Source: Escherichia phage vB_EcoM_WFK
Sequence record: MK373775.1
DNA length: 64,000 nt
Reading direction: 5' to 3' (one strand)
The notes beneath the pieces were generated by a model. The model saw only the letters and a list, made by a program, of their open reading frames with translations. It was not told the origin of the DNA and ran no database searches. Below are positions 1-64,000 of the stretch, one piece after another. Both the position numbers and the translations under genes were made by a program. Within the stretch, counting starts at the first letter, position 1; the number at the start of each line of letters is the position of its first letter.

Positions 1-1491
1 TCAAACTGGACTGCCGAAATGTCTGGGTCTTCTTCTGGTCTGTCTGCAGTAATTACTATTGATTCCGTTATAATGGATTCGGGTATTCTGTTAACTGAAG
101 TTGAAACTTCTGAAGAAGCTATTACTTCTCTAACTTTCCAAGAATCTATTAAAAAATATGGTGTCCCAGGCATAGTTGCTCTTTATCCTGGTGAACTTGG
201 CGACCAGCTCGAAATTGAAATCGTATCTAAAGCAGACTATGACAAAGGTGCTTCAGCCCAGTTAAAAATTTATCCTGATGGTGGTACTCGTGCATCTACT
301 GCTAAAGCAATCTTTGGGTACGGCCCACAAACTGATGACCAATATGCAATTATCGTTCGTCGTAACGATGCTGTAGTCCAGAGTGTAGTTCTTTCTACTA
401 AACGTGGTGAACGAGATATTTATGGTAGCAATATCTTCATTGATGATTTCTTTGCTAAAGGCGCAAGCAATTATATTTTCGCTACGGCACAAGGTTGGCC
501 AAAAGGTTTCTCTGGTGTAATCAAACTGAATGGTGGCTTATCATCTAATGAAACTGTTGAAGCCGGTGATTTAATGGAAGCTTGGGATTTGTTTGCTGAC
601 CGTGAATCGGTTAATGCACAGTTGTTTATTGCTGGTTCTTGTGCTGGTGAATCTTTAGAAGTTGCTTCTACAGTTCAGAAACATGTTGTAGCAATTGGTG
701 ATTCTCGTCAAGATTGCTTGGTTCTTTGCTCGCCTCCACGTGCAGCTGTAGTTGGTATTCCTGTTAATCGTGCAGTTGATAATCTGGTTGATTGGCGTAC
801 AGCGTCAGGAACTTACACCGATAATAACTTTAATATAAGTTCTACTTATGCTGCTATTGATGGTAACTATAAATATCAATATGACAAATATAACGATGTG
901 AATCGTTGGGTTCCATTAGCTGCTGATATCGCCGGTCTTTGTGCTCGAACAGACAATATTTCTCAGCCTTGGATGTCTCCAGCCGGTTATAACCGTGGAC
1001 AAATTCTTAACGTTATTAAGCTTGCAATTGAAACTCGTCAAGCACAACGAGATCGTTTGTATCAGGAAGCTATTAACCCTGTTACTGGTACCGGTGGTGA
1101 TGGGTATGTTCTGTACGGCGATAAAACTGCCACTTCTGTTCCTTCGCCATTTGACCGTATTAACGTTCGTCGTTTGTTCAATATGGTTAAAACGAACATT
1201 GGTTCAGCATCTAAATATCGCCTTTTTGAATTGAACAACGCATTTACCCGTTCTTCTTTCCGTACAGAGACTTCTCAATATCTACAGGGTATTAAAGCTC
1301 TTGGTGGTGTATATAACTTTAAAGTTGTTTGTGATACTACCAATAACACTCCAGCAGTTATCGACCGTAATGAATTTGTAGCTACTTTCTACTTACAACC
1401 TGCCCGCTCGATAAATTATATTACGTTGAACTTTGTAGCAACAGCAACTGGTGCCGATTTCGACGAACTGATTGGTGCTGTAGGTGGTTAA
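1..1491 (+). CDS. 18: tail sheath protein gp18 (C-terminal ~496 codons; 5' end outside window)
   Basis: Frame open from window position 1; directly upstream of tail tube gene 19; T4 order 18-19-20. Confidence 0.88.
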   Translation, partial: SNWTAEMSGSSSGLSAVITIDSVIMDSGILLTEVETSEEAITSLTFQESIKKYGVPGIVALYPGELGDQLEIEIVSKADYDKGASAQLKIYPDGGTRASTAKAIFGYGPQTDDQYAIIVRRNDAVVQSVVLSTKRGERDIYGSNIFIDDFFAKGASNYIFATAQGWPKGFSGVIKLNGGLSSNETVEAGDLMEAWDLFADRESVNAQLFIAGSCAGESLEVASTVQKHVVAIGDSRQDCLVLCSPPRAAVVGIPVNRAVDNLVDWRTASGTYTDNNFNISSTYAAIDGNYKYQYDKYNDVNRWVPLAADIAGLCARTDNISQPWMSPAGYNRGQILNVIKLAIETRQAQRDRLYQEAINPVTGTGGDGYVLYGDKTATSVPSPFDRINVRRLFNMVKTNIGSASKYRLFELNNAFTRSSFRTETSQYLQGIKALGGVYNFKVVCDTTNNTPAVIDRNEFVATFYLQPARSINYITLNFVATATGADFDELIGAVGG

Positions 1492-1504
1492 TAAGACGCC
1501 TGAT

Positions 1505-1522
1505 GGGCTATTTCGGTAGCCC
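1505..1522 (+). terminator. stem-loop after gene 18 (no U-tract)
   Basis: GGGCTA-tttcgg-TAGCCC. Confidence 0.35.
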
Positions 1523-1523
1523 A

Positions 1524-1531
1524 TATAAATA
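1524..1531 (+). promoter_or_regulatory. late promoter TATAAATA (gene 19)
   Basis: Exact TATAAATA ~75 nt upstream of start. Confidence 0.6.
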
Positions 1532-1603
1532 TACTATATCGTTTAAAAATTAATTCTATGGGCATCCGGTTAATCCTAAGCCCATATTACTACAGAGGCT
1601 AAT

Positions 1604-2095
1604 ATGTTTGTAGATGACGTAACTCGTGCCTTCGAATCTGGTGATTTCGCTCGCCCTAACCTGTTCGAAGTAGAAATCTCTTATCTTGGGCAAAACTTTA
1701 GCTTCCAGTGTCGTGCTACTGCTCTTCCTGCTGCGATCGTTGAAAAGGTTCCTGTTTCTTATATGAACCGTAAAATTAACGTGGCCGGTGATCGTACATT
1801 CGATGATTGGACTATTACAGTAATGAATGATGATGCTCATAGCATTCGTCAGAAATTTGTTGATTGGCAAGGTATTGCAGCAGGACAAGGTAATGAAATT
1901 ACCGGTGGTAAACCTGCTGAATATAAAAAGTCTGCTATCGTTCGTCAATTTGCTCGTGATGCTAAAACGGTCACTAAAGAAGTTGAAATTGTCGGCTTGT
2001 GGCCTACTAACGTTGGCGAAGTATCTCTTGACTGGGACAGCAATAACGAGATTGAAACGTTCGAAGTAACTCTTGCTCTTGATTGGTGGGAATAA
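1604..2095 (+). CDS. 19: tail tube protein gp19
   Basis: 163 aa, same length as T4 gp19; late promoter TATAAATA upstream; synteny. Confidence 0.9.
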   Translation: MFVDDVTRAFESGDFARPNLFEVEISYLGQNFSFQCRATALPAAIVEKVPVSYMNRKINVAGDRTFDDWTITVMNDDAHSIRQKFVDWQGIAAGQGNEITGGKPAEYKKSAIVRQFARDAKTVTKEVEIVGLWPTNVGEVSLDWDSNNEIETFEVTLALDWWE

Positions 2096-2143
2096 TCTGG
2101 TTGGGGAGAAATCCCCAGCTTCCCGTGATGACGGAGAAGTCCA

Positions 2144-2151
2144 TATAAATA
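2144..2151 (+). promoter_or_regulatory. late promoter TATAAATA (gene 20)
   Basis: Exact TATAAATA 29 nt upstream of ATG. Confidence 0.65.
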
Positions 2152-2179
2152 TAACTATAATTCCCATTCGGAGAATACA

Positions 2180-3751
2180 ATGAAATTTAATATCTTAAGT
2201 TTGTTTGCTCCATGGGCAAAAATGGACGAACGTGATTACAAAGACCAAGAAAAAGAAAATTTAGAATCTATCACCGCACCAAAATTAGACGACGGCGCTA
2301 AAGAATACGAAGTATCTGAAAATGAAGCACAGCAAACATATAATGCTATGTTTCAGAGAATGTTCGGTAGTCAAGAACCAGGGCTCAAATCAACCCGTGA
2401 ATTAATCGATACGTATCGAAATTTGATGACGAACTATGAAGTGGATAATGCAGTCTCTGAAATAGTTTCCGATGCTATTGTATATGAAGATGATACAGAA
2501 GTCGTTTCTATAAATTTAGACAACACAAAATTTAGTCCAAATATAAAATCAATGATGTTGGATGAATTTAACGAAGTGTTGAATCATTTATCTTTCCAAC
2601 GTAAAGGTTCAGACCATTTTAGGCGTTGGTATGTAGATTCTCGAATTTTCTTCCATAAAATTATTGACCCTAAACGCCCTAAAGAAGGTATTAAAGAGCT
2701 TCGTCGTTTAGACCCACGTCAAGTTCAATATGTCCGTGAAGTTATTACAACCACTGAAGCCGGTGTTAAAATAGTCAAGGGTTATAAAGAATATTTCATT
2801 TACGACACATCACACGAATCTTATGCTTGTGATGGTCGCATATATGAAGCTGGCACAAAAATAAAAATCCCTAAAGCCGCGATTGTTTATGCCCATTCTG
2901 GTTTAGTTGATTGTTGTGGTAAAAATATCATCGGTTATTTGCATCGGGCTATTAAGCCAGCGAACCAATTAAAACTTCTTGAAGATGCTGTCGTAATTTA
3001 TCGTATTACTCGTGCTCCCGATCGTCGTGTATGGTACGTTGATACAGGTAATATGCCTTCAAGAAAAGCAGCAGAACATATGCAACATGTTATGAATACG
3101 ATGAAAAACCGTATTGCATACGATGCTACTACAGGCAAGATTAAAAACCAGCAGCATATTATGTCGATGACCGAAGATTATTGGTTACAACGACGTGATG
3201 GTAAAGCAGTAACAGAAGTTGACACATTACCAGGTGCAGATAATACTGGAAATATGGAAGATGTACGTTGGTTCCGTAATGCGCTTTATATGGCTTTACG
3301 TATTCCTATTACCCGTATTCCAAGTGACCAAGGTGGTATACAGTTTGATGCTGGTACTTCTATTACACGAGATGAATTATCATTTGGTAAATTTATTCGT
3401 GAGCTGCAACATAAATTTGAAGAGATATTCCTAGACCCGCTTAAAACTAATTTAATTCTTAAAGGAATTATTACAGAAGATGAGTGGAATGATGAAATAA
3501 ATAATATTAAGATAAAATTTCATCGGGATAGTTATTTCTCGGAATTAAAGGATGCTGAGATTCTGGAGCGTCGCATTAATATGCTTCAGATGGCCGAACC
3601 ATTTATTGGTAAATATATTTCTCACAGAACAGCTATGAAAGATATTCTTCAGATGTCTGACGAGGAAATTGAACAAGAGGCTAAGCAAATTGAAGAAGAG
3701 TCGAAAGAGGCTCGTTTCCAAGACCCCGACCAAGAACAAGAGGATTTTTAA
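2180..3751 (+). CDS. 20: portal vertex protein gp20
   Basis: 523 aa; late promoter upstream; stop overlaps start of gene 67 (TAATG). Confidence 0.9.
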
Positions 3752-3987
3752 TGGACGATTTAATTCAAGCTATTAAATCAAACGACCTCGTTGCTACTCG
3801 AAAGTTTTTTGAAAGTGCAATGGCAGAAAAAACGGTTCGTTTGATTGAAGCACGCAAAGCAGAAATCGCTTCTCAATTTTTGATTGAAGGCGAAGAACCT
3901 GAAGAAGAAAAGAAAGCTAAAGCTTCGGAAGACGACGCTGATGAAGGCGATGACGACGAAGACGAAGATGATGAGGACGATGAATAA
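3751..3987 (+). CDS. 67: prohead core protein gp67
   Basis: 78 aa with strongly acidic D/E C-terminal tail; position 20-67-68-21. Confidence 0.85.
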
Positions 3988-4412
3988 TGTATCTTATCCC
4001 TGAATCTTATGAATTGGTACTCGAAAATGTCGAAGCACTTATTCCTGAAGCACAGGGCCGAATCGATGCATTGTCTTCTGCTCTCGATATTGACGATATA
4101 AATACTATTATCGAGAACATGCTTGAAACTGAAACGGATTTAGCTGTTGCAATGGCTTCCATTATTAATGAAGAACAGTTAAATGAGTTTATCGTTAAAC
4201 ATGTTTCTTCTCGTGGTGAAGTCACCCGCACTAAAGACCGTAAAACTCGTGAACGTACCGCGTTCCAAACCACCGGTCTTTCTAAAGCAAAACGTAGACA
4301 AATCGCTCGTAAGGTCGTTAAAGCTAAAAAAGCTAACCCTTCAGGCCAAGTTAAAGGCTTGCGTAAGCGTAAAAAAGCTCTTAAACGTCGTAAAGCATTA
4401 GGATTAAGCTAA
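3987..4412 (+). CDS. 68: prohead core protein gp68
   Basis: 141 aa, basic C-terminus; synteny. Confidence 0.8.
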
Positions 4413-5053
4413 TGAATAAACCCGAGTTACTTATTGAAACTTGGGGTCAACCCGGTGAGATTATTGATGGTGTTCCAATGTTGGAATCTCATGATGGAAA
4501 AGATTCTGGCTTAAAACCAGGGCTTTATATAGAAGGTATTTTTCTTCAGGCAGAGGTTGTTAACCGAAATAAACGTTTATATCCTAAACGCGTTTTGGAA
4601 AAAGCAGTAAGTGACTATATTAAAGAACAAGTCGCAACCAAACAAGCCCTTGGAGAATTAAACCATCCACCTCGTGCAAATGTTGACCCTATGCAAGCCG
4701 CTATCATTATTGAAGATATGTGGTGGAAAGGAAACGATGTATATGGACGTGCTAGAATTATTGAAGGAGACCATGGTCCCGGTGATAAATTAGCTGCTAA
4801 TATACGAGCTGGTTGGATTCCAGGTGTTTCCTCTCGTGGTCTTGGTTCTTTAACCGACACCAATAAAGGGTACCGTATCGTGAACGAAGGATTTAAATTA
4901 ACCGTCGGCGTAGATGCCGTATGGGGACCTTCTGCTCCAGATGCTTGGGTTACTCCTAAACAAATATCAGAATCAGAAAATTCGGTGGAAATCACCAAAA
5001 ACAGTGCTGACGAAGCATTTAAAGCTCTCGCAGAGAGTTTAAAAGCATTATAA
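4412..5053 (+). CDS. 21: prohead core protease gp21
   Basis: 213 aa; synteny between 68 and 22. Confidence 0.88.
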   Translation: MNKPELLIETWGQPGEIIDGVPMLESHDGKDSGLKPGLYIEGIFLQAEVVNRNKRLYPKRVLEKAVSDYIKEQVATKQALGELNHPPRANVDPMQAAIIIEDMWWKGNDVYGRARIIEGDHGPGDKLAANIRAGWIPGVSSRGLGSLTDTNKGYRIVNEGFKLTVGVDAVWGPSAPDAWVTPKQISESENSVEITKNSADEAFKALAESLKAL

Positions 5054-5056
5054 ATA
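5049..5056 (+). promoter_or_regulatory. late promoter TATAAATA (gene 22)
   Basis: Exact TATAAATA upstream of ATG. Confidence 0.6.
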
Positions 5057-5086
5057 ATAATGTAATCTAAACCACAGGACACTAAA

Positions 5087-5899
5087 ATGATCAAAGAACA
5101 ACTTTTGAAAGAAGCTCAGAACATCGAGACTTCAGTTGCTCTTAATAGTGTTTTCGAATCAGTAGAACTGTCTCCGGACGTTAAAGCTAATTTCAGCACT
5201 GTATTCGAAGCCACCGTTAAGCAGGAAGCAGTCAAACTTGCTGAATCTCATATCAAAGCCATCGCCGAAAAGGCCGAAGAAGAAGTTGAAAAGGCTAAAG
5301 AAGATGCTGAAGAGAAAGCTGATAAAAAATTGGCTGAACAAGCTTCTAAATTCCTAGACCATCTTGCAAAAGAATGGCTCGCAGAAAACCAAATCGCAGT
5401 TGATAAAGGCATTAAAGCTGATTTGTTCGAATCCATGCTTGGTGGTCTGAAAGAACTGTTTGTTGAACATAACGTTGTTGTTCCAGAAGAATCTGTAGAT
5501 GTTGTAGCAGAAATGGAAGAAGAGCTGGCCGAACATAAAGAAGAAACCGCTCGTTTGTTCGAAGAAGTTACCAAACGTGATGCATATATCAATTACGTTC
5601 AGCGTGAAACCGCTATTAATGAAAGCGTAAAAGACCTGACTGAATCTCAGAAAGAAAAAGTTATTGGCCTGGTTGAAGGTATGGATTATTCTGACGCATT
5701 TGGTACTAAGTTAACTGCTATTGTAGAAATGGTTAAAGGTTCTACTAAAGAAGAAGCCGCTATTACCGAAAGTATAAATACAGTTGACAATGACGCTGCC
5801 GGTCTTAATTTTGTTGCCGAAGCAGTTGACACTACCACAACTCAGGTAGAACAGAATTCTAATGTAAGTTTATATGCGAAAGTCGCATCTCGTTTCTAA
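5087..5899 (+). CDS. 22: prohead scaffold protein gp22
   Basis: 270 aa, E/K-rich coiled-coil-like; late promoter upstream. Confidence 0.85.
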   Translation: MIKEQLLKEAQNIETSVALNSVFESVELSPDVKANFSTVFEATVKQEAVKLAESHIKAIAEKAEEEVEKAKEDAEEKADKKLAEQASKFLDHLAKEWLAENQIAVDKGIKADLFESMLGGLKELFVEHNVVVPEESVDVVAEMEEELAEHKEETARLFEEVTKRDAYINYVQRETAINESVKDLTESQKEKVIGLVEGMDYSDAFGTKLTAIVEMVKGSTKEEAAITESINTVDNDAAGLNFVAEAVDTTTTQVEQNSNVSLYAKVASRF

Positions 5900-5916
5900 T
5901 TTAAAGGTTAACACAA

Positions 5917-7485
5917 ATGACTACTATCAAAACTAAAGCTCAGCTCGTAGACAAATGGAAAGAACTGCTGGAAGGTGAAGGCCTGCCGGAAATCGCTAAT
6001 AGCAAGCAGGCTATTATCGCTAAAATCTTCGAAAACCAGGAAAAAGATTTCGAAGTATCCCCTGAATATAAAGACGAGAAAATCGCTCAGGCATTTGGTT
6101 CTTTCTTGACCGAAGCTGAAATTGGCGGTGACCACGGTTATAACGCTCAGAACATCGCAGCAGGTCAAACCTCTGGTGCAGTAACCCAAATTGGGCCGGC
6201 AGTTATGGGTATGGTTCGTCGTGCTATTCCTAATCTGATCGCTTTTGATATTTGTGGTGTTCAGCCTATGAACAGCCCTACCGGTCAGGTATTTGCTCTC
6301 CGTGCAGTATATGGTAAAGACCCTATCGCTGCCGGCGCTAAAGAAGCTTTCCATCCGATGTATGCTCCAGATGCGATGTTCTCTGGTCAGGGTGCTGCTA
6401 AGAAATTCCCAGCTCTGGCTGCTAGCACACAAACCACAGTAGGTGATATCTATACTCACTTCTTCCAAGAAACTGGTACTGTATATCTGCAAGCTTCTGC
6501 TGTCGTAACACTTGATTCTGGTGCAACTGATGCAGCTAAATTAGATGCAGAAGTTAAGAAACAAATGGAAGCTGGTGCACTGGTAGAAATCGCTGAAGGT
6601 ATGGCTACTTCTATCGCTGAACTCCAGGAAGGTTTCAACGGTTCTACCGATAACCCATGGAATGAAATGGGCTTCCGTATCGATAAACAAGTTATCGAAG
6701 CTAAATCTCGCCAGCTGAAAGCTGCTTACTCTATCGAATTAGCACAAGACCTCCGTGCAGTACACGGTATGGATGCTGATGCTGAATTGAGTGGTATTCT
6801 GGCTACAGAAATTATGCTAGAAATCAACCGTGAAGTTGTTGATTGGATTAACTACTCTGCACAGGTTGGTAAATCTGGTATGACCCTGACTCCGGGTTCT
6901 AAAGCTGGTGTATTTGACTTCCAGGACCCGATTGATATCCGTGGTGCTCGTTGGGCCGGTGAAAGCTTTAAATCTCTGTTGTTCCAGATTGATAAAGAAG
7001 CAGTTGAAATTGCTCGTCAAACCGGTCGCGGTGAAGGTAACTTCATTATCGCTTCCCGTAACGTAGTTAACGTACTGGCTTCAGTTGATACTGGTATTTC
7101 TTACGCTGCACAGGGTCTGGCTTCTGGTTTTAATACCGACACTACTAAGTCTGTATTTGCCGGTGTCCTTGGTGGTAAATACCGCGTATACATCGACCAG
7201 TATGCTAAACAGGATTACTTCACCGTTGGTTACAAAGGCGCTAACGAAATGGATGCAGGTATCTACTATGCTCCTTACGTTGCACTTACCCCGCTGCGTG
7301 GTTCCGATCCTAAGAACTTCCAGCCGGTAATGGGCTTTAAAACTCGTTACGGTATCGGTGTTAACCCGTTTGCTGAAAGTTCCCTGCAGGCTCCAGGTGC
7401 TCGCATCCAGTCCGGTATGCCGTCTATCCTGAACAGCCTTGGTAAGAACGCTTACTTTAGACGCGTCTACGTTAAAGGAATTTAA
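5917..7485 (+). CDS. 23: major capsid protein gp23
   Basis: 522 aa; followed by strong stem-loop terminator; synteny. Confidence 0.95.
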   Translation: MTTIKTKAQLVDKWKELLEGEGLPEIANSKQAIIAKIFENQEKDFEVSPEYKDEKIAQAFGSFLTEAEIGGDHGYNAQNIAAGQTSGAVTQIGPAVMGMVRRAIPNLIAFDICGVQPMNSPTGQVFALRAVYGKDPIAAGAKEAFHPMYAPDAMFSGQGAAKKFPALAASTQTTVGDIYTHFFQETGTVYLQASAVVTLDSGATDAAKLDAEVKKQMEAGALVEIAEGMATSIAELQEGFNGSTDNPWNEMGFRIDKQVIEAKSRQLKAAYSIELAQDLRAVHGMDADAELSGILATEIMLEINREVVDWINYSAQVGKSGMTLTPGSKAGVFDFQDPIDIRGARWAGESFKSLLFQIDKEAVEIARQTGRGEGNFIIASRNVVNVLASVDTGISYAAQGLASGFNTDTTKSVFAGVLGGKYRVYIDQYAKQDYFTVGYKGANEMDAGIYYAPYVALTPLRGSDPKNFQPVMGFKTRYGIGVNPFAESSLQAPGARIQSGMPSILNSLGKNAYFRRVYVKGI

Positions 7486-7514
7486 TGCTTTAACGTTAAA
7501 ATACATAACCTTAT

Positions 7515-7538
7515 GGGAGACTTCGGTCTCCCATTTTT
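7515..7538. terminator. bidirectional intrinsic terminator after gene 23
   Basis: GGGAGAC-ttcg-GTCTCCC followed by T-run. Confidence 0.7.
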
Positions 7539-7542
7539 GGTT

Positions 7543-7812
7543 TTATTTCTGTGCAATTTCGATGTAAGTTTTCAAAATATTTTGCCAATTAGGCATACCT
7601 TCTTGGGCATATGCCGGAGAACCATCTTTGTTTTTGAATGATGCAAGTTTATCAGTGGCCCAATAACCTTTAGCTCGAGCTTCAGAATCAACTTTCATCC
7701 ATACTTTGTTGAAGGCATTACCATTAACTTTTGCACCATATTTTTCTACTAACTTAACTGCTTCAGCTTCCAGAACTTTTAAAGTATCTCGTAAGAAACG
7801 TGCTTTAGTCAT
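7543..7812 (-). CDS. hypothetical early protein (89 aa) between genes 23 and 24
   Basis: ORF with RBS; T4-type early promoter upstream; insulated by terminator. Confidence 0.5.
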   Translation of the reverse strand: MTKARFLRDTLKVLEAEAVKLVEKYGAKVNGNAFNKVWMKVDSEARAKGYWATDKLASFKNKDGSPAYAQEGMPNWQNILKTYIEIAQK

Positions 7813-7842
7813 TTTGTTTACTCCTCTGTAGTTGATAAGTCT

Positions 7843-7872
7843 ATAGTATCACATACCAAATACGTTGTAAAC
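7843..7872 (-). promoter_or_regulatory. T4-type early promoter
   Basis: GTTTAC, 17-nt spacer, ATACTAT. Confidence 0.5.
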
Positions 7873-7878
7873 AATCTT

Positions 7879-7886
7879 TATAAATA
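7879..7886 (+). promoter_or_regulatory. late promoter TATAAATA (gene 24)
   Basis: Exact TATAAATA 28 nt upstream of ATG. Confidence 0.65.
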
Positions 7887-7913
7887 ATCTATATCACATA
7901 AGGAAAAAATGCA

Positions 7914-9197
7914 ATGAGTAAAATCCAAAAATTATTGCGTGAATCTACAACGTCTACTAGCAACTCAATTGGTCGCCCAAATCTCGTTGCTTTGACTCGC
8001 GCTACGACTAAATTAATATATTCTGACATTGTAGCAACACAAAGAACTAATCAACCTGTTGCTGCTTTTTATGGTATCAAATATCTTAACCCAGATAACG
8101 AATTCACATTTAAAACTGGCGCTACTTATGCTGGTGAAGCTGGATACGTAGACCGAGAAAAAATTACTGAGCTCACAGAAGAATCAAAAGTCACACTAAA
8201 TAAAGGCGATTTTTTCAAATATAATAATATCGTCTATAAAGTGTTAGAAGATACACCATTTGCAGATATTCAAGAAAGTGATCTAGAATTAGCTCTTCAG
8301 ATTGCAGTCGTTCATTTAAAGGTACGGTTATTTTCAGATGCAGCGGTAACAAGCAAATTTGAAAGCTCTGATAGCGAAATTTCTGATGCAAGATTCCAGA
8401 TTAATAAATGGCAAACTTCAGTCAAATCTCGTAAACTTAAAACTGGTCTCACGGTTGAATTAGCGCAAGATTTGGAAGCGAATGGATTTGATGCCCCTAA
8501 CTTCTTAGAAGATTTGCTTGCTACTGAAATGGCAGATGAAATTAATAAAGATATTCTTCAGTCTTTAATTACTGTATCGAAACGTTATAAAGTTACTGGA
8601 ATTACTGACACCGGATTTATTGACTTGAGCTATGCATCCGCTCCAGAAGCAGGTCGTTCGTTATATCGAATGGTGTGTGAAATGGTATCACACATCCAAA
8701 AAGAGACAACTTATACTGCAACGTTTTGTGTAGCCTCAGCTCGTGCAGCTGCTATTCTTGCTGCTTCCGGTTGGTTAAAACATAAGCCAGAAGATGACAA
8801 GTATCTTTCACAAAATGCTTATGGATTCTTGGCAAATGGATTACCTCTTTACTGCGATACCAACAGCCCGTTAGATTATGTTATTGTGGGTGTTGTAGAA
8901 AATCTCGGCGAAAAAGAAATTGTAGGGTCCATCTTTTATGCTCCATACACTGAAGGAGTGGATTTAGATGACCCGGAACATGTCGGTGCATTTAAAGTTG
9001 TAGTTGATCCGGAAAGCTTGCAACCGTCTATTGGATTATTGGTTAGATATGCTTTATCAGCAAATCCTTACACAGTAGCAAAAGATGAAAAAGAAGCGAG
9101 AGTAATTGATGGCGGGGACATGGATAAAATGGCGGGACGTTCAGACTTGTCTGTTTTACTCGGTGTTAAATTGCCTAAAATTATTATAGATGAATAA
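7914..9197 (+). CDS. 24: capsid vertex protein gp24
   Basis: 427 aa; late promoter; gp23 paralogue position. Confidence 0.9.
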   Translation: MSKIQKLLRESTTSTSNSIGRPNLVALTRATTKLIYSDIVATQRTNQPVAAFYGIKYLNPDNEFTFKTGATYAGEAGYVDREKITELTEESKVTLNKGDFFKYNNIVYKVLEDTPFADIQESDLELALQIAVVHLKVRLFSDAAVTSKFESSDSEISDARFQINKWQTSVKSRKLKTGLTVELAQDLEANGFDAPNFLEDLLATEMADEINKDILQSLITVSKRYKVTGITDTGFIDLSYASAPEAGRSLYRMVCEMVSHIQKETTYTATFCVASARAAAILAASGWLKHKPEDDKYLSQNAYGFLANGLPLYCDTNSPLDYVIVGVVENLGEKEIVGSIFYAPYTEGVDLDDPEHVGAFKVVVDPESLQPSIGLLVRYALSANPYTVAKDEKEARVIDGGDMDKMAGRSDLSVLLGVKLPKIIIDE

Positions 9198-9208
9198 ACA
9201 AAAAAAAA

Positions 9209-9231
9209 GGGACCGTAAGGTCCCTTTTTTT
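9209..9231. terminator. bidirectional intrinsic terminator between gene 24 and rnlB
   Basis: GGGACC-gtaa-GGTCCC flanked by A-run and T-run. Confidence 0.7.
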
Positions 9232-9233
9232 CG

Positions 9234-10232
9234 TTATGATACTAATTCAATCCATGCAGGACGCAGAACATCTTGCACCATTCGGACTAATTCTTTCTTA
9301 ACAAGATTCGGATTATCAGATGATGTTAATACAATACCTTCACGAGAAGTTTCTTCCAGAATATCTTGAACAGTCAATCCCATCACTTTGCCAAAAGATT
9401 TTGGCGTTACAGCCCCAATCTTAGAAATAACATTATTAACACGATTTAATGTAACATAACAAGCTAGAACATCAAGCAAGTTTTTGTCAATTTCGGTTAA
9501 TGGAACCTGAGTTTTAATAGGCTTATCAGACTTTTTCTTTTCACTGAATTTAGAGTTCTTGCACTTAATAGCTACACGAGTACCGTTTGGCAGCCATTTA
9601 GGGAAACAAGGCTTCAGAACATAACCTTCTGCCGTATTATCGCCAATAACATTAGCATCAAATACACAATTATTTGCTTCGACAAGGTCTTCTGACGCAG
9701 TAGCATTATAAGCGGCTAAGACGGAATCAAGGTCATTTGGAATCATGATAAGAGAATCAAATGTTCCACGACCAAGCATTGGTGCCATTTTAAAACCGAA
9801 TTCATTACAGAAATCTTGCATTTCGTAATCGGTCAAATACGTATTATCACCACTTTCTGTATTGATAAGGATATCGAACACATAAAAATCTTTTTCACCG
9901 TAGTCAACACCTTTCTGGATTCCACCACCAGCAAATTCACCGAATACTTGATATGATACGGCTCGAGCTGTGTACATGAATTCCTGAACGGCTTTAATAG
10001 CTTTATCATACTTCTTGAGTACGATTTCATAACCATAAAAATCTTCTGCTGGAAGAATAGGGCCTGTGCGCTTGGCGCATGTGACGTTGCCACGTTCAAT
10101 TATTAACGAGAAGTTGGTCCCATGGATTTTCTCACGTGCTACCCAAACACCAGTAGTCAAACCATTAGTGTAGAGTTTTTCAATAAACTTAGAGTTGTAG
10201 TGGTTTTCAAGACTGCTGTATTTCTTAAACAT
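9234..10232 (-). CDS. rnlB: RNA ligase 2
   Basis: 332 aa; nucleotidyltransferase motif I KIHGTN near N-terminus; position after gene 24. Confidence 0.88.
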
Positions 10233-10323
10233 AAATCACCATTATAAATAATAATATCAAAATAATTAGCAGAGACTCTATCTCTGACCGGATGTTTAAT
10301 TTGAATGGATAGAACCTAGATTC

Positions 10324-10349
10324 ATTATACCATCAAAAAATGTAAAGCA
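10324..10349 (-). promoter_or_regulatory. MotA-dependent middle promoter candidate (rnlB)
   Basis: MotA box TGCTTTA 13 nt upstream of TATAAT. Confidence 0.45.
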
Positions 10350-10351
10350 TA

Positions 10352-10603
10352 CTAGAACTTGATTTCTATCCAGTGCCCATCACGCTGGTCGTGATTAATT
10401 TTGTACTGAAAGCCGTTATCACGAAGCCATTGACCGACTTGTTCAGTTATAGTTAAATCGTTCTTTGACGGGTAGTACGTGAATTGTGTCTGGCCTTTAT
10501 CAGCGGCTTTCTCTGCTATCACAGAGAAGTTAGTAATAAAATCACTCAACAAATTAGCTTTAGCGGCCAGAGCCCTTTCTCTTAATTCCTGTGCAAAACT
10601 CAT
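10352..10603 (-). CDS. hypothetical protein (24.2 position)
   Basis: 83-aa ORF, compact operon arrangement. Confidence 0.5.
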   Translation of the reverse strand: MSFAQELRERALAAKANLLSDFITNFSVIAEKAADKGQTQFTYYPSKNDLTITEQVGQWLRDNGFQYKINHDQRDGHWIEIKF

Positions 10604-10800
10604 TTCTTCACCTTTTTGTTAATCAAACGTTTACGGTATACAACTTTTTCTTTTGCTTTAAACTTTGACCGAGCTGTCTCGGCTTTAGTCCATAGTAATC
10701 CAACTTCTTTAGGTTGTAAACCAATTTTTTGAGCAATTTCTACGAATGAAAATCCCGCCTCATGTAATGTATAAACTTCAACTTCAGCTCTCATAATCAA
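10600..10800 (-). CDS. hypothetical protein (24.3 position)
   Basis: 66-aa ORF overlapping downstream gene by 4 nt. Confidence 0.45.
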   Translation of the reverse strand: MIMRAEVEVYTLHEAGFSFVEIAQKIGLQPKEVGLLWTKAETARSKFKAKEKVVYRKRLINKKVKK

Positions 10801-10875
10801 TCCCGTATTATTTGGTTTGTGCCATTATATACATCAATCTCAAGATGTGTTTTGTATGCTTTAAAAACGAAGAAA

Positions 10876-10889
10876 GGGGCCGAAGCCCC
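10876..10889 (-). terminator. stem-loop terminator downstream of hoc-like gene
   Basis: GGGGC-cgaa-GCCCC. Confidence 0.5.
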
Positions 10890-10893
10890 TTGA

Positions 10894-11388
10894 TTATGGA
10901 TATGTATAGATGATACCAGTTTCCAAAGCAGTTTTATGGATGATGTATCCATTACGTGATTCTTGAACATCAACTTCTGGATAGTCTTTCATCATCTTCT
11001 GAAGCGTATAACGATGCAAGTAATACTTACTATCTGGATCTTCAGTTTTCCAATCTTTACCTTCTTCAGTCATTTTTTGGATTTCATCCATAACCCACCA
11101 ACCGCACCAGATGTAAGCTGAAGTACGATGTGGAAGAGGATGAACATAAGGTAATTCACCTTCTGGAACTGTATTTGTTGCAACTACTTTAATAGTCTTT
11201 TGACCGGCAGGTCCTTTTAGTACATAACTAAAAGTTGCTTCAGCTCCATCTTGCGGAACATCATCTACAGACCAAGCATATGTAATAGTTCCACCTCCAG
11301 TTTCACCACCGGGAGTAGCAGTAAACTGCTTAGTCTCATCTATAACTCCAGTAGGTGTTTTAGGAGTTATATCAACTGTAAAAGCCAT
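10894..11388 (-). CDS. hoc: Hoc-like outer capsid protein, short form (single Ig-like domain)
   Basis: 164 aa; Ig-like segment; synteny between 24.x and inh; much shorter than T4 Hoc. Confidence 0.4.
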   Translation of the reverse strand: MAFTVDITPKTPTGVIDETKQFTATPGGETGGGTITYAWSVDDVPQDGAEATFSYVLKGPAGQKTIKVVATNTVPEGELPYVHPLPHRTSAYIWCGWWVMDEIQKMTEEGKDWKTEDPDSKYYLHRYTLQKMMKDYPEVDVQESRNGYIIHKTALETGIIYTYP

Positions 11389-11397
11389 AAGTTATCC

Positions 11398-12066
11398 TTA
11401 TTTTAATGTTACGAAAGAAGAATTACGAGTTTCACGAATTAGAACTGATCCATCGCGATTAATATAATAAATTAAGCTAAATAATGTTTGGTGAGCAGAA
11501 GCGTGCACAAAACTGGTTGGGCGAGATTTCCAATCTGGGGTTTCGGCTATCCATTGATAAATCCACCAAGGAACAGTAACATATCCTGGGCCTTTGCCTA
11601 ATTTAATGAGTGTAGGACTAAAATTTTCAGGCAGAACAAATTTTACTTCTTTATTTACCTCTGGATCAGGCTCTTTTTCAGATTCAACAACCTGAGTAAT
11701 TGCTTCTTCGAATTTATCATGGTCGAATTCTTTTTCTTGTTCGACAACTTCTAATACTTCAACTTGTTCTGTTGGAGAATCAAACAACAGAATAGCTTCT
11801 TCTTTAACTTCTTCGTTGGTGAAATTAACACCGTCCACATCATCTGCGGCAGTAATTAAATCGGTGATAGATAATCCATCGGTTTCAGGTAATGGTTCAT
11901 CAGCCAGTGCGTTAAGAGCTTCTTCGATATCAATAACAATATTATCGAATGATTTTGTTTTCTTAACACTAATGCCAAATTGTTTCGCATATTCGAACAG
12001 TTTAGCTTTGGCTTCCTTTTTATCAGAAAGAGCACGTAACTCTTCAATATAGTCTTTATCGATCAT
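11398..12066 (-). CDS. inh: Inh-like protein (inhibitor of prohead protease), acidic
   Basis: 222 aa acidic protein; synteny next to uvsW. Confidence 0.4.
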   Translation of the reverse strand: MIDKDYIEELRALSDKKEAKAKLFEYAKQFGISVKKTKSFDNIVIDIEEALNALADEPLPETDGLSITDLITAADDVDGVNFTNEEVKEEAILLFDSPTEQVEVLEVVEQEKEFDHDKFEEAITQVVESEKEPDPEVNKEVKFVLPENFSPTLIKLGKGPGYVTVPWWIYQWIAETPDWKSRPTSFVHASAHQTLFSLIYYINRDGSVLIRETRNSSFVTLK

Positions 12067-12079
12067 GGTATTTCCTCAT

Positions 12080-12087
12080 TATAAATA
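12080..12087 (+). promoter_or_regulatory. late promoter TATAAATA (uvsW)
   Basis: Exact TATAAATA 30 nt upstream of ATG. Confidence 0.6.
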
Positions 12088-12116
12088 TAACTATATTTAT
12101 TACATGGTAATTTGAC

Positions 12117-13631
12117 ATGACTGACATTAAAGTACATTTTTATGATTTTAGTCACGTGCGCATTGAATGCGACGAAAGTACGTTTTACGAACTTCGTGAC
12201 TTTTTTAGCTTTGAAGCTGACGGGTATAAATTTAACCCAAAATATCGCTATGGGAACTGGGATGGTAGAATTCGACTTTTAGATTACAACCGTTTGTTAC
12301 CATATGGACTTGTAGGACAAATAAAAAAGTTCTGTAGCAATATGAGTTATTCTGTATGGATTGACCCTAAAATCTTTGAGACCGAAGACCTTACCAGAGA
12401 AGATTTTGACGCATGGCTTTCTAAACAAGAAATTTATTCAGGCAACGCCAAAATCGAACCACATTGGTATCAAAAAGATGCAGTATATGAAGGACTAGTT
12501 AATCGTCGTCGAATTTTAAACCTTCCGACATCAGCAGGTAAATCACTAATCCAAGCACTTTTAGCTCGATATTATCTAGAGAATTATGAAGGTAAAATTC
12601 TCATTATCGTCCCTACAACAGCATTGACAACCCAGATGGCTAATGATTTTGTTGATTATCGCTTGTTTAGTCATTCGATGATTAAGAAAATTGGCGGTGG
12701 TGCTGATAAAGCAGACAAATCTAAAAACGACGCTCCAATTATTGTTGGCACATGGCAAACAGTAGTTAAGCAGCCTAAAGAATGGTTCTCTCAGTTCGGT
12801 ATGATGATGAACGATGAATGCCACTTAGCAACAGGCAAAAGTATTTCTTCAATCATCGCAGGATTAAATAATTGTATGTTTAAATTCGGTTTATCTGGCT
12901 CATTAAGAGACGGAAAAGCCAATGTAATGCAGTACGTAGGTATGTTCGGCGAAATCTTCCGTCCTGTTAGCACGTCTAAATTAATGGAAGACGGACAGGT
13001 AACTGAGCTTAAGATTAACAGTATTTTCCTTCGTTATCCGGACGAATTCACCGTTAAATTAAAAGGTAAAACATACCAAGAAGAAGTTAAAATTATTACC
13101 GGACTAAAACGACGTACAAAGTGGATTGCTCAACTTTCAGTCAAATTGGCTAAGAAAGACGAGAACGCCTTTGTAATGTTTAAACACGTTACACATGGTA
13201 AAGAAATATTTGAAGCTATTAAAGAGCTTGGATACGAAAAAGTTTATTACGTATCGGGTGAAGTTGATACTGAAACACGTAACGCGCTTAAAGTCATGGC
13301 AGAAAATGGTAAAGGCATTATTATTGTCGCATCATATGGAGTATTCTCTACTGGTATTTCAGTCAAGAATCTTCATCATGTTATTTTCGCTCATGGTGTT
13401 AAATCAAAAATTATCGTACTTCAAACCGTAGGTCGCGTACTTCGTAAGCATGGTTCTAAAGCTGTTGCTACAGTTTGGGATCTCATCGATGACGCAGGTG
13501 TAAAACCTAAATCATTAAATACTAAAAAGAAGTATACTCATCTTAATTACTTGTTAAAACACGGTATTGATCGTATCCAACGTTACGCTGATGAGAAATT
13601 TAACTATGTAATGAAAACAATTAATTTATAA
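12117..13631 (+). CDS. uvsW: UvsW RNA-DNA and DNA-DNA helicase
   Basis: 504 aa; Walker A PTSAGKS and DECH box; late promoter upstream. Confidence 0.9.
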   Translation: MTDIKVHFYDFSHVRIECDESTFYELRDFFSFEADGYKFNPKYRYGNWDGRIRLLDYNRLLPYGLVGQIKKFCSNMSYSVWIDPKIFETEDLTREDFDAWLSKQEIYSGNAKIEPHWYQKDAVYEGLVNRRRILNLPTSAGKSLIQALLARYYLENYEGKILIIVPTTALTTQMANDFVDYRLFSHSMIKKIGGGADKADKSKNDAPIIVGTWQTVVKQPKEWFSQFGMMMNDECHLATGKSISSIIAGLNNCMFKFGLSGSLRDGKANVMQYVGMFGEIFRPVSTSKLMEDGQVTELKINSIFLRYPDEFTVKLKGKTYQEEVKIITGLKRRTKWIAQLSVKLAKKDENAFVMFKHVTHGKEIFEAIKELGYEKVYYVSGEVDTETRNALKVMAENGKGIIIVASYGVFSTGISVKNLHHVIFAHGVKSKIIVLQTVGRVLRKHGSKAVATVWDLIDDAGVKPKSLNTKKKYTHLNYLLKHGIDRIQRYADEKFNYVMKTINL

Positions 13632-13644
13632 GGGCTTCGGCCCT
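13631..13644 (+). terminator. stem-loop between uvsW and uvsW.1
   Basis: AGGGC-ttcg-GCCCT overlapping uvsW stop. Confidence 0.4.
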
Positions 13645-13656
13645 TAGGAGATAAAA

Positions 13657-13890
13657 ATGGTACTTGAATTTAAACAATTTTTATACGAAGCATCTATTGA
13701 CGAATTCATGGGTAAAATTGCTAGTTGTCATACCTTAGAAGGGCTTGAAGAATTGGAAGCTTATTATAAGAAACGTATAAAAGAAACGGAATTAAAAGAT
13801 ACAGATGATATTTCTGTCAGGGATGCCTTAGCAGGTAAGCGTGCCGAACTTGAAGGCGACGATGATGAGGATGAGGAAGAAGACTTCTAA
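13657..13890 (+). CDS. uvsW.1: UvsW.1-like small acidic protein
   Basis: 77 aa directly downstream of uvsW; acidic C-terminus. Confidence 0.65.
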   Translation: MVLEFKQFLYEASIDEFMGKIASCHTLEGLEELEAYYKKRIKETELKDTDDISVRDALAGKRAELEGDDDEDEEEDF

Positions 13891-13947
13891 TTAAAAAAAG
13901 GCCCTTCCAAAAAGGTCGGGCCAAAACCATAGGCAAAAAAGGTAACA

Positions 13948-14115
13948 CTATAGTAAAAGTTTGGTTTCGTTCAATTGCTCTTCTGAACTTTCTGAAACCG
14001 GCATTTGTTGGACATAATTATAACAAGGCCCAGGATGTGCTGGACCTTTGTCTGTTTCAACAACCAATACAGAATCGATTGGAGTTTTACAGACAACACA
14101 AATCTTATCTGACAT
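13948..14115 (-). CDS. hypothetical Cys-rich small protein (uvsY.-2 position)
   Basis: Start set at internal ATG preceded by AGGAGA and late promoter; CxxC..C motif. Confidence 0.45.
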   Translation of the reverse strand: MSDKICVVCKTPIDSVLVVETDKGPAHPGPCYNYVQQMPVSESSEEQLNETKLLL

Positions 14116-14140
14116 GATTGTCTCCTTTTGAATATAGTAA

Positions 14141-14148
14141 TATTTATA
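14141..14148 (-). promoter_or_regulatory. late promoter TATAAATA (minus strand)
   Basis: Reverse-complement TATAAATA followed by AGGAGA and ATG at 14115. Confidence 0.5.
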
Positions 14149-14238
14149 AACCCATTTTAATCCGCATTTCTTGTACACGGATTAAGCAAGCTTCCATCTC
14201 TGCTAATAGTCGAAATACTTCTTTATAATCTGTCATAT

Positions 14239-14466
14239 TTACCCCATATCTCTCATATGCATATCAATGCCCATATCTTTTGTATAAAAATACTCGTCGA
14301 TGTACCCAGCAAACTTCCCTTTAATATAAAGGACGTCTTCACCACAGGGGTGGTCTGCCAGGATACGAATATCCTGACGTCGTAGACGATACTTTTCCAT
14401 TAAGAATTTAATTTCAGTTTCAAATTCTTCATCATTATTAAAGGCATCTTCAATTGAATAACGCAT
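14239..14466 (-). CDS. hypothetical protein (uvsY.-1 position)
   Basis: 75-aa ORF abutting uvsY stop. Confidence 0.5.
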   Translation of the reverse strand: MRYSIEDAFNNDEEFETEIKFLMEKYRLRRQDIRILADHPCGEDVLYIKGKFAGYIDEYFYTKDMGIDMHMRDMG

Positions 14467-14879
14467 TATTGTCCCGCTTCAAATTCTCGCATATCTTGAA
14501 TATGTTTAAGTGCAAAACTACGAGACTTGACTGCATCAAGTGCACCACTACAGAACTCAAGTAAAATTCCCCAGTATTGTAAAGTAGTCTCTATTTTAAG
14601 CACATCTTTATCTGCGGCCAGGACAGTTTTCATTTCAGATTTCTCATATCGGTCCATACTGAATTCATCACCGTCACCTCGTCCCGAGTAGTAGTCTAAT
14701 CTTGCTTTTAGAGCAGTTTTCTTCTGAGTCTCTATACGCAACATTTCTTTACGAATAAATGAGTGCTTACGTAGCCATTTGCTGTATAACTTAACATTAT
14801 TCGCCGTCTCGTATTGCAACTTTGTCGTATCAATAGCTAAGTCTGCGTCTAACTCTTCCTGTAAATCTTCCAGCTTCAT
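14466..14879 (-). CDS. uvsY: UvsY recombination mediator
   Basis: 137 aa from internal ATG (MKLEDLQEEL...); near-identical to T4 UvsY; MotA-type promoter upstream. Confidence 0.9.
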   Translation of the reverse strand: MKLEDLQEELDADLAIDTTKLQYETANNVKLYSKWLRKHSFIRKEMLRIETQKKTALKARLDYYSGRGDGDEFSMDRYEKSEMKTVLAADKDVLKIETTLQYWGILLEFCSGALDAVKSRSFALKHIQDMREFEAGQ

Positions 14880-14934
14880 AATGTTCTCTCTTTTAACTAA
14901 TAATCTCCCGGCTGTATCGGAAGGACCTAAAACC

Positions 14935-14959
14935 ATTATACATAGGTTGCCTTGAAGCA
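14935..14959 (-). promoter_or_regulatory. MotA-dependent middle promoter candidate (uvsY)
   Basis: MotA box TGCTTCA 12 nt upstream of TATAAT. Confidence 0.5.
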
Positions 14960-15358
14960 TTACACTCTATTGCTTGAAGCCAACTGAAGTTTAATTTGTT
15001 CAATATCGTCAGGGTTGTCTACGACCGAAAATCTAATCTCTACTATAACCGTATAGTCATCATATACTGGCGTTACACTTACAGAAAGTTTGTCGATGCG
15101 TGGCTCATAGTTACGAACAGCTGCCTGGATATTACGCTCAATCGTATCGGCTGTAAGTGGTGTCATGTTCTCGAAAAGTTCATCGACCAAATCACATCCA
15201 AATTCAGGGTCGAAGGGGCGTGAGCCTTTTCTAGTTGTCACTATGCCAAGAAGACTATTTTTAATAGAACGAAGTCCTACAGAACGAGCAACGTCCTTGT
15301 TCCAATCCATACGCATTTCTGGGTCGATATCTGAATAAAGTTTATTGATATTAGACAT
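14960..15358 (-). CDS. 25: baseplate wedge protein gp25
   Basis: 132 aa, same as T4 gp25; synteny. Confidence 0.9.
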   Translation of the reverse strand: MSNINKLYSDIDPEMRMDWNKDVARSVGLRSIKNSLLGIVTTRKGSRPFDPEFGCDLVDELFENMTPLTADTIERNIQAAVRNYEPRIDKLSVSVTPVYDDYTVIVEIRFSVVDNPDDIEQIKLQLASSNRV

Positions 15359-15984
15359 TATAGTAACTCAAAGAATTCTTTGAGGCCTCGTATTGTGTGA
15401 ACGTGTGACGCCCCACATTTGGGACATTTAATAGGGGTTGCTAGATAAATTGACGGTGATACTAAAAGATTTTTAATATTGATCATGTCATCTTCCGTTA
15501 TAAGGCCATAAAGGTCGTTTATTTCTGCTTCAGTTAAATCTTCAACAGGGATGGACTCTCCATTGACAAAAACGGCCTCAATACATGAAGCAATCATTAA
15601 TGCGATATTTTTATCGTCAAATAATTTAGGTTGACGGAACTTAATTTTAATACCACTGAACGAATACCAGGGATCGGCCTGTTCATCTAATTGAGTGTGC
15701 AATAAATTCATATAGACTTGAAATGAATGCCCACAGGAACAATTCCAGGTGTGTTCTTGATTCACTTCACCTAATGAATGGGCCCACAGATTTACCAACA
15801 ATAACTCGGCTTCTTGTTTAGTCAAGTTTTTAGCGTTAGAACAATTAGTGATAATATTGTTCACTGCGGATTCAATAGTACCGGTAGCCCGCGCACCTAT
15901 GAGTCCTAAATATTCTTTTAAAGTAAAGGCTCTACAATTCACTTCTTTATCGCCTAAACGTACGGTAAACGTATATTTGTACAT
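15358..15984 (-). CDS. 26: baseplate hub protein gp26
   Basis: 208 aa; divergent from gene 51 with shared late promoter region. Confidence 0.85.
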   Translation of the reverse strand: MYKYTFTVRLGDKEVNCRAFTLKEYLGLIGARATGTIESAVNNIITNCSNAKNLTKQEAELLLVNLWAHSLGEVNQEHTWNCSCGHSFQVYMNLLHTQLDEQADPWYSFSGIKIKFRQPKLFDDKNIALMIASCIEAVFVNGESIPVEDLTEAEINDLYGLITEDDMINIKNLLVSPSIYLATPIKCPKCGASHVHTIRGLKEFFELL

Positions 15985-16002
15985 GTTAACTCCTTTATTG
16001 TG

Positions 16003-16010
16003 TATTTATA
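16003..16010 (-). promoter_or_regulatory. late promoter TATAAATA for gene 26
   Basis: TATTTATA on plus strand; overlaps divergent gene 51 promoter. Confidence 0.55.
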
Positions 16011-16014
16011 AATA
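16007..16014 (+). promoter_or_regulatory. late promoter TATAAATA for gene 51
   Basis: Exact TATAAATA 18 nt upstream of ATG. Confidence 0.6.
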
Positions 16015-16031
16015 ATAGAAAAGGAGTAATT

Positions 16032-16784
16032 ATGGCTAATATAATTCGTTGTAAATTACCGGATGGTGTTCATCGTTTTAAGCCGTTCACCGTGGCGGAT
16101 TATAGAGACTTTTTACTAGTTAGAAATGATATCGAACATCGTTCGCCACAAGAACAAAAAGAAATAATTGCCGATCTGATTGATGATTATTTTGGCGAGT
16201 ACCCTAAAACATGGCAACCATTTATATTCCTGCAAGTTTTTGCAGGCTCTATAGGCAAAACAAAAGTTCCCGTTATTTTCACTTGCCCTAAATGCTCTAA
16301 AGAAAAAACTGCGCCATTTGAGATATATCAAAAAGAACTAGTCGAACCTGAACTTGATGTTGCTGGTATAAAAATACGTTTTTCTTTCCCTGAAAAGTTT
16401 TATGACAACAAAGCATTAATGATAAGTGAAAACATAAAAGAAATATATTATAATGATGAATGGTACCCATGGAATGATTTGACTGAAGAGAACCAAATCC
16501 AAGTAATAGAAGCAATAGACATTGACTCACTCGAGAAGGTTATTGCTTCTATGAACCCTATTAATTTGACCCTTAGATTAGGTTGTTGTGAACGTCATGT
16601 TAAAACATATACTGATATCTTAGAGGTTTTTAAATTGTTAGTTAACCCTGATGAGATTTTTACATTCTATCAGATAAACCATTCACTAGTAAAGAGTCAA
16701 TACACATTGGATTCTATTATGCAAATGATTCCTGTTGAACGTGGTATTGCTTTAACATTAGTAGAAAAGGACCATAAAAAATGA
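16032..16784 (+). CDS. 51: baseplate hub assembly protein gp51
   Basis: 250 aa; late promoter; synteny. Confidence 0.85.
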
Positions 16785-17953
16785 CAGTATTCCAACGTCC
16801 AGGATATCCTAACTTAAGCGTTAAATTATACCAAGATTATTCAGCTTGGCAAGAAAATAGATACGTTGAACTCGCGGCAACAATAACAACTTTAACCATG
16901 CGAGATTCGTTATATGGAAGAAATGAAGGGATTCTTCAATTTTATGACACTAAAAACATCCACACTAAAATGGATGGTAGACAGATAGTCCAAATCTCTG
17001 TTTCAAATTCAAACACACCTCTCCAAGTTAGAACTCGAATTTACGGATGCAGACATTATTCTGTGTCTGTGGACTCAAAAGGTGACAATATTATTGCAAT
17101 TGAGCTTGGAACAATACATTCTATAGAGAACCTTAAATTTGGGCGTCCATTCTTCCCGGATGCAGGCGAATCTATACGTGAAATGTTAGGTGTCATATAC
17201 AAAGACCGTGCGTTAATTACTCCGCCAATAAACACTATTAATGCTTATGTTCCTGATATCCCTTGGACAAGCACATTTGATGATTATTTGGCATATGTCA
17301 GAGAATTAGGACTTGCTACAGCGAGTGATAAGTTCGTATTCGTATGGCAAGATATTTTAGGCGTAAACATGATTGACTACGATACTCTTATTGGTCAGGA
17401 AGGCATTAAGATGATTGTAGGTGAGCCAAATACTGTAGGTCAGTATATTCAAGAGCTTGAGTATCCATTAGTATGGGATTTTACCTGGATGACTAAAGCC
17501 AACCAATTTACAAGAGACCCTATTAAAAACGCCACGATATTCGCTCATTCATTTTTAGATACATCTATTCCGGTTATTGTTACAGGCGATGGTGATAATG
17601 CTATTCTTGTGTCAAGATCCGGTGGATATTCCGAAATGACCTATCGTAATGGATTTGAAGAAGCAAGTCGTCTTCAGACAATGGCTCAATATGACGGATA
17701 TGCTAAATGCACTACTACAGGCAATTTTAACATAACGCCTGCTACTAAAATTATATTTGTTGACCAAAAGAACCAATTCAAATCCGAATTTTACGTAGAT
17801 GAAGTTATTCATGAGTTATCAAATAACAACTCACAAACTCATCTGTACATGTTTACCAACTCAATGGTGTTAGAACCTGTTAACCCAGTTAAGGTTAAAA
17901 ATGAACTTAAATCTGATTCTACCTCTAAAGAAAATAATTCTACCACAGTCTAA
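16781..17953 (+). CDS. 27: baseplate hub protein gp27
   Basis: 390 aa; synteny. Confidence 0.9.
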
Positions 17954-18434
17954 TAAAAAGGTAATGATTCCTAAATTAGGGCTCAAACATTATAATCTTT
18001 TAAAGGACGTTAAAGGCCCTGATGAAAACATGAAAATCTTAGCTGATTCTATTTGTAAAAATATGAGTCCCGCAGATTTTGATTTTGCATGTCTACACAT
18101 ATTGGAATTTAATAACAAACTTAAGTCTGAAGTTGAAAAAGATGGATTCACTTATAAACTAGATGACGTCTATGTATGCCAACGAACAGAATTCCAATTC
18201 CAAGGTAATACTTTTTATTTTAGACCCCCAGGCAAATTTGAACAATTCGCTACAATCAGTGAAATGCTATCAAATTGCTTAATAAAAGTTAATGACGAAG
18301 AGAAAGAAATTTCTTTCCTTGAGATGCCTGCTTTTGTAATCAAATGGGCAGAAGACCTTTCGACAACTATTGCTATTCCAGGCCCTAATGGTCCTATTAA
18401 GGGTATAGCAGAAATTATTGGATTGCTTGAATGA
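17901..18434 (+). CDS. 28: baseplate hub distal protein gp28
   Basis: 177 aa; overlaps end of gene 27. Confidence 0.8.
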
Positions 18435-20203
18435 AACCTGAAGAAATGAAATCCATGCGTAGAAATAAGGTCATTGCCGATAATAAACCACAAAAAGTAG
18501 CTGCAACAGCAGCTACCGATTCATTAGAAGCATTGAATGACATTTCATCAAAACTAGACGATGTCCAAGCCGCGTCTGAACTCACATCACAAAGTGTAGA
18601 AGATAAAGGCAATGGAATTATTGAATCAATTGGAGACTTAAAGAATTCGACAGATAATACTGCTGAAGGCACAGAGCTTATCGCAGAAGTTATTGAAAAA
18701 CAAACTGAAGTCACTAAAAGTATAAACGAAGTTTCTAGTGCAATAAGCTCTAAGTTAGACCGATTAGCTACATTATTAGAGCAAAAATTACAAACATCTA
18801 CCGCTATTCAAAATACAGGAGGCACCTCTCTTGAAGTAATTGAGAACGCAATACCTGTTAAAGTTGTTGAGAATGAAACTTCTGATGAGCTGTTTAAAGC
18901 ATTCCCTACACCTGAAAAGATTGATAATAAGCCAGACGAAGATTTCTTCCCAGCACCGGTTCAAGAAAGTGCTAATTCTACTTCTGATTCTAAAGGCGGA
19001 ATTAGCTTTAAATTGAGCGATAAAATTGCAATGCTCACCAAAACAGTTCAAGCCGGGTTTAATAAATCAATATCAATTTCAGACAGAATTGCTGGAATGC
19101 TTTTCAAATACACTATAACGGCTGCTATTGAAGCAGCAAAAATGGCCGCACTTATTCTTGGTATTGTTATCGGTATTGATTTATTGATAGTCCATTTCAA
19201 ATATTGGACAGACAAGTTCACTTCTGCCTGGGATTTATTTGATGAAAACTTTACTAAATTCTCTGATGAAGCTAAAGAGTGGGGTAAATTCTTAAGTGAT
19301 ATATTCACTTCTATTGACTCTATAAAACAATTGTGGGAAGCTGGAGACTGGGGTGGTTTAACCGTTGCTATTGTCAAAGGTGTAGGAACAGCATTAATGA
19401 ACTTAGGTGAACTAATTCAATTAGGAATGGCTAAACTCTCTGCGTCTATATTGCGTGCTATAGGTTTTGGCGATACCGCGGACGAAATAGAAGGACGTGC
19501 TTTAGAAGGATTCCAAGAAACTACTGGGAACAAATTAAAGAAAGAAGACCAAGAGAAAGTCGCTAAATATCAAATGAAACGTGACGATGGGGAATTAGGA
19601 ACCGTTTCTAAAGGTCTTGATATGTTACAACGCGGCAAAACATTCGTTACTAACTGGGTTCGTGGTAATGACAATAAAGAAGAGTTTAGTACAAGCGATG
19701 AGCGTGCTGCGGAATCAGCAAAATTAAAAGAGTTACCTGAAGAGGAGCGTAAAGAGGCGTATATAAAAGCTAATGAAACTCGTGCGGCACTGGTTAGATT
19801 TGAGGATTATATCGATAAAATCGATATGACTAACCCAGAAAATGCTAAAAACGTCGAGAAGTCTTATGCTGATTTAAGTAAACTTATTAAAGACCCTGAA
19901 CTTAATAAAACTCCTGCTGTTAAAAAGGAAATAGATGCTAGATTTGAAAAGCTAAATAATAAAATGGCTGAAGCCAAAAAGGCTCAGACAACAGTTAAGC
20001 CTGAATCTTCGTCTAAATCTCCGGAAGCAAAACAAGTTCAGTCAATAGAGAAAGGACGTGCTTCTGAATCTAAACAACAGCAACCGGTAGCGGCGATTAG
20101 TAACACAAATAATGTCGTCAAAAAGAATACCGTAGTCCAGAATATGACCCCTGTAACAAGTACAACGGCTCCTGGAATTTTCCATGCCACCGGTGTTAAT
20201 TAA
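18431..20203 (+). CDS. 29: tail tube tape-measure / baseplate hub protein gp29
   Basis: 590 aa, same as T4 gp29; synteny. Confidence 0.85.
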   Translation: MKPEEMKSMRRNKVIADNKPQKVAATAATDSLEALNDISSKLDDVQAASELTSQSVEDKGNGIIESIGDLKNSTDNTAEGTELIAEVIEKQTEVTKSINEVSSAISSKLDRLATLLEQKLQTSTAIQNTGGTSLEVIENAIPVKVVENETSDELFKAFPTPEKIDNKPDEDFFPAPVQESANSTSDSKGGISFKLSDKIAMLTKTVQAGFNKSISISDRIAGMLFKYTITAAIEAAKMAALILGIVIGIDLLIVHFKYWTDKFTSAWDLFDENFTKFSDEAKEWGKFLSDIFTSIDSIKQLWEAGDWGGLTVAIVKGVGTALMNLGELIQLGMAKLSASILRAIGFGDTADEIEGRALEGFQETTGNKLKKEDQEKVAKYQMKRDDGELGTVSKGLDMLQRGKTFVTNWVRGNDNKEEFSTSDERAAESAKLKELPEEERKEAYIKANETRAALVRFEDYIDKIDMTNPENAKNVEKSYADLSKLIKDPELNKTPAVKKEIDARFEKLNNKMAEAKKAQTTVKPESSSKSPEAKQVQSIEKGRASESKQQQPVAAISNTNNVVKKNTVVQNMTPVTSTTAPGIFHATGVN

Positions 20204-20211
20204 GGATTATT

Positions 20212-21321
20212 ATGATTAGTGTAAAAGAAATAGTAGTAGATGCAAAGGATTTAAATAAAGCGATACCAGTCACAGAAAGTGCTGGGCAAAGCACTAAAAC
20301 CGAAACAACTACTAAAACTTATGTTGCTCAATTTCCTACAGGAAGAGCAGCCGGAAATGACTCCACAGGAGACTTCCAGGTAACAGACCTTTATAAGAAT
20401 GGATTATTATTTACCGCGTACAATATGTCTGCACGCGATTCAGGATCCCTCAGGAATTTACGTCCGGCGTATGCCGGGACTTCATCTAATGGTATCATAT
20501 CAGATTTAACTGATAACGTGAAAGATGCAGTGACTAAATTCTCAAATGGCTTGCTTCCTGCCGGAGCTAATAAGTCTACTATAAACAAAACTCCTGTTGC
20601 TAATATACTTTTGCCACGTTCCAAATCTGATGTTGATACAACTTCACATCGTTTTAATGATATCGGTGATAGCCTTATTACTAAAGGTGGAGGTACTGCT
20701 ACGGGTGTTTTAAGTAACATTGCTTCTACTGCAGTTTTTGGTGCATTAGATTCTATTACTCAAGGGCTTATGGCTGATAATAACGAACAGATTTATACGA
20801 CTTCTCGTAGTATGTATGGCGGTGCTGAGAACCGTACTAAAGTCTTTACATGGGATTTAACTCCACGTTCAACTGAAGACCTTATGGCTATTATAAACAT
20901 TTACCAGTATTTTAACTATTTCTCATATGGTGAGACCGGTAAATCACAGTACGCCCAAGAGATTAAAAGTTATTTAGACGAATGGTACCGTTCAACGTTT
21001 ATTGAGCCTATGACGCCAGATGATGCAGTAAAAAATAAGACATTGTTTGAAAAGATTACTGCGTCATTAACAAATGTATTAGTTGTAAGCAACCCTACAA
21101 TTTGGATGGTTAAAAACTTTGGTTATACGTCTAAATTTGATGGATTAACTGACGTATTTGGTCCATGCCAAATTCAAAGCGTACGTTTTGATAAAACTCC
21201 AAATGGACAATTTAATGGTCTTGCTGTTGCTCCTAACTTACCATCAACATTTACGTTAGAGATAACAATGCGAGAAATTATTACATTAAACCGTTCTTCA
21301 CTTTATGCGGGGACTTTCTAA
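20212..21321 (+). CDS. 48: baseplate-tail tube junction protein gp48
   Basis: 369 aa; synteny. Confidence 0.85.
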   Translation: MISVKEIVVDAKDLNKAIPVTESAGQSTKTETTTKTYVAQFPTGRAAGNDSTGDFQVTDLYKNGLLFTAYNMSARDSGSLRNLRPAYAGTSSNGIISDLTDNVKDAVTKFSNGLLPAGANKSTINKTPVANILLPRSKSDVDTTSHRFNDIGDSLITKGGGTATGVLSNIASTAVFGALDSITQGLMADNNEQIYTTSRSMYGGAENRTKVFTWDLTPRSTEDLMAIINIYQYFNYFSYGETGKSQYAQEIKSYLDEWYRSTFIEPMTPDDAVKNKTLFEKITASLTNVLVVSNPTIWMVKNFGYTSKFDGLTDVFGPCQIQSVRFDKTPNGQFNGLAVAPNLPSTFTLEITMREIITLNRSSLYAGTF

Positions 21322-22283
21322 TGTACTCTTTAGAAGAATTTAATAACCAAGCTATAAATGCAGATTTCCAACGAAACAATATGTTTAGTTGTGTATTTGC
21401 TACTACACCATCAACCAAATCGTCTTCACTAATTTCGTCAATTGGTAGTTTTGCTTATAATAACTTAGGGTTGGATTCAGATTGGCTAGGATTGTCTCAA
21501 GGTGATATCAATCAGGGCGTAACAACCCTGATTACAGCAGGAACACAGAAATTAATTCGAAAATCAGGTATAAGTAAATATCTGATTGGAGCAATGAGTC
21601 AACGTACGGTACAAAGCTTGTTAGGTGAGTTCACAGTAGGAGCTTATCTGATAGACTTCTTCAATATGGCATATAATAATACAGGTTTAATGATTTATTC
21701 TGTAAAAATGCCTGAGAACCGATTATCTTATGAAACGGATTTCAACTATAACTCACCGAACATCCGAATTACCGGCCGTGAAATGGACCCGTTAGTAATA
21801 AGCTTTAGAATGGATTCCGAAGCATCTAACTTTAGAGCAATGCAAGACTGGGTAAACTCAGTCCAAGACCCTGTAACAGGTCTTCGCGCTTTACCACAAG
21901 ACGTCGAAGCAGATATTCAGGTTAATTTACATGCACGAAATGGTTTACCACATACCGCTGTCATGTTCACTGGATGTATTCCTGTTAGTGTCTCTTCTCC
22001 TGAGTTAACGTATGATGGTGATAATCAGATAACAGTTTTTGACGTAACATTTGCCTATCGCGTTATGCAATCAGGTGCTGTAAATAGACAGGCTGCTTTA
22101 GAATGGCTGGAATCAGGACTTATTAGTAGTGTTTCAGGAATGTTTGGAAATAATCAGAATGATTCTGGACTAGGAAGTGCAGTATCAAGACTTTCTAGAT
22201 TAGGTGGGACTGCTGGTGGTGTGTCTAATATAAACACATTGACAGGTGTGGTGAATTCTGCGTCAAGAGTTTTAGGACTATAA
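21321..22283 (+). CDS. 54: baseplate-tail tube initiator gp54
   Basis: 320 aa; followed by bidirectional terminator. Confidence 0.85.
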   Translation: MYSLEEFNNQAINADFQRNNMFSCVFATTPSTKSSSLISSIGSFAYNNLGLDSDWLGLSQGDINQGVTTLITAGTQKLIRKSGISKYLIGAMSQRTVQSLLGEFTVGAYLIDFFNMAYNNTGLMIYSVKMPENRLSYETDFNYNSPNIRITGREMDPLVISFRMDSEASNFRAMQDWVNSVQDPVTGLRALPQDVEADIQVNLHARNGLPHTAVMFTGCIPVSVSSPELTYDGDNQITVFDVTFAYRVMQSGAVNRQAALEWLESGLISSVSGMFGNNQNDSGLGSAVSRLSRLGGTAGGVSNINTLTGVVNSASRVLGL

Positions 22284-22289
22284 GAAAAA

Positions 22290-22310
22290 GGGAGACGTTG
22301 TCTCCCTTTA
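22290..22310. terminator. bidirectional terminator between gene 54 and minus-strand early genes
   Basis: GGGAGAC-gtt-GTCTCCC followed by TTT. Confidence 0.6.
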
Positions 22311-22315
22311 GGGGT

Positions 22316-22609
22316 TTATTTACGGAATGAAAGGAATGCTGGTGCTCGGAATGGAGTATCATCTTTAGAGTATTTAACTAATACGACCATTGGTACCTCT
22401 GTTTCTAAATGACCTGTCACTACACCGACAAAAATTTGATCAGTGTGCTCAGGGTCACGAAAGTTTTTAAGAGGTTCCATAGCAATATGGAATGCACCTG
22501 GGAATACTCGATTCAATTCGTCAATCACAGCTTCGTTAAAAACATCATCTGCCGGGATAGCATCTTCAACTACTAGTTCTTGACCATTAAAGCGAAGCAT
22601 AGATTTCAT
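22316..22609 (-). CDS. hypothetical protein (alt.-x position)
   Basis: Start at internal ATG because early promoter lies downstream of the first ATG. Confidence 0.5.
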   Translation of the reverse strand: MKSMLRFNGQELVVEDAIPADDVFNEAVIDELNRVFPGAFHIAMEPLKNFRDPEHTDQIFVGVVTGHLETEVPMVVLVKYSKDDTPFRAPAFLSFRK

Positions 22610-22638
22610 AACGTTTTCCTCATGTTGTTGATAGGATA

Positions 22639-22668
22639 ATAGTATCACACATCCATGTGTTTGTAAAC
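22639..22668 (-). promoter_or_regulatory. T4-type early promoter
   Basis: GTTTAC, 17-nt spacer, ATACTAT; overlaps 3' end of alt. Confidence 0.5.
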
Positions 22669-24755
22669 TATCCTTGGACAAATTTAAACGGAACTGATTC
22701 TAAATCCATTAAAGATGCTAACAATTTCAAACCTTTAGGTGCACTAGTTTTTTCTACAAATGAAGAGAACGATACCGGCTCATCCGATTCGATTTCACCC
22801 GTCATAGCAACCACCTCGCCTGTTTCCATGAGAACATCACCATCGTAAATGACAGCTTCATCCAACTGGTCTGAGGACATGACTTCAGCTTGAATAAATT
22901 TAAGGTTAGATTCTAAACCTGCACCAGTGTCAGATGACGCATCTGTAATTTTATTTATCTGCAAGAGAATGCCTCTAGGCAAAATAATTTCTTGCTCATT
23001 AGGGTGATTACTCAACTGTCCTGGATAAATCACGTTAACTTTATGGGCGCCGTCAATAGCCCATCCAACGTTAACACGGATTTGTTCTGGCGCATGCATA
23101 GCGGTACGCACCAGACTAGGAGAAATAGTAACACCTTCATCATTATTGTCAATGTTAAGCTCTTTGCGAACTTCTTCAGGAGCAAGTCCAAGGGCAACGT
23201 TCTCTTTAAACCCACCGAAAATAATAGGAGCTAGTGAAGTGGAAACATAGTTTCTGAAGTAGAATACCTTATTTTTAACCATTGCTTCGTAAATAGGCAT
23301 TCTGATAGACTGAGCTCTATATAACGTTAGTCCTTCAGGTAAACGGTCTCCATTTAAAAACGCCGAATCAAGACCATCAATAGCGCGTTTAACTTCATCT
23401 TCATCTGCAACATCGTAAAAATCTGGTTTATAACGACCTAACAACATATTATTGATATCGGTATACGCAGAAGAGGCATATTCACGAATAGCTCGTTTTT
23501 CAGCAACAGAGTATTGTTTAGGGTCCCGATTCATTGTTATATTAAAGGTGCCTCTAGCCGATTCTCGTGCATAAGTATACATCACACTAGACAAGAACGC
23601 TGATTTACGTTGTTTCCAAGTTTTTTCAGATACTTCAGCTAAAACATCGTCGGCCAGTTGGAAATTATCACGTCTAAAATCTTCAAACCATTCGTCTTTA
23701 ATAGAGTCCGCAATTTCGTTTGCAGCTTCAACAAAAGCAGCTAATGCTTTAACAGATGTTGTTTTTTCAGTTTTAATTTTCTTAGCAAACTTTTCTAAAG
23801 TTGGCTTAATAACACTACCATAAGAAACTTCATCAGCAAATCTAAAGGATTCATCAATACGATTATAAATCTTATTTTCGATATCAGCAACTAAAGTGCC
23901 TTTTGCTGTGGATGATGCTTGGGCTAGTACGATTTCATATGCTTCAGGAAGTAATTCGGCTGTAGCCGGGCCACTAACTTCTTTAGCAGAATTTTCGTAT
24001 TTCTGGAATAACTCACCTTCTTGGCGGTCAGCTTCTAAAGATTGGCTTGCGGCAATAGCACGACGAGAAATTTTAGTACGAGCAATAACAGGCTTATCTT
24101 TACGTTTTTCTTCTACAGCAGCAATAGAACCGGCGATAGCCGTTTCTTTGGTGACCTTTTCGCCAGTCTTTTTACTCACATAAACTTCGCCAACATCAGA
24201 ATCTACTTTCGCGTACAACTCTGTGTTAATGTTAGGGATGCCTTTAATATCTTCAATGTTGGCATTTTTACGAACCATCATCACATAGGTGTGTTTACCT
24301 GTGAATTGATACATTGCCGACAATACTTTAAAACGACCACCGGTTTTAGTAGAAACTAAACGAGCAAGAAGAGTTTGAAGCTGCTGTCCACGTCCTTTCA
24401 ATTTCTTGGTAGGGAATCGGAATAGAACCGCATCCATACGAAGAGCTTTAACCTGTTCATATACTGTATTGAAAATGGTGTTGATTGCATCAATAGGAGC
24501 AGGACCAAGGCCATTTTTCAATTCAGCGAGATTACCCTTTTCAGACAGACTCATAATAACAACATGAGCGTATTTGTCGCCAAGTTTAACTTGTTTTACA
24601 GCGTCGCCTTCGGAAAGGTAAGAGAATAAACGAACTACGATGTTTGTATCAACATCACCAATTTTCCAGACTTGTGGAACTTTAGCTTTAGGGTTCAAAT
24701 TGACGACAGGAAGACTGCCTTCAGATTCAAACACTTCATTTAATTGTTCAGACAT
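22668..24755 (-). CDS. alt: Alt-like ADP-ribosyltransferase (injected internal protein)
   Basis: 695 aa; position between gene 54 and ligase as in T4. Confidence 0.75.
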   Translation of the reverse strand: MSEQLNEVFESEGSLPVVNLNPKAKVPQVWKIGDVDTNIVVRLFSYLSEGDAVKQVKLGDKYAHVVIMSLSEKGNLAELKNGLGPAPIDAINTIFNTVYEQVKALRMDAVLFRFPTKKLKGRGQQLQTLLARLVSTKTGGRFKVLSAMYQFTGKHTYVMMVRKNANIEDIKGIPNINTELYAKVDSDVGEVYVSKKTGEKVTKETAIAGSIAAVEEKRKDKPVIARTKISRRAIAASQSLEADRQEGELFQKYENSAKEVSGPATAELLPEAYEIVLAQASSTAKGTLVADIENKIYNRIDESFRFADEVSYGSVIKPTLEKFAKKIKTEKTTSVKALAAFVEAANEIADSIKDEWFEDFRRDNFQLADDVLAEVSEKTWKQRKSAFLSSVMYTYARESARGTFNITMNRDPKQYSVAEKRAIREYASSAYTDINNMLLGRYKPDFYDVADEDEVKRAIDGLDSAFLNGDRLPEGLTLYRAQSIRMPIYEAMVKNKVFYFRNYVSTSLAPIIFGGFKENVALGLAPEEVRKELNIDNNDEGVTISPSLVRTAMHAPEQIRVNVGWAIDGAHKVNVIYPGQLSNHPNEQEIILPRGILLQINKITDASSDTGAGLESNLKFIQAEVMSSDQLDEAVIYDGDVLMETGEVVAMTGEIESDEPVSFSSFVEKTSAPKGLKLLASLMDLESVPFKFVQG

Positions 24756-24795
24756 AGTGTTTTCCTTTTAGTAATAATTTATATTTATGCCAAAA

Positions 24796-24811
24796 AGAGC
24801 CCGAAGGCTCT
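24796..24811 (-). terminator. stem-loop upstream of alt
   Basis: AGAGCC-cgaa-GGCTCT. Confidence 0.45.
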
Positions 24812-24999
24812 TAATCCACAATCGGAAGCAAAGTACGATAAACTTCAAAATTAGAGCCTTTTTCGTACTTATCGAAATTGTCCATAAAAATATGATAGGA
24901 ATCGTTATTAGGAAAATCTAATATAATCTGAGAGCAAGAGGTGGAAACATCTCCACCATCCTTCTTAGCTACAATAACTGTTTCTAAATAAGCTTTCAT
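24811..24999 (-). CDS. hypothetical small protein
   Basis: Start at ATG overlapping ligase stop; hairpin downstream. Confidence 0.4.
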   Translation of the reverse strand: MKAYLETVIVAKKDGGDVSTSCSQIILDFPNNDSYHIFMDNFDKYEKGSNFEVYRTLLPIVD

Positions 25000-26492
25000 T
25001 ATAAACCTGTCTGGGACCACGGTCCAAATACGTCTTCAAACGAATCCGCTTCTGTTTTATCAAAACGGAACCCTTTAATAATTGGGAGGAAAATACCTAC
25101 AGTGCCTTCACGTCCTTTAGAATGAACCCAACCATTGCATTCACAATCAGCAATACGTCCAATCAATTTACCTTCACGAGCTTCGGTCATTAATCGTTCA
25201 CGGTCCAAATCATGTCGCTCATCTAAAGGAATAAGAACCTTTACACCATCAACTGTTTTATGAGTTGTATCTTTAAACCCTGAACCACAATCGGTTGTAA
25301 TACGACGACAACGTGATACGAGTTCGACACCACCTAATTTGTTAGGGTCTTTAGAGTGTTCATAGTATCCTACAACTTCTAAAGCGATATCAATAACTTC
25401 TTTAAATTTAATTAGGTTCTTAGAACGTTTGTTTTCCCAATATGAATCACGGTTTTTAAGGATAATACCTTCAAGACCTTGGTCAACATATTTTTTATAA
25501 ACCACTTTAGCTTCGTCAAGATTACGAACTAACTGATTTTCAATTGGCTCAATTCGTTTAAAGCCTTCAGCCATATTTTCAAGAGCAGCAAAACGAACAT
25601 CGTATTTCTGACCTTTAATTTTGCCATCAGAATAGACTTCATCTAAAGGAACATAGTCCCAGGCTTGAAGAACCATACCTTCAGCTTCTTTAGGAGAAAT
25701 AGTCCCTTGAAGAGATTTATTTGCTAAACCGTTTGAAGTGCTACGGTCCGCAACTTGTACTTCTTCGGATTCTTCATTATCACCAAATAAGAACGACAGG
25801 TCATTTCCTGAGCTCACAGCCTTTTTAATATCAAATGAATGGTAAACTAATTCACCGTCGATTAAAACCCCATTAGGGTGTCTTTCACGAGCTTCTTTAG
25901 TCATTTCCATTAGTTCATCCGCTAATAGAGTAAGACCATGATATTCGTTGCCGGCACGAGAAAAGAATTGAACACCATCATCGCGAACTTCAGCGAAACA
26001 ACGAGCACCATCTGCTTTTAATTGGGCAAATGCGGGCCATTTAATATTTTTAGTAATCAATTTCTCGTCATATGCAGATGCTAACATCTGTGGTTGCAAT
26101 TGAATAAGTCCAGGCCACACCTTATTCGCGATAGACACTGAAGCACCTACTTCAAGATCGCGCATCATTACACGACGAAGGACTTCTACATCATCAGGTT
26201 TACCATCAGCGATATAACCCATGAGCTCTTTAATTGCAGCATTACCAGTGAGTTTACGAGTGGCTAATGTGAACTCAATAAAATCCAACATGTCATCTAA
26301 TTCAAGAAGACCATACGCTTGAGACCTTTCACCTGGTCCTGGCCATTTCTTAATATAATACTGGATACCACGTGCATATGTTAAACGATACACACGTTCA
26401 AGTAATTTGTTGTCCTTATTTTTCTTAAGGATTTCCTGTTTTGTTTTAGTAGAACCAATCGCAGCTATTTGGTTTAAAATATCTAAAATCAT
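24999..26492 (-). CDS. 30: ATP-dependent DNA ligase gp30
   Basis: 497 aa; adenylation motif KADGAR; N-terminus matches T4 ligase. Confidence 0.95.
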   Translation of the reverse strand: MILDILNQIAAIGSTKTKQEILKKNKDNKLLERVYRLTYARGIQYYIKKWPGPGERSQAYGLLELDDMLDFIEFTLATRKLTGNAAIKELMGYIADGKPDDVEVLRRVMMRDLEVGASVSIANKVWPGLIQLQPQMLASAYDEKLITKNIKWPAFAQLKADGARCFAEVRDDGVQFFSRAGNEYHGLTLLADELMEMTKEARERHPNGVLIDGELVYHSFDIKKAVSSGNDLSFLFGDNEESEEVQVADRSTSNGLANKSLQGTISPKEAEGMVLQAWDYVPLDEVYSDGKIKGQKYDVRFAALENMAEGFKRIEPIENQLVRNLDEAKVVYKKYVDQGLEGIILKNRDSYWENKRSKNLIKFKEVIDIALEVVGYYEHSKDPNKLGGVELVSRCRRITTDCGSGFKDTTHKTVDGVKVLIPLDERHDLDRERLMTEAREGKLIGRIADCECNGWVHSKGREGTVGIFLPIIKGFRFDKTEADSFEDVFGPWSQTGL

Positions 26493-26758
26493 TTGATGTC
26501 CTCGATTTTGGTTACGGTTCTATTATAAGCCACTTCATCTAGAAGCGATTTCAGCGTTTTCTGATAAGTTGTAATCCATTTACCGAGTCCTTCAACATAG
26601 TATTCTGAAATGTAGATGAACCCTTGTTCAACACACTCTTTAAATATTTCTGCGTCTTTTACTGAACGAAACAATGGCCAGTCTCGAAAGAACATGTTAA
26701 CGTGACCGTAGTCACGTGTGGTATTTTTGCCATCTGTAATATCATGAACTACAAACAT
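26489..26758 (-). CDS. hypothetical protein (30.1 position)
   Basis: 89-aa ORF, 4-nt overlap with ligase start. Confidence 0.5.
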   Translation of the reverse strand: MFVVHDITDGKNTTRDYGHVNMFFRDWPLFRSVKDAEIFKECVEQGFIYISEYYVEGLGKWITTYQKTLKSLLDEVAYNRTVTKIEDIK

Positions 26759-26767
26759 AATTAACCC

Positions 26768-27592
26768 TTAACAATTTATAGACCAAGTCCATTTAGACGA
26801 ATCTAAAGGAAAGTTTTGAATCGTCCACCACGGCTGCATATCAGTTGGTCCTGGGGTTCGCCAGGTATATGGAGTACGTGTTGTCGAGGGGCCACCAATT
26901 TGATTAGGCCATGCACCTGGACTTGTTGCACCAGATTCTTTAAGCAAATCCGCCAATCGTTTTAAAAGGTCTTCACGATCTGAATCTGAATTATTCTTAG
27001 GCAGAACCAAACGAGATTCAATATCATCCCACGTGTGTACACGTTGTGCAGTACGAGGAATGGCATCACGTTCACCACGAGCCAACCAATAAATCGGTAC
27101 ATTAAGAATTTCTGCCGCATGGTCACAATGATGAGCTAAATCGTCAACGTAACAAATTACGTTATATTTTGTTTTAGCTAGTTCGAATAATTGTTCCTTT
27201 GAAGAATCATGACCACACATCATTACTTCAGAGAAAGCGCCTGGGAACAAAGCATTCAAATTAAATTGTCTATTCAATCGAGCATCAATTGAATCACCTA
27301 GCGCCGTCACGGCTACAAAATTATAGTCTTCTTTTAGTTTATTGATAACTCGAAGAGCATCAGAATAAGGCGCTAAGTAACGAATAAAATCAGAGCTATT
27401 ATATTTTTCTATTAATTGTTTACCAAGGTTATCGTCGGTGTTGAACAGTTTACCAGGAGAAATAAATTTTTCGTCCTGAATCATTTTTAAAATATGTTCT
27501 AATGGAAGGTTATATTTTTGGGCAAAATAAGGAAGTCCAGATTGCCAGCTTAAACATACACCATCAATATCAGTCAAAATAGTAGGCTTCAT
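26768..27592 (-). CDS. HAD-superfamily-like hydrolase (30.2 position)
   Basis: N-terminal DxDGV motif (LTDIDGV) typical of HAD phosphatases. Confidence 0.5.
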   Translation of the reverse strand: MKPTILTDIDGVCLSWQSGLPYFAQKYNLPLEHILKMIQDEKFISPGKLFNTDDNLGKQLIEKYNSSDFIRYLAPYSDALRVINKLKEDYNFVAVTALGDSIDARLNRQFNLNALFPGAFSEVMMCGHDSSKEQLFELAKTKYNVICYVDDLAHHCDHAAEILNVPIYWLARGERDAIPRTAQRVHTWDDIESRLVLPKNNSDSDREDLLKRLADLLKESGATSPGAWPNQIGGPSTTRTPYTWRTPGPTDMQPWWTIQNFPLDSSKWTWSINC

Positions 27593-28056
27593 AAAGAGTC
27601 TCTTAATAGGTTTAACACGTCAATAAATTCATCTTCAGTTAGTATTGTATCATCTTTTGTTAGGTGGCTGGCCATGCTGTGCTTCAAAATTTTTCCTTTA
27701 GAGGCTTGTAAGGCATCACGAAACCCCTTGTTTTGGATCGCGGCTTCAAAATATGCATTTGTGTATAATTCTTTCCATGCTTCGGAGTATCTTGAAAATG
27801 GAACTCCTAACCAGAAGAGAGTCCCACGGTCCTGAGCTCTTGCGTAAGACCTTCCAGCTTGCTGTGCAGCCAATCCAGACAACCAAAATATACGTCTTTG
27901 TTGTTCAACATTTTTCACCTTACATCCTTGGAGAAATCCTTCAAGACCTCCGAATTGAATACCATCCATAACAAAAGGCCATTGAGCAAAGTTACTTAAT
28001 GCACATGACGGCCATTTGAAATTACTTCTTATTTCTAATTCAGACATCTTTAACAC
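27589..28056 (-). CDS. NADAR (YbiA/DUF1768)-like protein (30.3 position)
   Basis: LSNFAQWP..DG..F motif resembling NADAR family; recognised by eye only. Confidence 0.45.
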   Translation of the reverse strand: MLKMSELEIRSNFKWPSCALSNFAQWPFVMDGIQFGGLEGFLQGCKVKNVEQQRRIFWLSGLAAQQAGRSYARAQDRGTLFWLGVPFSRYSEAWKELYTNAYFEAAIQNKGFRDALQASKGKILKHSMASHLTKDDTILTEDEFIDVLNLLRDSL

Positions 28057-28258
28057 TTATAATTTCAACATCAGCCCAATGTCCGTATCCAGGTATACGG
28101 TCTTCGATAGATAAATTTCTGTCATTTTTAGGCATTTTAATTGACGTAACGTATGGTTCTAAACGGTTTTCCGCGTAATATGGAAAAACGTCGGTTACAC
28201 GATAAGTAACTTCAATCATTTCCGTACCAAACAATTTCTGGATTAATTTATTCAACAT
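28040..28258 (-). CDS. hypothetical protein
   Basis: 72-aa ORF in operon context. Confidence 0.45.
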   Translation of the reverse strand: MLNKLIQKLFGTEMIEVTYRVTDVFPYYAENRLEPYVTSIKMPKNDRNLSIEDRIPGYGHWADVEIISVKDV

Positions 28259-28445
28259 GTTTCAACCCTTTAATAGGAGATAACTCTTTACCCATACGTA
28301 TGTCAGAAGTCCCATCAACCCATTGAACAGCATACGCTTCATTGATAATTCCAGCGGCAGTTTTAAATTCGTTGAGAACTTTAAAAATCATCCCAGGGAT
28401 TCCAACACCTTTTAATTGGACTGTTTGTGCTATTAAAAATTTCAT
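28248..28445 (-). CDS. hypothetical protein
   Basis: 65-aa ORF; early promoter upstream. Confidence 0.45.
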   Translation of the reverse strand: MKFLIAQTVQLKGVGIPGMIFKVLNEFKTAAGIINEAYAVQWVDGTSDIRMGKELSPIKGLKHVE

Positions 28446-28499
28446 ATTTTTCCACTTACTAAAGAAATCATTATACTCTAATCCGTCCTTGGATGTACA

Positions 28500-29114
28500 C
28501 TACTTAATGAAATTAATTTCTACCGGATGAACAACAGGTTGAGCAGTGATATATTGAGTAATTGCTTTCATGACTAGAGCTTCAGAACCAGGATTTTTCT
28601 CAACGAATTCACGTGCTAGGTTATGAGCTTCGAGTTCACTCAATAAACCGGAACGCTGGCATCCACGGTCTTGAGTACCCTGTTCAGATAAAAGGACTAC
28701 TACATATTTTTCATCGTCGTAGGGCTTAGCCAGTTGAGCAAATGTTCCTTTACTTCCAAAAGGAGAGTTATGTCGCCACATCACGCCGTGAGGAGTTTCA
28801 ACCTTCGTATATTCGTGCGGTCCATTTTTCTTAGTTTCTTGATGTGGAACTTCATAGACTTTAGGGTTAGGACATTCAATAAAATGCTCATCTAAATCGG
28901 TCGAGAATATTAAAGTAAAACAATTACTGAATTTACCAACACCGGCCTGATAAATTTTACCTTCAGAAGTTCTAATTTCACAAACTGAGCCGGCATCAGT
29001 AACTTCTAAAACTTCAAAAGGCTCAATAAGGTCATATGAGAACATGTTTTTAAGGCGTGGAGTAATATCCCCATTTTTAAAATTCATTTTATAAAAAGTA
29101 TTAACTTTAAACAT
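28500..29114 (-). CDS. hypothetical protein (204 aa)
   Basis: Start at internal ATG with GAGGA RBS; ORF-track TTG start lies inside an intergenic hairpin. Confidence 0.5.
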   Translation of the reverse strand: MFKVNTFYKMNFKNGDITPRLKNMFSYDLIEPFEVLEVTDAGSVCEIRTSEGKIYQAGVGKFSNCFTLIFSTDLDEHFIECPNPKVYEVPHQETKKNGPHEYTKVETPHGVMWRHNSPFGSKGTFAQLAKPYDDEKYVVVLLSEQGTQDRGCQRSGLLSELEAHNLAREFVEKNPGSEALVMKAITQYITAQPVVHPVEINFIK

Positions 29115-29126
29115 AATTTCCTCAGT

Positions 29127-29142
29127 GGGAGCCGAAGCTCCC
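29127..29142 (-). terminator. intergenic stem-loop
   Basis: GGGAGC-cgaa-GCTCCC. Confidence 0.5.
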
Positions 29143-29149
29143 AATTAAT

Positions 29150-29515
29150 TTAGATATCAAATTCGTTAAGAACTACATCAAAGATTGCTTCGAGATGTTC
29201 AGGTTTAGCTCGGTTACTCAGGATATGACGAATCCAAGTTTTAACCAGAAGTTTACGATTAACACCATTCCAGCAAGGATGAGTACCTAAATCACGCTGA
29301 CGGAAATCATCATCTAATGCAATTTTAAAATTTGAACCTTCCATCGTGATTGAAACCGTGATACCATTTTCAAATCGCATATAAACGTAATTAGGAGTCA
29401 TGCACTGTTCGATTTCACAAACTGTACCGTTTTCGTGTTTCCATAAGCAAATAACTTCAGAAGAACCAGCAATACCGTTAGAAACATATTTACGTTCGAA
29501 GTTGGTGTAGTTCAT
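29150..29515 (-). CDS. hypothetical protein (121 aa, CMTP motif)
   Basis: Own early promoter; shares CMTP motif with next gene. Confidence 0.5.
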   Translation of the reverse strand: MNYTNFERKYVSNGIAGSSEVICLWKHENGTVCEIEQCMTPNYVYMRFENGITVSITMEGSNFKIALDDDFRQRDLGTHPCWNGVNRKLLVKTWIRHILSNRAKPEHLEAIFDVVLNEFDI

Positions 29516-29556
29516 TTTATTCTCCAGATGTTTAAGTTGTTTGTTGGTACAGGTCT

Positions 29557-29585
29557 ATAATAACATAACCTGTACCAAAGTAAAC
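29557..29585 (-). promoter_or_regulatory. T4-type early promoter
   Basis: GTTTAC, 17-nt spacer, TATTAT. Confidence 0.5.
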
Positions 29586-29589
29586 TGTT

Positions 29590-29958
29590 TTATGCAACTT
29601 TAATCCAATTGTCTAAATTTAAAACACCTTTGGCTTTCATTTTTTCTATCAGGTTATCTGCTGTAATGCGTCCATTTTGATACCATGTAACATCTTCAGA
29701 GTAACCAGTTTCTTCGTCAACATATGTTTCTGAACGAATTTTACCGGTAATAATAGTTTTTAATTCGTATGTGTCACCTGTGAAAAAGTTTGCTAACACA
29801 ATTTTCCAAGAGAAATCATCAGAAGGACCTTCAGGGGTCATACAACCTACGAACTCAAATTGCTCTTTGTATAACATCCACTGGAATTCTTTAATTTCGA
29901 TAGCTTTATAACCATCGTGGTCTTTACATTTGATGTATGAGTTCAGATTGATTTTCAT
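29590..29958 (-). CDS. hypothetical protein (122 aa, CMTP motif)
   Basis: Own early promoter; possible paralogue of 29150-29515. Confidence 0.5.
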   Translation of the reverse strand: MKINLNSYIKCKDHDGYKAIEIKEFQWMLYKEQFEFVGCMTPEGPSDDFSWKIVLANFFTGDTYELKTIITGKIRSETYVDEETGYSEDVTWYQNGRITADNLIEKMKAKGVLNLDNWIKVA

Positions 29959-30000
29959 TTTGTTCTCCAGGTTGTTTTATTGATTAGATGGTACAAGTCT

Positions 30001-30029
30001 ATAGTAACACATCCTACAGGAGAGTAAAC
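30001..30029 (-). promoter_or_regulatory. T4-type early promoter
   Basis: GTTTAC, 17-nt spacer, TACTAT. Confidence 0.5.
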
Positions 30030-30065
30030 ATCTTTTTAAACTTTTTCTGCCCTAAACGCACAAAA

Positions 30066-30083
30066 GGGAGACCGAAGTCTCCC
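30066..30083 (-). terminator. stem-loop terminator after small basic ORF
   Basis: GGGAGAC-cgaa-GTCTCCC. Confidence 0.55.
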
Positions 30084-30088
30084 TAAAA

Positions 30089-30268
30089 TTATGCAACAAC
30101 CTTTCCAAAACGAGAAGCATCATCTCGAAGAACTGCACGTGCTCTGCGCATGATCTTCTCAACTGTTTGATTAATACGAGAGTTCGACCCACGCTTGTAT
30201 CCAGCGCGTTTAGAGGTACCATCAACTTTCTTTTCAACTGCTTTCTTTGCTTTAGCTTGTTTTGCCAT
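30089..30268 (-). CDS. small basic protein (59 aa), not in ORF track
   Basis: ATG start; K/R-rich; stop followed by stem-loop terminator. Confidence 0.35.
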   Translation of the reverse strand: MAKQAKAKKAVEKKVDGTSKRAGYKRGSNSRINQTVEKIMRRARAVLRDDASRFGKVVA

Positions 30269-30563
30269 TATAAATTCTCTTTAAATGAAAATGCAGGACT
30301 TATTGACATTGCCTGCGCAAGCCCTCAAGGGGAACATAGGTTTTGGATATTTAACGACAGGATAACCATAAACCCGTCATCATACCAACCACGACTTAGA
30401 CAGATAACCTTTTTCTGACGCGTGATAGTACAAAATACATTCAAGAGGTACACCGTAAAACTGCCGGGGCCTTAAAACTATAATGATTCGCAAATCATTA
30501 ATCAGACAGTTCGACGGCTCCTCGATTTTCTAGCCGCACTTAAGGTAGCGAATCACCTAAAAC

Positions 30564-30812
30564 TTATTTAAGGGTAATAACAAAATGACGTACTGCTTTA
30601 CGAGCTGCAGAAGCCAAAGGCTTAGCATATTTCAGTTCATCTTTTGCTTCCAGTTCAGAGGCCAAAGCTGCCTGTACCGGGTTCAGATGTTTGAAATAAT
30701 GCAGGATTTCCAGTGCTTCGGCTTCAACATCAATCGACGCGCCGTAGTTTTCGTGACCGTTATTCCATGCGTTTCGTTGCAGTTCAAGAGCGTGTTGTAA
30801 TTGTTTAATCAT
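30564..30812 (-). CDS. rIII: rIII lysis-inhibition accessory protein
   Basis: 82 aa, same as T4 rIII; directly downstream of gene 31. Confidence 0.8.
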   Translation of the reverse strand: MIKQLQHALELQRNAWNNGHENYGASIDVEAEALEILHYFKHLNPVQAALASELEAKDELKYAKPLASAARKAVRHFVITLK

Positions 30813-30936
30813 TTTAAATTCTCAATTCGAGATAATATTTAGTAGCCACGTTCGTCTGAATTTCACCTTCTTTCGACAAGTCTCTCAGTTGTAGGCTACC
30901 GCTTAGAAGAGTGTTCTCTTCATATAGTTATTTATA

Positions 30937-31269
30937 TCACTTATAAAGACACGGAATAGCTTTATAGTGGCATGTTACGAATTTCTGTTTAATTTCTTTA
31001 GGTTGTTTAAGTCCCAAAGCCACAAATGGATGTGGAACATTTCGAATTTGTCCAACTGGTAGTGGAGTCAAATCACCGACTTCAACAAAACCTTCAGGAA
31101 CATCAGGACCTACAGAATGAACTACACATAGTTCAGGAACTTCACCTTGAACACGTTTACCAATCACAAGTCCTGATTCGGTAACTTCTTCATCACCTGC
31201 TTGAGCGGGTTCAGAAACCAGAATGACATATTCACCAACAGCACGAATTGGGAGTTGTACTTCAGACAT
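30937..31269 (-). CDS. 31: co-chaperonin gp31 (GroES analogue)
   Basis: 110 aa; MotA-type promoter upstream; synteny. Confidence 0.88.
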
Positions 31270-31299
31270 CTTATTTCCTTGTTGTTTGACGATAGATTA

Positions 31300-31324
31300 A
31301 TAATACCATACTATTCGTAAAGCA
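31300..31324 (-). promoter_or_regulatory. MotA-dependent middle promoter candidate (gene 31)
   Basis: MotA box TGCTTTA 12 nt upstream of TATTAT. Confidence 0.45.
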
Positions 31325-31326
31325 TA

Positions 31327-31635
31327 TTACATAAGAAGCAAACGTTCTACCGGAGTACCATCAACCGAAATTACTTTATCAAGGCGGAAAGAACGCCACT
31401 GACCTAACTTGGTATCGAATGCTCGAACTGATTCACGAGGTTCAGAACGAACTTCTGATGCCGGATTGTTATTTTCATATTTGACTTCAAGTTCATCGCG
31501 AGAAGCAAACATAGTGCGTACCTCACCGTTAGCCTTTTCAAATACAACACAATGAACGCCTACAGACAGAATAGTTTTAATACGTTCACGAAGAACCATA
31601 GTTTCTTGTTCAGTTAAAATCATATTATTCACCAC
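31327..31635 (-). CDS. hypothetical protein (31.1 position)
   Basis: 102-aa ORF overlapping cd end. Confidence 0.5.
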   Translation of the reverse strand: MVNNMILTEQETMVLRERIKTILSVGVHCVVFEKANGEVRTMFASRDELEVKYENNNPASEVRSEPRESVRAFDTKLGQWRSFRLDKVISVDGTPVERLLLM

Positions 31636-32206
31636 AAAAGTTTCGGATTTGTTCCCAATTCAGAGAACGAAGATTATTACGAGAGTACTGAATTACTTCA
31701 ATACCGGCTTGTTTTAGAATGTCTGCCCAATTTTCAGGAGATCGGTCGTATAATTCTGCATATACAACCTTTTTAATACCTGACTGTGTAATAGCTTTAG
31801 TGCAATCAGGACACGGAGAAAGCGTCGTATATAACGTAGCACCTTCAATAGAATTACCTTTACGAGCTGCAAATAAAATTGCATTCAGTTCAGCATGGAT
31901 TTCATTATTAGCAGACCATGCACTATGAGCGGCCCGATGTTCTTTAGCCAAAACAAAATTATCCACCCGTCCAAATGCTGTAGTGCCTTCTTTATGCCCA
32001 GCAACGATGACCGGGCTTGGTTTATTCTTCAACCAACCGTTTTCGGATGCATGTTCGCAACAGTTTGTACCACCTGAAGGAGAGCCATTATAACCTGTAG
32101 AAATAATGCGTCCATCTTTTTCAATGACGGCGCCAACTTTCCATGAACAACATTTTGATTCTTGAGAAATCAGATATGCAATCTGAAGGTATGTGCTAGC
32201 TTTCAT
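31625..32206 (-). CDS. cd: dCMP deaminase
   Basis: 193 aa; zinc motifs HAE and PCPDC. Confidence 0.9.
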   Translation of the reverse strand: MKASTYLQIAYLISQESKCCSWKVGAVIEKDGRIISTGYNGSPSGGTNCCEHASENGWLKNKPSPVIVAGHKEGTTAFGRVDNFVLAKEHRAAHSAWSANNEIHAELNAILFAARKGNSIEGATLYTTLSPCPDCTKAITQSGIKKVVYAELYDRSPENWADILKQAGIEVIQYSRNNLRSLNWEQIRNFCGE

Positions 32207-33198
32207 TATTGAACCTTATTAATATAAGTTAACAGCTCTTTAGTTTGTTCCCAACTGATGCACGCATCGGTAACGGAAACGCCATAGGACATATTATCAG
32301 AAATTTTTTGATTTCCTTCATGTAGGAACGATTCTATCATAATTCCTTTGACCAAATCATTAGCTGCTAAATTTTTACCAATACCAATTTGATTGCTATA
32401 ATGCCCATCAGCGTTTGCATGGCTACAGTCAACCATTACATAATGATTCAGACCTACTGCCCTTGCTTTGTTAGAAGCTTCTTGAATATCAGAAGAATGA
32501 TAGTTCGGGCCGTTGGTCCCGCCACGCAATACGATATGCGTATTCTGATTACCTTCAGCTTCAACAATGCCTACAGTACCATCGACGTCCATACCCATAT
32601 ACCGATGAGGCCAGGCGGCACTATACATCGCGTCTATAGCTACTTTAATAGAACCATTGGTTGCGTTCTTGAAGCCTACGCACATCGGTAGACCTGAAGC
32701 AATTTCACGATGTGTCTGACTTTCAGTCGTACGGGCGCCAATAGCAACCCATGAGAAAATACCAGAAAGATACTTAATCGTGAATGGGTCTAATACTTCA
32801 GTTGCTAATGGAAGTCCCATACGTAGAAGTTTACGACACAATGTTCGTGCAACTATAAGACCGTGGTTCATATCAAAACTTCCGTCAAGATATGGATCAT
32901 TTACAAGACCTTTCCAACCTACGGTAGTTCGAGGCTTTTCAAAATAAACGCGCATCACTAACAGAACATTAGGAAGACGAGTTTGAAGTTCAGCCAGACG
33001 TTTGCCGTATTCAACAGCAGCAATAGGGTCATGAATTGAACAAGGACCTACAACGATAAGTTTGCGTGGGTCTTCACCATTCATAATCGAATTAACTTGT
33101 TCGCGATGAGAAGCCACTTGTGATGCGTAAGCTTCCGACAAAGGAATAATCTCAGCCAGTTCTTTTGGAGAAATAAGTTTTCCGACGACAGGTAACAT
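32206..33198 (-). CDS. 3-deoxy-D-arabino-heptulosonate-7-phosphate (DAHP) synthase, AroG/AroF/AroH class
   Basis: 330 aa; motifs GPCSIHD, KPRTTVGWKGL, GARTTESQ, DCSHAN, ESFLHEGNQ, TDACISWE align with E. coli AroG; AAGGA RBS. Confidence 0.9.
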   Translation of the reverse strand: MLPVVGKLISPKELAEIIPLSEAYASQVASHREQVNSIMNGEDPRKLIVVGPCSIHDPIAAVEYGKRLAELQTRLPNVLLVMRVYFEKPRTTVGWKGLVNDPYLDGSFDMNHGLIVARTLCRKLLRMGLPLATEVLDPFTIKYLSGIFSWVAIGARTTESQTHREIASGLPMCVGFKNATNGSIKVAIDAMYSAAWPHRYMGMDVDGTVGIVEAEGNQNTHIVLRGGTNGPNYHSSDIQEASNKARAVGLNHYVMVDCSHANADGHYSNQIGIGKNLAANDLVKGIMIESFLHEGNQKISDNMSYGVSVTDACISWEQTKELLTYINKVQ

Positions 33199-33206
33199 AA
33201 CAATCC

Positions 33207-33332
33207 TTAGGAGATATAAACAGATTCTGATTCAACAATACCTTTAACCGGATTAGACAGGCTAAGTTGGTAGTGCTCAGATTTATGACCATTCTCGATA
33301 GTAATGAGATAGCTCTCATTATAGTGTTCCAT
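33207..33332 (-). CDS. hypothetical small protein (start uncertain)
   Basis: ORF-track ORF overlaps upstream gene; internal ATG chosen. Confidence 0.3.
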   Translation of the reverse strand: MEHYNESYLITIENGHKSEHYQLSLSNPVKGIVESESVYIS

Positions 33333-33555
33333 ATACTCGAGTTGCTTCAACAAGACCATCACTGCATAATTTAAGATTAGTAATTTGGTCACCATCTTTA
33401 GGATTAACGATTATGAGAAAAGAACGTGGAGATTCTTGAATAACTCGTAATGTTGCATCTTGGAAACGTTCAGACACTTTATTGATGAGTGCTTGAGCAA
33501 ATTCTTTTACTTTAATCTGAAATTCGTGTACTGTAATTGGGTTTTCACTTAGCAT
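33319..33555 (-). CDS. hypothetical protein (78 aa)
   Basis: ATG start; early promoter upstream. Confidence 0.45.
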   Translation of the reverse strand: MLSENPITVHEFQIKVKEFAQALINKVSERFQDATLRVIQESPRSFLIIVNPKDGDQITNLKLCSDGLVEATRVYGTL

Positions 33556-33583
33556 TTCTATTTCCTCATTTGTTGGTAGAGTT

Positions 33584-33613
33584 ATAGTATCACAACTCCA
33601 CCATGTTGTAAAC
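33584..33613 (-). promoter_or_regulatory. T4-type early promoter
   Basis: GTTTAC, 17-nt spacer, ATACTAT. Confidence 0.5.
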
Positions 33614-33615
33614 CA

Positions 33616-33891
33616 TTAAATTGCTTTGCATTCAATTTTTTGTGTACCGAAATTGATATCACATTGGATAACTAAATCGCCGTCAAGATCAAATACCACG
33701 ATGACGTGTGCAGACCCAGGGAGAAGAGTAATAGCAATAGAATCTACTTGGTCTGGGAGCAAAGCATTGAGTACATGAGTTACTTGAGCATGAACTCTGA
33801 GTTCGGCTGCATTATCAAGCACTTCAAACATATTATTAGCAATAATCTGACTGAAGACTACCTTTACAATTTCAGAATAAGTTGGGAACAT
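33616..33891 (-). CDS. hypothetical protein (91 aa)
   Basis: ORF in cd-pseT hypervariable cluster. Confidence 0.45.
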   Translation of the reverse strand: MFPTYSEIVKVVFSQIIANNMFEVLDNAAELRVHAQVTHVLNALLPDQVDSIAITLLPGSAHVIVVFDLDGDLVIQCDINFGTQKIECKAI

Positions 33892-33898
33892 AATTACC

Positions 33899-34123
33899 TC
33901 AGTGCACAGTATTTACTTTAACTCGAACAACAAATCGCTCGGTTGGTTCACCTACAGGAACAAACTCTACATGATATTCACCTTTGTAACGAGTATTCAG
34001 ATCATTACGAATTCCTGCGAGTTTGTTGATTAATGTAGGACTCATATTAAGTCCCACTAGTTTACGAAGCATTTTGTATGCTTCATCTTCGATTTCATGA
34101 TGTTTATCGTACATAGTTTTCAT
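33899..34123 (-). CDS. hypothetical protein (74 aa)
   Basis: ORF in cd-pseT cluster. Confidence 0.45.
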   Translation of the reverse strand: MKTMYDKHHEIEDEAYKMLRKLVGLNMSPTLINKLAGIRNDLNTRYKGEYHVEFVPVGEPTERFVVRVKVNTVH

Positions 34124-34295
34124 TTAACCATTCAATTGCCTGGTCGACGTTATCAAATATACCGCCGTCCAAACGTTCTTCATGCTCATAGTCCAGCACA
34201 TCAATACCGAACTGTCCATTTACTAAAGGCCAGGCAACAAACAAATATTCTTTATGCTGTTCGATGGCCTCAATCACTTCATATAATCGTTTCAT
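34104..34295 (-). CDS. hypothetical protein (63 aa)
   Basis: ORF abutting pseT start. Confidence 0.4.
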   Translation of the reverse strand: MKRLYEVIEAIEQHKEYLFVAWPLVNGQFGIDVLDYEHEERLDGGIFDNVDQAIEWLNENYVR

Positions 34296-35382
<1,087 letters not shown>

Positions 35383-35383
<1 letters not shown>

Positions 35384-35682
35384 TATTTGATTCCTAAGAA
35401 AGCTTCAAGAATACGAATGTTGAGTTCGCGCCGGTCTTTATTAATTTCAGCAACGTTTTTATTAATTGACGTACTTCTAACGTTTGAAGAAATAAATTTA
35501 ATCATATGACTTTTGAGTTGTTGCAAATCCAACCCTTTTTCTTTAGCAGCTTTACGAAGAGCTTTACCTGCTTCATCTAGTGCCTTTGCTGCATCTTTGT
35601 CATAATCTACAAGTGTCATTCCACGGCAGATATCAATATACTCATCAGACCGTTTGATGTAATTCTCTAGTAATGTTTTCAT
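35383..35682 (-). CDS. hypothetical protein
   Basis: 99-aa ORF; early promoter upstream. Confidence 0.45.
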
Positions 35683-35710
35683 TTAGATTTCCTCAATTAT
35701 CCATAGGAGC

Positions 35711-35740
35711 ATTATACTCTGCTCCCGAGAGTTTGTAAAC
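35711..35740 (-). promoter_or_regulatory. T4-type early promoter
   Basis: GTTTAC, 18-nt spacer, TATAAT. Confidence 0.45.
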
Positions 35741-35964
35741 TATTTTACTAAAGATTCAATATACTCATGAAGAGCTTTAGTCGCTACTGCCCACTTATTC
35801 TGATATTCATTTTTCAGATTAGCACGAGACTGAACTAACAAGCGGTCATTAGTCGGAGGCAAAGATTCTAATCGTTGAATCTGGCGTCCATAAATCATAG
35901 CCGCCATTTCAGATTCATAGATAAGCCCTTTAATGTATTCATGCTGTTCTTTAGTCATTGGCAT
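35740..35964 (-). CDS. hypothetical protein
   Basis: 74-aa ORF. Confidence 0.45.
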   Translation of the reverse strand: MPMTKEQHEYIKGLIYESEMAAMIYGRQIQRLESLPPTNDRLLVQSRANLKNEYQNKWAVATKALHEYIESLVK

Positions 35965-36245
35965 TTTTCCTCTTTTAAACCACTACGATAATAACATAAC
36001 ATAGTCTTCTGGTCATGTATATATCTTTTTACGTCGTTTAACCAGATACGAAATTCTTGAGAGTCTTCAAATGGCATTCCAACCCACGGATTACCATCAA
36101 TAACCTTTACTTGCCATTTCTGGTTGTATTCGGAAATAGGCGTAGGCCATGAAGGATGTAAAGTTTCTTTAGGGCTTACTGGCACATCCTGAGTACATCC
36201 AACTAGGAGACCAATAGATAATACAGCCACAGTTAATTTAATCAT
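35955..36245 (-). CDS. outer-membrane spanin lipoprotein (o-spanin, pseT.2-like)
   Basis: Signal peptide with lipobox LVGC; overlaps i-spanin gene by 4 nt. Confidence 0.6.
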   Translation of the reverse strand: MIKLTVAVLSIGLLVGCTQDVPVSPKETLHPSWPTPISEYNQKWQVKVIDGNPWVGMPFEDSQEFRIWLNDVKRYIHDQKTMLCYYRSGLKEEKCQ

Positions 36246-36598
36246 TCTGAGAGCTTCCTGAGGTCTTCTGCAAAGGAATCGAAGGACCTGTTGATTTGTT
36301 TTTCGACCAATCCTGGCTTACTTGCCACCACGTTCTTCTTCTTCGAATCCTTACGGAGCTTTTCATTTTCAGCCTTAAGTTGGTCAACTAAAACACGGTT
36401 CTTATAAGTCATTTCTTCGATTGACTGATATTGAATCTTGAAGTCGTCTAATACTTTAGCATTGTTTTTAGCAGTCTCTTTAACAGAAGCCAATTCAGTA
36501 TTCAGCGAATCGACTTTATGGTTCAGAAATGCTATTGTTACAGTAGCAACAACTGCAAAAGCTGCCACTACAATATATGATGCATTTACTTTAAGCAT
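36242..36598 (-). CDS. inner-membrane spanin (i-spanin, pseT.3-like)
   Basis: N-terminal transmembrane helix then coiled-coil; paired with lipoprotein gene. Confidence 0.6.
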   Translation of the reverse strand: MLKVNASYIVVAAFAVVATVTIAFLNHKVDSLNTELASVKETAKNNAKVLDDFKIQYQSIEEMTYKNRVLVDQLKAENEKLRKDSKKKNVVASKPGLVEKQINRSFDSFAEDLRKLSE

Positions 36599-37086
36599 GT
36601 TTGAATAATCTCAATGATTTCGTCTCGGGATAATCCATTGATAAGAACTGTTTTAGGCCCGTCAGTTTGGATTTTGTATGATTCAAACAATACACACAAC
36701 TCTTCTGCTGTATGATATGGGCTTGAGATTCCGAGACGGTTGAATTTGTCGGTAAGAGGGTCGCAAATAATATAGAATTTGATACCTGCGATATGTACGT
36801 TTGGTTGACTAATATTAATGAACACATTAGCGTCATATTTAGTCAAATTGTTTTGAAGAAATTCTACCATAGAATTAACTGCTTCTGGCATCGCTTCGCG
36901 TTTCTCTTCAGCGTATCGGGTTGAATACTCTTTTTGTTTTACTTTCTTTTTAAGATTTTTGGCCAGTGTAACACGTAGGTCAGTAAGATAACCAACTGGA
37001 CGTCCTTTCTTAAAGACCCGGATTCCGTCAGTTGTGTCTCCAAAAGCGTTTACGACCATATCGTTAGTAATCAATTGCATATTCAT
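36586..37086 (-). CDS. alc: Alc-like protein (host transcription shutoff), by position
   Basis: Start at internal ATG with GAGGA RBS; early promoter lies between first and internal ATG; about 166 aa. Confidence 0.45.
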   Translation of the reverse strand: MNMQLITNDMVVNAFGDTTDGIRVFKKGRPVGYLTDLRVTLAKNLKKKVKQKEYSTRYAEEKREAMPEAVNSMVEFLQNNLTKYDANVFINISQPNVHIAGIKFYIICDPLTDKFNRLGISSPYHTAEELCVLFESYKIQTDGPKTVLINGLSRDEIIEIIQTCLK

Positions 37087-37115
37087 AATTTTCTCCTCGT
37101 GTTGTTGATAAACCC

Positions 37116-37145
37116 ATAGTATCACCATCCTTGGTGTTTGTAAAC
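37116..37145 (-). promoter_or_regulatory. T4-type early promoter (alc)
   Basis: GTTTAC, 17-nt spacer, ATACTAT; lies downstream of first ORF ATG. Confidence 0.5.
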
Positions 37146-37147
37146 CG

Positions 37148-38281
<1,134 letters not shown>

Positions 38282-38298
38282 TCAGTTAGTTTTTTTAA

Positions 38299-38328
38299 AT
38301 TGTACCACAATCCTTGTGGTATGTAAAC
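38299..38328 (-). promoter_or_regulatory. T4-type early promoter (rnlA)
   Basis: GTTTAC, 18-nt spacer, TACAAT. Confidence 0.45.
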
Positions 38329-38738
38329 TACTTTTTCTTATGTTGGATATTCCAAGGCGGGTTGAACTTTTTGATAAAAAGTGGTTCTTCAAGGTCCATT
38401 GTTGCGATGGTCATTGAACCAAGTTCGTTGGTGACTGAAAGGTCAAAACATTGGCGGGCCCAGAATTCAACCTTTTTGCCTTGCATTAAGGCATCCAAAA
38501 TCATAAGTGATTTTCTTGAATCTGAAGTCTGGTCTTTTCGATTTATGGCTGTTCGATAATAGTTAATGCGTTTCTTTAAATTCTTGGTTTTACCAATATA
38601 CACGAGTTCGTCATCTATAGCAATAGCATATATGACATTTTTCTTATTAGGGACATCAACTGTTTTAATTGTTGCATCTTCTAATAGCTCCAATTCTGTA
38701 TATTTAATAAAGGAATATTCGGCGGCGATATCTTTCAT
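38328..38738 (-). CDS. denA: endonuclease II (GIY-YIG-like)
   Basis: 136 aa, same as T4 DenA; VYIGKT..KRINYY motif. Confidence 0.8.
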   Translation of the reverse strand: MKDIAAEYSFIKYTELELLEDATIKTVDVPNKKNVIYAIAIDDELVYIGKTKNLKKRINYYRTAINRKDQTSDSRKSLMILDALMQGKKVEFWARQCFDLSVTNELGSMTIATMDLEEPLFIKKFNPPWNIQHKKK

Positions 38739-38746
38739 AATAAAGT

Positions 38747-38760
38747 GGGACCGAAGTCCC
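38747..38760 (-). terminator. stem-loop between nrdB and denA
   Basis: GGGAC-cgaa-GTCCC. Confidence 0.45.
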
Positions 38761-38764
38761 GTCC

Positions 38765-39285
38765 TTAGAAATATTTTTTGTATGAATTGATTACATTTTG
38801 GTCTACATCATTATCAATTTGTGCGACAAGATAAGAACTGATTTCAACTTCCTGAGGAGCTGCTTGAACTAAATCAGAGTTCAGATATTCACGAATCCAA
38901 GGATACGGATGCTTGGTCGGAGCATCCGTAATTGGACATGGCAAACCACACTGTTTCATACGAGACACAGTCAAGTAATCAACAAAAGCACACATACTCT
39001 GCGTATTGATACCTGGACATGTACCATCTTTAAAGAGGTGTGCAGCCCATTCCTTCTCTTGACTATTTACTTCCATAAAAATGTCAACTGCTTCTTGTTC
39101 ACATTCTTTAGCAATTTGAACCCACTCATCACCGTCAGTACCAGATTGAAGTTGACGGATAATGTACTGAGTACCCTTGAGATGGAGTTGTTCGTCACGA
39201 GCAATGAACTTCATAATCTTTGCATTGCCTTCCATAATTTCCATATTCTTGTGGAAGTTAAAGGTACCGTTATGTTCGATTGAGC
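38765..39285 (-). CDS. nrdB: ribonucleotide reductase small subunit NrdB, exon 2 (5' boundary approximate)
   Basis: Frame continues upstream of first Met to ..SIEHNGTFNFHKNMEIMEGNAK; RDEQLH iron-ligand motif. Confidence 0.75.
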
Positions 39286-39403
39286 TCGCTAATTCTCAAC
39301 CCGTTCTCTTATGAACTGCTACATATTACTATGCAGACCAGACTATATCACAATCCCAGAGGGATTCTCCCCATTTCGAGTCGCTTGACCCTACGTCCGA
39401 AGA

Positions 39404-40213
39404 CTAGTCGTTGAACCTTGCTTTGCAATTGTCGCCGTGCCATCGTTTATATGTTGATGGTGATAAATCTTTCTTATCACAATATGGACAATTCAATTGA
39501 ATTCTATTTGGATTTAATTTACATCTGTCATTATGTTTTAGATAAAATCCAGGACCTTTACCAATGTGACCACAAAAATCACACGTGATTTCTTTTTGTG
39601 CAGGATGGGTCCCGTTCTTAACCATTTCTAATGTTTTTGCTGATGTTCTTTTCTTATGGTCTTCTGATAAGAAATGATGTGAACCGTCATTTACCCGTTT
39701 TGATTGAGTTTCTGACTGCATTTTACCACCGCAAAATACATGAGTACCTTCTTTTATAGCTGCAATATTGCGTTCTTTAACTTTTGCAATATGCTCAGCT
39801 TGTTGAAAATTATGTATACCTAATGCAACTCTATTTAAATTAGATTTACGCTGTATTTCACCGTCTAAAAGATGAAATGTACCATTTTCTATCTTAGATT
39901 TAATAGAGGCAATATTTTTAGCTCGTACTTCAGGGATATTAAAAATCTGGATTTCTCTAGATTTTGCGGCTTTAGAAGCTAATTCAGAAATTTCTTCAGG
40001 AGAATATTTCATTCTAAGCTTTATAGCATGACAAGCCTGGTAATCTTTTTGAGCTAAATGTATATCATAATGTTCCTGTATAGAAAGGCACATCAAATTA
40101 TCTAAATCATTATTTTCACGGTTACCGTCTTTATGATGGATTTCATATGTTCTTCCATCAGAATCTTTAGGTATAGGTCCGTTAGCATCTATCCAAATTT
40201 TTCTATAGTTCAA
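39404..40213 (-). CDS. intron-encoded HNH homing endonuclease (I-TevIII-like, full length)
   Basis: 269 aa; HNH motif EIHHKDGNRENN..N; C-terminal Cys-rich zinc motifs; apparent TTG start; late promoter upstream. Confidence 0.85.
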   Translation of the reverse strand: MNYRKIWIDANGPIPKDSDGRTYEIHHKDGNRENNDLDNLMCLSIQEHYDIHLAQKDYQACHAIKLRMKYSPEEISELASKAAKSREIQIFNIPEVRAKNIASIKSKIENGTFHLLDGEIQRKSNLNRVALGIHNFQQAEHIAKVKERNIAAIKEGTHVFCGGKMQSETQSKRVNDGSHHFLSEDHKKRTSAKTLEMVKNGTHPAQKEITCDFCGHIGKGPGFYLKHNDRCKLNPNRIQLNCPYCDKKDLSPSTYKRWHGDNCKARFND

Positions 40214-40240
40214 TTGTGCATCCTCTTAAAAGTATAATCA

Positions 40241-40248
40241 TATTTATA
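40241..40248 (-). promoter_or_regulatory. late promoter TATAAATA inside nrdB intron (endonuclease ORF)
   Basis: Reverse-complement TATAAATA ~28 nt upstream of ORF start. Confidence 0.5.
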
Positions 40249-40358
40249 TTATACTAATTAAAGGTGCAAGCAAAACCTTGGCTGCTAGTTTTCCTATAAA
40301 GGACTTTCCAGCAATTAAAGGAGTTTTCGATAAACGTTACCGTTTAAAGGCGCATTTT

Positions 40359-41034
40359 ACGCAAAAGATACATAAAAACGAATAGCTTCTAAGGCATTAA
40401 TAACGTGCAAACAGAGGTAAAGAGATTTCATTAGCTCACGCTTCCAATATGTCTCATGCTCAATAGCATCTTCAATAACGTCTTCGTCTGCATTAATTTC
40501 TTTTTGGTATTCGATATCGGCTTTAGCGTTTTCCCAATAACGAGTTTTAACCAGAACATCATCGTAATATTTACCTATTGATTCAGCTCGTTTCATGATT
40601 GCTTCGTCTAATACAATCTCATCAAATACCTTAGATGGGTCTGTATAAAGATTTCGCATAATATGAGTGTACGAACGAGAGTGAATAGTTTCACTGAATG
40701 TCCATGTTGCAACCCATGTATCTAATGAAGGGTCGGAAATCAGTGCCATAAGTACCGCAGATGGGGCCCTGCCTTGGATAGAATCTAATAATGATTGATA
40801 CTTAAGATTGTTTGTAAAGATGTCCTGTTGGAACTGAGGAAGCTTATTGAACTGCGCAGAGTCCAACATCAAGTTTACCTCTTCTGGGCGCCAGAAAAAT
40901 GACAATTGCTTTTCAATAAGTTCTTCAAAAACTTTATGTCGCTGAATATCATAACGTGCGAGGCCAAGACCAGAACCAAAGAACATTGGTTCATTCAAAA
41001 CATCGACTTGTTGTGTGTTAAAAACTGTACTCAT
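40359..41034 (-). CDS. nrdB: ribonucleotide reductase small subunit NrdB, exon 1
   Basis: ETIHSRSY and NALEAIRFYVSFA motifs of class Ia R2; stop immediately after exon end. Confidence 0.8.
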
Positions 41035-41089
41035 TATATTTTCTCACTTAGTTATTAACTCATCCATGAGTAAATTATAATCAAAAGTC

Positions 41090-43354
41090 TTAAAGCTTAC
41101 AAGCAGAACAATCTTCAGCTTTAGGTGTTTCTAATTCATAGTCATCTGTACCTGACCCATCACGAGTGTTATGATAGTAGAGGTTTTTTCCGCCAAAGTA
41201 CCAGAAGTAAAGCAGATCGTCAAGCATTACCGACATTGGCACTTTACCTTTCTCAAATACTGCAGGGTCATAGTAAGTATTAGCAGAAGCAGATTGGCAC
41301 ACCCATTTCAACATGATAGCAACTTGGGTCAAATAAGGTTTATTACCTTTCTTAGCAAGTTTCCACGCGTAGTCGTAAAGACTCATGTTATGTTCTATAT
41401 TAGGAACAACCTGTCGGAAGTTGCCTTCTTTAGATTCTTTAATACTTACTGGACCGCGTGGGGGCTCAATCCCGTTTGTAGAGTTCGATACTTGACTGCT
41501 TGACTCACAAGGCATGAGTGCAGACAACGTTGAGTTACGAATTCCATGTTCTTTGAGTTCAGCTCGAAGTTCTTCCCAATCACATACGTAGTTCGGGGCT
41601 GCGATTTGGTCAATCTTTTTATTGTACCAGTCGATAGGTAATTCGCCTCTAGACCATTTAGTGTCTGAATAATACTCGCAACATCCTTTTTCTTTGGCGA
41701 GTTTGATTGAAGCTTTGATAAGGCCATATTGCAATCTCTCAAACAATTCATGAGTCAAATCGTTAGCGTCTTCATATGAAGCGAAGTTAGAAGCTAACCA
41801 TGCAGCATAGTTCGTAACACCAACACCAAGATTACGACGCTTTTTGGCTTTTAAAGCTTCTGGAACCGGATAATCTTGATAGTCTAACAGGTTATCAAGT
41901 GCACGTACTTGTACTTCAGCAAGTTCATTAATTTTATCTTGGTCTTGCCAATCAAATTTATCTAACACGAATGCAGATAACGTGCATAAACCAATTTCAG
42001 CATCAGGACCATTCACATCATTAGTTGGAATAGCGATTTCACAACATAAGTTACTCTGACGAATTGGAGCTTTTTCACGAATAAACGGAGTGTAGTTATT
42101 CGTGTTATCAACAAACTGTGGATAAATTCGAGCAGTACCAGAGCGTTCAGTCATGAACAATTCAAAGAGTTCTAGTGCTTTGATTCTTTTCTTTCTGATT
42201 GTTGGGTCTTTTTCAGCTTTCTCATAAAGCTCACGGAATTTATCTTGATCTTCAAAGAACGAGTAGTATAGTTCGCCTGACATTTCGTGAGGGCTAAATA
42301 AAGTAATATAATCATTTTTACCAAGGCGTTCCATCATAAGGTCATTAATCTGAATTCCGTAGTCCATATGTCGAATACGGTTTTCATCCACGCCTTTGTT
42401 ATTTTTCAGAACTAATAGGTTCTCTACTTCTAAGTGCCACATCGGATAATACGCTGTAGCAGCACCACCACGAATACCACCTTGAGAACAAGATTTTACT
42501 GCAGTTTGGAAATGTTTCCAGAATGGAATAACACCCGTATGTCGAACTTCACCCATACCGATCTTAGAACCTTCTGCACGAAGCATACCAACGTTGATAC
42601 CAATACCAGCTCGTTTAGAAATATATTCAATAATTGATGCTGAAGTTTTGTTAATAGATTTTAACGAATCACCGGCTTCAATAACTACACAACTAGAGAA
42701 CTGGCGAGTTGGAGTACGAGCACCTGCCATAATTGGGGTTGGCAATGAAACTTGATGAGTAGAAACGGCATTATAAAAACGAATAATATGTTTCAAACGG
42801 TCATGAGTTTCGTCTTGGTGTAAGGCCATGCCAATAGCCATGATAGCAAACTGGGGAGTTTCATAAATCTTCCCAGTTGTTTTATCTTTAACTAGATATT
42901 TTTCTTTAAGCTGCATAGCACCAGCATAAGTCAGGTCAAAGTCTCGTTCATGTTTAATCTGTGAATCGAGATAAATGATTTCTTCTGCTGAATATTGAGA
43001 CAACAGCTCAGGGTCATATTTGCCTTCATTAACACAATAAGAAATATGGTCGATAAAAGCAGGCGGTTCAAACTGCCCATATACATCTTTACGAAGTGCA
43101 AACATTAGCCCTTTGGCGGCGACATACTGATAATCAGGTTCTTCGACAGAAATCGAGTTAGCTGCAACTTTAATACAAATCTTCTGGATATCTTTGGTGC
43201 TCATCCCGTCGACAAGATGGGTCTTAATTTCTTCATACAATTCATATGGGTCAATTTGTGTTCCTTCACATTGCCAAGTTAAGACTTGAATAATTTTCTG
43301 TGCATCAAAATTTTGGGATACACCTGAATTTTTCACTACTTTAAAATTATACAT
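41090..43354 (-). CDS. nrdA: ribonucleotide reductase large subunit NrdA
   Basis: 754 aa, same as T4 NrdA; C-terminal Cys pair. Confidence 0.95.
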   Translation of the reverse strand: MYNFKVVKNSGVSQNFDAQKIIQVLTWQCEGTQIDPYELYEEIKTHLVDGMSTKDIQKICIKVAANSISVEEPDYQYVAAKGLMFALRKDVYGQFEPPAFIDHISYCVNEGKYDPELLSQYSAEEIIYLDSQIKHERDFDLTYAGAMQLKEKYLVKDKTTGKIYETPQFAIMAIGMALHQDETHDRLKHIIRFYNAVSTHQVSLPTPIMAGARTPTRQFSSCVVIEAGDSLKSINKTSASIIEYISKRAGIGINVGMLRAEGSKIGMGEVRHTGVIPFWKHFQTAVKSCSQGGIRGGAATAYYPMWHLEVENLLVLKNNKGVDENRIRHMDYGIQINDLMMERLGKNDYITLFSPHEMSGELYYSFFEDQDKFRELYEKAEKDPTIRKKRIKALELFELFMTERSGTARIYPQFVDNTNNYTPFIREKAPIRQSNLCCEIAIPTNDVNGPDAEIGLCTLSAFVLDKFDWQDQDKINELAEVQVRALDNLLDYQDYPVPEALKAKKRRNLGVGVTNYAAWLASNFASYEDANDLTHELFERLQYGLIKASIKLAKEKGCCEYYSDTKWSRGELPIDWYNKKIDQIAAPNYVCDWEELRAELKEHGIRNSTLSALMPCESSSQVSNSTNGIEPPRGPVSIKESKEGNFRQVVPNIEHNMSLYDYAWKLAKKGNKPYLTQVAIMLKWVCQSASANTYYDPAVFEKGKVPMSVMLDDLLYFWYFGGKNLYYHNTRDGSGTDDYELETPKAEDCSACKL

Positions 43355-43994
43355 AATAATTCCATGTTGGATAATTTGATGATTTTAGCCGGCGTCTAAC
43401 CGTTTGGGTGCTCATAGATAAAACTATTGACGCTTCATTTAATGTATCATATATTACGTCGTTTATAATTACTTTCTTTGCAAATGGATTCTTGGCTCCT
43501 ATCATAGCATTAGAAATAGCTTGCTTAGTTGATTCTTTTAATGGGACTCCTTTAGAAATTTTTGTTTTAATTTTTATATTGTATTGTCCGCGTTTTTTAC
43601 CTAATAAAGAATTTCGTATCTTTTCTTTAGTCTCTTCAGATTTAACATGTCCTAGTTTGGAACGAGATATTTTATCTTTTGTTTTTTGGTCTAATTTTCG
43701 CCCTTTAAGCAAATCAACCATTTTTGCTCTAGCCCATCCAAATTCTTTATTATTTCTAGAACTCATTAAATTAACCGCGGTTGCTAAACCTAAATTGTTC
43801 GGATATATTTTTAATAAAAGAAGATGAGCCAAATAATGTTCTGAATATGTTAATTTAACTAGATTGTATGACTCATTGGTGCCACCTAAACATTTTGGGA
43901 TTATATGATGCCATTCACCATCTATATCTTCAAAATTTCTTTCTTTATTTACCAAGTTTTTATATATTTTTAAATAATCCATAGTATAATCCAC
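43347..43994 (-). CDS. free-standing HNH homing endonuclease (Mob-like)
   Basis: 215 aa; HNH motif EWHHIIPKCLGGTNESYN..H; NUMOD-like basic repeats; overlaps nrdA start by 8 nt. Confidence 0.8.
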   Translation of the reverse strand: MDYTMDYLKIYKNLVNKERNFEDIDGEWHHIIPKCLGGTNESYNLVKLTYSEHYLAHLLLLKIYPNNLGLATAVNLMSSRNNKEFGWARAKMVDLLKGRKLDQKTKDKISRSKLGHVKSEETKEKIRNSLLGKKRGQYNIKIKTKISKGVPLKESTKQAISNAMIGAKNPFAKKVIINDVIYDTLNEASIVLSMSTQTVRRRLKSSNYPTWNYYV

Positions 43995-44057
43995 TTTGTA
44001 GTATCAACGGGATAGTATTTATCCCGTTAATTTATTATACACTTTTAAACTGAAGCG

Positions 44058-44312
44058 TTAATTATCCACAGCAATAATTTCTTCATATTCTTTAGGTGTC
44101 AAGACTGTGATATTGAAATAAACCAACGGTTCTTTTTCTATACCGAATCCACCACAAAATTCACGATATTCATAAATTCGTTCATGTGAATAGCAAATGA
44201 ATCGTTCACCTTTAACTGTGATTTCACTATTCGGTGAAGGGATATCTAGTTCGGTAGGATTTTTCATTTCAAAAATTGTGGTGCCATATGAATTAATAAA
44301 ACGTAAAATCAT
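44058..44312 (-). CDS. hypothetical protein (84 aa)
   Basis: ORF abutting td stop. Confidence 0.45.
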   Translation of the reverse strand: MILRFINSYGTTIFEMKNPTELDIPSPNSEITVKGERFICYSHERIYEYREFCGGFGIEKEPLVYFNITVLTPKEYEEIIAVDN

Positions 44313-45173
44313 TTATACCGCCATTTTAGCTTTGATAGTTGGATGAGATTCATAATTTTTAAGAACGAAATCAGAATGTGTCATAGTTCCAGTAACCCAG
44401 TCCATTTGGATTTTTGTAGGCCAATTCTCAAAATTACTAGGCCAATTAATTTCAAGAGAACATAACTCTTTAGGTTCACGACGAAGAACTTCTTTGCATT
44501 GTTCTATATGATTGCTGTAGATATGCGTGTTGCCGCCTGAGAACACTAAATCACCTGGGATAAGATTACACATCTTAGCCACAATATGCGTCAAGGCAGC
44601 GTACGAGGCAATGTTGAATGGCAATCCCAAGAAAACATCTACACTGCGTTGATACCATTGTAAATCAAGATGCCCATTACGCACATTAAATTGATAGAAC
44701 ATATGACAAGGAGGAAGAGCCATTTGGTCAATTTCGGCCGGGTTCCATGCAGAAACTATTTGACGACGATCATTAGGAAGAGCTTTAATACGGTCGATAG
44801 TTTTGTCCAATTGGTCTACACCACCAAAATCACGCCATTGCTTACCATAAATAGGACCAAGTTCGCCGCTATGATACCCAAGGTCTTTTGCCTGATTTTC
44901 ATAGTTGTCGTCCCAAATAGTTTTACCTTGAATAAGACTACCATGAGTACGAATACGCAAATCATTAACATTGGTAGAACCAGACATGAACCACAGTAAC
45001 TCGGCAATACAAGCTTTCCACGCTAATTTCTTAGTTGTTACCGCAGGGAATCCTTTAGTCAGATCCCAACGTAATTTAGTTCCGAACAGGGCAATTGTTC
45101 CTGTGCCTGTACGGTCGTCTGTTTCGTAGCCATTTTCTAGGATATCATTAATCAGGTATTGGTATTGTTTCAT
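44313..45173 (-). CDS. td: thymidylate synthase (intron-less)
   Basis: 286 aa contiguous; active-site LPPCH; unlike T4, no group I intron. Confidence 0.95.
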   Translation of the reverse strand: MKQYQYLINDILENGYETDDRTGTGTIALFGTKLRWDLTKGFPAVTTKKLAWKACIAELLWFMSGSTNVNDLRIRTHGSLIQGKTIWDDNYENQAKDLGYHSGELGPIYGKQWRDFGGVDQLDKTIDRIKALPNDRRQIVSAWNPAEIDQMALPPCHMFYQFNVRNGHLDLQWYQRSVDVFLGLPFNIASYAALTHIVAKMCNLIPGDLVFSGGNTHIYSNHIEQCKEVLRREPKELCSLEINWPSNFENWPTKIQMDWVTGTMTHSDFVLKNYESHPTIKAKMAV

Positions 45174-45757
45174 TTATATACGCTCTCAGTAATTTCGGTG
45201 AGTTCATCGATTCTGTAGTAATGAGATTCTACCATAGAACGTTGAAGCATAATATCTTGGACGAAATCTTTATCAAGTTGAACATCGGAATTAACACGAC
45301 ATTTCTTAATGATTTTAGTCATCACGATTTCATCGGCATAAGGCAGTGCTTGTTTTAATAGAGCAGGACCGCCGATAACAGATACATTAACATGTTCAGT
45401 AGAAAGTTTAAACGGTACATCAGTTGCAGGGCTAAACAGGTTAATTTCACCACCTGTTACCAAGGTAATAAATTCAGATTGGGTGATATAGAACCGTGCA
45501 AGTTCATCAGTTTTAGTCCTAGGCAGTTTTCTGGCCATATCAGTGACAACCACATGAGTACGATCTGGGAGTAGACGAGGTAATGATGCAAAAGTCTTAG
45601 CACCCATAACCATTACAGTGTTTTTAGTGCGAGCAACAAAGTTACTCATATCTTGTTTGATATGCTTCCATGGAAGTCCATCACCTAATCCAAAAGCATA
45701 TTCCAGTTTATCATCAACTGTTTTAGATGGTGCGCATGCGAATACTAATTTAAGCAT
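45170..45757 (-). CDS. frd: dihydrofolate reductase
   Basis: 195 aa; DHFR N-terminal motifs; 4-nt overlap with td. Confidence 0.9.
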   Translation of the reverse strand: MLKLVFACAPSKTVDDKLEYAFGLGDGLPWKHIKQDMSNFVARTKNTVMVMGAKTFASLPRLLPDRTHVVVTDMARKLPRTKTDELARFYITQSEFITLVTGGEINLFSPATDVPFKLSTEHVNVSVIGGPALLKQALPYADEIVMTKIIKKCRVNSDVQLDKDFVQDIMLQRSMVESHYYRIDELTEITESVYK

Positions 45758-45758
45758 T

Positions 45759-45998
45759 TTTAAGTCCTTTAATAACTTTTTGGATTTGTGATTTAGACGA
45801 AACTAGTTCTGTCTGAATTTCCAAACCATCGGTTTGGTCAAATGTTGTAACACAAACACGAGGTTTTGTTGTGTATCATCCAGACAAATCAAATGCATCA
45901 CCAATGAATTCGGCCAAATCCGGATGGTCTAAATTAACTGAAGTATAAACTTCATATCCGACATCAGCGCCTTGAGAGTATTCAACAACAACATTCAT
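45759..45998 (-). pseudogene. frd.1-position ORF interrupted by in-frame TGA (40 codons, stop, 39 further open codons)
   Basis: ATG with GAGGA RBS; TGA at 45876-45878; frame stays open to frd start. Confidence 0.3.
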
Positions 45999-46000
45999 AA

Positions 46001-46249
46001 TTATTTCCTCAGATTTTTCTTAACAACTTTCCAATCGGCTTTGAACATTTCAACATCAGAGTGGCAAATCCAGAATCCTGCACTTTCACCATCTTCGTAG
46101 AGTGGACATCCATCACATTCTTCGTTCCAACCCATTTCGCGTAAAGCTTCTTCAGCTTGTTCAAGGAGTTCAGCATCTTTACCAACGATGTTGAAGTACC
46201 ATTTACCTCTAACTTCAGAATCTTTGATGCTCTGTCGTTGCAATCTCAT
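46001..46249 (-). CDS. hypothetical protein (82 aa)
   Basis: Start at internal ATG with AAGGAG RBS; early promoter upstream. Confidence 0.45.
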   Translation of the reverse strand: MRLQRQSIKDSEVRGKWYFNIVGKDAELLEQAEEALREMGWNEECDGCPLYEDGESAGFWICHSDVEMFKADWKVVKKNLRK

Positions 46250-46311
46250 TTTATTCTCCTTCACTTTTGATTTGATAGGGCTACTATAACATAACCCTAT
46301 CTGATTGTACA

Positions 46312-46704
46312 CTACTTTTTAAAAGTTTTTTGCAAAAGTTCGATGATTTCGTCGACGTTGGTTTCATCTACGATACAATGGATTTTTGTTACACCTAAAG
46401 CTATACCTTCGTTAGTAGGTTGAGGCTTTACTATATCTACCTCAGTAAAGTATTTGAACTCGTCAGGATAAATCTCAAAATAAGTTTCAATTTCACCACC
46501 GGCAGAACATACAGTACCATCTTCCATAGTTACACTTACTACGTTTGACGTATCGCTATCATAATCAGGTTCCATTCCGTTTACAACAAAACTAGGCCCG
46601 TGAAGTTCAATCAATTTTAACATCTTAGCGTTATTGTGTGGTGCTTCTTGAACAAAGTCATCTTTAAATAAAGGGTTAATGATATAAGATTTTCCGATTT
46701 CCAT
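46312..46704 (-). CDS. hypothetical protein (130 aa)
   Basis: ATG start; early promoter upstream; first gene after gene 32 terminator. Confidence 0.5.
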   Translation of the reverse strand: MEIGKSYIINPLFKDDFVQEAPHNNAKMLKLIELHGPSFVVNGMEPDYDSDTSNVVSVTMEDGTVCSAGGEIETYFEIYPDEFKYFTEVDIVKPQPTNEGIALGVTKIHCIVDETNVDEIIELLQKTFKK

Positions 46705-46733
46705 TTTGATTTCCTCATGTTGTTGATAGGTCT

Positions 46734-46762
46734 ATACTAACACATCCAGGGAAGAAGTAAAC
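46734..46762 (-). promoter_or_regulatory. T4-type early promoter
   Basis: GTTTAC, 17-nt spacer, TAGTAT. Confidence 0.5.
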
Positions 46763-46793
46763 AACTTTTTCGGCAATTTACAGATACTCAAAA

Positions 46794-46811
46794 GGGAGAC
46801 CGAAGTCTCCC
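46794..46811 (-). terminator. terminator after gene 32
   Basis: GGGAGAC-cgaa-GTCTCCC, identical to copy at 30066. Confidence 0.6.
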
Positions 46812-46817
46812 AATTTA

Positions 46818-47720
46818 TTATAAACCAGCTAACAGGTCATCGAGGTCGCCATCATCAGAGGATGAGGTAGAGCTCATGAAGTCATCTTCAGTTTTTGCAG
46901 AACTAAAGGCTTCCATGTCTTTATCAAAATCGTCAAGGTCAGAAGCAACTTTATCTGCAACAGAAGCTGCTGCGGCTGCTGCACCACCAAGAGCGGCAGT
47001 ACCAAGAACCTTAGCGAAAGATTCATTTAATTTTTCAAAGGATTTGAACTGGTCTTTAGCCGTCAAAGTAGTAAGGTCTACCATCTGGTCATATAGTTCT
47101 TTCTGGAATGCTTCATCATTAATACGAGGAATTTCAGATTGACCCAAGAATTTAGATTCGTCATAGTTGCTAAAACCGGAAACCTGCTTAGCTTTCAGAA
47201 CGAAGTTGGCACCTTCAAACGGACAAGTAACATCAACTGGAGTTTCACCCATTTCGGTATCAACAGCAATCATTGCATTGATTTTGTCCCAAATCTTTTT
47301 ACCGAAACGATATTTAAATACTTTACCTTCGTTATCTGGAGCTTGAGGGTCTTTAACAACCAGAATATTAGCCCAATAAGAAGTTTTACGTTTCAGTTGA
47401 GAATATTCATTTTTGTTGGTATTGTACAGGTCATTTTTACTAATGTACTGACATACAGGACAAGAGTCATAATCACCATGTGTAGAAGAGCAATTTTCAA
47501 TATACCATTTACCATTTTTCTTGAAACCGTGGTTAACAAGAATTGCAAATGGTAGTGCATCATCAGTTTTTGCTGGCAAGAAACGAATTACCGCTTGACC
47601 ATTACCGGATGCATCTAGCTTCAGCTTCCATTCGCCTTTATCTTCTGAAGAGAAACCTTTGTTACCATTCAGTTTAGCCATTTGAGCAGCGAGGTCAGCA
47701 GTAGATTTACGTTTAAACAT
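46818..47720 (-). CDS. 32: single-stranded DNA-binding protein gp32
   Basis: 300 aa; zinc-binding H..C..C..C region; acidic Ala/Ser-rich C-terminus. Confidence 0.95.
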
Positions 47721-47791
47721 GGATTATTACCTTTTATTTAGATTATTTAATTTATTTACAGTTGGTTGCTACGACACTTATACCTCGTAGC
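47721..47791 (-). promoter_or_regulatory. gene 32 mRNA leader: candidate translational operator (hairpin plus A/U-rich tract)
   Basis: 7-bp stem at 47768-47791 then UAAAUAAAUUAAAUAAUCUAAAUAAAAGG before ATG. Confidence 0.5.
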
Positions 47792-47838
47792 TGGTATGTT
47801 TTATTTATACGGTAATTCTAACACAGATAAAATAAAGC

Positions 47839-48492
47839 TTAATACTTACATGATTTGATTGTTTCTATGAACAATTTCTTAGCAGCATTTCCATCGATTT
47901 GAAGTATTTTTCGATATGCCTTTAATTTGATAGAATAATTTTGCCAGACTAAGTTATCGGTGAGTTCGTCGTGCTTATTTATAATATTCAAAAACGAGTC
48001 CAACAATAAGAAAGTCTCAAATGAAATTATATTGCTTTGTAGCAATTTGAATATGTAGCTCGACTGAACGTTGTTATTATAATCAAATATCTCTTGAAGC
48101 GCACTAACTTCAACTTTCTTACTGAAATAGTAGATGTTGCGTACGTCTTCAGCAAACGTCTCTTTAGCTTGTTTGAGACGTCCAATATATTCCCTATAGA
48201 AAACTAATGCATCAGCGTCTGATATCTCACCAATCCATGCGTCTTGGTTAGCAACTAAGTTGCTTATGAATATCAAGGTGAGTTCCTTCAATTTATATTT
48301 CTCTGCTAGTTTTTCAAAGAAATATTTATCTCGGCGTTTTTGATACGCATTATCCGAAACACGCATGCACCAGTTATATTTGATTACGTCATACCGACCA
48401 TTAAAATGTTGTTTGCACATCAAGTATAGTTTGTATACCGATTTTCCGTTAATATAACGTTCTCCATCAGGAGGCATGCGTATTTTAATCAT
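47839..48492 (-). CDS. 59: helicase loader gp59
   Basis: 217 aa, same as T4 gp59. Confidence 0.9.
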   Translation of the reverse strand: MIKIRMPPDGERYINGKSVYKLYLMCKQHFNGRYDVIKYNWCMRVSDNAYQKRRDKYFFEKLAEKYKLKELTLIFISNLVANQDAWIGEISDADALVFYREYIGRLKQAKETFAEDVRNIYYFSKKVEVSALQEIFDYNNNVQSSYIFKLLQSNIISFETFLLLDSFLNIINKHDELTDNLVWQNYSIKLKAYRKILQIDGNAAKKLFIETIKSCKY

Positions 48493-48827
48493 AATAAGAA
48501 ATCTAACGTATTAGTTTTTTCACCACGAGCAACTGATGGGCGAAGCATGTTTTCGTCAATTGCTTCGCTTGTAATTTTTTCAACAATTCCTGTAGGAATA
48601 AATTTAGCAAATTGTGTTTCTGGAATAGAATTTTCTTCCAAGAAAGCAGTTGTTGCTTCTAAATAAGACATACCAAATTGTTCAACCATGGATTCGATAA
48701 TGAATCCGTTTTCTTGTCGGTCAAGCAATTTAGCGATATCATCTTTATCGTGTTTTACTGCTAATTCTTGTTCAGATAAACCGGCCTCATCAACCGGTTT
48801 AATATCACTTAGTGAAAACTGTGTCAT
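48489..48827 (-). CDS. 33: late transcription co-activator gp33
   Basis: 112 aa, same as T4 gp33. Confidence 0.8.
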   Translation of the reverse strand: MTQFSLSDIKPVDEAGLSEQELAVKHDKDDIAKLLDRQENGFIIESMVEQFGMSYLEATTAFLEENSIPETQFAKFIPTGIVEKITSEAIDENMLRPSVARGEKTNTLDFLL

Positions 48828-49074
48828 AAAGCTCGACTACCTCTTCATTTTCAGCTTCAAATTGATCACGAGCGTCTTTATGATAAAGAGCTAACAAACG
48901 ATTAAACATTTTTCCATCGACACCAAGCTCTTCTTTAGCACGAGTACGAATGTCTTTAATCAGTTCATTATAACCAGAAATTTTAAGTTTGTTATCGGAA
49001 GCTTCCTTGACTAGTTTAGCCAGTTCTTCACCGTGCACATCTTGATTAAATTCAACTGCTTCTTTCTTAGCCAT
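48805..49074 (-). CDS. dsbA: dsDNA-binding protein DsbA
   Basis: 89 aa from internal ATG (MAKKEAVEF...), same length as T4 DsbA. Confidence 0.8.
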   Translation of the reverse strand: MAKKEAVEFNQDVHGEELAKLVKEASDNKLKISGYNELIKDIRTRAKEELGVDGKMFNRLLALYHKDARDQFEAENEEVVELYDTVFTK

Positions 49075-49081
49075 GTTTACC

Positions 49082-49999
49082 TCAGAATTCATTAATTACA
49101 CTTGTTAATTTAGAAAGACCAGATTTTACAAAGTATGAATAAATCTTGCCTTTAGGTTGTTGTTTATATGAGTTATAATACTCTATAATGGTTGAAGCAA
49201 TATTATCAGGGATATAATCAAAATCAATGAGAACCAAATTTTCTTGATACCGTTTATATTCTTCAGCACTTAATAATACTTCAGCTTGAGAACGGTCATT
49301 GGCAATTGCTTCAATAATCGATGTTTTCATACTCGGAGTTCGTTCACCATCAACTCTGGTAAACCAGAAGTCGCCACGAACTCGAACAGATGCAACACCA
49401 TCCTTACGGTCACCTTTAAGAATTTTAGTCATGCAATCAATTTCAGCAGAACCATTCTTAATTTTAACCCATTTTTTCTGTGGTGGCGACCACTGTTTAA
49501 CGTTAGGATATTTGTGTAATTGTGTAAAGTCACCATCTGATGCAACAATACATACTTTATGTCCAGCTAATGACAAATATTTAGTTAATACACCGATATG
49601 GTCATCCGCTTCATACTTGTCAATATCCATTACAACGTATGGCATGTATTTCTTAATCTCATCAACAACTTGATGGAGTGCAGTAAAATATCCTTCCCAA
49701 TCCCACTTTGAAGCTTCACGATCGGTTTTACGATTTTTCTTGTAATAGTAAGCAAAGTCACGACGCCAATAACCCGAAGTAGCATTATCCATACACAATA
49801 CAAATTTTGTATAGCCTTGCTTACGGAACATCACTACGTTTTTACGAATTGAATTCAAGATTACATGGCGAACCATCGGAACGGTAATTTTATCGCCGTC
49901 TTCAAAGTTGTTTAATGCGGCTGCCAATGCAATGTTACTAAAGTCAGCAAGTGCAATACCTTCTTTGTAATCTTCATCCAACATCATTTCTAAATCCAT
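49082..49999 (-). CDS. rnh: RNase H (5'-3' exonuclease, FEN family)
   Basis: 305 aa, same as T4 RNase H; early promoter upstream. Confidence 0.9.
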   Translation of the reverse strand: MDLEMMLDEDYKEGIALADFSNIALAAALNNFEDGDKITVPMVRHVILNSIRKNVVMFRKQGYTKFVLCMDNATSGYWRRDFAYYYKKNRKTDREASKWDWEGYFTALHQVVDEIKKYMPYVVMDIDKYEADDHIGVLTKYLSLAGHKVCIVASDGDFTQLHKYPNVKQWSPPQKKWVKIKNGSAEIDCMTKILKGDRKDGVASVRVRGDFWFTRVDGERTPSMKTSIIEAIANDRSQAEVLLSAEEYKRYQENLVLIDFDYIPDNIASTIIEYYNSYKQQPKGKIYSYFVKSGLSKLTSVINEF

Positions 50000-50031
50000 A
50001 TGAACCTCTTGTTCAGTTAGTCAACTTGTCT

Positions 50032-50060
50032 ATAGTAACACACTCATTTGAAAGCGTAAA
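50032..50060 (-). promoter_or_regulatory. T4-type early promoter (rnh)
   Basis: TTTACG, 17-nt spacer, TACTAT. Confidence 0.45.
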
Positions 50061-50076
50061 TAGTCTTTTACTCATT

Positions 50077-50084
50077 TATAAATA
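50077..50084 (+). promoter_or_regulatory. late promoter TATAAATA (gene 34)
   Basis: Exact TATAAATA 35 nt upstream of ATG. Confidence 0.65.
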
Positions 50085-50118
50085 GTAAAATAGAACACAT
50101 AATGATAAGAGGACTACC

Positions 50119-53100
50119 ATGGTTGACATCAAACGTAAGTTCAGGGCCGAAGATGGTCTTGATGCAGGCGGTGATAAGATAGTTAACGTTGCGCTTGCCG
50201 ACCGCACAGTTGGCACCGATGGCGTGAACGTTGACTTTTTGGTGCAAGAAAACACCGTACAGAATTATGACGATACGCGCGCGTATACAAAAGATTTTAT
50301 TGTTCTTTATAATAATCGTTTTTATCAAGCTTTAAGCGATATTCCAGCTCCGGCAGGCCCTTTCTCTTTGGTTAAATGGAAGGCAACTCGTGCAGATGCA
50401 GAATGGATTACAGTTCAAGGCGGAGATTTCCAATTATCAGTAGGTAACTCTATTGCGGTTGATACTTCAGCTGGCACTGATATTAATTTCACTTTGCCTC
50501 AAAATCCTTTAGATGGCGATACAGTTATTTTGTCTGATATTGGCGGTAGAGTAGGCTATGTAAAAGTTCAAATTACGGCAGAGGCTCAAAGTATTGTAAA
50601 CTTTAGAGGACAACAGGTTCGTTCAGTTTTAATGACGCACCCAAAATCTAAAATGGTCTTCATTTTTAGCAACCGCCTATGGCAAATGTATGTTTCTGAT
50701 TACGAACGTAATGCAGTCACAGTAACTCCTGCTACGCCATATCAAGCACAACCTAATGATTTTATCATTCGACGTTTTACATCAGCCGCTCCTATTAATA
50801 TTACATTGCCTCGTAATGCTAATAATGGCGATATTATTAATTTAGTGGATTTAGACAAATTAAACCCATTATATCACACAATTGTCAAAACTTACGATGA
50901 TACAACTTCTATACGAGAAGCTGGTGTTCATGTAGCAGAAGGACGTAATTTTGCTGATGCTCTTTTTATTTTTGATGCAGCATCTAGTTTGTGGAGAGTT
51001 TGGGAAGGTGACCAGAAATCTCGTTTACGTATAGTTCGTAATGATACTGATTTACGCCCTAATGAAGAAGTTCTTGTTTTTGGAACTGATAATAATACAA
51101 TCTCGACGGTAAATCTTACTTTGCCTACAGATATTTTGTCTGGCGATACTGTTAAAATATCGTTGAATTATATGCGTAAAGGGCAAACTGTAAAAATTAA
51201 AGCTGCTGAAGGCGATACAATTGCTAGCAGTATTTCTTTATTACAGTTCCCAAAACGTTCGGAGTATCCACCTGATGCACAATGGGTTTCTGTTAGTGAG
51301 CTGGAATTTAATGGCGATACTTCGTATGTACCTGTACTTGAGTTAGCTTATATAGAAGATTATTCATCTGAAACAAAATATTGGGTAGTTCAACAAAACA
51401 CTGTAACCGTCGAACGAGTCGATGCATCGAGCAATACAACTCGAGCTCGTTTAGGTGTTATTGCTCTTGCTTCTCAAGCGCAAGCAAATGTTGATTTAGA
51501 AAATGCTCCTGGTAAAGAACTGGCTATTACTCCGGAAACATTAGCAAATCGTACAGCAACTGAAACTCGTCGTGGTATTGCTCGTATTGCAACAACTGCA
51601 CAAGTTAACCAGAATACCGATTTTGCATTCCAAGACGACTTGATTATTTCTCCTAAGAAATTGAACGAACGTACAGCAACTGAAACCCGTAGAGGTGTTG
51701 CTGAAGTTGCAACTCAGGCTGAAACTAATGCTGGAACAGATGATACCACTATTATTACTCCTAAGAAATTGGATGCCCGTCAAGGTTCTGAAGTTTTATC
51801 TGGTATTGTAAAATACACATCTACGACTGGTACTACAGCTGCTACTATTCGTGGTAATGCTGGGACTAACGTTTATAACAAAGCCGTAGATAATTTAACT
51901 ATTTCTCCAAAGGCCCTTGACCAATATAAAGCTACCCCTACTCAGCAGGGTGCAGTAATTCTTGCTATTGAAAGCGAAGTTATCGCTGGCGAATCACAAG
52001 CTGGTTGGGCTAATGCTGTAGTGACCCCTGAAACTCTGCATAAGAAAACTTCTACTGATGGACGTATTGGTTTAATTGAAATTGCTACGCAAGCAGAAAC
52101 TAACACTGGAACTGATTATACTAGAGCAGTAACGCCTAAGACGTTAAATGATAGGAAAGCTACGGAAGGATTATCTGGCATAGCCGAAATTGCTACGCAA
52201 GTTGAATTTGATACTGGAACTGACGATACTCGTATCTCGTCTCCACTGAAAATTAAAACTCATTTTGATTCTTCTGACCGTACCAGTGTTAATTCTGATT
52301 CCGGACTTATTGAAGAAGGAACCTTGTGGAACCATTATACTCTTGATATTTCTAAAGCAAATGAAACACAACGTGGTACACTTCGTGTAGCGACCCAAGC
52401 TGAATCTAATGCAGGAACTTTAGATGACGTTCTTATTACTCCTAAAAAGCTTTTAGGGACTAAGTCCACTGAAACGTCTGAAGGCGTAATTAAGGTTGCT
52501 ACTCAGGCTGAAACTGTAACAGGAACTTCTGCTAATACTGCTGTATCTCCTAAGAATTTAAAATGGATTGTTCAATCAGAACCATCATGGACTGCTACTA
52601 CGGCAATTCGTGGATTCGTTAAAACTTCATCTGGTTCTATTACATTTGTTGGTAATGATACAGTTGGTTCAACACAATCTTTAGAATCATATGAGAAAAA
52701 TAGCTATGCGGTATCACCATATGAATTAAACCGTGTACTTGCTAACTACTTACCGTTGAAAGCTAAAGCAGCTGATAGTAATTTGTTAGATGGTCTAGAT
52801 TCTCTTCAGTTCATCCGTAGAGACATCGACCAGACGGTTAATGGTTCTTTAAGTCTTACTAAACAGACCAACCTGAGTGCTCCTTTAGTATCTACAAGCA
52901 CTGCTTCTTTTGGTTCCGAAGCATCTGTTACTCGTAGATTAACTCTTAATGACTCTAGCGGTTCCGAAATATTTTTCACTAAAGGAACCCAATCTCTTAG
53001 TAATAAAGAGAATTTCGTTGTTAGAGCATGGGGCAATAGCGCTACAGATGGTGCCCGTGATACAGTATTTGAAGCGGGTGACGAAACCGGATACCATTTC

Positions 53101-53769
53101 TATTCTCAGCGCGCTGCTGATAATAAAGTATCATTTAATATTAATGGAACACTTTATTCAACAGGTATTGTTTCTACAAATGGATTAAATGTTACAGGTG
53201 TTTCTACCTTTACAGGGCCTATTAGTGCTACAGGCGAAATTGTTTCTAGTTCTCCTATTGCATTCAGAGCTATTAATGGTAACTATGGTGTTATGCTTTA
53301 TAATGCTGGTAACAGTTCTTATATTGCATTAACTAACTCAGGTGACCAGACCGGGACGTTTAATAACTTACGCCCGATCACGATTAACAACGCCACAGGC
53401 TTAGTTCGTCTTGACAATGGTGTTCAAATCACGAGTGGTGCAACAATAACTACCGGTGGGTTAACTGTAAATAACAGAATTATTTCTAACGGCGTTAAAA
53501 CCGCCACTGTTTATACCGATAAACCAACAGCTTCTACTGTAGGTTTTTGGTCTATTGACATTAACGATTCTGCTGTATATAGCCAATTCCCTGGATACTG
53601 GACGCGTGATAACAAAGGTAACCGTGACCAAGAAATTAAATATCCTGGTACTTTGACTCAATTCGGCAATAGCTTAGATTCGCTTTATCAGGATTGGATT
53701 TGTTATCCTACAGGTGCAAATGGCGGTAGCATTCGATATACTCGTACCCTGTCTCTTATACACATCTGA
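50119..53769 (+). CDS. 34: long tail fibre proximal subunit gp34, artificially truncated by embedded adapter sequence
   Basis: 1216-codon ORF whose last 7 codons (LSLIHI stop) are read from adapter sequence; late promoter upstream. Confidence 0.85.
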   Translation: MVDIKRKFRAEDGLDAGGDKIVNVALADRTVGTDGVNVDFLVQENTVQNYDDTRAYTKDFIVLYNNRFYQALSDIPAPAGPFSLVKWKATRADAEWITVQGGDFQLSVGNSIAVDTSAGTDINFTLPQNPLDGDTVILSDIGGRVGYVKVQITAEAQSIVNFRGQQVRSVLMTHPKSKMVFIFSNRLWQMYVSDYERNAVTVTPATPYQAQPNDFIIRRFTSAAPINITLPRNANNGDIINLVDLDKLNPLYHTIVKTYDDTTSIREAGVHVAEGRNFADALFIFDAASSLWRVWEGDQKSRLRIVRNDTDLRPNEEVLVFGTDNNTISTVNLTLPTDILSGDTVKISLNYMRKGQTVKIKAAEGDTIASSISLLQFPKRSEYPPDAQWVSVSELEFNGDTSYVPVLELAYIEDYSSETKYWVVQQNTVTVERVDASSNTTRARLGVIALASQAQANVDLENAPGKELAITPETLANRTATETRRGIARIATTAQVNQNTDFAFQDDLIISPKKLNERTATETRRGVAEVATQAETNAGTDDTTIITPKKLDARQGSEVLSGIVKYTSTTGTTAATIRGNAGTNVYNKAVDNLTISPKALDQYKATPTQQGAVILAIESEVIAGESQAGWANAVVTPETLHKKTSTDGRIGLIEIATQAETNTGTDYTRAVTPKTLNDRKATEGLSGIAEIATQVEFDTGTDDTRISSPLKIKTHFDSSDRTSVNSDSGLIEEGTLWNHYTLDISKANETQRGTLRVATQAESNAGTLDDVLITPKKLLGTKSTETSEGVIKVATQAETVTGTSANTAVSPKNLKWIVQSEPSWTATTAIRGFVKTSSGSITFVGNDTVGSTQSLESYEKNSYAVSPYELNRVLANYLPLKAKAADSNLLDGLDSLQFIRRDIDQTVNGSLSLTKQTNLSAPLVSTSTASFGSEASVTRRLTLNDSSGSEIFFTKGTQSLSNKENFVVRAWGNSATDGARDTVFEAGDETGYHFYSQRAADNKVSFNINGTLYSTGIVSTNGLNVTGVSTFTGPISATGEIVSSSPIAFRAINGNYGVMLYNAGNSSYIALTNSGDQTGTFNNLRPITINNATGLVRLDNGVQITSGATITTGGLTVNNRIISNGVKTATVYTDKPTASTVGFWSIDINDSAVYSQFPGYWTRDNKGNRDQEIKYPGTLTQFGNSLDSLYQDWICYPTGANGGSIRYTRTLSLIHI

Positions 53770-54061
53770 CGCTGCCGACGACCGATCTAGTGTAGATCCC
53801 GCTGGTCGCCGTATCATTAAAAAAAAAAAAGGGTATGAAGCGGTCACACTAAATATAACTTCGGCTGAAACAGATCATAAGCTGCATACGATCGAACGTT
53901 GTCACAGAACGTAGTGGTGTACGTAGTATCAAAACTCGAAGCTACCACCACAACAACCTGCGCGACTAGTACACAGAACCACCTGCAAGACACGGACGAG
54001 CGTAGTTTGGATTTGTTATCCTACAGGTGCAAATGGCGGTAGCATTCGATATACTCGTACC
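53749..54061. other. sequencing-library artefact: Nextera adapter + index + P5 reverse complement, poly-A, junk, 55-bp duplicated flank
   Basis: 53749-53781 is exactly CTGTCTCTTATACACATCTGACGCTGCCGACGA; 53790-53818 resembles P5 reverse complement; 54007-54061 repeats 53694-53748. Confidence 0.9.
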
Positions 54062-54265
54062 TGGCAGAAAAATAAAGATGCTTGGACTTCATTTGCAATG
54101 GTATTTGATAGTGGCAACCCACCTTCACCTAGCGATGTCGGTGCTATCCCATCTGATAATGCTGTTATTGGAAACCTTACTATTCGAGACTTCTTACAAT
54201 TAGGAAATGTGAGAATTGTTCCAGACCCGGTTAACAAAACAGTTAAATTTATATGGGTTGAATAA
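54062..54265 (+). CDS. 34: gp34 C-terminal 67 codons, in frame with gp34 once 53749-54061 is removed
   Basis: Joining 53748 to 54062 gives continuous frame ..IRYTRT-WQKNKDAW.. ending TAA at 54263-54265. Confidence 0.7.
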   Translation, partial: WQKNKDAWTSFAMVFDSGNPPSPSDVGAIPSDNAVIGNLTIRDFLQLGNVRIVPDPVNKTVKFIWVE

Positions 54266-54273
54266 GAGGTTAT

Positions 54274-55398
54274 ATGGAAAAATTTATGGCAAGGTTTGGA
54301 CAGGGATACGTCCAAACGCCGTTTTTATCGGAAAGCAATTCAGTTAGATTTAAGCTAAGTATAGCGGGTTCATGCCCGCTTTCAACAACTAATCCGTATA
54401 TTTTATTCCAAAATGAGCCTTTAGGGTTGCAGTCTTTTGGTATTGGACTAAATGTTAGGGTGATAAATCCGGAAAATGGAACTATAGTTGATAGTAAATT
54501 ATACAATTTTGCGCCTACAAATAATGCAACTTCAGCTGCATTTATTTCGTTTGTTAATACATACGCAGATAATTTCATTTTCGCATTTATTTCCAATAAC
54601 AAATTTAATTTGCCACCAGAAATAATTGAATGGTTTAAAGCTGCTGGGAGTTCAGTTATACCGTCAATTGAAGTTGCTAGTCTTGTTGATATTTCATATT
54701 CAGCGTTTTATGTTTCAGGTAAAAATACTATTGCATTAGAACACATAAAATACAGTAATAAGAAAACAATTTCTGATTACGCAACTCCATTAGATATTGT
54801 ATATGACTCTATTGCTGATATAGGTGCTACCGGCTATCCTAGACGTACATATGAAGCTCTAGAAACGTTTTTATCTCCTGTTGGAGGAACTAACAATGAA
54901 ATAAAAAGGATGCCTACATCATCCCTTGTTACTCCTATCGCAAACTATGGATTAAAGCCTACAGATTTTCTTTATTTGAAATTTCAATTAATGGCTGATG
55001 AAGCATTACTAGAGGAAGGAACCGCAAGACTTTCAATTCGTTTCTTTAAGACTCCATCTAGCTCTCCTATATCATCTAAAGATATAAACTTTGATGGAAC
55101 TGCTGGTGAATGGAAGTTATACGAAGAATATGTTGAAATACCAGCCGAAGCCGATGGCTTTACGGTATATTGTTACCGTACGGCCCCAGTCGGTCAAGGT
55201 GGACTAAGAAATGTTATTTTCACTGAAGTATCATGTAACGGAAGTATAGCAAAACCTGCTGAGTTTGGTATAAACGGTATTCGTGTTAATTACATTGATG
55301 AATCATTAACCGGTAATGATATAATGGACTTGCCTACTCAGTTATCTAACGACACAGGTAAGGTATTTGGGCAGGAATTTAAAGAGTACACAGAATAA
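54274..55398 (+). CDS. 35: long tail fibre hinge connector gp35
   Basis: 374 aa; synteny 34-35-36-37. Confidence 0.85.
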   Translation: MEKFMARFGQGYVQTPFLSESNSVRFKLSIAGSCPLSTTNPYILFQNEPLGLQSFGIGLNVRVINPENGTIVDSKLYNFAPTNNATSAAFISFVNTYADNFIFAFISNNKFNLPPEIIEWFKAAGSSVIPSIEVASLVDISYSAFYVSGKNTIALEHIKYSNKKTISDYATPLDIVYDSIADIGATGYPRRTYEALETFLSPVGGTNNEIKRMPTSSLVTPIANYGLKPTDFLYLKFQLMADEALLEEGTARLSIRFFKTPSSSPISSKDINFDGTAGEWKLYEEYVEIPAEADGFTVYCYRTAPVGQGGLRNVIFTEVSCNGSIAKPAEFGINGIRVNYIDESLTGNDIMDLPTQLSNDTGKVFGQEFKEYTE

Positions 55399-55419
55399 AG
55401 GAGACTTCGGTCTCCTTTT
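55399..55419 (+). terminator. terminator after gene 35
   Basis: AGGAGAC-ttcg-GTCTCCT followed by TTT. Confidence 0.6.
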
Positions 55420-55423
55420 CGCG

Positions 55424-55431
55424 TATAAATA
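55424..55431 (+). promoter_or_regulatory. late promoter TATAAATA (gene 36)
   Basis: Exact TATAAATA 27 nt upstream of ATG. Confidence 0.65.
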
Positions 55432-55457
55432 CTTTAATATTAATAAGGAGACACGAA

Positions 55458-56114
55458 ATGGCCGATTTAAAAGCCGGAAGTACAGTTGGTGGTTCCGTCA
55501 TATGGCATCAAGGCAATTTTCCTTTAATGCCAGCTGGCGATGACATCCTATATAAAACATTTAAATTATACACCGAATATAACAAGCCAAAAGCGGCTGA
55601 TAACGATTTCGTATCTAAAGCAAATGGTGGGACATATCTCAAAAAGGTAATCTTTAACGAAGGTGTTGCAGTCAAAACAGCAGATGACCAAACGAATGGC
55701 ATTTTTTCTGGCGGTGGTGACGCCGCGACATTCGACCAAACAAACATGGATATTGTTTCGTGGTATGGTATTGGGTTTAAATCATCTCAAGGTACAGGTG
55801 AAAGAACTGTTGTAATTGATACTCGCACCGGTAATATAAGTTCTAAAGGCGTTATTGAAGCATCTCAATTCAGAGCCACAACGTTAGCACCTTTAAATAA
55901 TTACGACCTTACTCGCAAAGATTATGTTGATAGTCAAATAAATACAGTTAATGCTAATGCAAACAGTCGTGTACTCCGTTCAGGAGATACGATGACCGGC
56001 GCGCTAACCGCCCCAAACTTTTTCTCACAGAATCCTGCATCTCAACCCTCGCATGTTCCACGATTTGACCAAATTGTTATTAAGGATTCTGTTCAAGATT
56101 TCGGCTATTATTAA
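55458..56114 (+). CDS. 36: long tail fibre distal connector gp36
   Basis: 218 aa; late promoter upstream. Confidence 0.85.
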   Translation: MADLKAGSTVGGSVIWHQGNFPLMPAGDDILYKTFKLYTEYNKPKAADNDFVSKANGGTYLKKVIFNEGVAVKTADDQTNGIFSGGGDAATFDQTNMDIVSWYGIGFKSSQGTGERTVVIDTRTGNISSKGVIEASQFRATTLAPLNNYDLTRKDYVDSQINTVNANANSRVLRSGDTMTGALTAPNFFSQNPASQPSHVPRFDQIVIKDSVQDFGYY

Positions 56115-56122
56115 GAGGACTT

Positions 56123-59100
56123 ATGGCTACTTTAAAACAAATACAATTTAAAAGAAGCAAAACTGCAGGAGCACGTCCTGCCGCTTCAGTATTAGCCGAA
56201 GGTGAATTGGCTATAAACTTAAAAGACCGTGTACTTTTTACTAAAGATGACCAAGGAAATATTATTGATCTGGGTTTTGCTAAAGGTGGTAGTATTGACG
56301 GGAATGTTATTCATACTGGCAATTATAACCAAACTGGCGATTATACTTTAAATGGCACCTTCACTCAGACAGGTAATTTTAATTTAACCGGTATTGCTCG
56401 AGTAACACGTGATATTATTGCCGCTGGGCAGATTACGACTGAAGGCGGAGAACTTATTACAAAAAGTTCAGGTACAGCACATGTTCGTTTTCATGATTCG
56501 GCTGATCGTGAACGTGGCATTATTTATTCACCGGCTAATGATGGATTAACTACGCAAGTAGTTAATATCCGCGTTAAAGACTACGCCGCTGGTGATGAAA
56601 GCACCTATGCATTTTCGGGCAGTGGACTATTTACTTCACCTGAAGTATCAGCATGGAAATCTATGTCAACTCCTCAGATTTTGACAAATAGAGTTATTAC
56701 TAATAATAAATCTACGAGCGATTATGACATTTATTCTATGGCAGACAACGTTCCATTGTCTGAAAGCACTACTGCTATTAATCATCTCCGTGTTATGCGC
56801 AATGCTGTAGGCGCTGGTGTATTCCATGAAGTTAAAGATAATGATGGAATAACTTGGTATACTGGAGATGGCTTAGACACTTATCTTTGGTCGTTTACCT
56901 GGTCCGGTGGATTGAAAGCAGGCCATTCTATTTCTGTTGGTACTCCTGGTGGCAATAAAGGATACTCTGAATTAGGGACTGCTTCAATTTCTCTTGGTGA
57001 TAATGATACTGGATTTAAATGGCATCAGGATGGATATTTCCATACAGTAAACAACGGAACAAGAACTTTCATTTACGGTCCTGCGGAAACACAAAGCCTT
57101 AGAAAAATGGTTATGGGTTATTCTCCGGATGGTGTTCTTATGACAACGCCACCGACAGAAAACTATGCTTTGGCTACTGTTGTTACTTACCATGATAATA
57201 ATGCATACGGCGATGGTCAAACACTTTTAGGATATTATCAAGGTGGTAATTACCACCACTATTTCCGTGGTAAAGGCACTACAAATATTAACACTGCAGG
57301 CGGATTGTTAGTTACTCCAGGCAATATTGACGTTATTGGTGGTTCTGTTAATATCGATGGTAGAAATAATTCTTCTACGCTGATGTTTAGAGGTAACACA
57401 ACAGGATACAGCTCAGTTGATAATATGGATATTAAAGTTTGGGGTAATACGTTTGTTGATCCAAGCGGAGGTATCCGTAAAAACATTATGGAAATTTCTG
57501 ATGCAACTAGCTGGATGAGCTATATTCAAAGACTTACTACTGGCGAAGTAGAAATGAACGTTAATGGTTCATTTGAATCATCTGGTGTTACTGCTGGAGA
57601 TAGAGGAGTTCACACAACAGGTGAAATTTCATCTGGAGCAGTGAATGCTCTTCGTATTTGGAACGCAGATTATGGAGCCATTTTTAGACGTTCAGAAGGA
57701 AGTCTTCATATTATTCCAACTGCTTATGGCGAAGGCAAAGATGGCGATATTGGTCCACTTCGCCCGTTTAGTATGGCTTTAGATACCGGTAAAGTTACTA
57801 TTCCAGATTTACAATCAAGTTACAATACGTTTGCTGCTAACGGTTATATTAAATTTGTTGGTCATGGAGCGGGTGCCGGCGGTTATGACATTCAATATGC
57901 TCAAGCGGCTCCTATTTTCCAGGAAATTGATGATGATGCTGTAAGCAAATATTATCCTATTGTTAAACAGAAGTTTTTAAATGGTAAAGCTGTTTGGTCT
58001 TTAGGTACTGAAATTAGTTCAGGTACATTCGTTATTCATCATCTGAAAGAAGATGGTTCACAAGGCCATACGTCTCGTTTTAATCAAGACGGTACTGTTA
58101 ACTTCCCAGATAACGTTTCTGTCGGCGGCGGTGAAGCTACTATTGCTCGCAATGGTAATATCTGGTCTGATATCTGGAAAACGTTTACTTCAGCAGGCGA
58201 CGTAACTAATATTCGCGATGCAATAGCTACTCGTGTTGCTAAAGAAGGTGATACGATGACCGGTAGGTTGACTTTATCTGCTGGAAATGATGCCCTTGTT
58301 TTAACTGCAGGCACGGGCGCTTCATCGCACATCCGTAGTGATGTAGGTGGTACAAATAATTGGTTTATAGGCAAAGGCGGCGGTGACAATAGTATAAGTT
58401 TTTACAGTTACATTACACAAGGCGGTGTAAACATAACAAATAACGGCGAAATAGCGCTTTCTCCTCAAGGACAAGGAACATTTAATTTTAATAGAGACCG
58501 CCTTCATATAAACGGTACACAATGGACCGCACACCAGGCTGGCGATTGGGGAAATCAATGGCGCCAGGAAGCTCCTGTATTTGTGGATTTTGGTAATGTC
58601 GGTAATGATAGTTATTATCCTATTATTAAAGGAAAATCTGGTATTACTAATGAAGGGTATATATCTGGTGTAGATTTTGGTATGCGACGCATTCCTAATA
58701 ACTGGGCACAAGGTATTATTCGTGTAGGTAATCAGGAAAACGGTTCCGACCCACAAGCTATCTTCGAATTCCACCATAATGGAAACATGTACGTTCCTGA
58801 CATGGTTAAAGCTGGAGTAAGAATATCAGCTGGTGGAGGTGACCCTGCATGGACAGGCGCATGTGTTGTTATTGGTGATAATGACACCGGATTAGTTCAT
58901 GGTGGTGACGGCCGAATCAATATGGTTGCCAATGGTATACATATTGCAAACTGGGGAGCAGGCTATCAATCTCATCCTGGGCTTTGGGATTCAACCGGTG
59001 CTTTTTGGACAGAAGTTGGAAGAGCTATCGTTTCTCATGGGCATCTCGTTCAGGCAAATGATAGTTATTCAACGTTTGTCCGTGATGTTTATGTCCGTTC

Positions 59101-59434
59101 TGATATTCGTGTTAAAAAAGACCTTGTTAAATTTGAAAATGCTTCTGAGAAGCTTTCAAAAATTAATGGTTACACTTATATGCAGAAGCGAGGCCTAGAT
59201 GAAGAAGGTAATCAAAAATGGGAACCTAATGCCGGTTTAATTGCCCAAGAAGTTCAAGCTATTTTACCTGAATTAGTTGAAGGCGATCAGGATAGTGAAG
59301 CTTTACTTCGTTTGAACTATAACGGTGTAATTGGTTTAAATACAGCTGCAATCAATGAGCATACTGCAGAAATTGCAGAACTTAAATCAGAAATTGAAGA
59401 ACTTAAAGCATTAGTTAAATCATTGTTAAAATAA
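56123..59434 (+). CDS. 37: long tail fibre distal subunit gp37 with C-terminal intramolecular chaperone domain
   Basis: 1103 aa; C-terminal ~111 aa begins SDIRVKK and ends in coiled-coil. Confidence 0.88.
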
Positions 59435-59439
59435 TAAGA

Positions 59440-59453
59440 GGGGCTTCGGCCCC
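59440..59453 (+). terminator. stem-loop between genes 37 and 38
   Basis: GGGGC-ttcg-GCCCC directly before gp38 RBS. Confidence 0.5.
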
Positions 59454-59465
59454 TTGGAGGTTTAT

Positions 59466-60260
59466 ATGGCAGTAACAGGACCGTGGGTAGGATCGTCTGC
59501 AGTAGTTAATACAGGACAAAATTGGATGGGCGGCGCGGCCCAACGATTAAGAATGGGTGCTCCATTTTGGATGAGTAATATGATAGGTCGATCTGTTGAA
59601 GTAATTCACACGCTTGGAGCAGACCATAACTTCAATGGTCAATGGTTCCGAGATAGATGTTTTGAGGCAGGTAGTGCACCTATAGTGTTTAATATTACTG
59701 GAGATTTAGTATCATATTCTAGAGATGTGCCACTTTTCTTTATGTATGGGGATACGCCTAATGAATATGTTGTTCTTAATATTCATGGTGGTGTTCATAT
59801 GTGGGGTCGTGGTGGTAATGGTGGATACACTCACTCAGGAGGCGACGGTAACGGTACACAAGGCGGTCATGTTATTCAAAATGATATCGGTGGACGGCTT
59901 CGTATTTGGAACTACGGTGTTATAGCTGCTGGTGGTGGCGGTGGTGGTGGTATTGCATATCGTCCACACTCAGGGGCAAACTGGCAAGATATCGGTGGCG
60001 GTGGTGGTCGACCTTTCGGTGGCGCTGGCGGCGGCGGCTATTCTGGCGGTGGAGCTTCTTATGAAGGTCCGGGTGGTGGATATAACTATGGTAACGCTCA
60101 CTCTGGGCAGGGTGGCAATGCTGGTGCAGCCGGACAAAACGCGTGGTCTGACGGCGGTAAAGTTCTAAAAGTTGGAGCAGGTGGTGCGTCTGGTCATGCA
60201 GTGTTTGGATCTTCTCCAACTTGGGGTGCTGTTGGAACAATTTACGGACCAAGAGTATAA
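59466..60260 (+). CDS. 38: T2-type receptor-binding adhesin gp38 with glycine-rich motifs
   Basis: Start at ATG with GGAGG RBS (ORF-track TTG is inside hairpin); conserved N-terminus; poly-Gly tracts. Confidence 0.85.
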
Positions 60261-60290
60261 TTTGAATAAATATCCTTAAAAGGAGGGTCT

Positions 60291-60947
60291 ATGGCAGCAC
60301 CTAGAATATCATTTTCGCCCTCTGATATTCTGTTGGGTGTTCTAGATCGCTTGTTCAAAGATAATGCTACCGGGAAAGTTCTTGCTTCCCGGGTAGCTGT
60401 CGTAATTCTTTTGTTTATAATGGCGATTGTTTGGTATAGGGGAGATAGTTTCTTTGAGTACTATAAGCAATCAAAGTATGAAACATACCGTGAAATTATT
60501 GAAAAGGAAAGAAATGCACGCTTTGAATCTGTCGCCCTGGAACAACTCCAGATAGTTCATATATCATCTGAGGCAGACTTTAGTGCGGTGTATTCTTTCC
60601 GCCCTAAAAACTTAAACTATTTTGTTAATATTATAGCATACGAAGGAAAATTACCTTCAACAATAAGTGAAAAATCACTTGGAGGATATCCTGTTGATAA
60701 AACTATGGATGAATATACAGTTCATTTAAATGGACGTCATTATTATTCCAACTCAAAATTTGCTTTTTTACCAACTAAAAAGCCTACTCCCGAAATAAAC
60801 TACATGTACAGTTGTCCATATTTTAATTTGGATAATATCTATGCTGGAACAATAACTATGTACTGGTATAGAAATGATCATATAAGTAATGACCGCCTTG
60901 AATCAATATGTGCTCAGGCGGCCAGAATATTAGGAAGGGCTAAATAA
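60291..60947 (+). CDS. t: holin t
   Basis: 218 aa, same as T4 holin; single N-terminal transmembrane segment. Confidence 0.9.
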   Translation: MAAPRISFSPSDILLGVLDRLFKDNATGKVLASRVAVVILLFIMAIVWYRGDSFFEYYKQSKYETYREIIEKERNARFESVALEQLQIVHISSEADFSAVYSFRPKNLNYFVNIIAYEGKLPSTISEKSLGGYPVDKTMDEYTVHLNGRHYYSNSKFAFLPTKKPTPEINYMYSCPYFNLDNIYAGTITMYWYRNDHISNDRLESICAQAARILGRAK

Positions 60948-61220
60948 TTATTTGTTCGTATACATCTCTAGATATCGATATACACTCTCAAACCCCTCGT
61001 TGAATTCGTCGATGAGGGTTTTCTTATCTTCTTGAGTTAATTCAGAAACAATTTTACGGAATGAATTCTGATTTAATTTTCTACCTTCATGCGTTACTCC
61101 AATCTCATTCAGAAATGCAATAAAATTAGCACGATTTTCAACAATATCTTCTCTGGAAAATTTAATCAAAATAGATGCAACAGTAATAATTTCACGAACT
61201 GTATCAATGTTTTTATTCAT
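60948..61220 (-). CDS. asiA: anti-sigma-70 protein AsiA
   Basis: 90 aa, same as T4 AsiA; convergent with t. Confidence 0.88.
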   Translation of the reverse strand: MNKNIDTVREIITVASILIKFSREDIVENRANFIAFLNEIGVTHEGRKLNQNSFRKIVSELTQEDKKTLIDEFNEGFESVYRYLEMYTNK

Positions 61221-61232
61221 TAACTATACCAC

Positions 61233-61385
61233 TCAATTAGTTGACTTTGTTATAATATCATCAGACACTTGATTTGTAAACTGGTCTGTGTTATTTTCTT
61301 CAAAAATTTTTTCTACGAATTCCTTGAACGACTCACGTTCCTGAGCTGCATTATGCTCGATTACCATTTCAAGATTATGACTCAT
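61233..61385 (-). CDS. small acidic protein (50 aa), not in ORF track
   Basis: ATG overlaps stop of upstream gene (ATGA coupling). Confidence 0.3.
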   Translation of the reverse strand: MSHNLEMVIEHNAAQERESFKEFVEKIFEENNTDQFTNQVSDDIITKSTN

Positions 61386-61660
61386 TCGAAATAATCTTCA
61401 ATTTCGTAATCATGGACATAAATCATTATAGTTTTTAATACATCATCAATACTTTTTCCTGGAGCTGGAATTACGTAAAAATATCCTGCTTTTGAGAGGT
61501 CTTTATAAGTTCCAACCAAGAAATCATTATTCTCGAGATGTAGTTCTTCAACTAATTCATTAACAATTGAGTGGTATAAATTTGGTAGAAACTTATATAG
61601 CTTTTCTAGAATATCAATTTTGATTGTGTATTGAACCACAGACTGAGAATCAATAATCAT
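61382..61660 (-). CDS. hypothetical acidic protein, possibly Arn-like by position and size
   Basis: 92 aa, same length as T4 Arn; sequence not verifiable by eye. Confidence 0.35.
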   Translation of the reverse strand: MIIDSQSVVQYTIKIDILEKLYKFLPNLYHSIVNELVEELHLENNDFLVGTYKDLSKAGYFYVIPAPGKSIDDVLKTIMIYVHDYEIEDYFE

Positions 61661-61743
61661 AGACCTTCCCCTTATGTTTCTGTTTGCGATTAGATTCTTT
61701 AAACGCTTTCTTCTTATCTTTATGAACAGAAGCTTTATTAAAA

Positions 61744-61962
61744 TTATGTTTTGCGACTAAATTGTTCATAGTGCTGAATTACCTCTCTCAAACATTTGCA
61801 TGTGAATGAAAACTTTTTAGCTACACCACATTCAAATATATGTTCTCTTAAATCACATGTATCGGTATATCCCATCTCAACAATAAAATGCCGTATTAGA
61901 TTTTTATCTTTATCATTGAGAGAATTAAAATAATCAGATTTTGAATTAATTTCCCTGGCCAA
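61744..61962 (-). CDS. hypothetical Cys-containing small protein
   Basis: 72-aa ORF; C..C..C.C pattern. Confidence 0.4.
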   Translation of the reverse strand: MAREINSKSDYFNSLNDKDKNLIRHFIVEMGYTDTCDLREHIFECGVAKKFSFTCKCLREVIQHYEQFSRKT

Positions 61963-62242
61963 ATTGAATCACCTTCAGTTGACGTTTTAGTTCTTTTATC
62001 ATTTCTTCGTTCATCGCAATATAAAGATCGCGTAAAGCAGGTTTTAGCATTCCATTTACCGGAGAACTAAATGGGCATACATAATCTTTTCCTACGAGCT
62101 TTTTAGTGAATTCCATATCACAGAACTGAAATGCCGGTTCATTGGCATAAATTCCCCAATTAGTTGACATCATTTTATTGGCATATTCCAACGCCTGGAT
62201 TTGATTCATAATTCCATCAATTTGAAACTTTTTAATATTCAT
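61946..62242 (-). CDS. hypothetical protein (98 aa)
   Basis: ORF in asiA-motA cluster. Confidence 0.45.
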   Translation of the reverse strand: MNIKKFQIDGIMNQIQALEYANKMMSTNWGIYANEPAFQFCDMEFTKKLVGKDYVCPFSSPVNGMLKPALRDLYIAMNEEMIKELKRQLKVIQFGQGN

Positions 62243-62703
62243 TAATAAAGGTCCTCTGAATAAAGTTCTTTCTCACTTCCACCACGTTCAATACGTACCT
62301 GTCCAGCATATGTTGCAATAATCATTGCTTCTTCACGCGTCCAGTAATTAGAGTATTGGTCAATAAAACCTTGGTCGTCACCACAAACTTGTTGCGAGAC
62401 TAATTGAGGACCAACTATATCAAGTACTTCAGCCATATCTTTAGAGTAATGACGAACTCCAGGAATAATCAGAGTTCCGCCGCTCTTCAATTTAAACCTA
62501 TTAGCTGCACATACTATAACACGTTGAACTTTTTGGTCATTGTTCCAATAGCACGTTTGCCAACAGATTTCAGGAACTTCATTCATTATATCATCAGCAG
62601 AATAATTATAACCGTAGGACTGGAATTTTTCTGCTAGACTTTCAGGAGTCTCACGAGACAAGGCCAAATCTAATAGCTCTAAACGTTCTTTAAATGATTT
62701 CAT
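62242..62703 (-). CDS. hypothetical protein (153 aa)
   Basis: ORF with 1-nt start/stop overlap; no motif recognised. Confidence 0.5.
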
Positions 62704-63029
62704 TTAAACCATTCCTTAATACGTTGCCAAATAGATTTTTGTGCTTGTTTATTTACACCAATCGAACGAATAACCGGTTGTGATTGCTGATATTCTTTAT
62801 AATCTTCTTTATAGATTTCGTAAGCCGCATCAACAAATGAACTGATCGCTGCCATGTAGTTTTTACGAAGGCCAAATGGCGCATCATTATTTTCACGAAT
62901 AACCATATATTGGCCTGCTTTAATCTTTACAATTGTCCCTAAATAAGCCCCGTGGTACCAAATATCCCATCCTTCCTGAGTAGGTTCTGCACATTTACGA
63001 AGTTCGTTAATAATATTCAGCTTATTCAT
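62700..63029 (-). CDS. hypothetical protein (109 aa)
   Basis: ORF directly downstream of motA. Confidence 0.45.
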
Positions 63030-63039
63030 TATGTATTCC

Positions 63040-63672
63040 TCACAGTACGTTAGTTACAAGGGTAATGATTTCTTTGGACACATTAGGGAAGTCAATGTAA
63101 GTATATTTACCACCGATCTTAATCTTAACATCATTTTCAAGAGAAGTAAACAGCTTTGATTCAGTTTCTGACATGTTGTATGCAAAGATTCTAAGAGCGC
63201 CATCTCGACGAATTTCGATCTGACGAATACCTAGAACTCGTTTTGCAAATCGAACTTCCAAGTTACTACGGTTTTCACCAATTTCCTTAACTTCAACTTT
63301 ATCTTTAATATTTTCAAAAACAAAGTTTGCTAGTTCATGCATTTCAGGAGTAACTCCACGTGCTTTTCTAGTGTTACGTTTCTGAAGAAGTTCTGGAGCA
63401 TTTTCTTGAGCAAATAGGTCTGCAGCTTTTTGGATAATATCCATTGCTTCGCCTGTTGCTACAAGTCCATCACCAGATTTTTCGACTAAACCTTTCTTAA
63501 TCAATACACCAATGTTAGAGTTAACAACCGATGCATTGTATTCTGCTTCCAGAGCTTCACGGACATTGGCAGCAGTGGTGAAGTTGTTCTTAATGATATA
63601 AACCATTATTGCAGCAGTTTTTTCATTCAGAACGTTTTCAGAAGCTTTGATGATGTAAGTAACTTTAGACAT
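63040..63672 (-). CDS. motA: middle-transcription activator MotA
   Basis: 210 aa; early promoter upstream; synteny. Confidence 0.85.
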   Translation of the reverse strand: MSKVTYIIKASENVLNEKTAAIMVYIIKNNFTTAANVREALEAEYNASVVNSNIGVLIKKGLVEKSGDGLVATGEAMDIIQKAADLFAQENAPELLQKRNTRKARGVTPEMHELANFVFENIKDKVEVKEIGENRSNLEVRFAKRVLGIRQIEIRRDGALRIFAYNMSETESKLFTSLENDVKIKIGGKYTYIDFPNVSKEIITLVTNVL

Positions 63673-63711
63673 TTTATTTCTCCAATTTGGTTGTTTTGTT
63701 TTGATAGGTCT

Positions 63712-63740
63712 ATAATATCATGTTTTAAGCACATGTAAAC
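63712..63740 (-). promoter_or_regulatory. T4-type early promoter (motA)
   Basis: GTTTAC, 17-nt spacer, TATTAT. Confidence 0.5.
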
Positions 63741-63765
63741 TGTTTTGTGAGAAAAATGCACAAAA

Positions 63766-63781
63766 GGGAGCCGAAGCTCCC
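63766..63781 (-). terminator. stem-loop upstream of motA promoter
   Basis: GGGAGC-cgaa-GCTCCC. Confidence 0.5.
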
Positions 63782-63857
63782 TAATCATGCTTGTCCAACC
63801 AATACAGCCAAATCACTAGTGCAGCTATTGCACCGAGAAATCCTAAGGCTAGGGCAC

Positions 63858-64000
63858 TCAAAGTGCCTCCAAGTCTTTAGTGTACTCTGTCACAACATCA
63901 GTAGACTTCCAATACTCATTTTCTTCTTTCTTAGCTTTAGCTTCTTCTGCTAGTTTACGTGCTTCATCGGAAGTGATATGGAAGATGTTAAGTCCTACCA
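63858..64000 (-). CDS. partial CDS (C-terminal 46 codons), possibly gene 52 by synteny only
   Basis: Open frame from window end to TGA at 63858-63860. Confidence 0.3.
   Translation of the reverse strand, partial: VGLNIFHITSDEARKLAEEAKAKKEENEYWKSTDVVTEYTKDLEAL

What the first reader, a model, noticed from the sequence alone, without database searches (positions are those of the whole stretch)
26768..28056. HAD-like hydrolase and NADAR-like protein next to the Alt ADP-ribosyltransferase and DNA ligase
ORF 26768-27592 starts with an LTDIDGV motif (HAD-superfamily nucleophile motif). ORF 27589-28056 has an LSNFAQWP...DG motif that resembles the NADAR (YbiA/DUF1768) family, whose members act on NAD/ADP-ribose-derived substrates. 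The pair is co-transcribed downstream of DNA ligase and lies within 4 kb of alt. This suggests a module for NAD or ADP-ribose metabolism, or for reversing ADP-ribosylation, possibly as anti-defence. The NADAR call is by eye and is uncertain.
Basis: inference. Interest (0 to 1): 0.45.

Follow-up and report, generated by a model that had tools for sequence, protein, structure and literature searches.

The report
Known phage anti-DarT enzyme plus phosphatase
These are two well-conserved early genes of an RB69-like T-even phage: one is an intact copy of adfN (T4 gene 30.3), a published enzyme that strips toxic ADP-ribose off phage DNA, and the other is a still-uncharacterised HAD phosphatase (T4 gene 30.2) that published knock-out data show is not needed for that job.

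Summary
The window is a Mosigvirus (an RB69-like T-even coliphage).

- **ORF 27589-28047(-)** is the orthologue of T4 gp30.3, also called AdfN. It is 95% identical to the T4 protein and hits Pfam Phage_30_3 at E 5e-69. The predicted fold matches only the solved NADAR structures. The catalytic residues E36, K43 and H123 are invariant. It lacks the RB69 frameshift, so it is a full-length allele.
- **T4 AdfN is already characterised.** It is a published ADP-ribosyl-guanine DNA glycohydrolase that defeats the DarTG1 defence system (Toxins 2024; Nat Commun 2025; HIDEN-SEQ 2025).
- **ORF 26768-27592(-)** is gp30.2, a C1-capped HAD phosphatase with all four catalytic motifs. It is nearest to the 5'(3')-deoxyribonucleotidase (NT5C) family. 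I found no published function for it.

- The genes lie upstream of the ligase gene, not downstream.
- The "module" idea is not supported. In T4 transposon data, 30.3 insertions are lost on DarTG1 (log2FC -7.25) while 30.2 insertions are neutral (-0.12), and so are alt insertions. The two genes are also separated in several T4-like lineages.

Verdict: the finding is already known and of low interest. The only open item is the substrate of gp30.2.

The parts
27589..28047 (-). adfN, the orthologue of T4 gene 30.3: a phage-clade NADAR ADP-ribosylglycohydrolase of 152 aa. Catalytic codons are E36 at 27942-27940, K43 at 27921-27919 and H123 at 27681-27679. The C-terminal helix (residues 138-151) is intact.
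   Evidence: Pfam PF08010 hit at E 5.4e-69, 230.8 bits against a cutoff of 36. 95% identity to T4 gp30.3 over the full length. The RB69 T-insertion is absent. E36, K43 and H123 are invariant in 47 homologues. AF2 pLDDT 93.9. Foldseek top three hits are YbiA 2b3w, PnNADAR 8bau and GlNADAR 8bat. The family profile hits YbiA at E 0.0034.
26993..27592 (-). gp30.2 catalytic core (residues 1-200): a C1-capped HAD phosphatase. Motif I is D8-x-D10-G-V (27571-27563), motif II is T96, motif III is K132 and motif IV is D150-D151. The cap is formed by helices between about residues 16 and 86.
26768..26992 (-). gp30.2 C-terminal extension (residues 201-274): one helix (203-221) followed by a disordered tail rich in Pro, Trp and Thr. 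It is variable or absent in many homologues.
   Evidence: pLDDT 41-54 from residue 221 onward; runs below 50 at 231-254, 260-262 and 267-274. Many homologues are only 195-220 aa long, and the tail aligns poorly even with T4.
27589..27592 (-). ATGA overlap: the adfN stop codon TGA overlaps the gp30.2 start codon ATG, a tightly packed junction that would allow translational coupling.
   Evidence: Sequence read directly. The same arrangement occurs in T4.
28040..28258 (-). gp30.4 homologue (72 aa). Its 3' end overlaps the adfN ATG by 8 nt. This is context, not part of the enzyme pair.
   Evidence: phrog_2042 hit at E 2.4e-35. Annotated as the 30.4 product in phage mogra. T4 30.4 insertions are mildly depleted on DarTG1 (log2FC -1.79), probably through polarity on adfN.
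26489..26758 (-). gp30.1 homologue (DUF3045), downstream neighbour of gp30.2. Context only.
   Evidence: Pfam PF11243 hit at E 1.4e-26.
24999..26492 (-). gp30, the ATP-dependent DNA ligase. It lies downstream of the pair in the direction of transcription. Context only.
   Evidence: Pfam DNA_ligase_A_M hit at E 1.9e-26. 64% identity to T4 gp30.
22668..24755 (-). alt, the Alt ADP-ribosyltransferase. Context only; no functional link to the pair was found.
   Evidence: Pfam ADPrib_exo_Tox hit at E 2.9e-28. T4 alt insertions are neutral on DarTG1.

Best explanation
These are two neighbouring but functionally independent early genes of a Mosigvirus T-even phage.

**1. The 152-aa protein from 27589-28047(-) is an intact AdfN (gp30.3).** It is a minimal NADAR-fold N-glycosidase.
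- During infection the host DarT1 toxin ADP-ribosylates guanine in phage DNA and blocks replication.
- AdfN hydrolyses the guanine-ADP-ribose bond, releasing ADP-ribose and restoring the DNA. It uses E36, K43 and the phage-clade histidine H123.
- This activity is shown experimentally for the 95%-identical T4 protein and is inferred here by orthology.
- Unlike RB69, this phage has the full C-terminal helix, so it should resist DarTG1.

**2. The 274-aa protein from 26768-27592(-) is gp30.2, a Mg2+-dependent HAD phosphomonoesterase.**
- It has an Asp nucleophile (D8), a general acid/base (D10) and a helical C1 cap. A C1 cap implies a small-molecule substrate.
- Its nearest characterised relatives are the 5'(3')-deoxyribonucleotidases (NT5C). 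The most likely reaction is therefore dephosphorylation of a nucleoside or deoxynucleoside monophosphate in the infected cell's nucleotide pool. This step is inferred.
- It is dispensable for growth and for AdfN's anti-DarTG1 function in T4.

The adjacency of the two genes, and their closeness to alt and ligase, reflects conserved T-even gene order rather than a pathway.
For: **AdfN identity and integrity.**
- Pfam Phage_30_3 hit and 95% identity to T4 gp30.3.
- No RB69 frameshift.
- E36, K43 and H123 are invariant.
- NADAR fold and a family-profile link to YbiA.

**AdfN mechanism and role, from papers.**
- T4 gp30.3 removes G-ADPr from DNA in vitro (PMC11125620; PMC12945103).
- It is necessary and sufficient for DarTG1 resistance. 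E36A and K43A mutants and the C-terminal truncation all impair it. RB69 is sensitive because of its truncation (PMC11825919).
- T4 30.3 insertions are lost on DarTG1 with log2FC -7.25.

**gp30.2.**
- Motifs and HAD fold.
- NT5C is the only specific Pfam family hit by more than two of the 103 relatives, at 38 of 103.
- Best PDB sequence hit is the putative 5'(3')-deoxyribonucleotidase 3bwv at E 1.7e-6. Nucleotide phosphatases SSM1/SDT1, XMP phosphatase, mdN and cdN follow.
- W16 aligns with the Phe of DGVLADF in cdN.

**Independence of the two genes.**
- T4 30.2 insertions are neutral on DarTG1 (-0.12), on DarTG2 (0.00) and in LB versus M9 (-0.10). All 72 of 72 TA sites were hit.
- The genes are unlinked in several lineages.
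Against: - No assay was done on this phage's own proteins. AdfN function rests on orthology, with 7 substitutions relative to T4, none at catalytic positions.
- gp30.2 itself does not reach the Pfam gathering score for any HAD model (16 bits against 23.8). It gives no NT5C hit on its own.
- Fold searches rank dehalogenase- and phosphoglycolate-type HADs as high as the nucleotidases. The substrate class is therefore only a best guess.
- The 4-nt overlap with adfN, the co-occurrence of both genes in about 1,450-1,500 phage records with near-identical host-genus counts, and the NADAR-NT5C adjacency in KVP40-like phages leave some room for a conditional functional link.
- AdfN is fully active only in T-even infections, for unknown reasons.
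Confidence: 0.8

Rival explanations
1. The pair is a true two-enzyme module. On this reading gp30.2 is the unidentified T-even-specific helper that AdfN needs for full activity in vivo. It might clear a phosphorylated by-product or ADP-ribosylated guanine mononucleotides, or it might dock AdfN at replicating DNA.
For: - The genes overlap by ATGA and co-occur across Straboviridae.
- AdfN^T4 rescues RB69, which has an intact 30.2, but not T5, Bas25 or uninfected cells. The authors suggest an additional T-even protein may be needed.
- A different, bona fide NT5C gene sits directly after the NADAR gene in Vibrio phage ValKK3.
- Guanine mononucleotides are known targets of some G-specific ARTs.
Against: - T4 transposon insertions at 71 TA sites in 30.2 are neutral on DarTG1 (log2FC -0.12, p 0.61), while 30.3 insertions are lost.
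- The genes are separated in Aeromonas phage 65, JD18 and KVP40-like phages.
- NADARs in other phages have no such neighbour.
- ADP-ribose has no phosphomonoester for a HAD enzyme to remove.
Confidence: 0.06
2. gp30.2 is a counter-defence nucleotidase in its own right. It would deplete a nucleotide precursor or signal used by an immune system that has not yet been tested against it. The model is T5 Dmp, which dephosphorylates dAMP to block dITP signalling in the Kongming system.
For: - The family is NT5C-like.
- The gene sits in an early-gene block rich in anti-defence functions, namely adfN and alt.
- It is non-essential in the laboratory, as accessory anti-defence genes usually are.
- There is precedent for a phage HAD-type dNMP phosphatase acting as an anti-defence factor (bioRxiv 10.1101/2024.12.20.629578).
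Against: - There is no detectable homology to T5 Dmp beyond the DxDG motif (hhalign probability 1%).
- No phenotype appeared with DarTG1, DarTG2 or LB versus M9 in the sheets read.
- The substrate is unknown.
- A housekeeping role in pool balancing explains the data equally well.
Confidence: 0.12
3. The NADAR protein serves NAD/ADP-ribose metabolism linked to Alt. It would either reverse Alt-type protein ADP-ribosylation or degrade soluble ADPr-derived signals, rather than repair DNA.
For: - It lies near alt.
- The comparative-genomics literature noted that T4-like NADARs are expressed early alongside ARTs, and it favoured soluble ADPr derivatives as substrates (PMC9503650).
Against: - Direct biochemistry and genetics show that T4 gp30.3 removes guanine-ADPr from DNA and is the DarTG1 counter-defence.
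- It does not act on T-ADPr or C-ADPr.
- alt insertions are neutral on DarTG1.
- alt and 30.3 are only 41% and 95% conserved with T4 respectively, so they are not co-evolving.
Confidence: 0.03
4. gp30.2 is a DNA-end 3'-phosphatase that prepares nicks for the adjacent DNA ligase, like the HAD phosphatase domain of T4 Pnkp.
For: - gp30.2 stays next to ligase even where adfN is absent from the locus, as in Aeromonas phage 65 and RB43.
Against: - The Pnkp match covers only the core, at 125-129 residues.
- gp30.2 has a large helical C1 cap. In HAD enzymes this encloses small substrates, whereas enzymes acting on macromolecules are capless. This point rests on established knowledge of the HAD superfamily.
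- The phage already encodes Pnkp.
Confidence: 0.03

Closest known systems
AdfN (T4 gp30.3), anti-DarT factor NADAR; Pfam PF08010 Phage_30_3, the phage clade of the NADAR superfamily
   Same: - 95% amino-acid identity over all 152 residues.
- Same position in the 30.4-30.3-30.2-30.1-30 gene string.
- Same catalytic residues E36 and K43, the same phage-clade His (H123) and the same C-terminal helix.
- Same predicted YbiA/NADAR fold.
   Different: - Seven substitutions relative to T4, none at positions invariant in the family.
- Unlike its closest named relative RB69, it lacks the frameshifting T insertion and is full length.
- No activity data exist for this allele.
DarG1 and other solved NADARs (E. 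coli YbiA 2b3w, Phytophthora NADAR 8bau, Geobacter/Trichlorobacter lovleyi NADAR 8bat)
   Same: - Same fold: TM 0.57-0.66, and these are the only meaningful PDB matches.
- Same N-terminal LSNF...DG...E..Q..K catalytic motif.
- Same reaction, removal of guanine-ADPr.
   Different: - It is a minimal core only, without the extra N-terminal elements of DarG1.
- His replaces the Asp (DarG1) or Glu (YbiA) in the last strand.
- It is not paired with a DarT toxin, so it is an orphan antitoxin.
- It gives no hit to Pfam NADAR PF08719 itself.
NT5C family: 5'(3')-deoxyribonucleotidases (cdN, mdN; S. epidermidis 3bwv), Pfam PF06941
   Same: - C1-capped HAD fold.
- DxDGV(L/C)xx(F/W) motif I, and colinear motifs II-IV.
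- Family-profile hit to 3bwv at E 1.7e-6 over the full length.
- 38 of 103 distant relatives of gp30.2 hit PF06941.
   Different: - gp30.2 itself does not hit PF06941.
- Identity to the solved enzymes is about 15-19%.
- It has its own invariant residues (S18, Y64, N65, R108, N111, R172).
- In Tevenvirinae it carries a 75-residue, largely disordered C-terminal tail.
- Substrate and activity are untested.
T5 Dmp (deoxynucleoside-5'-monophosphatase, anti-Kongming factor)
   Same: It is also a phage early-gene phosphatase with a DxDG nucleophile motif. It offers a possible functional analogy: nucleotide pool manipulation used as counter-defence.
   Different: There is no detectable homology beyond the motif (hhalign probability 1%). 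This is an analogy only.

Membership tests
Phage NADAR / AdfN (gp30.3) family | Sequence match to Pfam PF08010 Phage_30_3 above the gathering score | tested here: met
   230.8 bits against a cutoff of 36, E 5.4e-69, covering profile positions 1-138 of 138.
Phage NADAR / AdfN (gp30.3) family | YbiA/NADAR fold: a helical core flanked by small beta-sheets | tested here: met
   AF2 model with pLDDT 93.9 and pTM 0.89. The top three Foldseek PDB hits are 2b3w (E 8e-5, TM 0.66), 8bau and 8bat. The next hits have E>3.
Phage NADAR / AdfN (gp30.3) family | Catalytic Glu and Lys (E36 and K43 in T4 AdfN), plus His in the last strand as the phage-clade signature | tested here: met
   E36, K43 and H123 are invariant in 47 homologues. 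H123 directly follows the last strand, E120-122. The roles of these residues are taken from PMC11825919 and PMC11125620.
Phage NADAR / AdfN (gp30.3) family | Intact C-terminal helix, which is required for full activity and is lost in RB69 | tested here: met
   The protein is full length at 152 aa. The T inserted in RB69 is absent. The helix at residues 138-151 is modelled.
Phage NADAR / AdfN (gp30.3) family | Hydrolysis of guanine-N2-ADP-ribose on DNA and protection from DarTG1 | not testable with these tools
   Shown only for the T4, T2 and other phage proteins in the literature.
NADAR superfamily (Pfam PF08719 model) | Direct hit to PF08719 | tested here: not met
   No hit at E<=1 for the window protein. 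The ValKK3 homologue reaches only E 0.0031, below the cutoff. One homologue, P0161, carries both Pfam labels. The link to the superfamily therefore comes through the fold and through the family-profile hit to YbiA.
HAD superfamily | Four catalytic motifs: I DxD, II S/T, III K/R, IV DD or similar | tested here: met
   D8, D10 and K132 are invariant. T96, D150 and D151 are conserved in >=90% of 42 homologues. D8, D10, K132 and D151 are retained across 103 distant relatives.
HAD superfamily | Rossmannoid HAD core fold with a cap inserted after motif I (C1 type) | tested here: met
HAD superfamily | Pfam HAD model above the gathering score | tested here: not met
   HAD_2 scores 16 bits against a cutoff of 23.8 (E 0.014). 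NCBIfam gives only TIGR01428 at E 0.094. At the sequence level the family is too divergent for the curated models.
NT5C 5'(3')-deoxyribonucleotidase family (PF06941) | Sequence membership in PF06941 | tested here: inconclusive
   The window protein gives no hit. Of 103 relatives found with the gp30.2 profile, 38 hit PF06941 (best E 4e-10), and no other substrate-specific Pfam family recurs among them. The family profile hits 3bwv at E 1.7e-6.
NT5C 5'(3')-deoxyribonucleotidase family (PF06941) | dNMP phosphatase activity | not testable with these tools
   Published T4 HIDEN-SEQ resampling of control versus DarTG1 gives 30.3 -7.25 (padj 0), 30.2 -0.12 (p 0.61) and alt -0.01.
   The genes are adjacent or nearly adjacent in T4, RB69, mogra, RB43 and Acj61. 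They are separated in Aeromonas phage 65, JD18 and V09/ValKK3. No gp30.2-like gene lies near the NADAR gene in five non-Straboviridae contexts.

The most novel reading that the evidence does not exclude
gp30.2 may be an NT5C-like nucleotide phosphatase with a conditional anti-defence role that existing screens did not probe. Two versions are possible. It could deplete a (deoxy)nucleotide precursor or signal of a nucleotide-based immune system, analogous to T5 Dmp against Kongming. Or it could clear ADP-ribosylated guanine mononucleotides alongside AdfN. Either would explain why it is translationally coupled to adfN, and why an unrelated NT5C gene sits directly after the NADAR gene in KVP40-like phages.
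Probability: 0.12. Interest if true: 0.55.

Novelty: already known. Interest (0 to 1): 0.15.

Why it matters
**What follows in practice.** This phage carries an intact adfN. Unlike its relative RB69, it should therefore plate on hosts armed with DarTG1. That is useful for host-range prediction and for annotating the many records where this gene is still called "hypothetical protein".

**What does not follow.** There is no new biology in the NADAR call, because the mechanism and role were published in 2024-2025.

**What remains open.** gp30.2 is present in about 1,440 phage records and belongs to a family of more than 1,000 sequence clusters, yet it has no known substrate or phenotype. Assigning it to the NT5C-like nucleotidase branch narrows the experiments needed.

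Tried and rejected
1. **Direct Pfam NADAR, PADLOC and NCBIfam hits for either protein.** None were found. The NADAR link had to come from Phage_30_3, the fold and a profile hit to YbiA.
2. **Single-sequence PDB searches.** These were uninformative.
3. **gp30.2 as a homologue of T5 Dmp.** Rejected; hhalign probability is 1%.
4. **ValKK3 NT5C as the orthologue of gp30.2.** Rejected. BLASTP matches only the motif I region and the family profile gives E 5.5e-4. A separate gp30.2-like gene lies elsewhere in KVP40-like genomes.
5. **gp30.2 as the missing T-even cofactor of AdfN.** I considered this seriously because. I then set it aside on the T4 transposon data.
6. **Promoter and terminator scan.** The counts do not exceed the shuffled expectation (23 against 18.6; 4 against 4.0). 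I therefore make no claim about the transcription unit beyond gene packing.
7. **Fusion proteins among distant gp30.2 relatives (P0183, P0238, P0280, P0227).** No informative extra Pfam domains were found.
9. **Literature on gp30.2.** Nothing was found.
10. **Frameshift check on the gp30.2 tail.** The GIEYL..QPT motif seen in other homologues is not encoded in another frame of the window.
Full report
**What the window is.** The 1.9 kb around the finding is 100% identical to Escherichia phage vB_EcoM_WFL6982. It is 99% or more identical to 17 further coliphage records. One of these, phage mogra, is classified as Straboviridae; Tevenvirinae; Mosigvirus, the RB69 group. The gene order on the minus strand, read in the direction of transcription from high to low coordinates, is: 30.5-like, 30.4, 30.3, 30.2, 30.1, 30 (ligase), alt.1, alt. 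This is the same order as in T4 and RB69.

**ORF 27589-28047(-), the "NADAR-like" protein.**
- It matches Pfam PF08010 (Phage_30_3) end to end at E 5.4e-69 and phrog_652.
- Counted from the ATG at 28047, which is the start used in T4 and in annotated relatives, it is 152 aa long. It is 95% identical to T4 gp30.3.
- RB69's copy is truncated after residue 137. The DNA alignment shows the window lacks the single extra T that causes this frameshift.
- In an alignment of 47 homologues down to 35% identity, E36, K43 and H123 are invariant.
- An AlphaFold2 model is confident, with pLDDT 93.9. Its only meaningful PDB matches are the three solved NADARs: E. coli YbiA (E 8e-5, TM 0.66), Phytophthora NADAR bound to ADP-ribose, and Geobacter lovleyi NADAR.
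- The Pfam NADAR model itself (PF08719) is not hit. Membership in the superfamily therefore rests on the fold, the motifs and the sister Pfam family.

**What is already published about it.**
- gp30.3 proteins are described as the phage clade of NADARs, with His in place of the catalytic Glu or Asp of the last strand. Purified T4 gp30.3 removes ADP-ribose from guanine in DNA but not from thymine (PMC11125620). It also does not act on cytosine (PMC12945103).
- The gene was renamed adfN. It is necessary and sufficient for T-even resistance to the DarTG1 toxin-antitoxin defence. E36A, K43A and the RB69-type truncation all impair it. RB69 is DarTG1-sensitive precisely because of its frameshift (PMC11825919).
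- A T4 transposon screen independently found 30.3 insertions eliminated on DarTG1 (bioRxiv 10.1101/2025.11.20.689424).
- What can be added for this window is that the allele is the intact, presumably active form.

**ORF 26768-27592(-), the "HAD-like" protein.**
- This is the orthologue of T4 gp30.2. It matches phrog_420 at E 1e-77. It is 69% identical to T4 gp30.2 by tblastn (73% in the MAFFT alignment) and 96-97% identical to RB69 gp30.2.
- Curated HAD models are only weakly matched: HAD_2 at E 0.014, below the cutoff.
- The four HAD motifs are nevertheless conserved across 42 homologues: D8xD10, T96, K132 and D150-D151.
- The AF2 model is very confident for residues 1-190.
- The second Asp of motif I and the helical cap between motifs I and II indicate a phosphatase acting on a small molecule. 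This inference rests on established HAD knowledge.

**Placing gp30.2 more precisely.**
- I searched 1.84 billion cluster representatives with the family profile and found 1,134 relatives at E<=1e-3.
- Of 103 distant relatives scanned, 38 hit Pfam NT5C. The only other models hit by more than two members were the generic HAD models Hydrolase and HAD_2.
- A profile built from these relatives hits the putative 5'(3')-deoxyribonucleotidase 3bwv over its full length at E 1.7e-6. Other nucleotide phosphatases follow.
- The best-supported reading is thus a divergent NT5C-like nucleotide monophosphatase. The window protein does not itself reach any curated threshold, and the substrate is untested.
- Residues 201-274 form one helix plus a disordered tail rich in Pro, Trp and Thr. 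This tail is variable or absent in other lineages.
- I found no paper on gp30.2. A few GenBank records already label it "HAD-like hydrolase", "5' nucleotidase" or "putative phosphatase".

**Is it a module?**

Arguments for:
- The adfN stop codon and the 30.2 start codon overlap as ATGA.
- The two genes occur in about 1,440 and 1,510 phage records, with almost identical host-genus counts.
- In Vibrio phage ValKK3 the NADAR gene is followed directly by a different, bona fide NT5C gene.
- AdfN is fully active only in T-even infections, and the authors suspect an additional T-even protein is needed.

Arguments against:
- In the T4 screen, 30.2 insertions at 71 TA sites are neutral on DarTG1 (log2FC -0.12, p 0.61). 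By contrast, 30.3 gives -7.25, and 30.4 upstream gives -1.79, plausibly through polarity. alt is also neutral at -0.01.
- 30.2 is neutral on DarTG2 and in LB versus M9, and it is fully dispensable.
- In Aeromonas phage 65, 30.2 sits by ligase without adfN. In JD18, adfN has no 30.2 within 3 kb. KVP40-like phages keep their 30.2-like gene elsewhere.
- NADARs of Rhizobium, Ralstonia and two metagenomic phages have no gp30.2-like neighbour.

I conclude that the adjacency is inherited gene order. The two enzymes work independently, at least against DarTG1. Proximity to alt has no demonstrated meaning.

**Comparison with T4 at the DNA level.**
- Identity between the window and T4 is 74-94% per 100-column bin across 27126-28025, and 86-94% across adfN itself from 27526. 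This stretch covers adfN plus the 5' part of 30.2.
- It is 38-77% per bin across alt and ligase, mostly 45-75%.
- The matching protein identities are 95% for AdfN, against 64% for ligase and 41% for Alt.
- The patch could reflect strong constraint or recent exchange between T-even genera. The published RB69 x T2/T4 crosses recombined exactly here.

**Verdict.** The anti-defence role of the NADAR gene is already published, and the joint-module interpretation is not supported. Novelty: already known. The residual open question is the substrate and role of gp30.2.

Noticed in passing
window 32206-33198 (-): A 330-aa DAHP synthase (phospho-2-dehydro-3-deoxyheptonate aldolase, AroG-like) sits between dCMP deaminase (cd) and cd.2. 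T4 and RB69 have no such gene at this position. It looks like an auxiliary aromatic-amino-acid or shikimate-pathway gene carried by this Mosigvirus subgroup.
   Followed up: partly
window 28500-29144 (-): A 214-aa ORF (phrog_17531, E 3e-146, function unknown) occupies the slot where T4 and RB69 carry 30.6. The DNA here does not align with T4, at 8-43% identity per bin with many gaps. This is a lineage-specific replacement inside the early-gene block.
   Followed up: partly
window 27126-28025, 29119-29514, 30090-30288: These are mosaic patches of 74-94% nucleotide identity to T4, covering adfN plus the 5' part of 30.2, then 30.7, then the 30.9 region. They are embedded in sequence that is mostly 30-75% identical. 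AdfN is 95% identical to T4 at the protein level, while ligase is 64% and Alt is 41%. This suggests gene exchange between T-even genera or unusually strong constraint.
   Followed up: partly
database homologues of window 27589-28047 (P0103-P0117, P0121, P0146, P0178): Many close gp30.3 relatives in public data are truncated (83-126 aa) or fused to parts of neighbouring early genes, carrying Pfam labels PF11097, PF06919 and PF06019. Loss or rearrangement of adfN, as in RB69, therefore seems to recur in nature.
   Followed up: no
L006 (Vibrio phage ValKK3) 3007-3471 and 3449-3961: In KVP40-like phages the gp30.3-type NADAR gene is overlapped at its 3' end by a bona fide NT5C 5'(3')-deoxyribonucleotidase gene (PF06941, E 1.5e-12). 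That gene is not the orthologue of gp30.2, and the pair lies next to the gp46/47 nuclease genes rather than next to ligase. This is a second, independent NADAR-nucleotidase adjacency.
   Followed up: partly
window 28040-28258 (-) (gp30.4 homologue): In the published T4 transposon data, 30.4 insertions are significantly depleted on DarTG1 (log2FC -1.79, padj 0.014). The gene overlaps the adfN start by 8 nt. Polarity on adfN is the simplest reading, but a role of its own is not excluded.
   Followed up: no
window 26768-26992 (-) (gp30.2 residues 201-274): The C-terminal extension of gp30.2 is disordered, rich in Trp, Pro and Thr, and diverges sharply even between T4 and this phage. Only a TWRTPG motif is shared between them. 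Other lineages instead carry a G(I/V)GTGIEYL..QPT motif, or have no tail at all. Its purpose is unknown.
   Followed up: partly
window 28470-28499 (-): A sigma-70-like promoter match (TGTACA, 18-nt spacer, TATAAT) lies in the 54-bp gap upstream of the 30.5-like gene. It could be the early promoter driving the 30.5-30.4-adfN-30.2-30.1-30 string. However, the scan as a whole did not exceed the shuffled expectation.
   Followed up: no

Follow-up and report, generated by a model that had tools for sequence, protein, structure and literature searches.

An AroF-like DAHP synthase of T4-like phages with an altered feedback pocket and a distribution linked to a U32-family gene

The closest described relatives of the phage enzyme analysed here are AroF of E. 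coli, which is Tyr-sensitive (PDB 6AGL/6AGM), and AroF-like enzymes of Gammaproteobacteria, with which it has fold, length class and catalytic residues in common. Bacteria also combine DAHP synthase with chorismate mutase (NCBIfam PRK12595; the aroF-tyrA operon), so that both enzymes come from one genome and steer flux to prephenate. Among phages, the cyanophage genes talC, zwf and gnd are auxiliary metabolic genes that reroute pentose-phosphate flux. Two U32-family proteins of cells, RlhA and TrhP, target ho5C in rRNA and ho5U in tRNA, respectively. Like UbiU/V, they hydroxylate independently of O2, the oxygen coming from prephenate. To form ho5C, RlhA requires both prephenate and Fe-S (PMC5727448); TrhP depends on prephenate and TrhO on O2 (PMC6599085); and prephenate is the oxygen donor for UbiU/V, a role that its investigators expect it to have with other U32 proteins as well (PMC10990095). 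In AroG, the variants P150L, D146N, S180F and F209A are fully feedback-resistant, and Q151/Q152 contacts the inhibitor (PMC9529685); Zhang et al. (2014), on feedback-resistant DAHP synthases, is listed in PMC5879953. In phage RB69, 5-hydroxycytosine (5hoC) is formed aerobically by a flavin enzyme with O2, and in the phages that carry DAHP synthase every cytosine is arabinosylated via Ru5P-derived UDP-arabinofuranose (PMC13326640).

The DNA analysed here, a 64,000-nt stretch of Escherichia phage vB_EcoM_WFK (MK373775.1; the window), encodes on its minus strand a 330-aa protein (32206..33198), identified from its ATG-initiated ORF and profile matches as a 3-deoxy-7-phosphoheptulonate (DAHP) synthase of type I-alpha, AroF-like. 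An earlier note on this DNA had read the protein as a class I DAHP synthase, by its looks still fit for catalysis, and had suggested BLASTP and HMM searches. These bore the reading out, with matches far over the cut-offs to Pfam DAHP_synth_1 (E=6e-76, 255 bits against 25.5) and NCBIfam TIGR00034 aroFGH (430.6 bits against 173.2), and with the PHROG 5045 profile spanning the full length, residues 1-330 (E=2e-182). When aligned with E. coli AroF, AroG and AroH, the metal ligands C53, H260, E289 and D311 were invariant (reference Cys-His-Glu-Asp set, AroG C61, H268, E302 and D326), as were the PEP ligands R83, K88, G154-A155-R156, K177 and R225 (reference residues AroG R92, K97, G163-A164-R165, K186 and R234), and all erythrose-4-P-binding residues were conserved. 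The erythrose-4-P/PEP phosphate-binding loop, KPR(S/T)T in the reference, reads KPRTT at residues 88-92 (32923..32937, minus strand; sequence and alignment), a motif that separates DAHP synthases from KDO8P synthases, and the GARTTESQ motif occupies residues 154-161. The AF2 model (pLDDT 92.4) is a (beta/alpha)8 barrel with the beta6a/6b insertion, strands 198-203 and 209-214 being present, and Foldseek placed it at TM 0.96 and 1.3-1.5 Å rmsd to 4HSO, 8E0U, 1GG1 and 1KFL, among them structures of NmeDAH7PS and E. coli AroG. The dN/dS of the gene between phage genera is 0.14-0.21. The family and the intact active site are thus established, and judging by sequence the protein should be active as a DAHP synthase, converting PEP and erythrose-4-P to DAHP.

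The label 'AroG-type', used in the earlier note, had to be dropped. The protein scored 456 bits against a cut-off of 343 for the AroF-type subfamily PRK12755 and reached neither the Phe-sensitive AroG equivalog NF006723 (365 bits against 568) nor the Trp-sensitive AroH model NF009396 (388.8 bits against 463). Its best sequence match in PDB was to AroF structures (357 bits, versus 311 bits for AroG), a Gly (G202) stands at the equivalent of AroG S211 as in Tyr-type enzymes, and a neighbour-joining (NJ) tree grouped it with AroF-like sequences; the failed equivalog cut-off, the PDB ranking and the tree together rule out an AroG-type identity and leave E. coli AroF, ~51% identical, as the closest characterised relative. 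The phage copies are monophyletic (NJ bootstrap 100/100), no more than 55% identical to any cellular enzyme (best ~52-55%) and only 56-77% identical to each other between genera; they are one old clade. Host contamination or recent host capture is ruled out by the low best cellular identity, the phage clade and a phage-like GC content (0.41 in the gene, 0.36-0.42 in the flanks), and the view that it is not host contamination is likewise upheld by its recurrence, across many genera of phages, in one and the same slot. As to whether it had been described in relatives, a question the earlier note had raised, the gene is annotated in more than 100 phage genomes (PHROG 5045), and a genome paper mentions it briefly (PMC8022965). 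In the searchable full-text literature, whose coverage is incomplete so that earlier priority is possible, we found no functional study of any phage DAHP synthase.

The feedback-inhibition pocket was compared between 24 phage-clade proteins and 96 cellular homologues. The results showed that the N-terminal cap is missing in 24/24 phage-clade proteins and in 0/96 cellular ones, with 6-10 residues before the equivalent of AroG L17 in all of the former and at least 14 in the latter. The window protein has 8 residues in this stretch and AroG 16, which agrees with the eight-residue shortening reported earlier; over the whole length it is 20 residues shorter than AroG (330 versus 350), and relative to AroF it has nine N-terminal residues fewer and short deletions ahead of helix alpha8 and close to the C-terminus. 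Owing to this short N-terminus, the equivalents of AroG D6/D7/I10 and of AroF N8/I11 are gone. The pocket itself is altered as well. By alignment, I141-K142 (32773..32778, minus strand) stands where AroG (P150-Q151) and AroF (P151-Q152) have a Pro-Gln pair in the allosteric pocket. Of the 24 phage-clade proteins 22 have this Ile-Lys pair, with I-R and P-K in the remaining two, and none of the 96 cellular ones has it. Position by position, AroG P150 has become Ile in 22/24, Q151 Lys in 23/24 (Arg in one) and D155 Gly in 23/24, and S180 has become Pro, A202 Ser and F209 Tyr in 24/24. The window protein carries the complete set, I141, K142, G146, P171, S193 and Y200 (in AroF terms P151 to I, Q152 to K, D156 to G, S181 to P, A203 to S and F210 to Y), and the intact Tyr site of AroF (N-terminal residues ~4-13, P151-Q152, S181, F210) is absent from it. 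Changes at feedback-resistance positions (P150I, Q151K, S180P) mark all 24 phage-clade proteins and 0/96 cellular ones. The phage enzyme therefore resembles feedback-resistant AroG (P150L, D146N, S180F, L175D, F209A, or N-terminally engineered) in being changed at 150, 180, 202 and 209, and it is without the N-terminal segment. The substitutions are not those of the laboratory, with Ile rather than Leu at 150 and Pro rather than Phe at 180, and where laboratory AroG mutations are single, here several have become fixed and are conserved throughout a natural clade, their phenotype being a prediction. Loss of the D6/D7/I10 equivalents together with the clade-wide changes at P150, Q151, D155, S180, A202 and F209 strengthens the earlier idea of a de-regulated enzyme, and we consider the phage DAHP synthase probably insensitive to feedback by aromatic amino acids. 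In the AF2 model the beta6a/6b regulatory hairpin is still present.

The gene is embedded in the early cd/pseT transcription unit, as had been claimed: it lies on the same strand, and its stop overlaps the start of cd in TAATG (32204..32208, minus strand; CATTA on the plus strand), which couples its translation to that of cd. Its Shine-Dalgarno sequence, AAGGA, stands 5 nt ahead of the ATG (33204..33208, minus strand; TCCTT on the plus strand), so that both signals described in the earlier note can be read in the sequence. This AAGGA shares positions with the TAA stop (33207-33209) of the 41-aa ORF upstream. Profile matches identified cd, a dCMP deaminase (dCMP_cyt_deam_1; 31625..32206, minus strand), as the downstream neighbour, cd.2 (DUF7320, phrog_1504; 33319..33555, minus strand) as the upstream neighbour, and pseT, a polynucleotide kinase/phosphatase (HAD_PNKP + AAA_33; 34296..35195, minus strand), at the upstream end of the variable cd.x interval. 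The earlier placement between cd and pseT is right but can be narrowed: four small ORFs, cd.2 and the 41-aa ORF lie between pseT and DAHP synthase, the slot is exactly that between cd.2 and cd, and cd.2 is upstream of DAHP synthase in all genera examined. The genes td and frd had been put in the same early region; by homology to phage 348Ecol098PP they are indeed transcribed in the same direction, but they are not adjacent, lying ~11-14 kb upstream. No promoter or terminator of the cassette's own rose above shuffled expectation. The enzyme is probably made early in infection, alongside cd and pseT; in contrast to AroF, the gene thus belongs to a lytic phage and would be expressed with nucleotide-metabolism genes.

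Comparison with RB69, which is otherwise collinear, defined the gene as part of a 1,094-bp cassette (41-aa ORF plus DAHP synthase; 32210..33303, minus strand), since blastn homology covers only 31001-32209 and 33304-35300; in the RB69 annotation cd.2 directly abuts cd. From blastn against RB69 and the sequence, the cassette is flanked by a junction repeat on the minus strand, with the right-hand copy at the cd start (32191..32209, core ATAATGAAAGCTA) and the left-hand copy at 33304..33322 (core ATAATGAGAGCTA), the latter consisting of the cd.2 stop and a duplicated cd start that is now an orphan. The 41-aa ORF (phrog_15876 by profile match; 33207..33332, minus strand, extending to 33395 as a 62-aa ORF in the ORF listing) is 51% identical over 39 aa to the C-terminus of cd.2 of Kanagawavirus Entb_45 by blastp, and gave no match at E<=10 with the window's own cd.2 as subject. 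This ORF is the leftover 3′ half of a foreign cd.2, brought with the cassette, and Mosigvirus acquired its DAHP synthase cassette separately, from a Kanagawavirus-like donor, in a second gain into a U32-bearing lineage.

The arrangement cd.2, DAHP synthase, cd is conserved in at least seven genera, Mosigvirus, Kanagawavirus, Kagamiyamavirus, Winklervirus, Marfavirus and Bragavirus among them, and in uncultured T4-like contigs. DAHP synthase matched by tblastn in 212 phage records (Escherichia 124, Klebsiella 25, Shigella 12, Proteus 7, Serratia 6, Enterobacter 4, Edwardsiella 3) and a U32-family gene in 221 (Escherichia 136, Klebsiella 26, Shigella 14, Proteus 7, Serratia 7, Enterobacter 4, Edwardsiella 3), two nearly superimposable sets; 13 of 16 sampled non-Mosigvirus DAHP synthase phages directly show U32 or its adjacent chorismate mutase. 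This co-distribution is drawn from organism-name tallies and sampled rows and comprises few independent evolutionary events. Of 1,216 T4-like records with cd, ~200 have DAHP synthase, the share being 25/161 for Klebsiella and ~124/593 for Escherichia phages. Seemingly, only phages in which a U32-family gene neighbours that of the 5-hydroxy-dCMP synthase have it. The reverse does not hold: U32 is present and the slot is without DAHP synthase in RB69, Yersinia phiR1-RT and Pectobacterium PM2, so DAHP synthase is dispensable, at least in the laboratory. It was absent from the cd/pseT slot of Tequatrovirus ECO4, the one genome of that genus checked, and no phage-type DAHP synthase was found in Acinetobacter phages, which share the arabinosyl-5hoC cluster, although neither U32 nor chorismate mutase separates its HAD gene from the ThyA-like one; Acinetobacter is a strict aerobe. 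A partner gene directly downstream of DAHP synthase in other genera (chorismate mutase or regulatory domain) was also sought and rejected, the ORFs there encoding a homing endonuclease (Klebsiella P545) or small unassigned proteins. No independent phage gain of DAHP synthase with U32 or chorismate mutase close by was found; Aeromonas phage HJ05 has instead a methyltransferase, an Acb2/Tad1-like and an Asn-synthase-like gene as neighbours, and each of 80 IMG/VR loci lay either in a T4-like slot or in a cellular-like context (GVMAG bins, aroF-tyrA-like).

In the window phage the U32 gene adjoins the ThyA-like gene (MK373774, 26318-27478), ~100 kb from DAHP synthase, and its RB69 orthologue matches Pfam Peptidase_U32 at 42 bits against 22.4. 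In alignment with the four E. coli U32 proteins, the phage U32 protein matches each of them at the central Cys; it has no UbiU upstream Cys pair, and it carries a C-terminal Cys-rich motif, DCANEICGSTCTYCE. The investigators of the modification cluster labelled gp50 'sugar or heterocycle reductase'. A free-standing chorismate mutase of 79-128 aa (PF01817) lies inside this DNA-modification operon, flanked by the U32 and ThyA-like genes (which it overlaps by 4 nt in Entb_45), in every U32-positive genus checked except Mosigvirus. It was found in 51 records, plus Proteus Pm5461, from phages of Klebsiella, Serratia, Yersinia, Enterobacter, Edwardsiella, Erwinia, Pectobacterium, Shewanella, Providencia and Morganella, and in EcS1. 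The ORF at the chorismate-mutase position in the window phage and all Mosigvirus, gp49 (AF2 pLDDT 63), gained no support as a diverged chorismate mutase (hhalign probability 0.1, no Pfam match, poor pairwise alignment); since it is not detectably one, the host PheA/TyrA mutases would have to serve. As in the RlhA, TrhP and UbiU/UbiV systems, the phage U32-family gene can be set beside pyrimidine C5 hydroxylation, as it adjoins the gene of a C5-hydroxylating enzyme, and the phage genomes would, by analogy, add genes for prephenate supply (DAHP synthase, chorismate mutase); to our knowledge no cellular U32 system has a DAHP synthase of its own. A pair of O2-dependent and O2-independent routes would likewise parallel TrhO/TrhP and UbiH,F,I/UbiU,V. 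Unlike cellular U32 proteins, to which (RlhA, TrhP, UbiU/V) it is 16-23% identical, the phage protein has another Cys layout and a deoxynucleotide or DNA as putative substrate. The phage pair of DAHP synthase and chorismate mutase is comparable to PRK12595 and aroF-tyrA, from which it differs in that the genes are ~100 kb apart, the mutase is free-standing and Mosigvirus is without a recognisable one.

The distribution, limited as it is to 5hoC phages, means that DAHP synthase may feed DNA modification besides, or instead of, amino-acid supply. We tentatively propose, at somewhat less than even confidence, that it mainly supplies prephenate for O2-independent cytosine hydroxylation. With its feedback site dismantled, the enzyme would re-open the host shikimate pathway while Phe, Tyr and Trp keep the host isozymes shut; host AroB through AroC would carry DAHP to chorismate, a phage or host chorismate mutase would convert chorismate to prephenate, and the phage U32 enzyme would use prephenate to form 5-hydroxycytosine without O2, as in the gut. 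The pathway would thus be distributed between phage and host, DAHP synthase and chorismate mutase being its two feedback-controlled steps, and demand would be high, because every cytosine, ~62,000 per genome, is replaced by arabosylated 5-hydroxycytosine. In favour of this reading are the matching distributions of DAHP synthase and U32, the chorismate mutase beside U32, the Acinetobacter phages that have none of the three, and the second gain in Mosigvirus; against it are the U32 phages without DAHP synthase in the slot, the missing chorismate mutase of Mosigvirus, the low identity and the Cys layout of the phage U32 protein, the label given to gp50, the few independent events behind the co-distribution, and the ~100 kb between DAHP synthase and the U32 cluster. 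The broader form of the proposal, a shade more doubtful, is that T4-like phages of facultative anaerobes have a second, O2-independent route to 5-hydroxycytosine, in which prephenate provides the hydroxyl oxygen to a phage U32 Fe-S enzyme, and deregulated forms of the two feedback-controlled enzymes, DAHP synthase and in most genera a minimal AroQ chorismate mutase, pay for the ~62,000 prephenate per genome copy. No paper tying phage 5hoC to U32, prephenate or chorismate mutase was found in the full-text literature that could be searched, coverage of which is incomplete.

Several of these observations would also suit a generic auxiliary metabolic gene, a deregulated DAHP synthase that lifts Phe, Tyr and Trp for phage proteins after host transcription shut-off, with no link to DNA modification. 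Aromatic amino-acid synthesis is committed, and under its tightest control, at the step that this enzyme catalyses, the family is placed by PHROGs under 'moron, auxiliary metabolic gene and host takeover', the altered pocket suits flux whatever the end-product levels, the chorismate mutase of sister phages is also on the Phe/Tyr route, and RB69 does without the gene. What such a role leaves unexplained is why DAHP synthase is restricted to ~200 of the 1,216 T4-like records and tracks the U32/5hoC cluster rather than the host, and why chorismate mutase is translationally coupled to the U32 and 5hodCMP-synthase genes; moreover, feedback insensitivity counts most when aromatics are plentiful, which is when protein synthesis needs extra supply least. 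We regard it as unlikely, though a serious competitor. A hitch-hiker without function, or an assembly or host contaminant, is effectively refuted: short repeats do flank the cassette and RB69 is without it, but the ORF is intact in ~200 genomes and under the constraint given by its dN/dS, GC is phage-like, the gene is coupled to cd, the slot is conserved in at least seven genera and in uncultured T4-like contigs, and the window is 100% identical to the deposited genome of Mosigvirus vB_EcoM_WFL6982. A pocket re-tuned to another ligand, such as prephenate, chorismate or a nucleotide, to which K142 would bind, a reading that would fit either a prephenate or an amino-acid purpose, appears improbable. 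The replacements (I141 in 22/24, K142 and G146 in 23/24, P171, S193 and Y200 in 24/24) are conserved across genera only 56-77% identical overall, and this speaks for a specific new pocket under selection, not for decay; the regulatory hairpin is kept in the model, but the N-terminal strand that closes the AroG/AroF site is missing in all copies.

The suggestion of the earlier note that DAHP synthase raises chorismate for folate, and so for the folate-dependent td and frd, has become very unlikely. Chorismate is the precursor of pABA, and td and frd are by homology in the same long early region. Tequatrovirus phages encode td, frd and a folate-dependent dCMP hydroxymethylase, yet in the genome checked, with a homologous early region, the slot holds no DAHP synthase. 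The extra pathway gene of sister phages is a chorismate mutase, which draws chorismate away from pABA/folate and tryptophan to prephenate; pabA/B/C or fol genes were not seen near DAHP synthase, folate is catalytic and its demand therefore small, and the enzyme that forms 5hoC in the DAHP synthase phages uses flavin and O2 rather than folate (PMC13326640). A carbon drain, in which use of erythrose-4-P (and PEP) pulls transketolase towards pentose phosphates (Ru5P to arabinose-5-P to UDP-arabinose, and nucleotides), or in which the enzyme condenses arabinose-5-P itself, seems to us very unlikely as well. It is in keeping with the arabinosylation of every cytosine from Ru5P-derived UDP-arabinofuranose in the same phages (PMC13326640) and with an arabinose-5-P isomerase in most DAHP synthase phages. 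A strict coupling to that isomerase or the arabinose pathway was rejected, the association being loose both ways: the isomerase occurs in 57 Acinetobacter and 6 Yersinia phage records, the former without phage-type DAHP synthase and phiR1-RT with an empty slot, and Marfavirus P545 has DAHP synthase but no isomerase in the cluster downstream of DNA polymerase. In addition, the KPRTT motif is that of erythrose-4-P-using DAHP synthases, and the chorismate mutase would go unexplained. Prephenate supply stays our preferred, if tentative, reading.

As a sequence feature a phage DAHP synthase is ordinary and had been annotated before; what is new is a single old phage clade in one slot, with an altered feedback pocket and a U32-linked distribution. 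Like the cyanophage auxiliary metabolic genes it is a host-derived biosynthetic enzyme kept by a lytic phage that would redirect host flux, and unlike them it concerns the shikimate entry step, a predicted loss of allosteric control and an apparent tie to DNA hypermodification. The enzyme is a candidate natural feedback-resistant DAHP synthase, its pocket rebuilt at positions that metabolic engineers mutate, and a test case for the loss or re-use of the I-alpha regulatory site. Its distribution ties a primary-metabolism gene to arabinosyl-5-hydroxycytosine hypermodification, which determines how sensitive therapeutic phages (Mosigvirus, Marfavirus and relatives) are to restriction, CRISPR and further defences. 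If the link between prephenate and U32 is true, it would explain how gut phages hydroxylate cytosine without oxygen, beyond the published O2/flavin mechanism, and would add viral DNA to RNA and quinones as targets of the chemistry in which prephenate is the oxygen donor. In that case the phage would have turned the shikimate pathway into a source of oxygen donor for DNA hypermodification and would be the first virus with 'organic O donor' chemistry, and phage fitness would depend on oxygen and aromatic amino acids, which would be relevant to phage therapy in the anoxic gut.

The ORF listing of the window gave, on the minus strand at 32206-33198, an ATG-initiated frame of 330 codons, whose product (DAHPS) matched the DAHP synthase profiles Pfam DAHP_synth_1 (E=6e-76), NCBIfam TIGR00034 aroFGH (430.6 bits, cut-off 173) and PRK12755 (456 bits, cut-off 343). 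The stop of the gene is joined to the cd start in a TAATG (32204-32208, minus strand), and an AAGGA (33204-33208, minus strand) lies 5 nt 5′ of its ATG, both read from the sequence. The motifs KPRTT (residues 88-92) and GARTTESQ (residues 154-161) were found, and alignment with E. coli AroF, AroG and AroH from MG1655 showed that the metal ligands (C53, H260, E289, D311), the PEP ligands (R83, K88, G154-A155-R156, K177, R225) and the erythrose-4-P loop are conserved, with all functional residues matching the three host enzymes. In addition, an AlphaFold2 model (pLDDT 92.4) agreed with solved DAH7PS structures (TM 0.96, rmsd 1.3-1.5 Å). Together, these data bear out the ORF, motifs and junction signals described in an earlier note, and its reading of an intact, integrated gene likewise stands, given the conserved catalytic residues, the joined cd start and the use of the same cd.2-cd interval (the slot) in other phages. 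As a bare annotation the gene is already known and the observation is real: Escherichia phage vB_EcoM_WFL6982 (MK373774), a Mosigvirus, is 100% identical to the window region, DAHPS belongs to PHROG 5045, labeled ‘phospho-2-dehydro-3-deoxyheptonate aldolase’, and many of the 212 phage records matched by tblastn with DAHPS are already so annotated. Within the searchable literature the gene is mentioned just once, in a single sentence of the paper on the phiC120 genome (PMC8022965), and full-text searching found no functional study of a phage DAHP synthase.

The minus-strand order around the gene is pseT (34296-35195, by profile match), three small ORFs homologous to cd.4, ORF227 and cd.3, then cd.2 (DUF7320; 33319-33555), a 41-aa ORF, DAHPS, cd (31625-32206), a WYL_2 protein and gp31. 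RB69, the type Mosigvirus, is collinear with the window but lacks DAHPS, its cd.2 abutting cd, and blastn put the breaks at 32209/32210 and 33303/33304, delimiting a cassette of 1,094 bp. On either side of the cassette stands a copy of an imperfect direct repeat, ATAATGA(A/G)AGCTA, which corresponds to the junction between the cd.2 stop and the cd start. Directly 5′ of DAHPS inside the cassette lies the 41-aa ORF (phrog_15876; 33207-33332, minus strand; 62 aa when extended, to 33395), whose TAA stop shares bases with the Shine-Dalgarno sequence of DAHPS and which has a complete native cd.2 immediately upstream. Its closest blastp match is the C-terminal half of Kanagawavirus cd.2 (51% over 39 aa), and the window's own cd.2 as blastp subject gave no match at E<=10. 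The ORF is the remnant of a foreign cd.2, C-terminal half, and its likeness to the Kanagawavirus protein indicates that the donor of the cassette was a different T4-like phage that already had DAHPS behind cd.2. A 55-aa frame (33152-33319, minus strand) starts with the duplicated orphan cd start (ATGAGAGCTA...) left by cassette insertion and is probably not a gene.

The order cd.2, DAHPS, zero to two small ORFs or a homing endonuclease, and cd recurs across genera, namely Kanagawavirus (Entb_45, PEi26), Kagamiyamavirus (EcS1), Winklervirus (CHI14), Marfavirus (P545) and Bragavirus (PM2), as well as in two deep-branching uncultured T4-like contigs. No promoter-like or terminator-like sites above chance were found around DAHPS, a result that fits its transcription by read-through within the early cd/pseT unit. 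Free-standing homing endonuclease genes adjoin DAHPS in the cd-pseT interval of Klebsiella phage P545 (L006:4980-5549; L-numbers denote comparison loci with their own coordinates) and Proteus phage PM2 (L008:2606-3322), and such endonucleases are a plausible vehicle moving the cassette between co-infecting T4-like phages. Phage 348Ecol098PP, a close relative whose locus corresponds by homology to the part of the window upstream of pseT, has both nrdB and td interrupted by endonuclease genes associated with introns (L001 25337-27606, 30260-32136). When compared with L009 and L026, Mosigvirus cd was closest to Kanagawavirus (78.8%) and Mosigvirus pseT to Tequatrovirus (79.7%); the region is a mosaic, which fits recombination around the cassette.

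The enzyme had been described as AroG-type, which is wrong. DAHPS scored under the cut-offs of both the AroG-specific (365 vs 568 bits) and the AroH-specific profile (389 vs 463 bits), its best-scoring solved relative was E. coli AroF (6AGL/6AGM; 357 bits, against 311 bits for AroG), and in an NJ tree the phage sequences were monophyletic (100/100 bootstraps) and lay among AroF-like sequences, apart from AroG and AroH. A search of 5.8 billion proteins returned phage-type relatives 57-98% identical and 319-343 aa long, separated by a gap from the top cellular relatives, which are ~52-55% identical and at least 341 aa long. The intergenus dN/dS was 0.14-0.21, with synonymous sites near saturation, and the GC content of the gene is 0.41 compared with 0.38 for the window. 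The identity gap, phage monophyly, dN/dS and GC content thus lead to the rejection of both contamination and recent host capture, the former in agreement with the earlier note, and DAHPS is an AroF-like enzyme of an old phage lineage.

We next consider the feedback site. In AroG, D146N and P150L give full resistance to Phe inhibition, S180F, L175D, L179A, F209A/S and V221A give resistance, A202T and M147I give partial resistance, and the inhibitor is contacted by Q151 in AroG and Q152 in AroF (PMC9529685). When the AroG feedback-resistance positions were mapped onto DAHPS by alignment, P150 corresponded to I141, Q151 to K142, D155 to G146, S180 to P171, A202 to S193 and F209 to Y200, and the DAHPS N-terminus ended before the equivalents of AroG D6/D7/I10 and AroF N8/I11. 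Across 120 homologues, the 24 phage-clade proteins all have 6-10 residues ahead of the AroG-L17 equivalent, against at least 14 in all 96 cellular ones. The full I-K/G/P/S/Y signature occurs in 22/24 phage-clade proteins, the two deepest having I-R with N, or P-K; the cellular enzymes have Gln and Ser at those pocket positions, Phe in 95/96, Pro or Val at 150, and Asp at 155 in 93/96. With the active site untouched, the enzyme is thus probably unresponsive to aromatic amino acids, and the suggestion that it is de-regulated gains support from the short N-terminus and pocket changes of all 24 phage-clade proteins. Since the substitutions are themselves conserved, a pocket re-tuned for another ligand, instead of a dead one, stays a conceivable reading.

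As to the purpose of such an enzyme, several candidates failed. Downstream of DAHPS in other genera lie a homing endonuclease or unknowns, and no pathway partners. In Mosigvirus DNA the 5-hydroxycytosine (5hoC) is arabinosylated, and the route to this modification starts from Ru5P and includes an arabinose-5-P isomerase of the phage (PMC13326640). A link to arabinose was rejected, the association of isomerase and DAHPS being loose: 57 Acinetobacter and 6 Yersinia phage records contain the isomerase, no phage-type DAHPS was found in Acinetobacter phages, and the slot of Yersinia phiR1-RT lacks it; RB69 is arabinosylated though its slot is without DAHPS. Conversely, Marfavirus P545 has DAHPS and no isomerase in the 5hoC-type cluster downstream of its DNA polymerase (L013:15464-21131), which encodes an AfhE-like nucleotidyltransferase/kinase, a peptidase-U32-family protein (U32), a chorismate mutase and a ThyA-like protein; lacking the isomerase, it may depend on host KdsD/GutQ, or use another sugar. 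The folate supply proposed in the earlier note was not supported, the pathway partner of DAHPS in sister phages being chorismate mutase. A search of HJ05 and IMG/VR loci gave no independent acquisition with DAHPS beside U32. Aeromonas phage HJ05 (79 kb, not T4-like) has an independent, cellular-like DAHP synthase of 387 aa, 38% identical (L027:6257-7420), next to a methyltransferase, an Acb2/Tad1-like anti-defence gene and an Asn-synthase-like gene, with no U32 or chorismate mutase nearby, and many giant-virus MAG (‘GVMAG’) contigs in IMG/VR (L042-L107) have DAHP synthase genes 40-50% identical to the phage enzyme, which may be genuinely viral or come from binned cellular DNA.

The DNA-modification cluster includes a peptidase-U32-family gene, RB69 gp50, which the authors who studied the cluster list as ‘sugar or heterocycle reductase’ without discussion; the present phage has U32 too, in MK373774 at positions 26318-27478, with the gene for the ThyA-like 5-hydroxy-dCMP synthase next to it. 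Tblastn record counts, sorted by the host word in the phage name, were set against a denominator of 1,216 phage records that carry a T4-type cd, among them 593 for Escherichia and 161 for Klebsiella. The results gave 212 records for DAHPS and 221 for U32, with closely matching numbers by host: Escherichia 124 and 136, Klebsiella 25 and 26, Shigella 12 and 14, Proteus 7 and 7, Serratia 6 and 7, Enterobacter 4 and 4, and Edwardsiella 3 and 3, respectively. U32 or the adjacent chorismate mutase was directly seen in 13/16 sampled non-Mosigvirus DAHPS phages. RB69, Yersinia phiR1-RT (Tegunavirus) and Pectobacterium PM2 (Mosugukvirus) have U32 and no DAHPS in the slot, and among the T4-like phages examined none was seen to have DAHPS in the absence of U32. 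Phage U32 is only 16-23% identical to cellular U32, with a different Cys pattern. Across genera the phage proteins are 86-99% identical (L012:2493-3662, L013:18138-19298, L014:5001-6173, L015:6319-7479), which is unusually strong conservation for a protein without an assigned function; they are more conserved than DAHPS, cd and pseT of those genera (56-80%), and a Cys-rich motif, DCANEICGSTCTYCE, is conserved at their C-terminal ends.

Between U32 and the ThyA-like gene of Entb_45 lies an ORF annotated as chorismate mutase that shares 4 nt with each of its neighbours; its P545 orthologue matched Pfam CM_2 at 39.5 bits (cut-off 27), and the corresponding site in the cluster of Proteus Pm5461 encodes a CM_2 protein of 128 aa (46.8 bits). 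Tblastn with the mutase matched 51 phage records (Klebsiella 18, Serratia 7, Yersinia 6, Enterobacter 4, Edwardsiella 3, Erwinia 3, and Pectobacterium, EcS1, Shewanella and Providencia 2 each, with Morganella and Kosakonia 1 each among the matches listed), and among the matches listed with informative annotation it always adjoins the ThyA-like and/or U32 gene. Its protein-database relatives all carry PF01817, and by eye the phage mutases keep equivalents of EcCM R11, R28, K39, E52, S84 and Q88. In the arabinosyl-5hoC cluster of Acinetobacter phage DLP1, whose host is a strict aerobe, a HAD phosphatase gene leads directly to the ThyA-like gene, with neither U32 nor mutase.

The U32-family protein RlhA forms 5-hydroxycytidine in 23S rRNA, for which it requires both prephenate and Fe-S clusters (PMC5727448). 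For ho5U in tRNA, TrhP, also of the U32 family, provides a prephenate-dependent alternative where TrhO depends on O2 (PMC6599085), and in the O2-independent hydroxylations of UbiU/UbiV the oxygen donor is prephenate, a role that the authors of that study predict for other U32 proteins too (PMC10990095). The published phage route to 5hoC uses a flavin ThyA homologue and O2 (PMC13326640). From the prephenate chemistry of RlhA, TrhP and UbiU/V we propose a second, O2-independent phage route, in which, in phages of facultative anaerobes, the U32 protein would hydroxylate without O2 with prephenate as donor.

Several points weaken the proposal. The co-distribution consists of tallies and sampled rows with few independent events, one of them the separate acquisition of the cassette by Mosigvirus; DAHPS can be dispensed with, as RB69 shows; phage U32 is remote from the cellular proteins; the search for independent acquisitions found none with DAHPS beside U32; and Mosigvirus, including this phage, has an unrelated protein, gp49, at the place that the mutase occupies in other genera. 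The gp49 protein, of 79 aa, all-helical and restricted to Mosigvirus (L015:6083-6322, equal to MK373774 26082-26321; RB69 gp49, L012:2257-2496), had no detectable similarity to the chorismate mutase of other genera, and may be a replacement or an extreme divergence of it. The distribution as such does fit. By NCBI taxonomy the DAHPS genera are dispersed, with four inside Tevenvirinae, Bragavirus elsewhere in Straboviridae, and Marfavirus unplaced. Tequatrovirus ECO4, which has no U32 and a slot without DAHPS, is 79.7% identical to Mosigvirus in pseT, against 44-66% for DAHPS-bearing genera, so that the trait is not a simple deep split; its cd, at 71.5%, is mid-range of those genera (62-79%). 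On balance, the prephenate/U32 reading of DAHPS is a tentative one, which we place somewhat short of probable.

On the route from central metabolism to prephenate, the feedback-controlled and repressed steps are DAHP synthase and the PheA/TyrA chorismate mutase domains, and under the prephenate/U32 reading the phages would encode those two enzymes in minimal, regulator-free form. With ~62,000 cytosines computed per genome and a burst of order 100, millions of prephenate molecules per cell would be needed, and this demand would arise at the very time at which aromatic amino acids from outside close off the pathway of the host. What the analysis adds to the annotation is a natural clade of DAHP synthases whose feedback site is apparently dismantled, and a link, open to testing, with the making of 5-hydroxycytosine under anaerobic conditions in these phages; if true, the link between prephenate and U32 would be of high interest.

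Follow-up and report, generated by a model that had tools for sequence, protein, structure and literature searches.

The window, that is, the whole 64,000-nt stretch of Escherichia phage vB_EcoM_WFK DNA (MK373775.1) that was analysed, carries on its minus strand an nrdB gene interrupted by a 1091-nt group I intron of the IA type. Exon 1 (40359..41034, 676 nt) starts with the ATG at 41034 and ends in ...TTTGCGT, the intron (39268..40358) runs from AAAAUGCGCC to GAACAUAACG, and exon 2 (38765..39267, 503 nt including the stop) begins with GTACCTTTAAC. The P6 loop of the intron holds a 269-residue open reading frame for the endonuclease I-TevIII (39404..40213, minus strand), which begins at a TTG, the same start as annotated in phage RB3. 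The exon-1 frame covers the N-terminal 225 residues of NrdB, ending ...NALEAIRFYVSFA, and then meets a TAA stop (40359..40357); the ORF delimited by the gene caller, 40357..41034, reads two bases into the intron up to this stop.

Joined, the two exons make 1179 nt and encode, in frame, 392 residues. The predicted spliced NrdB reads ...FYVSFACTFNFHKNMEIMEGNAK, with a Cys at the junction (SFA-C-TFNFHK), and aligns with E. coli R2 (...FYVSFACSFAF...; E 6e-128) with the SFAC motif matched and no gap at the junction. When spliced in silico, the intron-bearing nrdB is collinear with the intron-less alleles of its nearest relatives. Alignment with RB3 and T4 gives an insert of 1091 nt, the length of the RB3 intron, which is homologous to the 598-nt T4 intron. 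Since 42 different removals of 598 nt keep the T4 nrdB frame open, the splice sites cannot be fixed from the frame alone; only 3 of these 42 solutions follow the rule of a 5′ U and a terminal intron G, and a single one yields the SFAC junction. The choice T/AAAATGCG...ACG/GTACC (slashes mark the splice sites) is the only one that combines the 5′ U, the terminal intron G and the conserved junction. The intron thus ends ...CAUAACG/GUACC, its terminal G (omega-G, 39268) being present in all 11 homologues examined, and the first base of exon 2 is 39267, where the sequence reads GTACCTTT....

A first-pass annotation of the window had placed the interruption of the NrdB frame after ...RFYVSFA, where the TAA at 40359..40357 is indeed found, and its upper boundary, 40358, coincides exactly with the base at which the intron begins. 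Its lower boundary, 39286, lies 18 nt off the true 3′ splice site at 39268, and the resumption of exon 2 that it proposed at 'SIEHNG' has to be given up: the frame is open across this segment, but those 18 nt are intron. The same annotation hesitated between a Ser and a Cys at the junction. The Ser alternative arose because the 3′ splice site was misplaced, and it falls; the Cys junction (SFAC) stands and also satisfies the rule on the 5′ U and the terminal G. The ligated junction in the nrdB mRNA would read ...UUUGCGU-GUACCUUU.

The window shares 100% identity with Escherichia phage vB_EcoM_WFL6982 (MK373774), a member of the genus Mosigvirus. The nearest phages by exon sequence, NicPhage, G53, AV110, ZQ3, mar005P1 and WFbE185 (98.2–98.7%), all have an uninterrupted nrdB. 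In NicPhage, G53, WFbE185 and JS09, the gene is a continuous 1179-nt frame from which the 1091 nt are precisely absent, and the NrdB proteins of NicPhage and G53 are 100% identical to the spliced product of the window, with 19 and 20 synonymous differences, respectively, at the nucleotide level.

The ORF divides the ribozyme into two segments, both on the minus strand. The 5′ segment (40266..40358) contains the internal guide sequence GCGC of P1 (40353..40350), P2 (40345..40332), the 5′ strand of P3 (40323..40318), P4 (40313..40308 with 40288..40283), P5 (40303..40292) and the 5′ strand of P6/P6a. The 3′ segment (39268..39426) starts with the 3′ strand of P6, followed by P7 (39409..39405 with 39345..39341), P7.1 (GUC-UUCG-GAC, 39404..39395), P7.2 (GGGUC-AAGC-GACUC, 39391..39378), the 3′ strand of P3 (39372..39367), P8 (39365..39353), P9 (39336..39319), P9.1 (39316..39303), P9.2 (39301..39278) and the terminal G at 39268. 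The last ~23 nt of the I-TevIII ORF, including its TAG stop, overlap the 3′ strand of P6, J6/7 and P7. The J6/7-P7 and J8/7-P7 elements, GUUCAACGACUA and GAUAUAGUC, align to the RF00028 consensus. Extra helices P7.1 and P7.2 between P7 and P3′ define subgroup IA, a definition reportedly due to Michel and Westhof in 1990; cmscan aligns the segment that holds them as inserted sequence separating P7 from P3′.

To count pairs, P1, P2, P3, P4, P5, P6, P7, P7.1, P7.2, P8, P9, P9.1 and P9.2 were written out on six distinct ORF-less ribozyme sequences (window/RB3, T4, AV109, F1, S16 and DCP80). The 64 proposed pairs give 383 cells, all of them standard, and P3, P4, P5, P6, P7 and P8 are 100% paired in the six sequences. 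In P1, the exon end ...GCGU faces the intron GCGC with the final exon U in a U.G wobble; its four pairs are standard in all six sequences and invariant, which is compatible with pairing rather than a proof of it. Compensatory double changes are found in seven pairs, two in P2, one in P5, one in P7.2 (U-A to C-G), one in P9 and two in P9.2, so that covariation supports only these five helices, P1, P3, P4, P6, P7 and P7.1 being invariant. Registers slid by 1–3 columns gave 33–43% paired cells and 0 compensatory changes, a control biased in favour of the proposed structure by its having been drawn from the window sequence. P6a was left out of the count, as it has two alternative registers, neither of which is helped by a G-to-A change at intron position 938. 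The minimum free energy fold of an artificial ORF-less construct, used as a guide only, recovers P1, P3, P4, P5, P7.1, P7.2, P8, P9, P9.1 and P9.2, misses P7, a pseudoknot, and replaces P2 by a long-range pairing.

A scan of the whole window against Rfam at the gathering threshold gave zero matches. At a relaxed threshold, RF00028 matched 39319..39559 with 34.0 bits (E 1.4e-6; gathering score 50), with P7, P3′, P8 and P9 aligned correctly and the 5′ half of the model forced into the ORF. Taken as a control, the T4 nrdB intron scored 35.7 bits in the same test, and a 309-nt, naturally ORF-less intron at the same nrdB site in DCP80 (Gaprivervirus) reached 74.1 bits over model positions 1–253. 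These two controls point to a limit of the model rather than of the sequence; the low score is most likely due to the 810-nt P6-loop ORF that separates the ribozyme halves. On the same grounds we rejected the null at the gathering threshold as evidence against an intron. The covariance-model search proposed in the first-pass annotation thus left the window itself below the threshold and its ORF-less homologue above it. The claim of a group I intron in nrdB, made there, is upheld by this homologue, by the core with its compensatory changes and by the precise absence of the insert from relatives. The T4 nrdB intron has been described as self-splicing.

The protein encoded in the P6 loop has an N-terminal HNH_3 domain (PF13392, residues 4–48, E 6e-13 in Pfam) and two C-terminal zinc-finger motifs of the form CX2CX12-13HX3C, at residues 211–231 and 242–263. 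An additional Pfam match to FlgM (residues 74–114, 26.2 bits for a cutoff of 25) is most likely a marginal similarity to the lysine- and serine-rich linker. The sequence is identical to RB3 I-TevIII at 268 of 269 residues, with Tyr23 replacing the Asp23 of RB3; six of the 810 nucleotides differ, five of them silently, and the start, the stop and the flanks are the same. RB3 I-TevIII cleaves the homing site and drives intron mobility (Robbins et al. 2007, PMC1865063). It acts as a dimer, and alanine substitutions have shown that His26, His27, Asn39 and His48 are needed for cleavage, and Cys211/Cys214 together with Cys242/Cys245 for zinc and DNA binding (PMC1865063). The enzyme cuts upstream of the insertion site and, when purified from RB3, was reported to be weak and labile. 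All eight of these residues are present in the protein of the window. Tyr23 is the common state: the proteins of FL31, PaulHMueller, G2469 and F1 are identical to that of the window, and Tyr23 is also found in Bp7 and in the diverged, ~87% identical copy of Salmonella phage S16. Among the eight full-length copies translated, Asp23 was directly seen only in RB3, and the truncation of the alignments at that same codon suggests that RB5 and RB9 may carry it as well.

This analysis bears out what had been noted from the ORF list, namely a 269-residue HNH endonuclease with C-terminal zinc motifs and a TTG start, which is shared with the RB3 annotation and lies behind a Shine-Dalgarno sequence. The same is true of its description as a full-length, potentially active homing endonuclease, given the near identity to RB3 I-TevIII with the required residues intact, and of the contrast drawn with a truncated copy in T4, which lacks a 491-nt block plus two single bases. 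The late-promoter-like motif recognized before the ORF is also real: TATAAATA lies at 40248..40241 (minus strand), upstream of I-TevIII, is of the T4 late type and is identical in RB3 and T4. The Shine-Dalgarno sequence AAGAGGA (40221..40227, minus strand), likewise identical in RB3 and T4, is paired with an upstream arm in a computed 52-nt hairpin (40217..40268, minus strand) of −14.7 kcal/mol (z −4.2), and none of 200 shuffled sequences is as stable. RNA starting at 40236, just past the promoter motif, is unstructured (−0.8 kcal/mol); transcripts begun at the late promoter do not contain the upstream arm of the hairpin. The TATAAATA motif itself falls within the hairpin, which in longer early or middle transcripts would hide the ribosome-binding site. 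Use of the late promoter is known for T4 (PMC2988022), T4 intron endonucleases are translated only from late transcripts, a hairpin model has been published and autorepression has been proposed. By analogy, late expression of I-TevIII is most likely in the phage of the window. A scan for sigma-70 promoters, with a tool that does not cover T4 late promoters, found fewer sites than in shuffled sequence.

The element is already known and common. The spliced nrdB matches 671 phage records, and the nrdB-type 3′ ribozyme is present at 90% identity or higher in about 176. The block absent from T4, and with it the full-length I-TevIII, is present in 84 phage records from at least four genera: Tequatrovirus (RB3, F1 and PaulHMueller), Mosigvirus (the phage of the window, G2469 and FL31), Dhakavirus (Bp7) and Gelderlandvirus (S16). 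In many records the protein is already named I-TevIII, 'intron-associated endonuclease 3' or 'homing endonuclease'. Three distinct ORF deletions were found among the records examined, each flanked by a short direct repeat. The T4 deletion removes 491 nt, corresponding to 39659..40149 (minus strand) and to I-TevIII codons ~23 to 185 with the HNH motif, between GAAGA(A/C)CATA repeats. In AV109, an in-frame deletion of 504 nt between AAGAACAT repeats eliminates the HNH domain and leaves 101 residues, and in DCP80, 785 nt, essentially the whole ORF, are missing between ACAATTG repeats. Homing endonuclease genes pass through a cycle of invasion, degeneration and loss, and the three deletions fit this expectation. 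No paper came up when the literature was searched for Mosigvirus combined with I-TevIII.

Comparison of the exons reveals a patch of donor-type sequence around the intron. Over the spliced nrdB, the window differs from RB3 at 243 of 1179 positions, and outside −75..+22 of the insertion site it is of the Mosigvirus type, with about one base in five differing from RB3. Within −59..+20, by contrast, it is identical to RB3 and T4 except at +17, where it matches neither, and this interval contains 14 of the synonymous differences from the intron-less relatives (14 of the 19 from NicPhage). The maximal RB3/T4-like stretch in the Mosigvirus background spans 39246..40433 (minus strand) and includes 59–75 nt of exon 1 and 20–22 nt of exon 2, at most 97 exon bases. 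It is skewed upstream, the side on which I-TevIII cuts. Judged from the exon alignments, this patch is the apparent co-conversion tract of a recent homing event and indicates that the intron probably entered the lineage recently, from a donor whose exon flanks were of the RB3/T4 type; the most likely route is homing initiated by I-TevIII in a mixed infection. The tract is shorter in AV109, also a Mosigvirus, and this suggests that the intron was gained separately in that phage. At position −2, the 11 intron-bearing alleles all have G and the 4 intron-less Mosigvirus alleles all have A, with Ala encoded in either case; an A there would produce an A.C mismatch beside the U.G wobble of P1. Compared with the RB3/T4 homing site, the intron-less target of Mosigviruses has other bases at −14, which is the cleavage position, at −8 and at −2, so that efficient I-TevIII cleavage of this target is an assumption.

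Three other explanations of the locus were considered. The interruption could be a frameshift or an insertion that inactivates nrdB, leaving a pseudogene with no spliced intron. The public record MK373774 is consistent with such a reading, as it gives nrdB as two CDS with a hypothetical ORF in the middle, and so are the zero Rfam matches at the gathering threshold. However, the 1091 nt are absent base for base from the nearest relatives and their removal restores a 100% identical protein; a group I core with compensatory changes is present in the insert, whose ORF-less homologue scores above the RF00028 threshold and whose ribozyme parts are identical to those of the RB3 intron, which is experimentally mobile (PMC1865063). 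A pseudogene can thus be given practically no credence, and the frameshift, raised at first pass as an alternative, is excluded by the precise absence of the insert from relatives. A further concern, that the ORF is intact in sequence but non-functional for homing, or retained now only as an autorepressor or a maturase-like protein, draws on D23Y, a non-conservative difference beside His26/His27 from the only biochemically tested allele, and on the autorepressor role proposed for I-TevIII. Against it, Tyr23 is common, being shared with the four phages that have the identical protein and with Bp7 and S16, all eight residues at which an alanine replacement abolished activity or binding are retained, and the fresh co-conversion tract argues for recent mobility; we regard a loss of homing function as very unlikely.

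A genuine intron could also have arrived, or have been maintained, without I-TevIII, through general recombination in mixed infection or through trans-homing driven by a free-standing endonuclease encoded nearby, such as MobE. The T4 nrdB intron depends on MobE for its spread, and MobE-dependent inheritance of this defunct intron is documented; short forms without a nuclease domain occur in Mosigviruses, AV109 for example, so spread without an active I-TevIII does take place. The difference of the Mosigvirus target at the −14 cleavage position is also in favour of this route, and a similar patch would result if co-infecting phages had simply undergone ordinary homologous recombination. The window, however, does not carry mobE: the gap between nrdA and nrdB is only 55 nt, at the place where RB3 and T4 have the gene. 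In T2, moreover, MobE-associated recombination maps near nrdB nucleotides 505–515, so that a MobE-driven tract would be far longer than the one seen. The donor-type sequence starts only 59–75 nt upstream of the insertion site (nrdB nucleotides 602–618 in the numbering of the window phage) and brackets the I-TevIII cut site, and the ORF is intact with only six nucleotide changes from RB3. An arrival independent of I-TevIII is, all in all, unlikely, though less so than a loss of homing function.

The anatomy of the locus, its identity to RB3, the intact functional residues, the covariation-supported structure, the precise absence from the sister phages and the tract converge on one explanation: it is almost certainly the nrdB group I intron of the RB3 type, its I-TevIII gene intact, residing in a Mosigvirus genome. 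The nrdB pre-mRNA would be made continuous by RNA self-splicing. Pairing of the GCGU at the end of exon 1 with the GCGC of the internal guide would give P1, with the U.G wobble at the splice site, a P3–P8 core together with P7 would make up the catalytic site and the intron would end in its G. Ligation would then restore the full 392-residue NrdB through ...SFA-C-TFNF..., and the ORF in the P6 loop would produce I-TevIII, whose N-terminal nuclease is of the HNH type and whose C-terminal domain, containing the two zinc fingers, serves in DNA binding and dimerization. Splicing, cleavage chemistry and expression timing are presumed for this phage by analogy with the experiments on RB3 and T4.

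The closest known system is the nrdB intron of phage RB3 with its I-TevIII, for which Eddy and Gold in 1991 are reportedly the source. The insertion site and the length of 1091 nt are the same, the ribozyme segments show 0 differences, and the TTG start, the late-promoter motif and the Shine-Dalgarno sequence are shared. The two differ in their surroundings: RB3 is a Tequatrovirus with an adjacent mobE, the window belongs to a Mosigvirus without mobE, and beyond flanks of ~60–75 nt upstream and ~20 nt downstream the exons of the window are of the Mosigvirus type and no longer those of RB3. The 598-nt intron of T4 has the same insertion site and splice junction and a similar Rfam behaviour (35.7 versus 34.0 bits), but outside the ORF body 6 substitutions and 2 single-base deletions separate its ribozyme from that of the window, and its ORF stops at codon 23, with the HNH motif gone, whereas the copy in the window is full length. 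The T4 td/I-TevI and nrdD/I-TevII introns are likewise phage group I introns in nucleotide-metabolism genes with a looped-out ORF, and they share with the window the late promoter and a hairpin that sequesters the ribosome-binding site. I-TevI and I-TevII follow the same design in cutting at some distance upstream of the insertion site and in the co-conversion of exon sequence; these enzymes, however, are GIY-YIG monomers, whereas I-TevIII belongs to the HNH type and works as a dimer. I-HmuI, from the DNA polymerase intron of SPO1, is also an HNH enzyme encoded by a phage group I intron, and it combines a modular nuclease with an extended DNA-binding region. Unlike I-HmuI, I-TevIII produces a double-strand break, as a dimer, and its DNA-binding modules are zinc fingers.

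The scientific picture changes little, as the element was described between 1991 and 2007 along with its enzyme, regulation and mobility, and the full-length form is present in 84 records; what the locus adds is a clean natural case of an intron that recently homed into a new genus. In practice, nrdB should be annotated as join(41034..40359, 39267..38765) on the minus strand, in place of the split gene and hypothetical I-TevIII of the public record. The Rfam group I model at its gathering threshold misses the intron of the window and the T4 reference intron alike, and covariance-model screens therefore undercount ORF-bearing phage introns. The phage of the window and its intron-less sisters form a natural before/after pair for I-TevIII homing, the length of co-conversion and the tolerance of the target. 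We advance, as a conjecture that is rather doubtful, that a very recent natural cross-genus transfer, in which the tract had to include −2 for the sake of P1, may be combined with a widespread Tyr23 form that is the natural one and possibly more active than the Asp23 laboratory allele of RB3, from which the report of a weak and labile enzyme comes. G2469 and WFbE185, although both belong to the species Mosigvirus mar005p1, differ in the presence of the intron.

The nrdB intron of the window encodes full-length I-TevIII (39404..40213, minus strand), a 269-residue HNH homing endonuclease that differs at a single position from the RB3 protein, the sole copy studied biochemically. RB3 I-TevIII carries an Asp at residue 23, three residues ahead of the catalytic His26, whereas seven other full-length copies from four genera, translated here, have a Tyr at this position (codon 23, 40145..40147 in the window). 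The weak and labile activity reported for I-TevIII may be due, in part, to an atypical RB3 allele. At residues 74–114, in the linker joining the HNH domain to the DNA-binding domain, Pfam gives a borderline hit to the anti-sigma-28 factor FlgM (26.2 bits; cutoff, 25). The hit is probably spurious, although I-TevIII has been proposed to act as an autorepressor.

Shorter forms of the intron occur naturally. In the Mosigviruses AV109, AV114, AV115, and AV116, the intron measures 592 nt (locus L009 of phage AV109, OR352939, 743..1334) and bears an in-frame 504-nt deletion, distinct from that of the T4 nrdB intron, leaving a 101-residue protein that keeps the zinc fingers and has lost the HNH motif; this protein might still be capable of DNA binding or dimerization. 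The Gaprivervirus DCP80 possesses a natural ORF-less intron of 309 nt (locus L015, PQ671644, 1428..1736), in which a deletion bounded by two ACAATTG repeats has taken out the I-TevIII ORF but spared the late-promoter motif and the Shine-Dalgarno sequence. The PQ671644 record contains neither a CDS for nrdB exon 1 nor an annotated intron. A DNA primase gene lies immediately upstream of this locus.

In phage PaulHMueller (MZ501098), classified as a Tequatrovirus, the nrdB exons flanking the intron are near-identical to the Mosigvirus-type sequence of the window, and this near-identity extends to the hypervariable segment upstream. Such an arrangement suggests that the nrdB region, and not merely its intron, has been exchanged between genera. 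In unrelated phages, the 3′ ribozyme segment (P3′-P8-P7′-P9), used as a query, gave 70–92% matches within genes for DNA polymerase, terminase, and NrdD, including the Yersinia phage Berlin DNA polymerase and genes of Staphylococcus, Bacillus AR9, and Vibrio phages. The matches presumably represent further group I introns whose core is closely related; many of them fall where no feature is annotated.

In the MK373774 record (134767..137036, corresponding to 38765..41034 of the window), nrdB is entered as two unrelated CDS, the second beginning at an internal ATG (MEIMEG...), I-TevIII is labeled a hypothetical protein, and neither intron nor join is annotated. The nrdA-nrdB gap is just 55 nt long (41035..41089) and is devoid of nrdB.1 and of mobE, a free-standing HNH endonuclease gene; both are missing from the window phage, whereas they occupy this spacer in T4 and RB3. 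Directly past the nrdB stop codon and ahead of denA (38328..38738), a GC-rich hairpin, GGGAC-TTCG-GTCCC (38747..38760), followed by a T-rich tail, forms a terminator-like element, and it carries a terminator annotation in related records.

Follow-up and report, generated by a model that had tools for sequence, protein, structure and literature searches.

Sequencing adapter and a duplicated assembler overlap almost certainly account for the split of tail-fibre gene 34 in the deposited genome of phage vB_EcoM_WFK

In the deposited genome of Escherichia phage vB_EcoM_WFK (MK373775.1), gene 34, which encodes the proximal subunit of the long tail fibre, is interrupted, raising the question of whether this phage makes a shortened gp34 or whether the interruption belongs to the record and not to the phage. 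We analysed a window of 64,000 nucleotides of that record. An original prediction, made from the letters of this window, held that an Illumina adapter lies embedded in gene 34 as an assembly artefact. We conclude that the segment at 53749–54061 is almost certainly an artefact of assembly and finishing in the deposited sequence and no part of the phage genome. These 313 bp leave no room for a biological reading; contamination of this kind is known, but its internal position is unusual.

Comparison with canonical Illumina oligonucleotides revealed that the first 70 nt of the 313 bp are commercial synthetic oligonucleotides in library order, all on the plus strand. The Nextera read-1 transposase adapter (TCGTCGGCAGCGTCAGATGTGTATAAGAGACAG) is present as its reverse complement at 53749–53781, where the predicted exact match was recovered in full (33/33), and the 19-nt Tn5 mosaic end within it occupies 53749–53767. 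The adapter occurs once in the window when up to 3 mismatches are allowed, and 100 shuffles gave 0 matches, so that the chance expectation for a 33/33 match in this test is 0. The next 8 nt, CCGATCTA (53782–53789), had been described as index-like. Their reverse complement, TAGATCGG, has a single mismatch to the catalogue i5 index N/S501 (TAGATCGC), and each of the 17 other i5 indexes tested had at least 4 mismatches to it. The reverse complement of the P5 flow-cell sequence follows at 53790–53818 with the two mismatches already noted (27/29), and then a run of 12 A residues (A12) at 53819–53830, likewise as predicted, which we read as base calls made past the end of the library molecule. Positions 53749–53818 thus hold, contiguously and all in reverse complement after the insert, mosaic end and adapter, 8-nt i5 index and P5.

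The stretch beyond the A12 run had been judged unlike the rest of the phage, which its composition bears out, although its length is 176 nt (53831–54006, plus strand) and not about 175 nt. Its GC content is 0.477 compared with 0.378 for the window, and it has a strong excess of A over T. When the 176 nt were searched with distant blastn against phage records, only chance matches were returned (E about 7); there was no match in 5,426 complete E. coli genomes, and among 72,556 plasmids matches appeared only at E ≥ 2. Because no match was meaningful, the segment is not host, vector or other phage DNA held in the phage, E. coli and plasmid collections. We infer that it is the tail of a read that had gone beyond its template, and that 54006 is a former contig end. 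Directly after it, 54007–54061 repeats 53694–53748 without a single difference (55/55, both on the plus strand), exactly as had been claimed. The first copy is genuine phage sequence, the final 55-mer before the adapter; the repeat opens with TTGGATTTGTTATCC, and the 64 kb of the window have no other long direct repeat that is exact. The second copy would be the former start of the contig, a SPAdes k-mer overlap left from a circular assembly. A scan of IMG/VR for the exact junction string gave 0 matches, and our search of the literature on translated-adapter peptide signatures and of adaptor-contamination surveys found nothing specific to the WFK case.

On the plus strand, genuine gene 34 occupies 50119–53748 (codons 1–1210, at 100% nucleotide identity with gene 34 of MK373774.1) and 54062–54265 (codons 1211–1277 and the stop codon, as placed by excision, Pfam and structure alignment). 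The open reading frame of the record, 50119–53769, terminates ...IRYTRTLSLIHI*, and its stop is a TGA at 53767–53769 inside the adapter; that the end of this frame is translated adapter was part of the original prediction and is correct. Cutting out 53749–54061 or, equivalently, 53694–54006 gives an open reading frame of 3834 nt and 1277 aa ending at 54265, the length and end point that had been foreseen. Because the in-adapter TGA halts gp34 at residue 1216, the annotation pipeline called three bogus coding sequences, each of which we identified on the plus strand by exact protein match. QBQ77263.1 (50119–53769, 1216 aa) is annotated as putative long tail fiber, proximal subunit, and QBQ77265.1 (54098–54265, 55 aa), an orphaned C-terminal fragment of gp34, carries the same annotation. 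Between them lies QBQ77264.1 (53720–53914, 64 aa, hypothetical protein WFK_00242), a translation of repeat, adapter, poly-A and noise that forms a singleton cluster among about 15 billion proteins. An extra frame of translated adapter had been proposed here at 53714–53914; its nature stands, but the coding sequence in the record starts at the ATG at 53720 and not at the GTG at 53714, which would give 66 aa.

Domain and structure comparisons agree with the excision. Pfam matched Gp34_trimer in gp34, and the Gp34_2nd profile, which is covered only from position 1 to 88 of 102 by the truncated product (115.6 bits), is covered from 1 to 102 of 102 by the repaired C-terminus (142.7 bits). Over their whole length, the C-terminal 350 aa of the repaired protein align with 4UXE, a crystal structure of the C-terminal region of T4 gp34 (E = 1.3e-120), with TRTWQK exactly conserved over the repaired junction. 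Together with relatives that have no insert, the complete Gp34_2nd domain and the alignment of 4UXE across the junction uphold the claim that the adapter falsely truncates gp34. Repaired gene 34 is a full-length T4-type gp34 orthologue, whose true product is intact at 1277 aa. As in T4 gp34 (PDB 4UXE, 5NXF and 9X3R), it has Gp34_trimer and a complete Gp34_2nd, and gp35, gp36, gp37 and gp38 follow downstream in the same order in T4 and in the WFK window. T4 gp34 has 1289 aa and the repaired WFK protein, a Mosigvirus (RB69-like) version, 1277 aa; nothing biologically notable differs. The 313 bases combine library adapter, noise from the instrument and an assembler overlap written twice, so the ‘truncation’ of the gene reflects an error in the database, with no biology behind it.

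Two further features of this tail-fibre region were observed. Within gene 34, 51523–51792 consists of degenerate in-frame direct repeats (period 108–120 nt, 69–76% identity) that encode a recurring ...ITPE/KKL..RTATETRRG.A..AT... motif of the gp34 shaft. The gp35 hinge connector (54274–55398) has a marginal match to the ILEI (interleukin-like EMT inducer) domain at residues 58–131, above the Pfam threshold at 30.3 bits for a cut-off of 27.

Related phages were compared by megablast of 53300–54500 (1201 bp) against 50,697 phage records. Eighty related records matched, mostly RB69-like Mosigvirus phages of E. coli and Shigella, and the 313-bp insert was present in none of them (0/80): query coverage was at most 79% in all 80, and the match span was 888 bp (1201 − 313) in every record among the matches listed. 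The best match, vB_EcoM_WFL6982 (MK373774.1), is 100% identical on both sides of the insert, and its gene 34 (QBQ77002.1, 1277 aa) is identical to the excised WFK gene at 3834 of 3834 nt. The rest of the window is 99.99% identical to WFL6982 over 63.7 kb, and the lengths of the two records agree once the insert is counted (164,590 bp for WFK, or 164,279 for WFL6982 + 313 − 2). Other differences between the two phages in the window are one intergenic indel of 2 nt, one substitution in gp37 and a cluster of five alignment columns in gp38.

The indel is a deletion of TC at 29554 relative to WFL6982, in an intergenic hairpin loop (GGTACAGG...CCTGTACC) between gp30.7-like and gp30.8-like genes. The substitution in gp37 (56123–59434) is P781T at 58463, and gp38 (59466–60260) differs by Y192V/S193R at 60039–60043, between adhesin glycine runs (GGGG-YS-GGG versus GGGG-VR-GGG). 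All coding differences over the 63.7 kb, the artefact aside, thus fall in the receptor-binding distal tail fibre, as if WFK and WFL6982 were host-range variants of one phage.

The same contamination was found in other deposited phages. Nextera adapter read-through in assemblies is an error class for which NCBI VecScreen and FCS-adaptor screen. Adapter, index, P5 and poly-A taken together, a string of 82 nt, matched 55 unrelated phage records from at least 15 host genera, including Bacillus, Vibrio, Listeria, Salmonella, Streptococcus, Pseudomonas and Roseobacter, and in 46 of these 55 it lay no more than 250 nt from the end of the record. In the Vibrio phages JSF5 and JSF6 and in vB_EcoM_01 the layout is insert, adapter, index, P5 with scattered errors, a homopolymer and then junk to the record end; the homopolymer after P5 is poly-A in JSF5 and JSF6, and A8 and an N followed by a long poly-G in vB_EcoM_01. 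The junk tails of these three records resemble the 176 nt of WFK no more than shuffled sequence does, and the tails of contaminated records are as unrelated to one another as to that of WFK. The read-through in JSF5, JSF6, Bacillus phage Maceta and some 50 others shares with WFK its oligonucleotides, their order and orientation, and a tail of poly-A and noise. In WFK, unlike these cases of end contamination, the segment lies inside the record, some 15 kb from its end by WFL6982 coordinates; it comes with a duplication of 55 bp, and because of it an essential structural gene is annotated as three coding sequences.

How did a read end come to lie inside a gene? Korf et al. 2019 list both vB_EcoM_WFK and WFL6982 and sequenced each of their phages by either PacBio or Illumina, the main text naming no platform for WFK (PMC6563267); Illumina and Nextera are implied for WFK by the adapter itself. 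Their Illumina phages were prepared with the Nextera DNA library kit, run on MiSeq v3 600-cycle kits and assembled with SPAdes 3.12, ‘careful option (55kmer)’, and circularly permuted T4-like assemblies were rearranged to match published phages (PMC6563267). The exact duplication in WFK is 55 bp, equal to the SPAdes k given there. From the combination of Nextera libraries, 600-cycle MiSeq runs, the ‘55kmer’ setting and rearranged T4-like contigs, an origin at a contig end is most likely.

The bases themselves show that a Nextera fragment whose insert ended at 53748 was read past its end. The read passed into the Tn5 mosaic end and read-1 adapter and on across the i5 index (N/S501) and P5, gathering errors, until it left the library molecule and gave poly-A and noise; reads of 300 nt have room for 258 nt of such read-through. 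MiSeq reads that reach or overrun the end of a short library molecule show errors in the index and P5, poly-A and noise, and the comparators JSF5, JSF6 and vB_EcoM_01 support this. In the further course that we propose, SPAdes at k = 55 may have left the read-through unclipped, as a tip attached to the circular graph of a circularly permuted T4-like genome; from such a graph it writes a contig that opens and closes with the same k bases. The contig would have started with the 55-mer X (53694–53748) and finished with X, adapter and junk, and re-ordering to match relatives would have joined its end to its start untrimmed (...X-adapter-junk | X-genome...). The junction at 53748/53749 is the read-level one, at a Tn5 cut site, and that at 54006/54007 would be the finishing join. 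An untrimmed SPAdes k-mer overlap, known from circular and circularly permuted genomes, is likewise an exact duplication of length k. Its copies usually sit at opposite contig ends, whereas in WFK, probably through the re-ordering of the contig, they lie 313 bp apart with the adapter tip between them. If 258 nt of a 300-nt read are read-through, about 42 nt remain for the insert; k = 55 is longer than this, and attachment of the tip would need the lower-k rounds of SPAdes or extra reads.

That shortfall of insert speaks for a different account of the same bases, in which the artefact formed inside the contig: a chimeric or low-quality read path, departing from the 55-mer and coming back to it as a bulge or small loop of the de Bruijn graph, would have been resolved into the consensus. 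A simple tip needs extra assumptions when each 300-nt read holds less than k of insert beside a 258-nt tail, and an exact duplication of length k is expected for any path that departs from and returns to a single k-mer of the graph. Read-end noise, however, has no reason to return to the same genomic 55-mer; adapter and junk stand at the record end in 46 of the 55 other contaminated records, as a tip would; and the T4-like contigs were explicitly rearranged (PMC6563267). We therefore consider an in-contig loop unlikely, and less likely than a join of contig ends.

Could the 313 bp instead be real phage DNA, a mobile element with a 55-bp target-site duplication or some other foreign DNA, with truncated gp34 actually made? 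The flanking direct repeats have a superficial likeness to a target-site duplication, but we regard this possibility as negligible. A phage insertion would have to begin with 70 nt of synthetic library oligonucleotides, and the identical string is found in phages of Bacillus, Vibrio, Listeria, Streptococcus and other hosts, at record ends. The insert has no terminal inverted repeats at its ends and no open reading frame with a homologue, the sole annotated one being a singleton; the remainder is unmatched in the phage, E. coli and plasmid collections, and the truncation takes away the end of the Gp34_2nd domain. A mobile genetic element was rejected on three of these counts: the lack of terminal inverted repeats, the lack of a homologous open reading frame, and no other copy of the 176 nt in the collections searched. 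T4 gene 34 mutants, moreover, have no functional long fibres and are non-infective. Yet vB_EcoM_WFK was propagated from plaques and has normal T4-like morphology (PMC6563267), which argues against the loss of gene 34.

Internal adapter in a tail-fibre gene has a counterpart in Acinetobacter phage TAC1 (MK170160.1). As in WFK, the Nextera adapter, with index, P5 and poly-A, lies within the record between exact copies of a short direct repeat and splits the gene, here into two coding sequences (TAC_0042 and TAC_0043). TAC1 differs in having a head-to-head adapter pair (record positions about 22587–22734), index S517, shorter junk and a repeat of 25 nt compared with 55 nt. Further internal adapter matches were seen in Pd_22F, BR141d, P22H1, ESSI2_ev040 and BK070142. 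Whether an adapter tip with a duplication of assembler k length, at a hidden contig join, is a recurrent class of error in deposited phage genomes is in our estimate an evenly balanced matter.

Elsewhere in the window, several features were observed in their own right. The gene for the small subunit of ribonucleotide reductase, nrdB (38765–41034, minus strand), is in two pieces, 40357–41034 and 38765–39244, between which lies an open reading frame for a 269-aa HNH endonuclease (39404–40213). Rfam at its gathering threshold returned no match in the whole window, thereby missing the intron candidate in nrdB, a group I intron match at 39319–39559 that is sub-threshold at 34 bits for a gathering score of 50. 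The arrangement looks like the T-even nrdB intron with its I-TevIII-type endonuclease. A second frame, of 215 aa (43347–43994, minus strand), is directly upstream of nrdA (41090–43354, minus strand), overlapping its start by 8 nt. It contains a NUMOD3 motif and an I-TevI-type DNA-binding domain and is probably a free-standing homing endonuclease; its equivalent in WFL6982 is annotated ‘group I intron endonuclease’. Finally, a 46-nt element (TTTCATAACGTTTTCCTCATGTTGTTGATAGG...TATCACA) is present in three copies that are 76–78% identical, at 22604–22649, 37081–37126 and 46699–46744; on the minus strand, each copy has the look of a conserved promoter or leader with a ribosome-binding site and a start codon after it.

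To the original prediction, the present analysis adds the identity of the index, the three bogus proteins and the explanation of the 55-bp duplication as the SPAdes k. The value of the finding is in database curation, as the public WFK record overstates the genome by 313 bp, and QBQ77263.1, QBQ77264.1 and QBQ77265.1 would mislead both host-range comparisons of tail fibres and protein clustering. Internal adapter tips escape end-trimming and leave falsely split genes, tail-fibre genes having been hit in both WFK and TAC1; if they do form a recurrent class, such errors could be found and repaired automatically. For the two phages themselves, the real differences in the tail fibres of WFK and WFL6982 lie in gp37 and gp38, and not in gp34.
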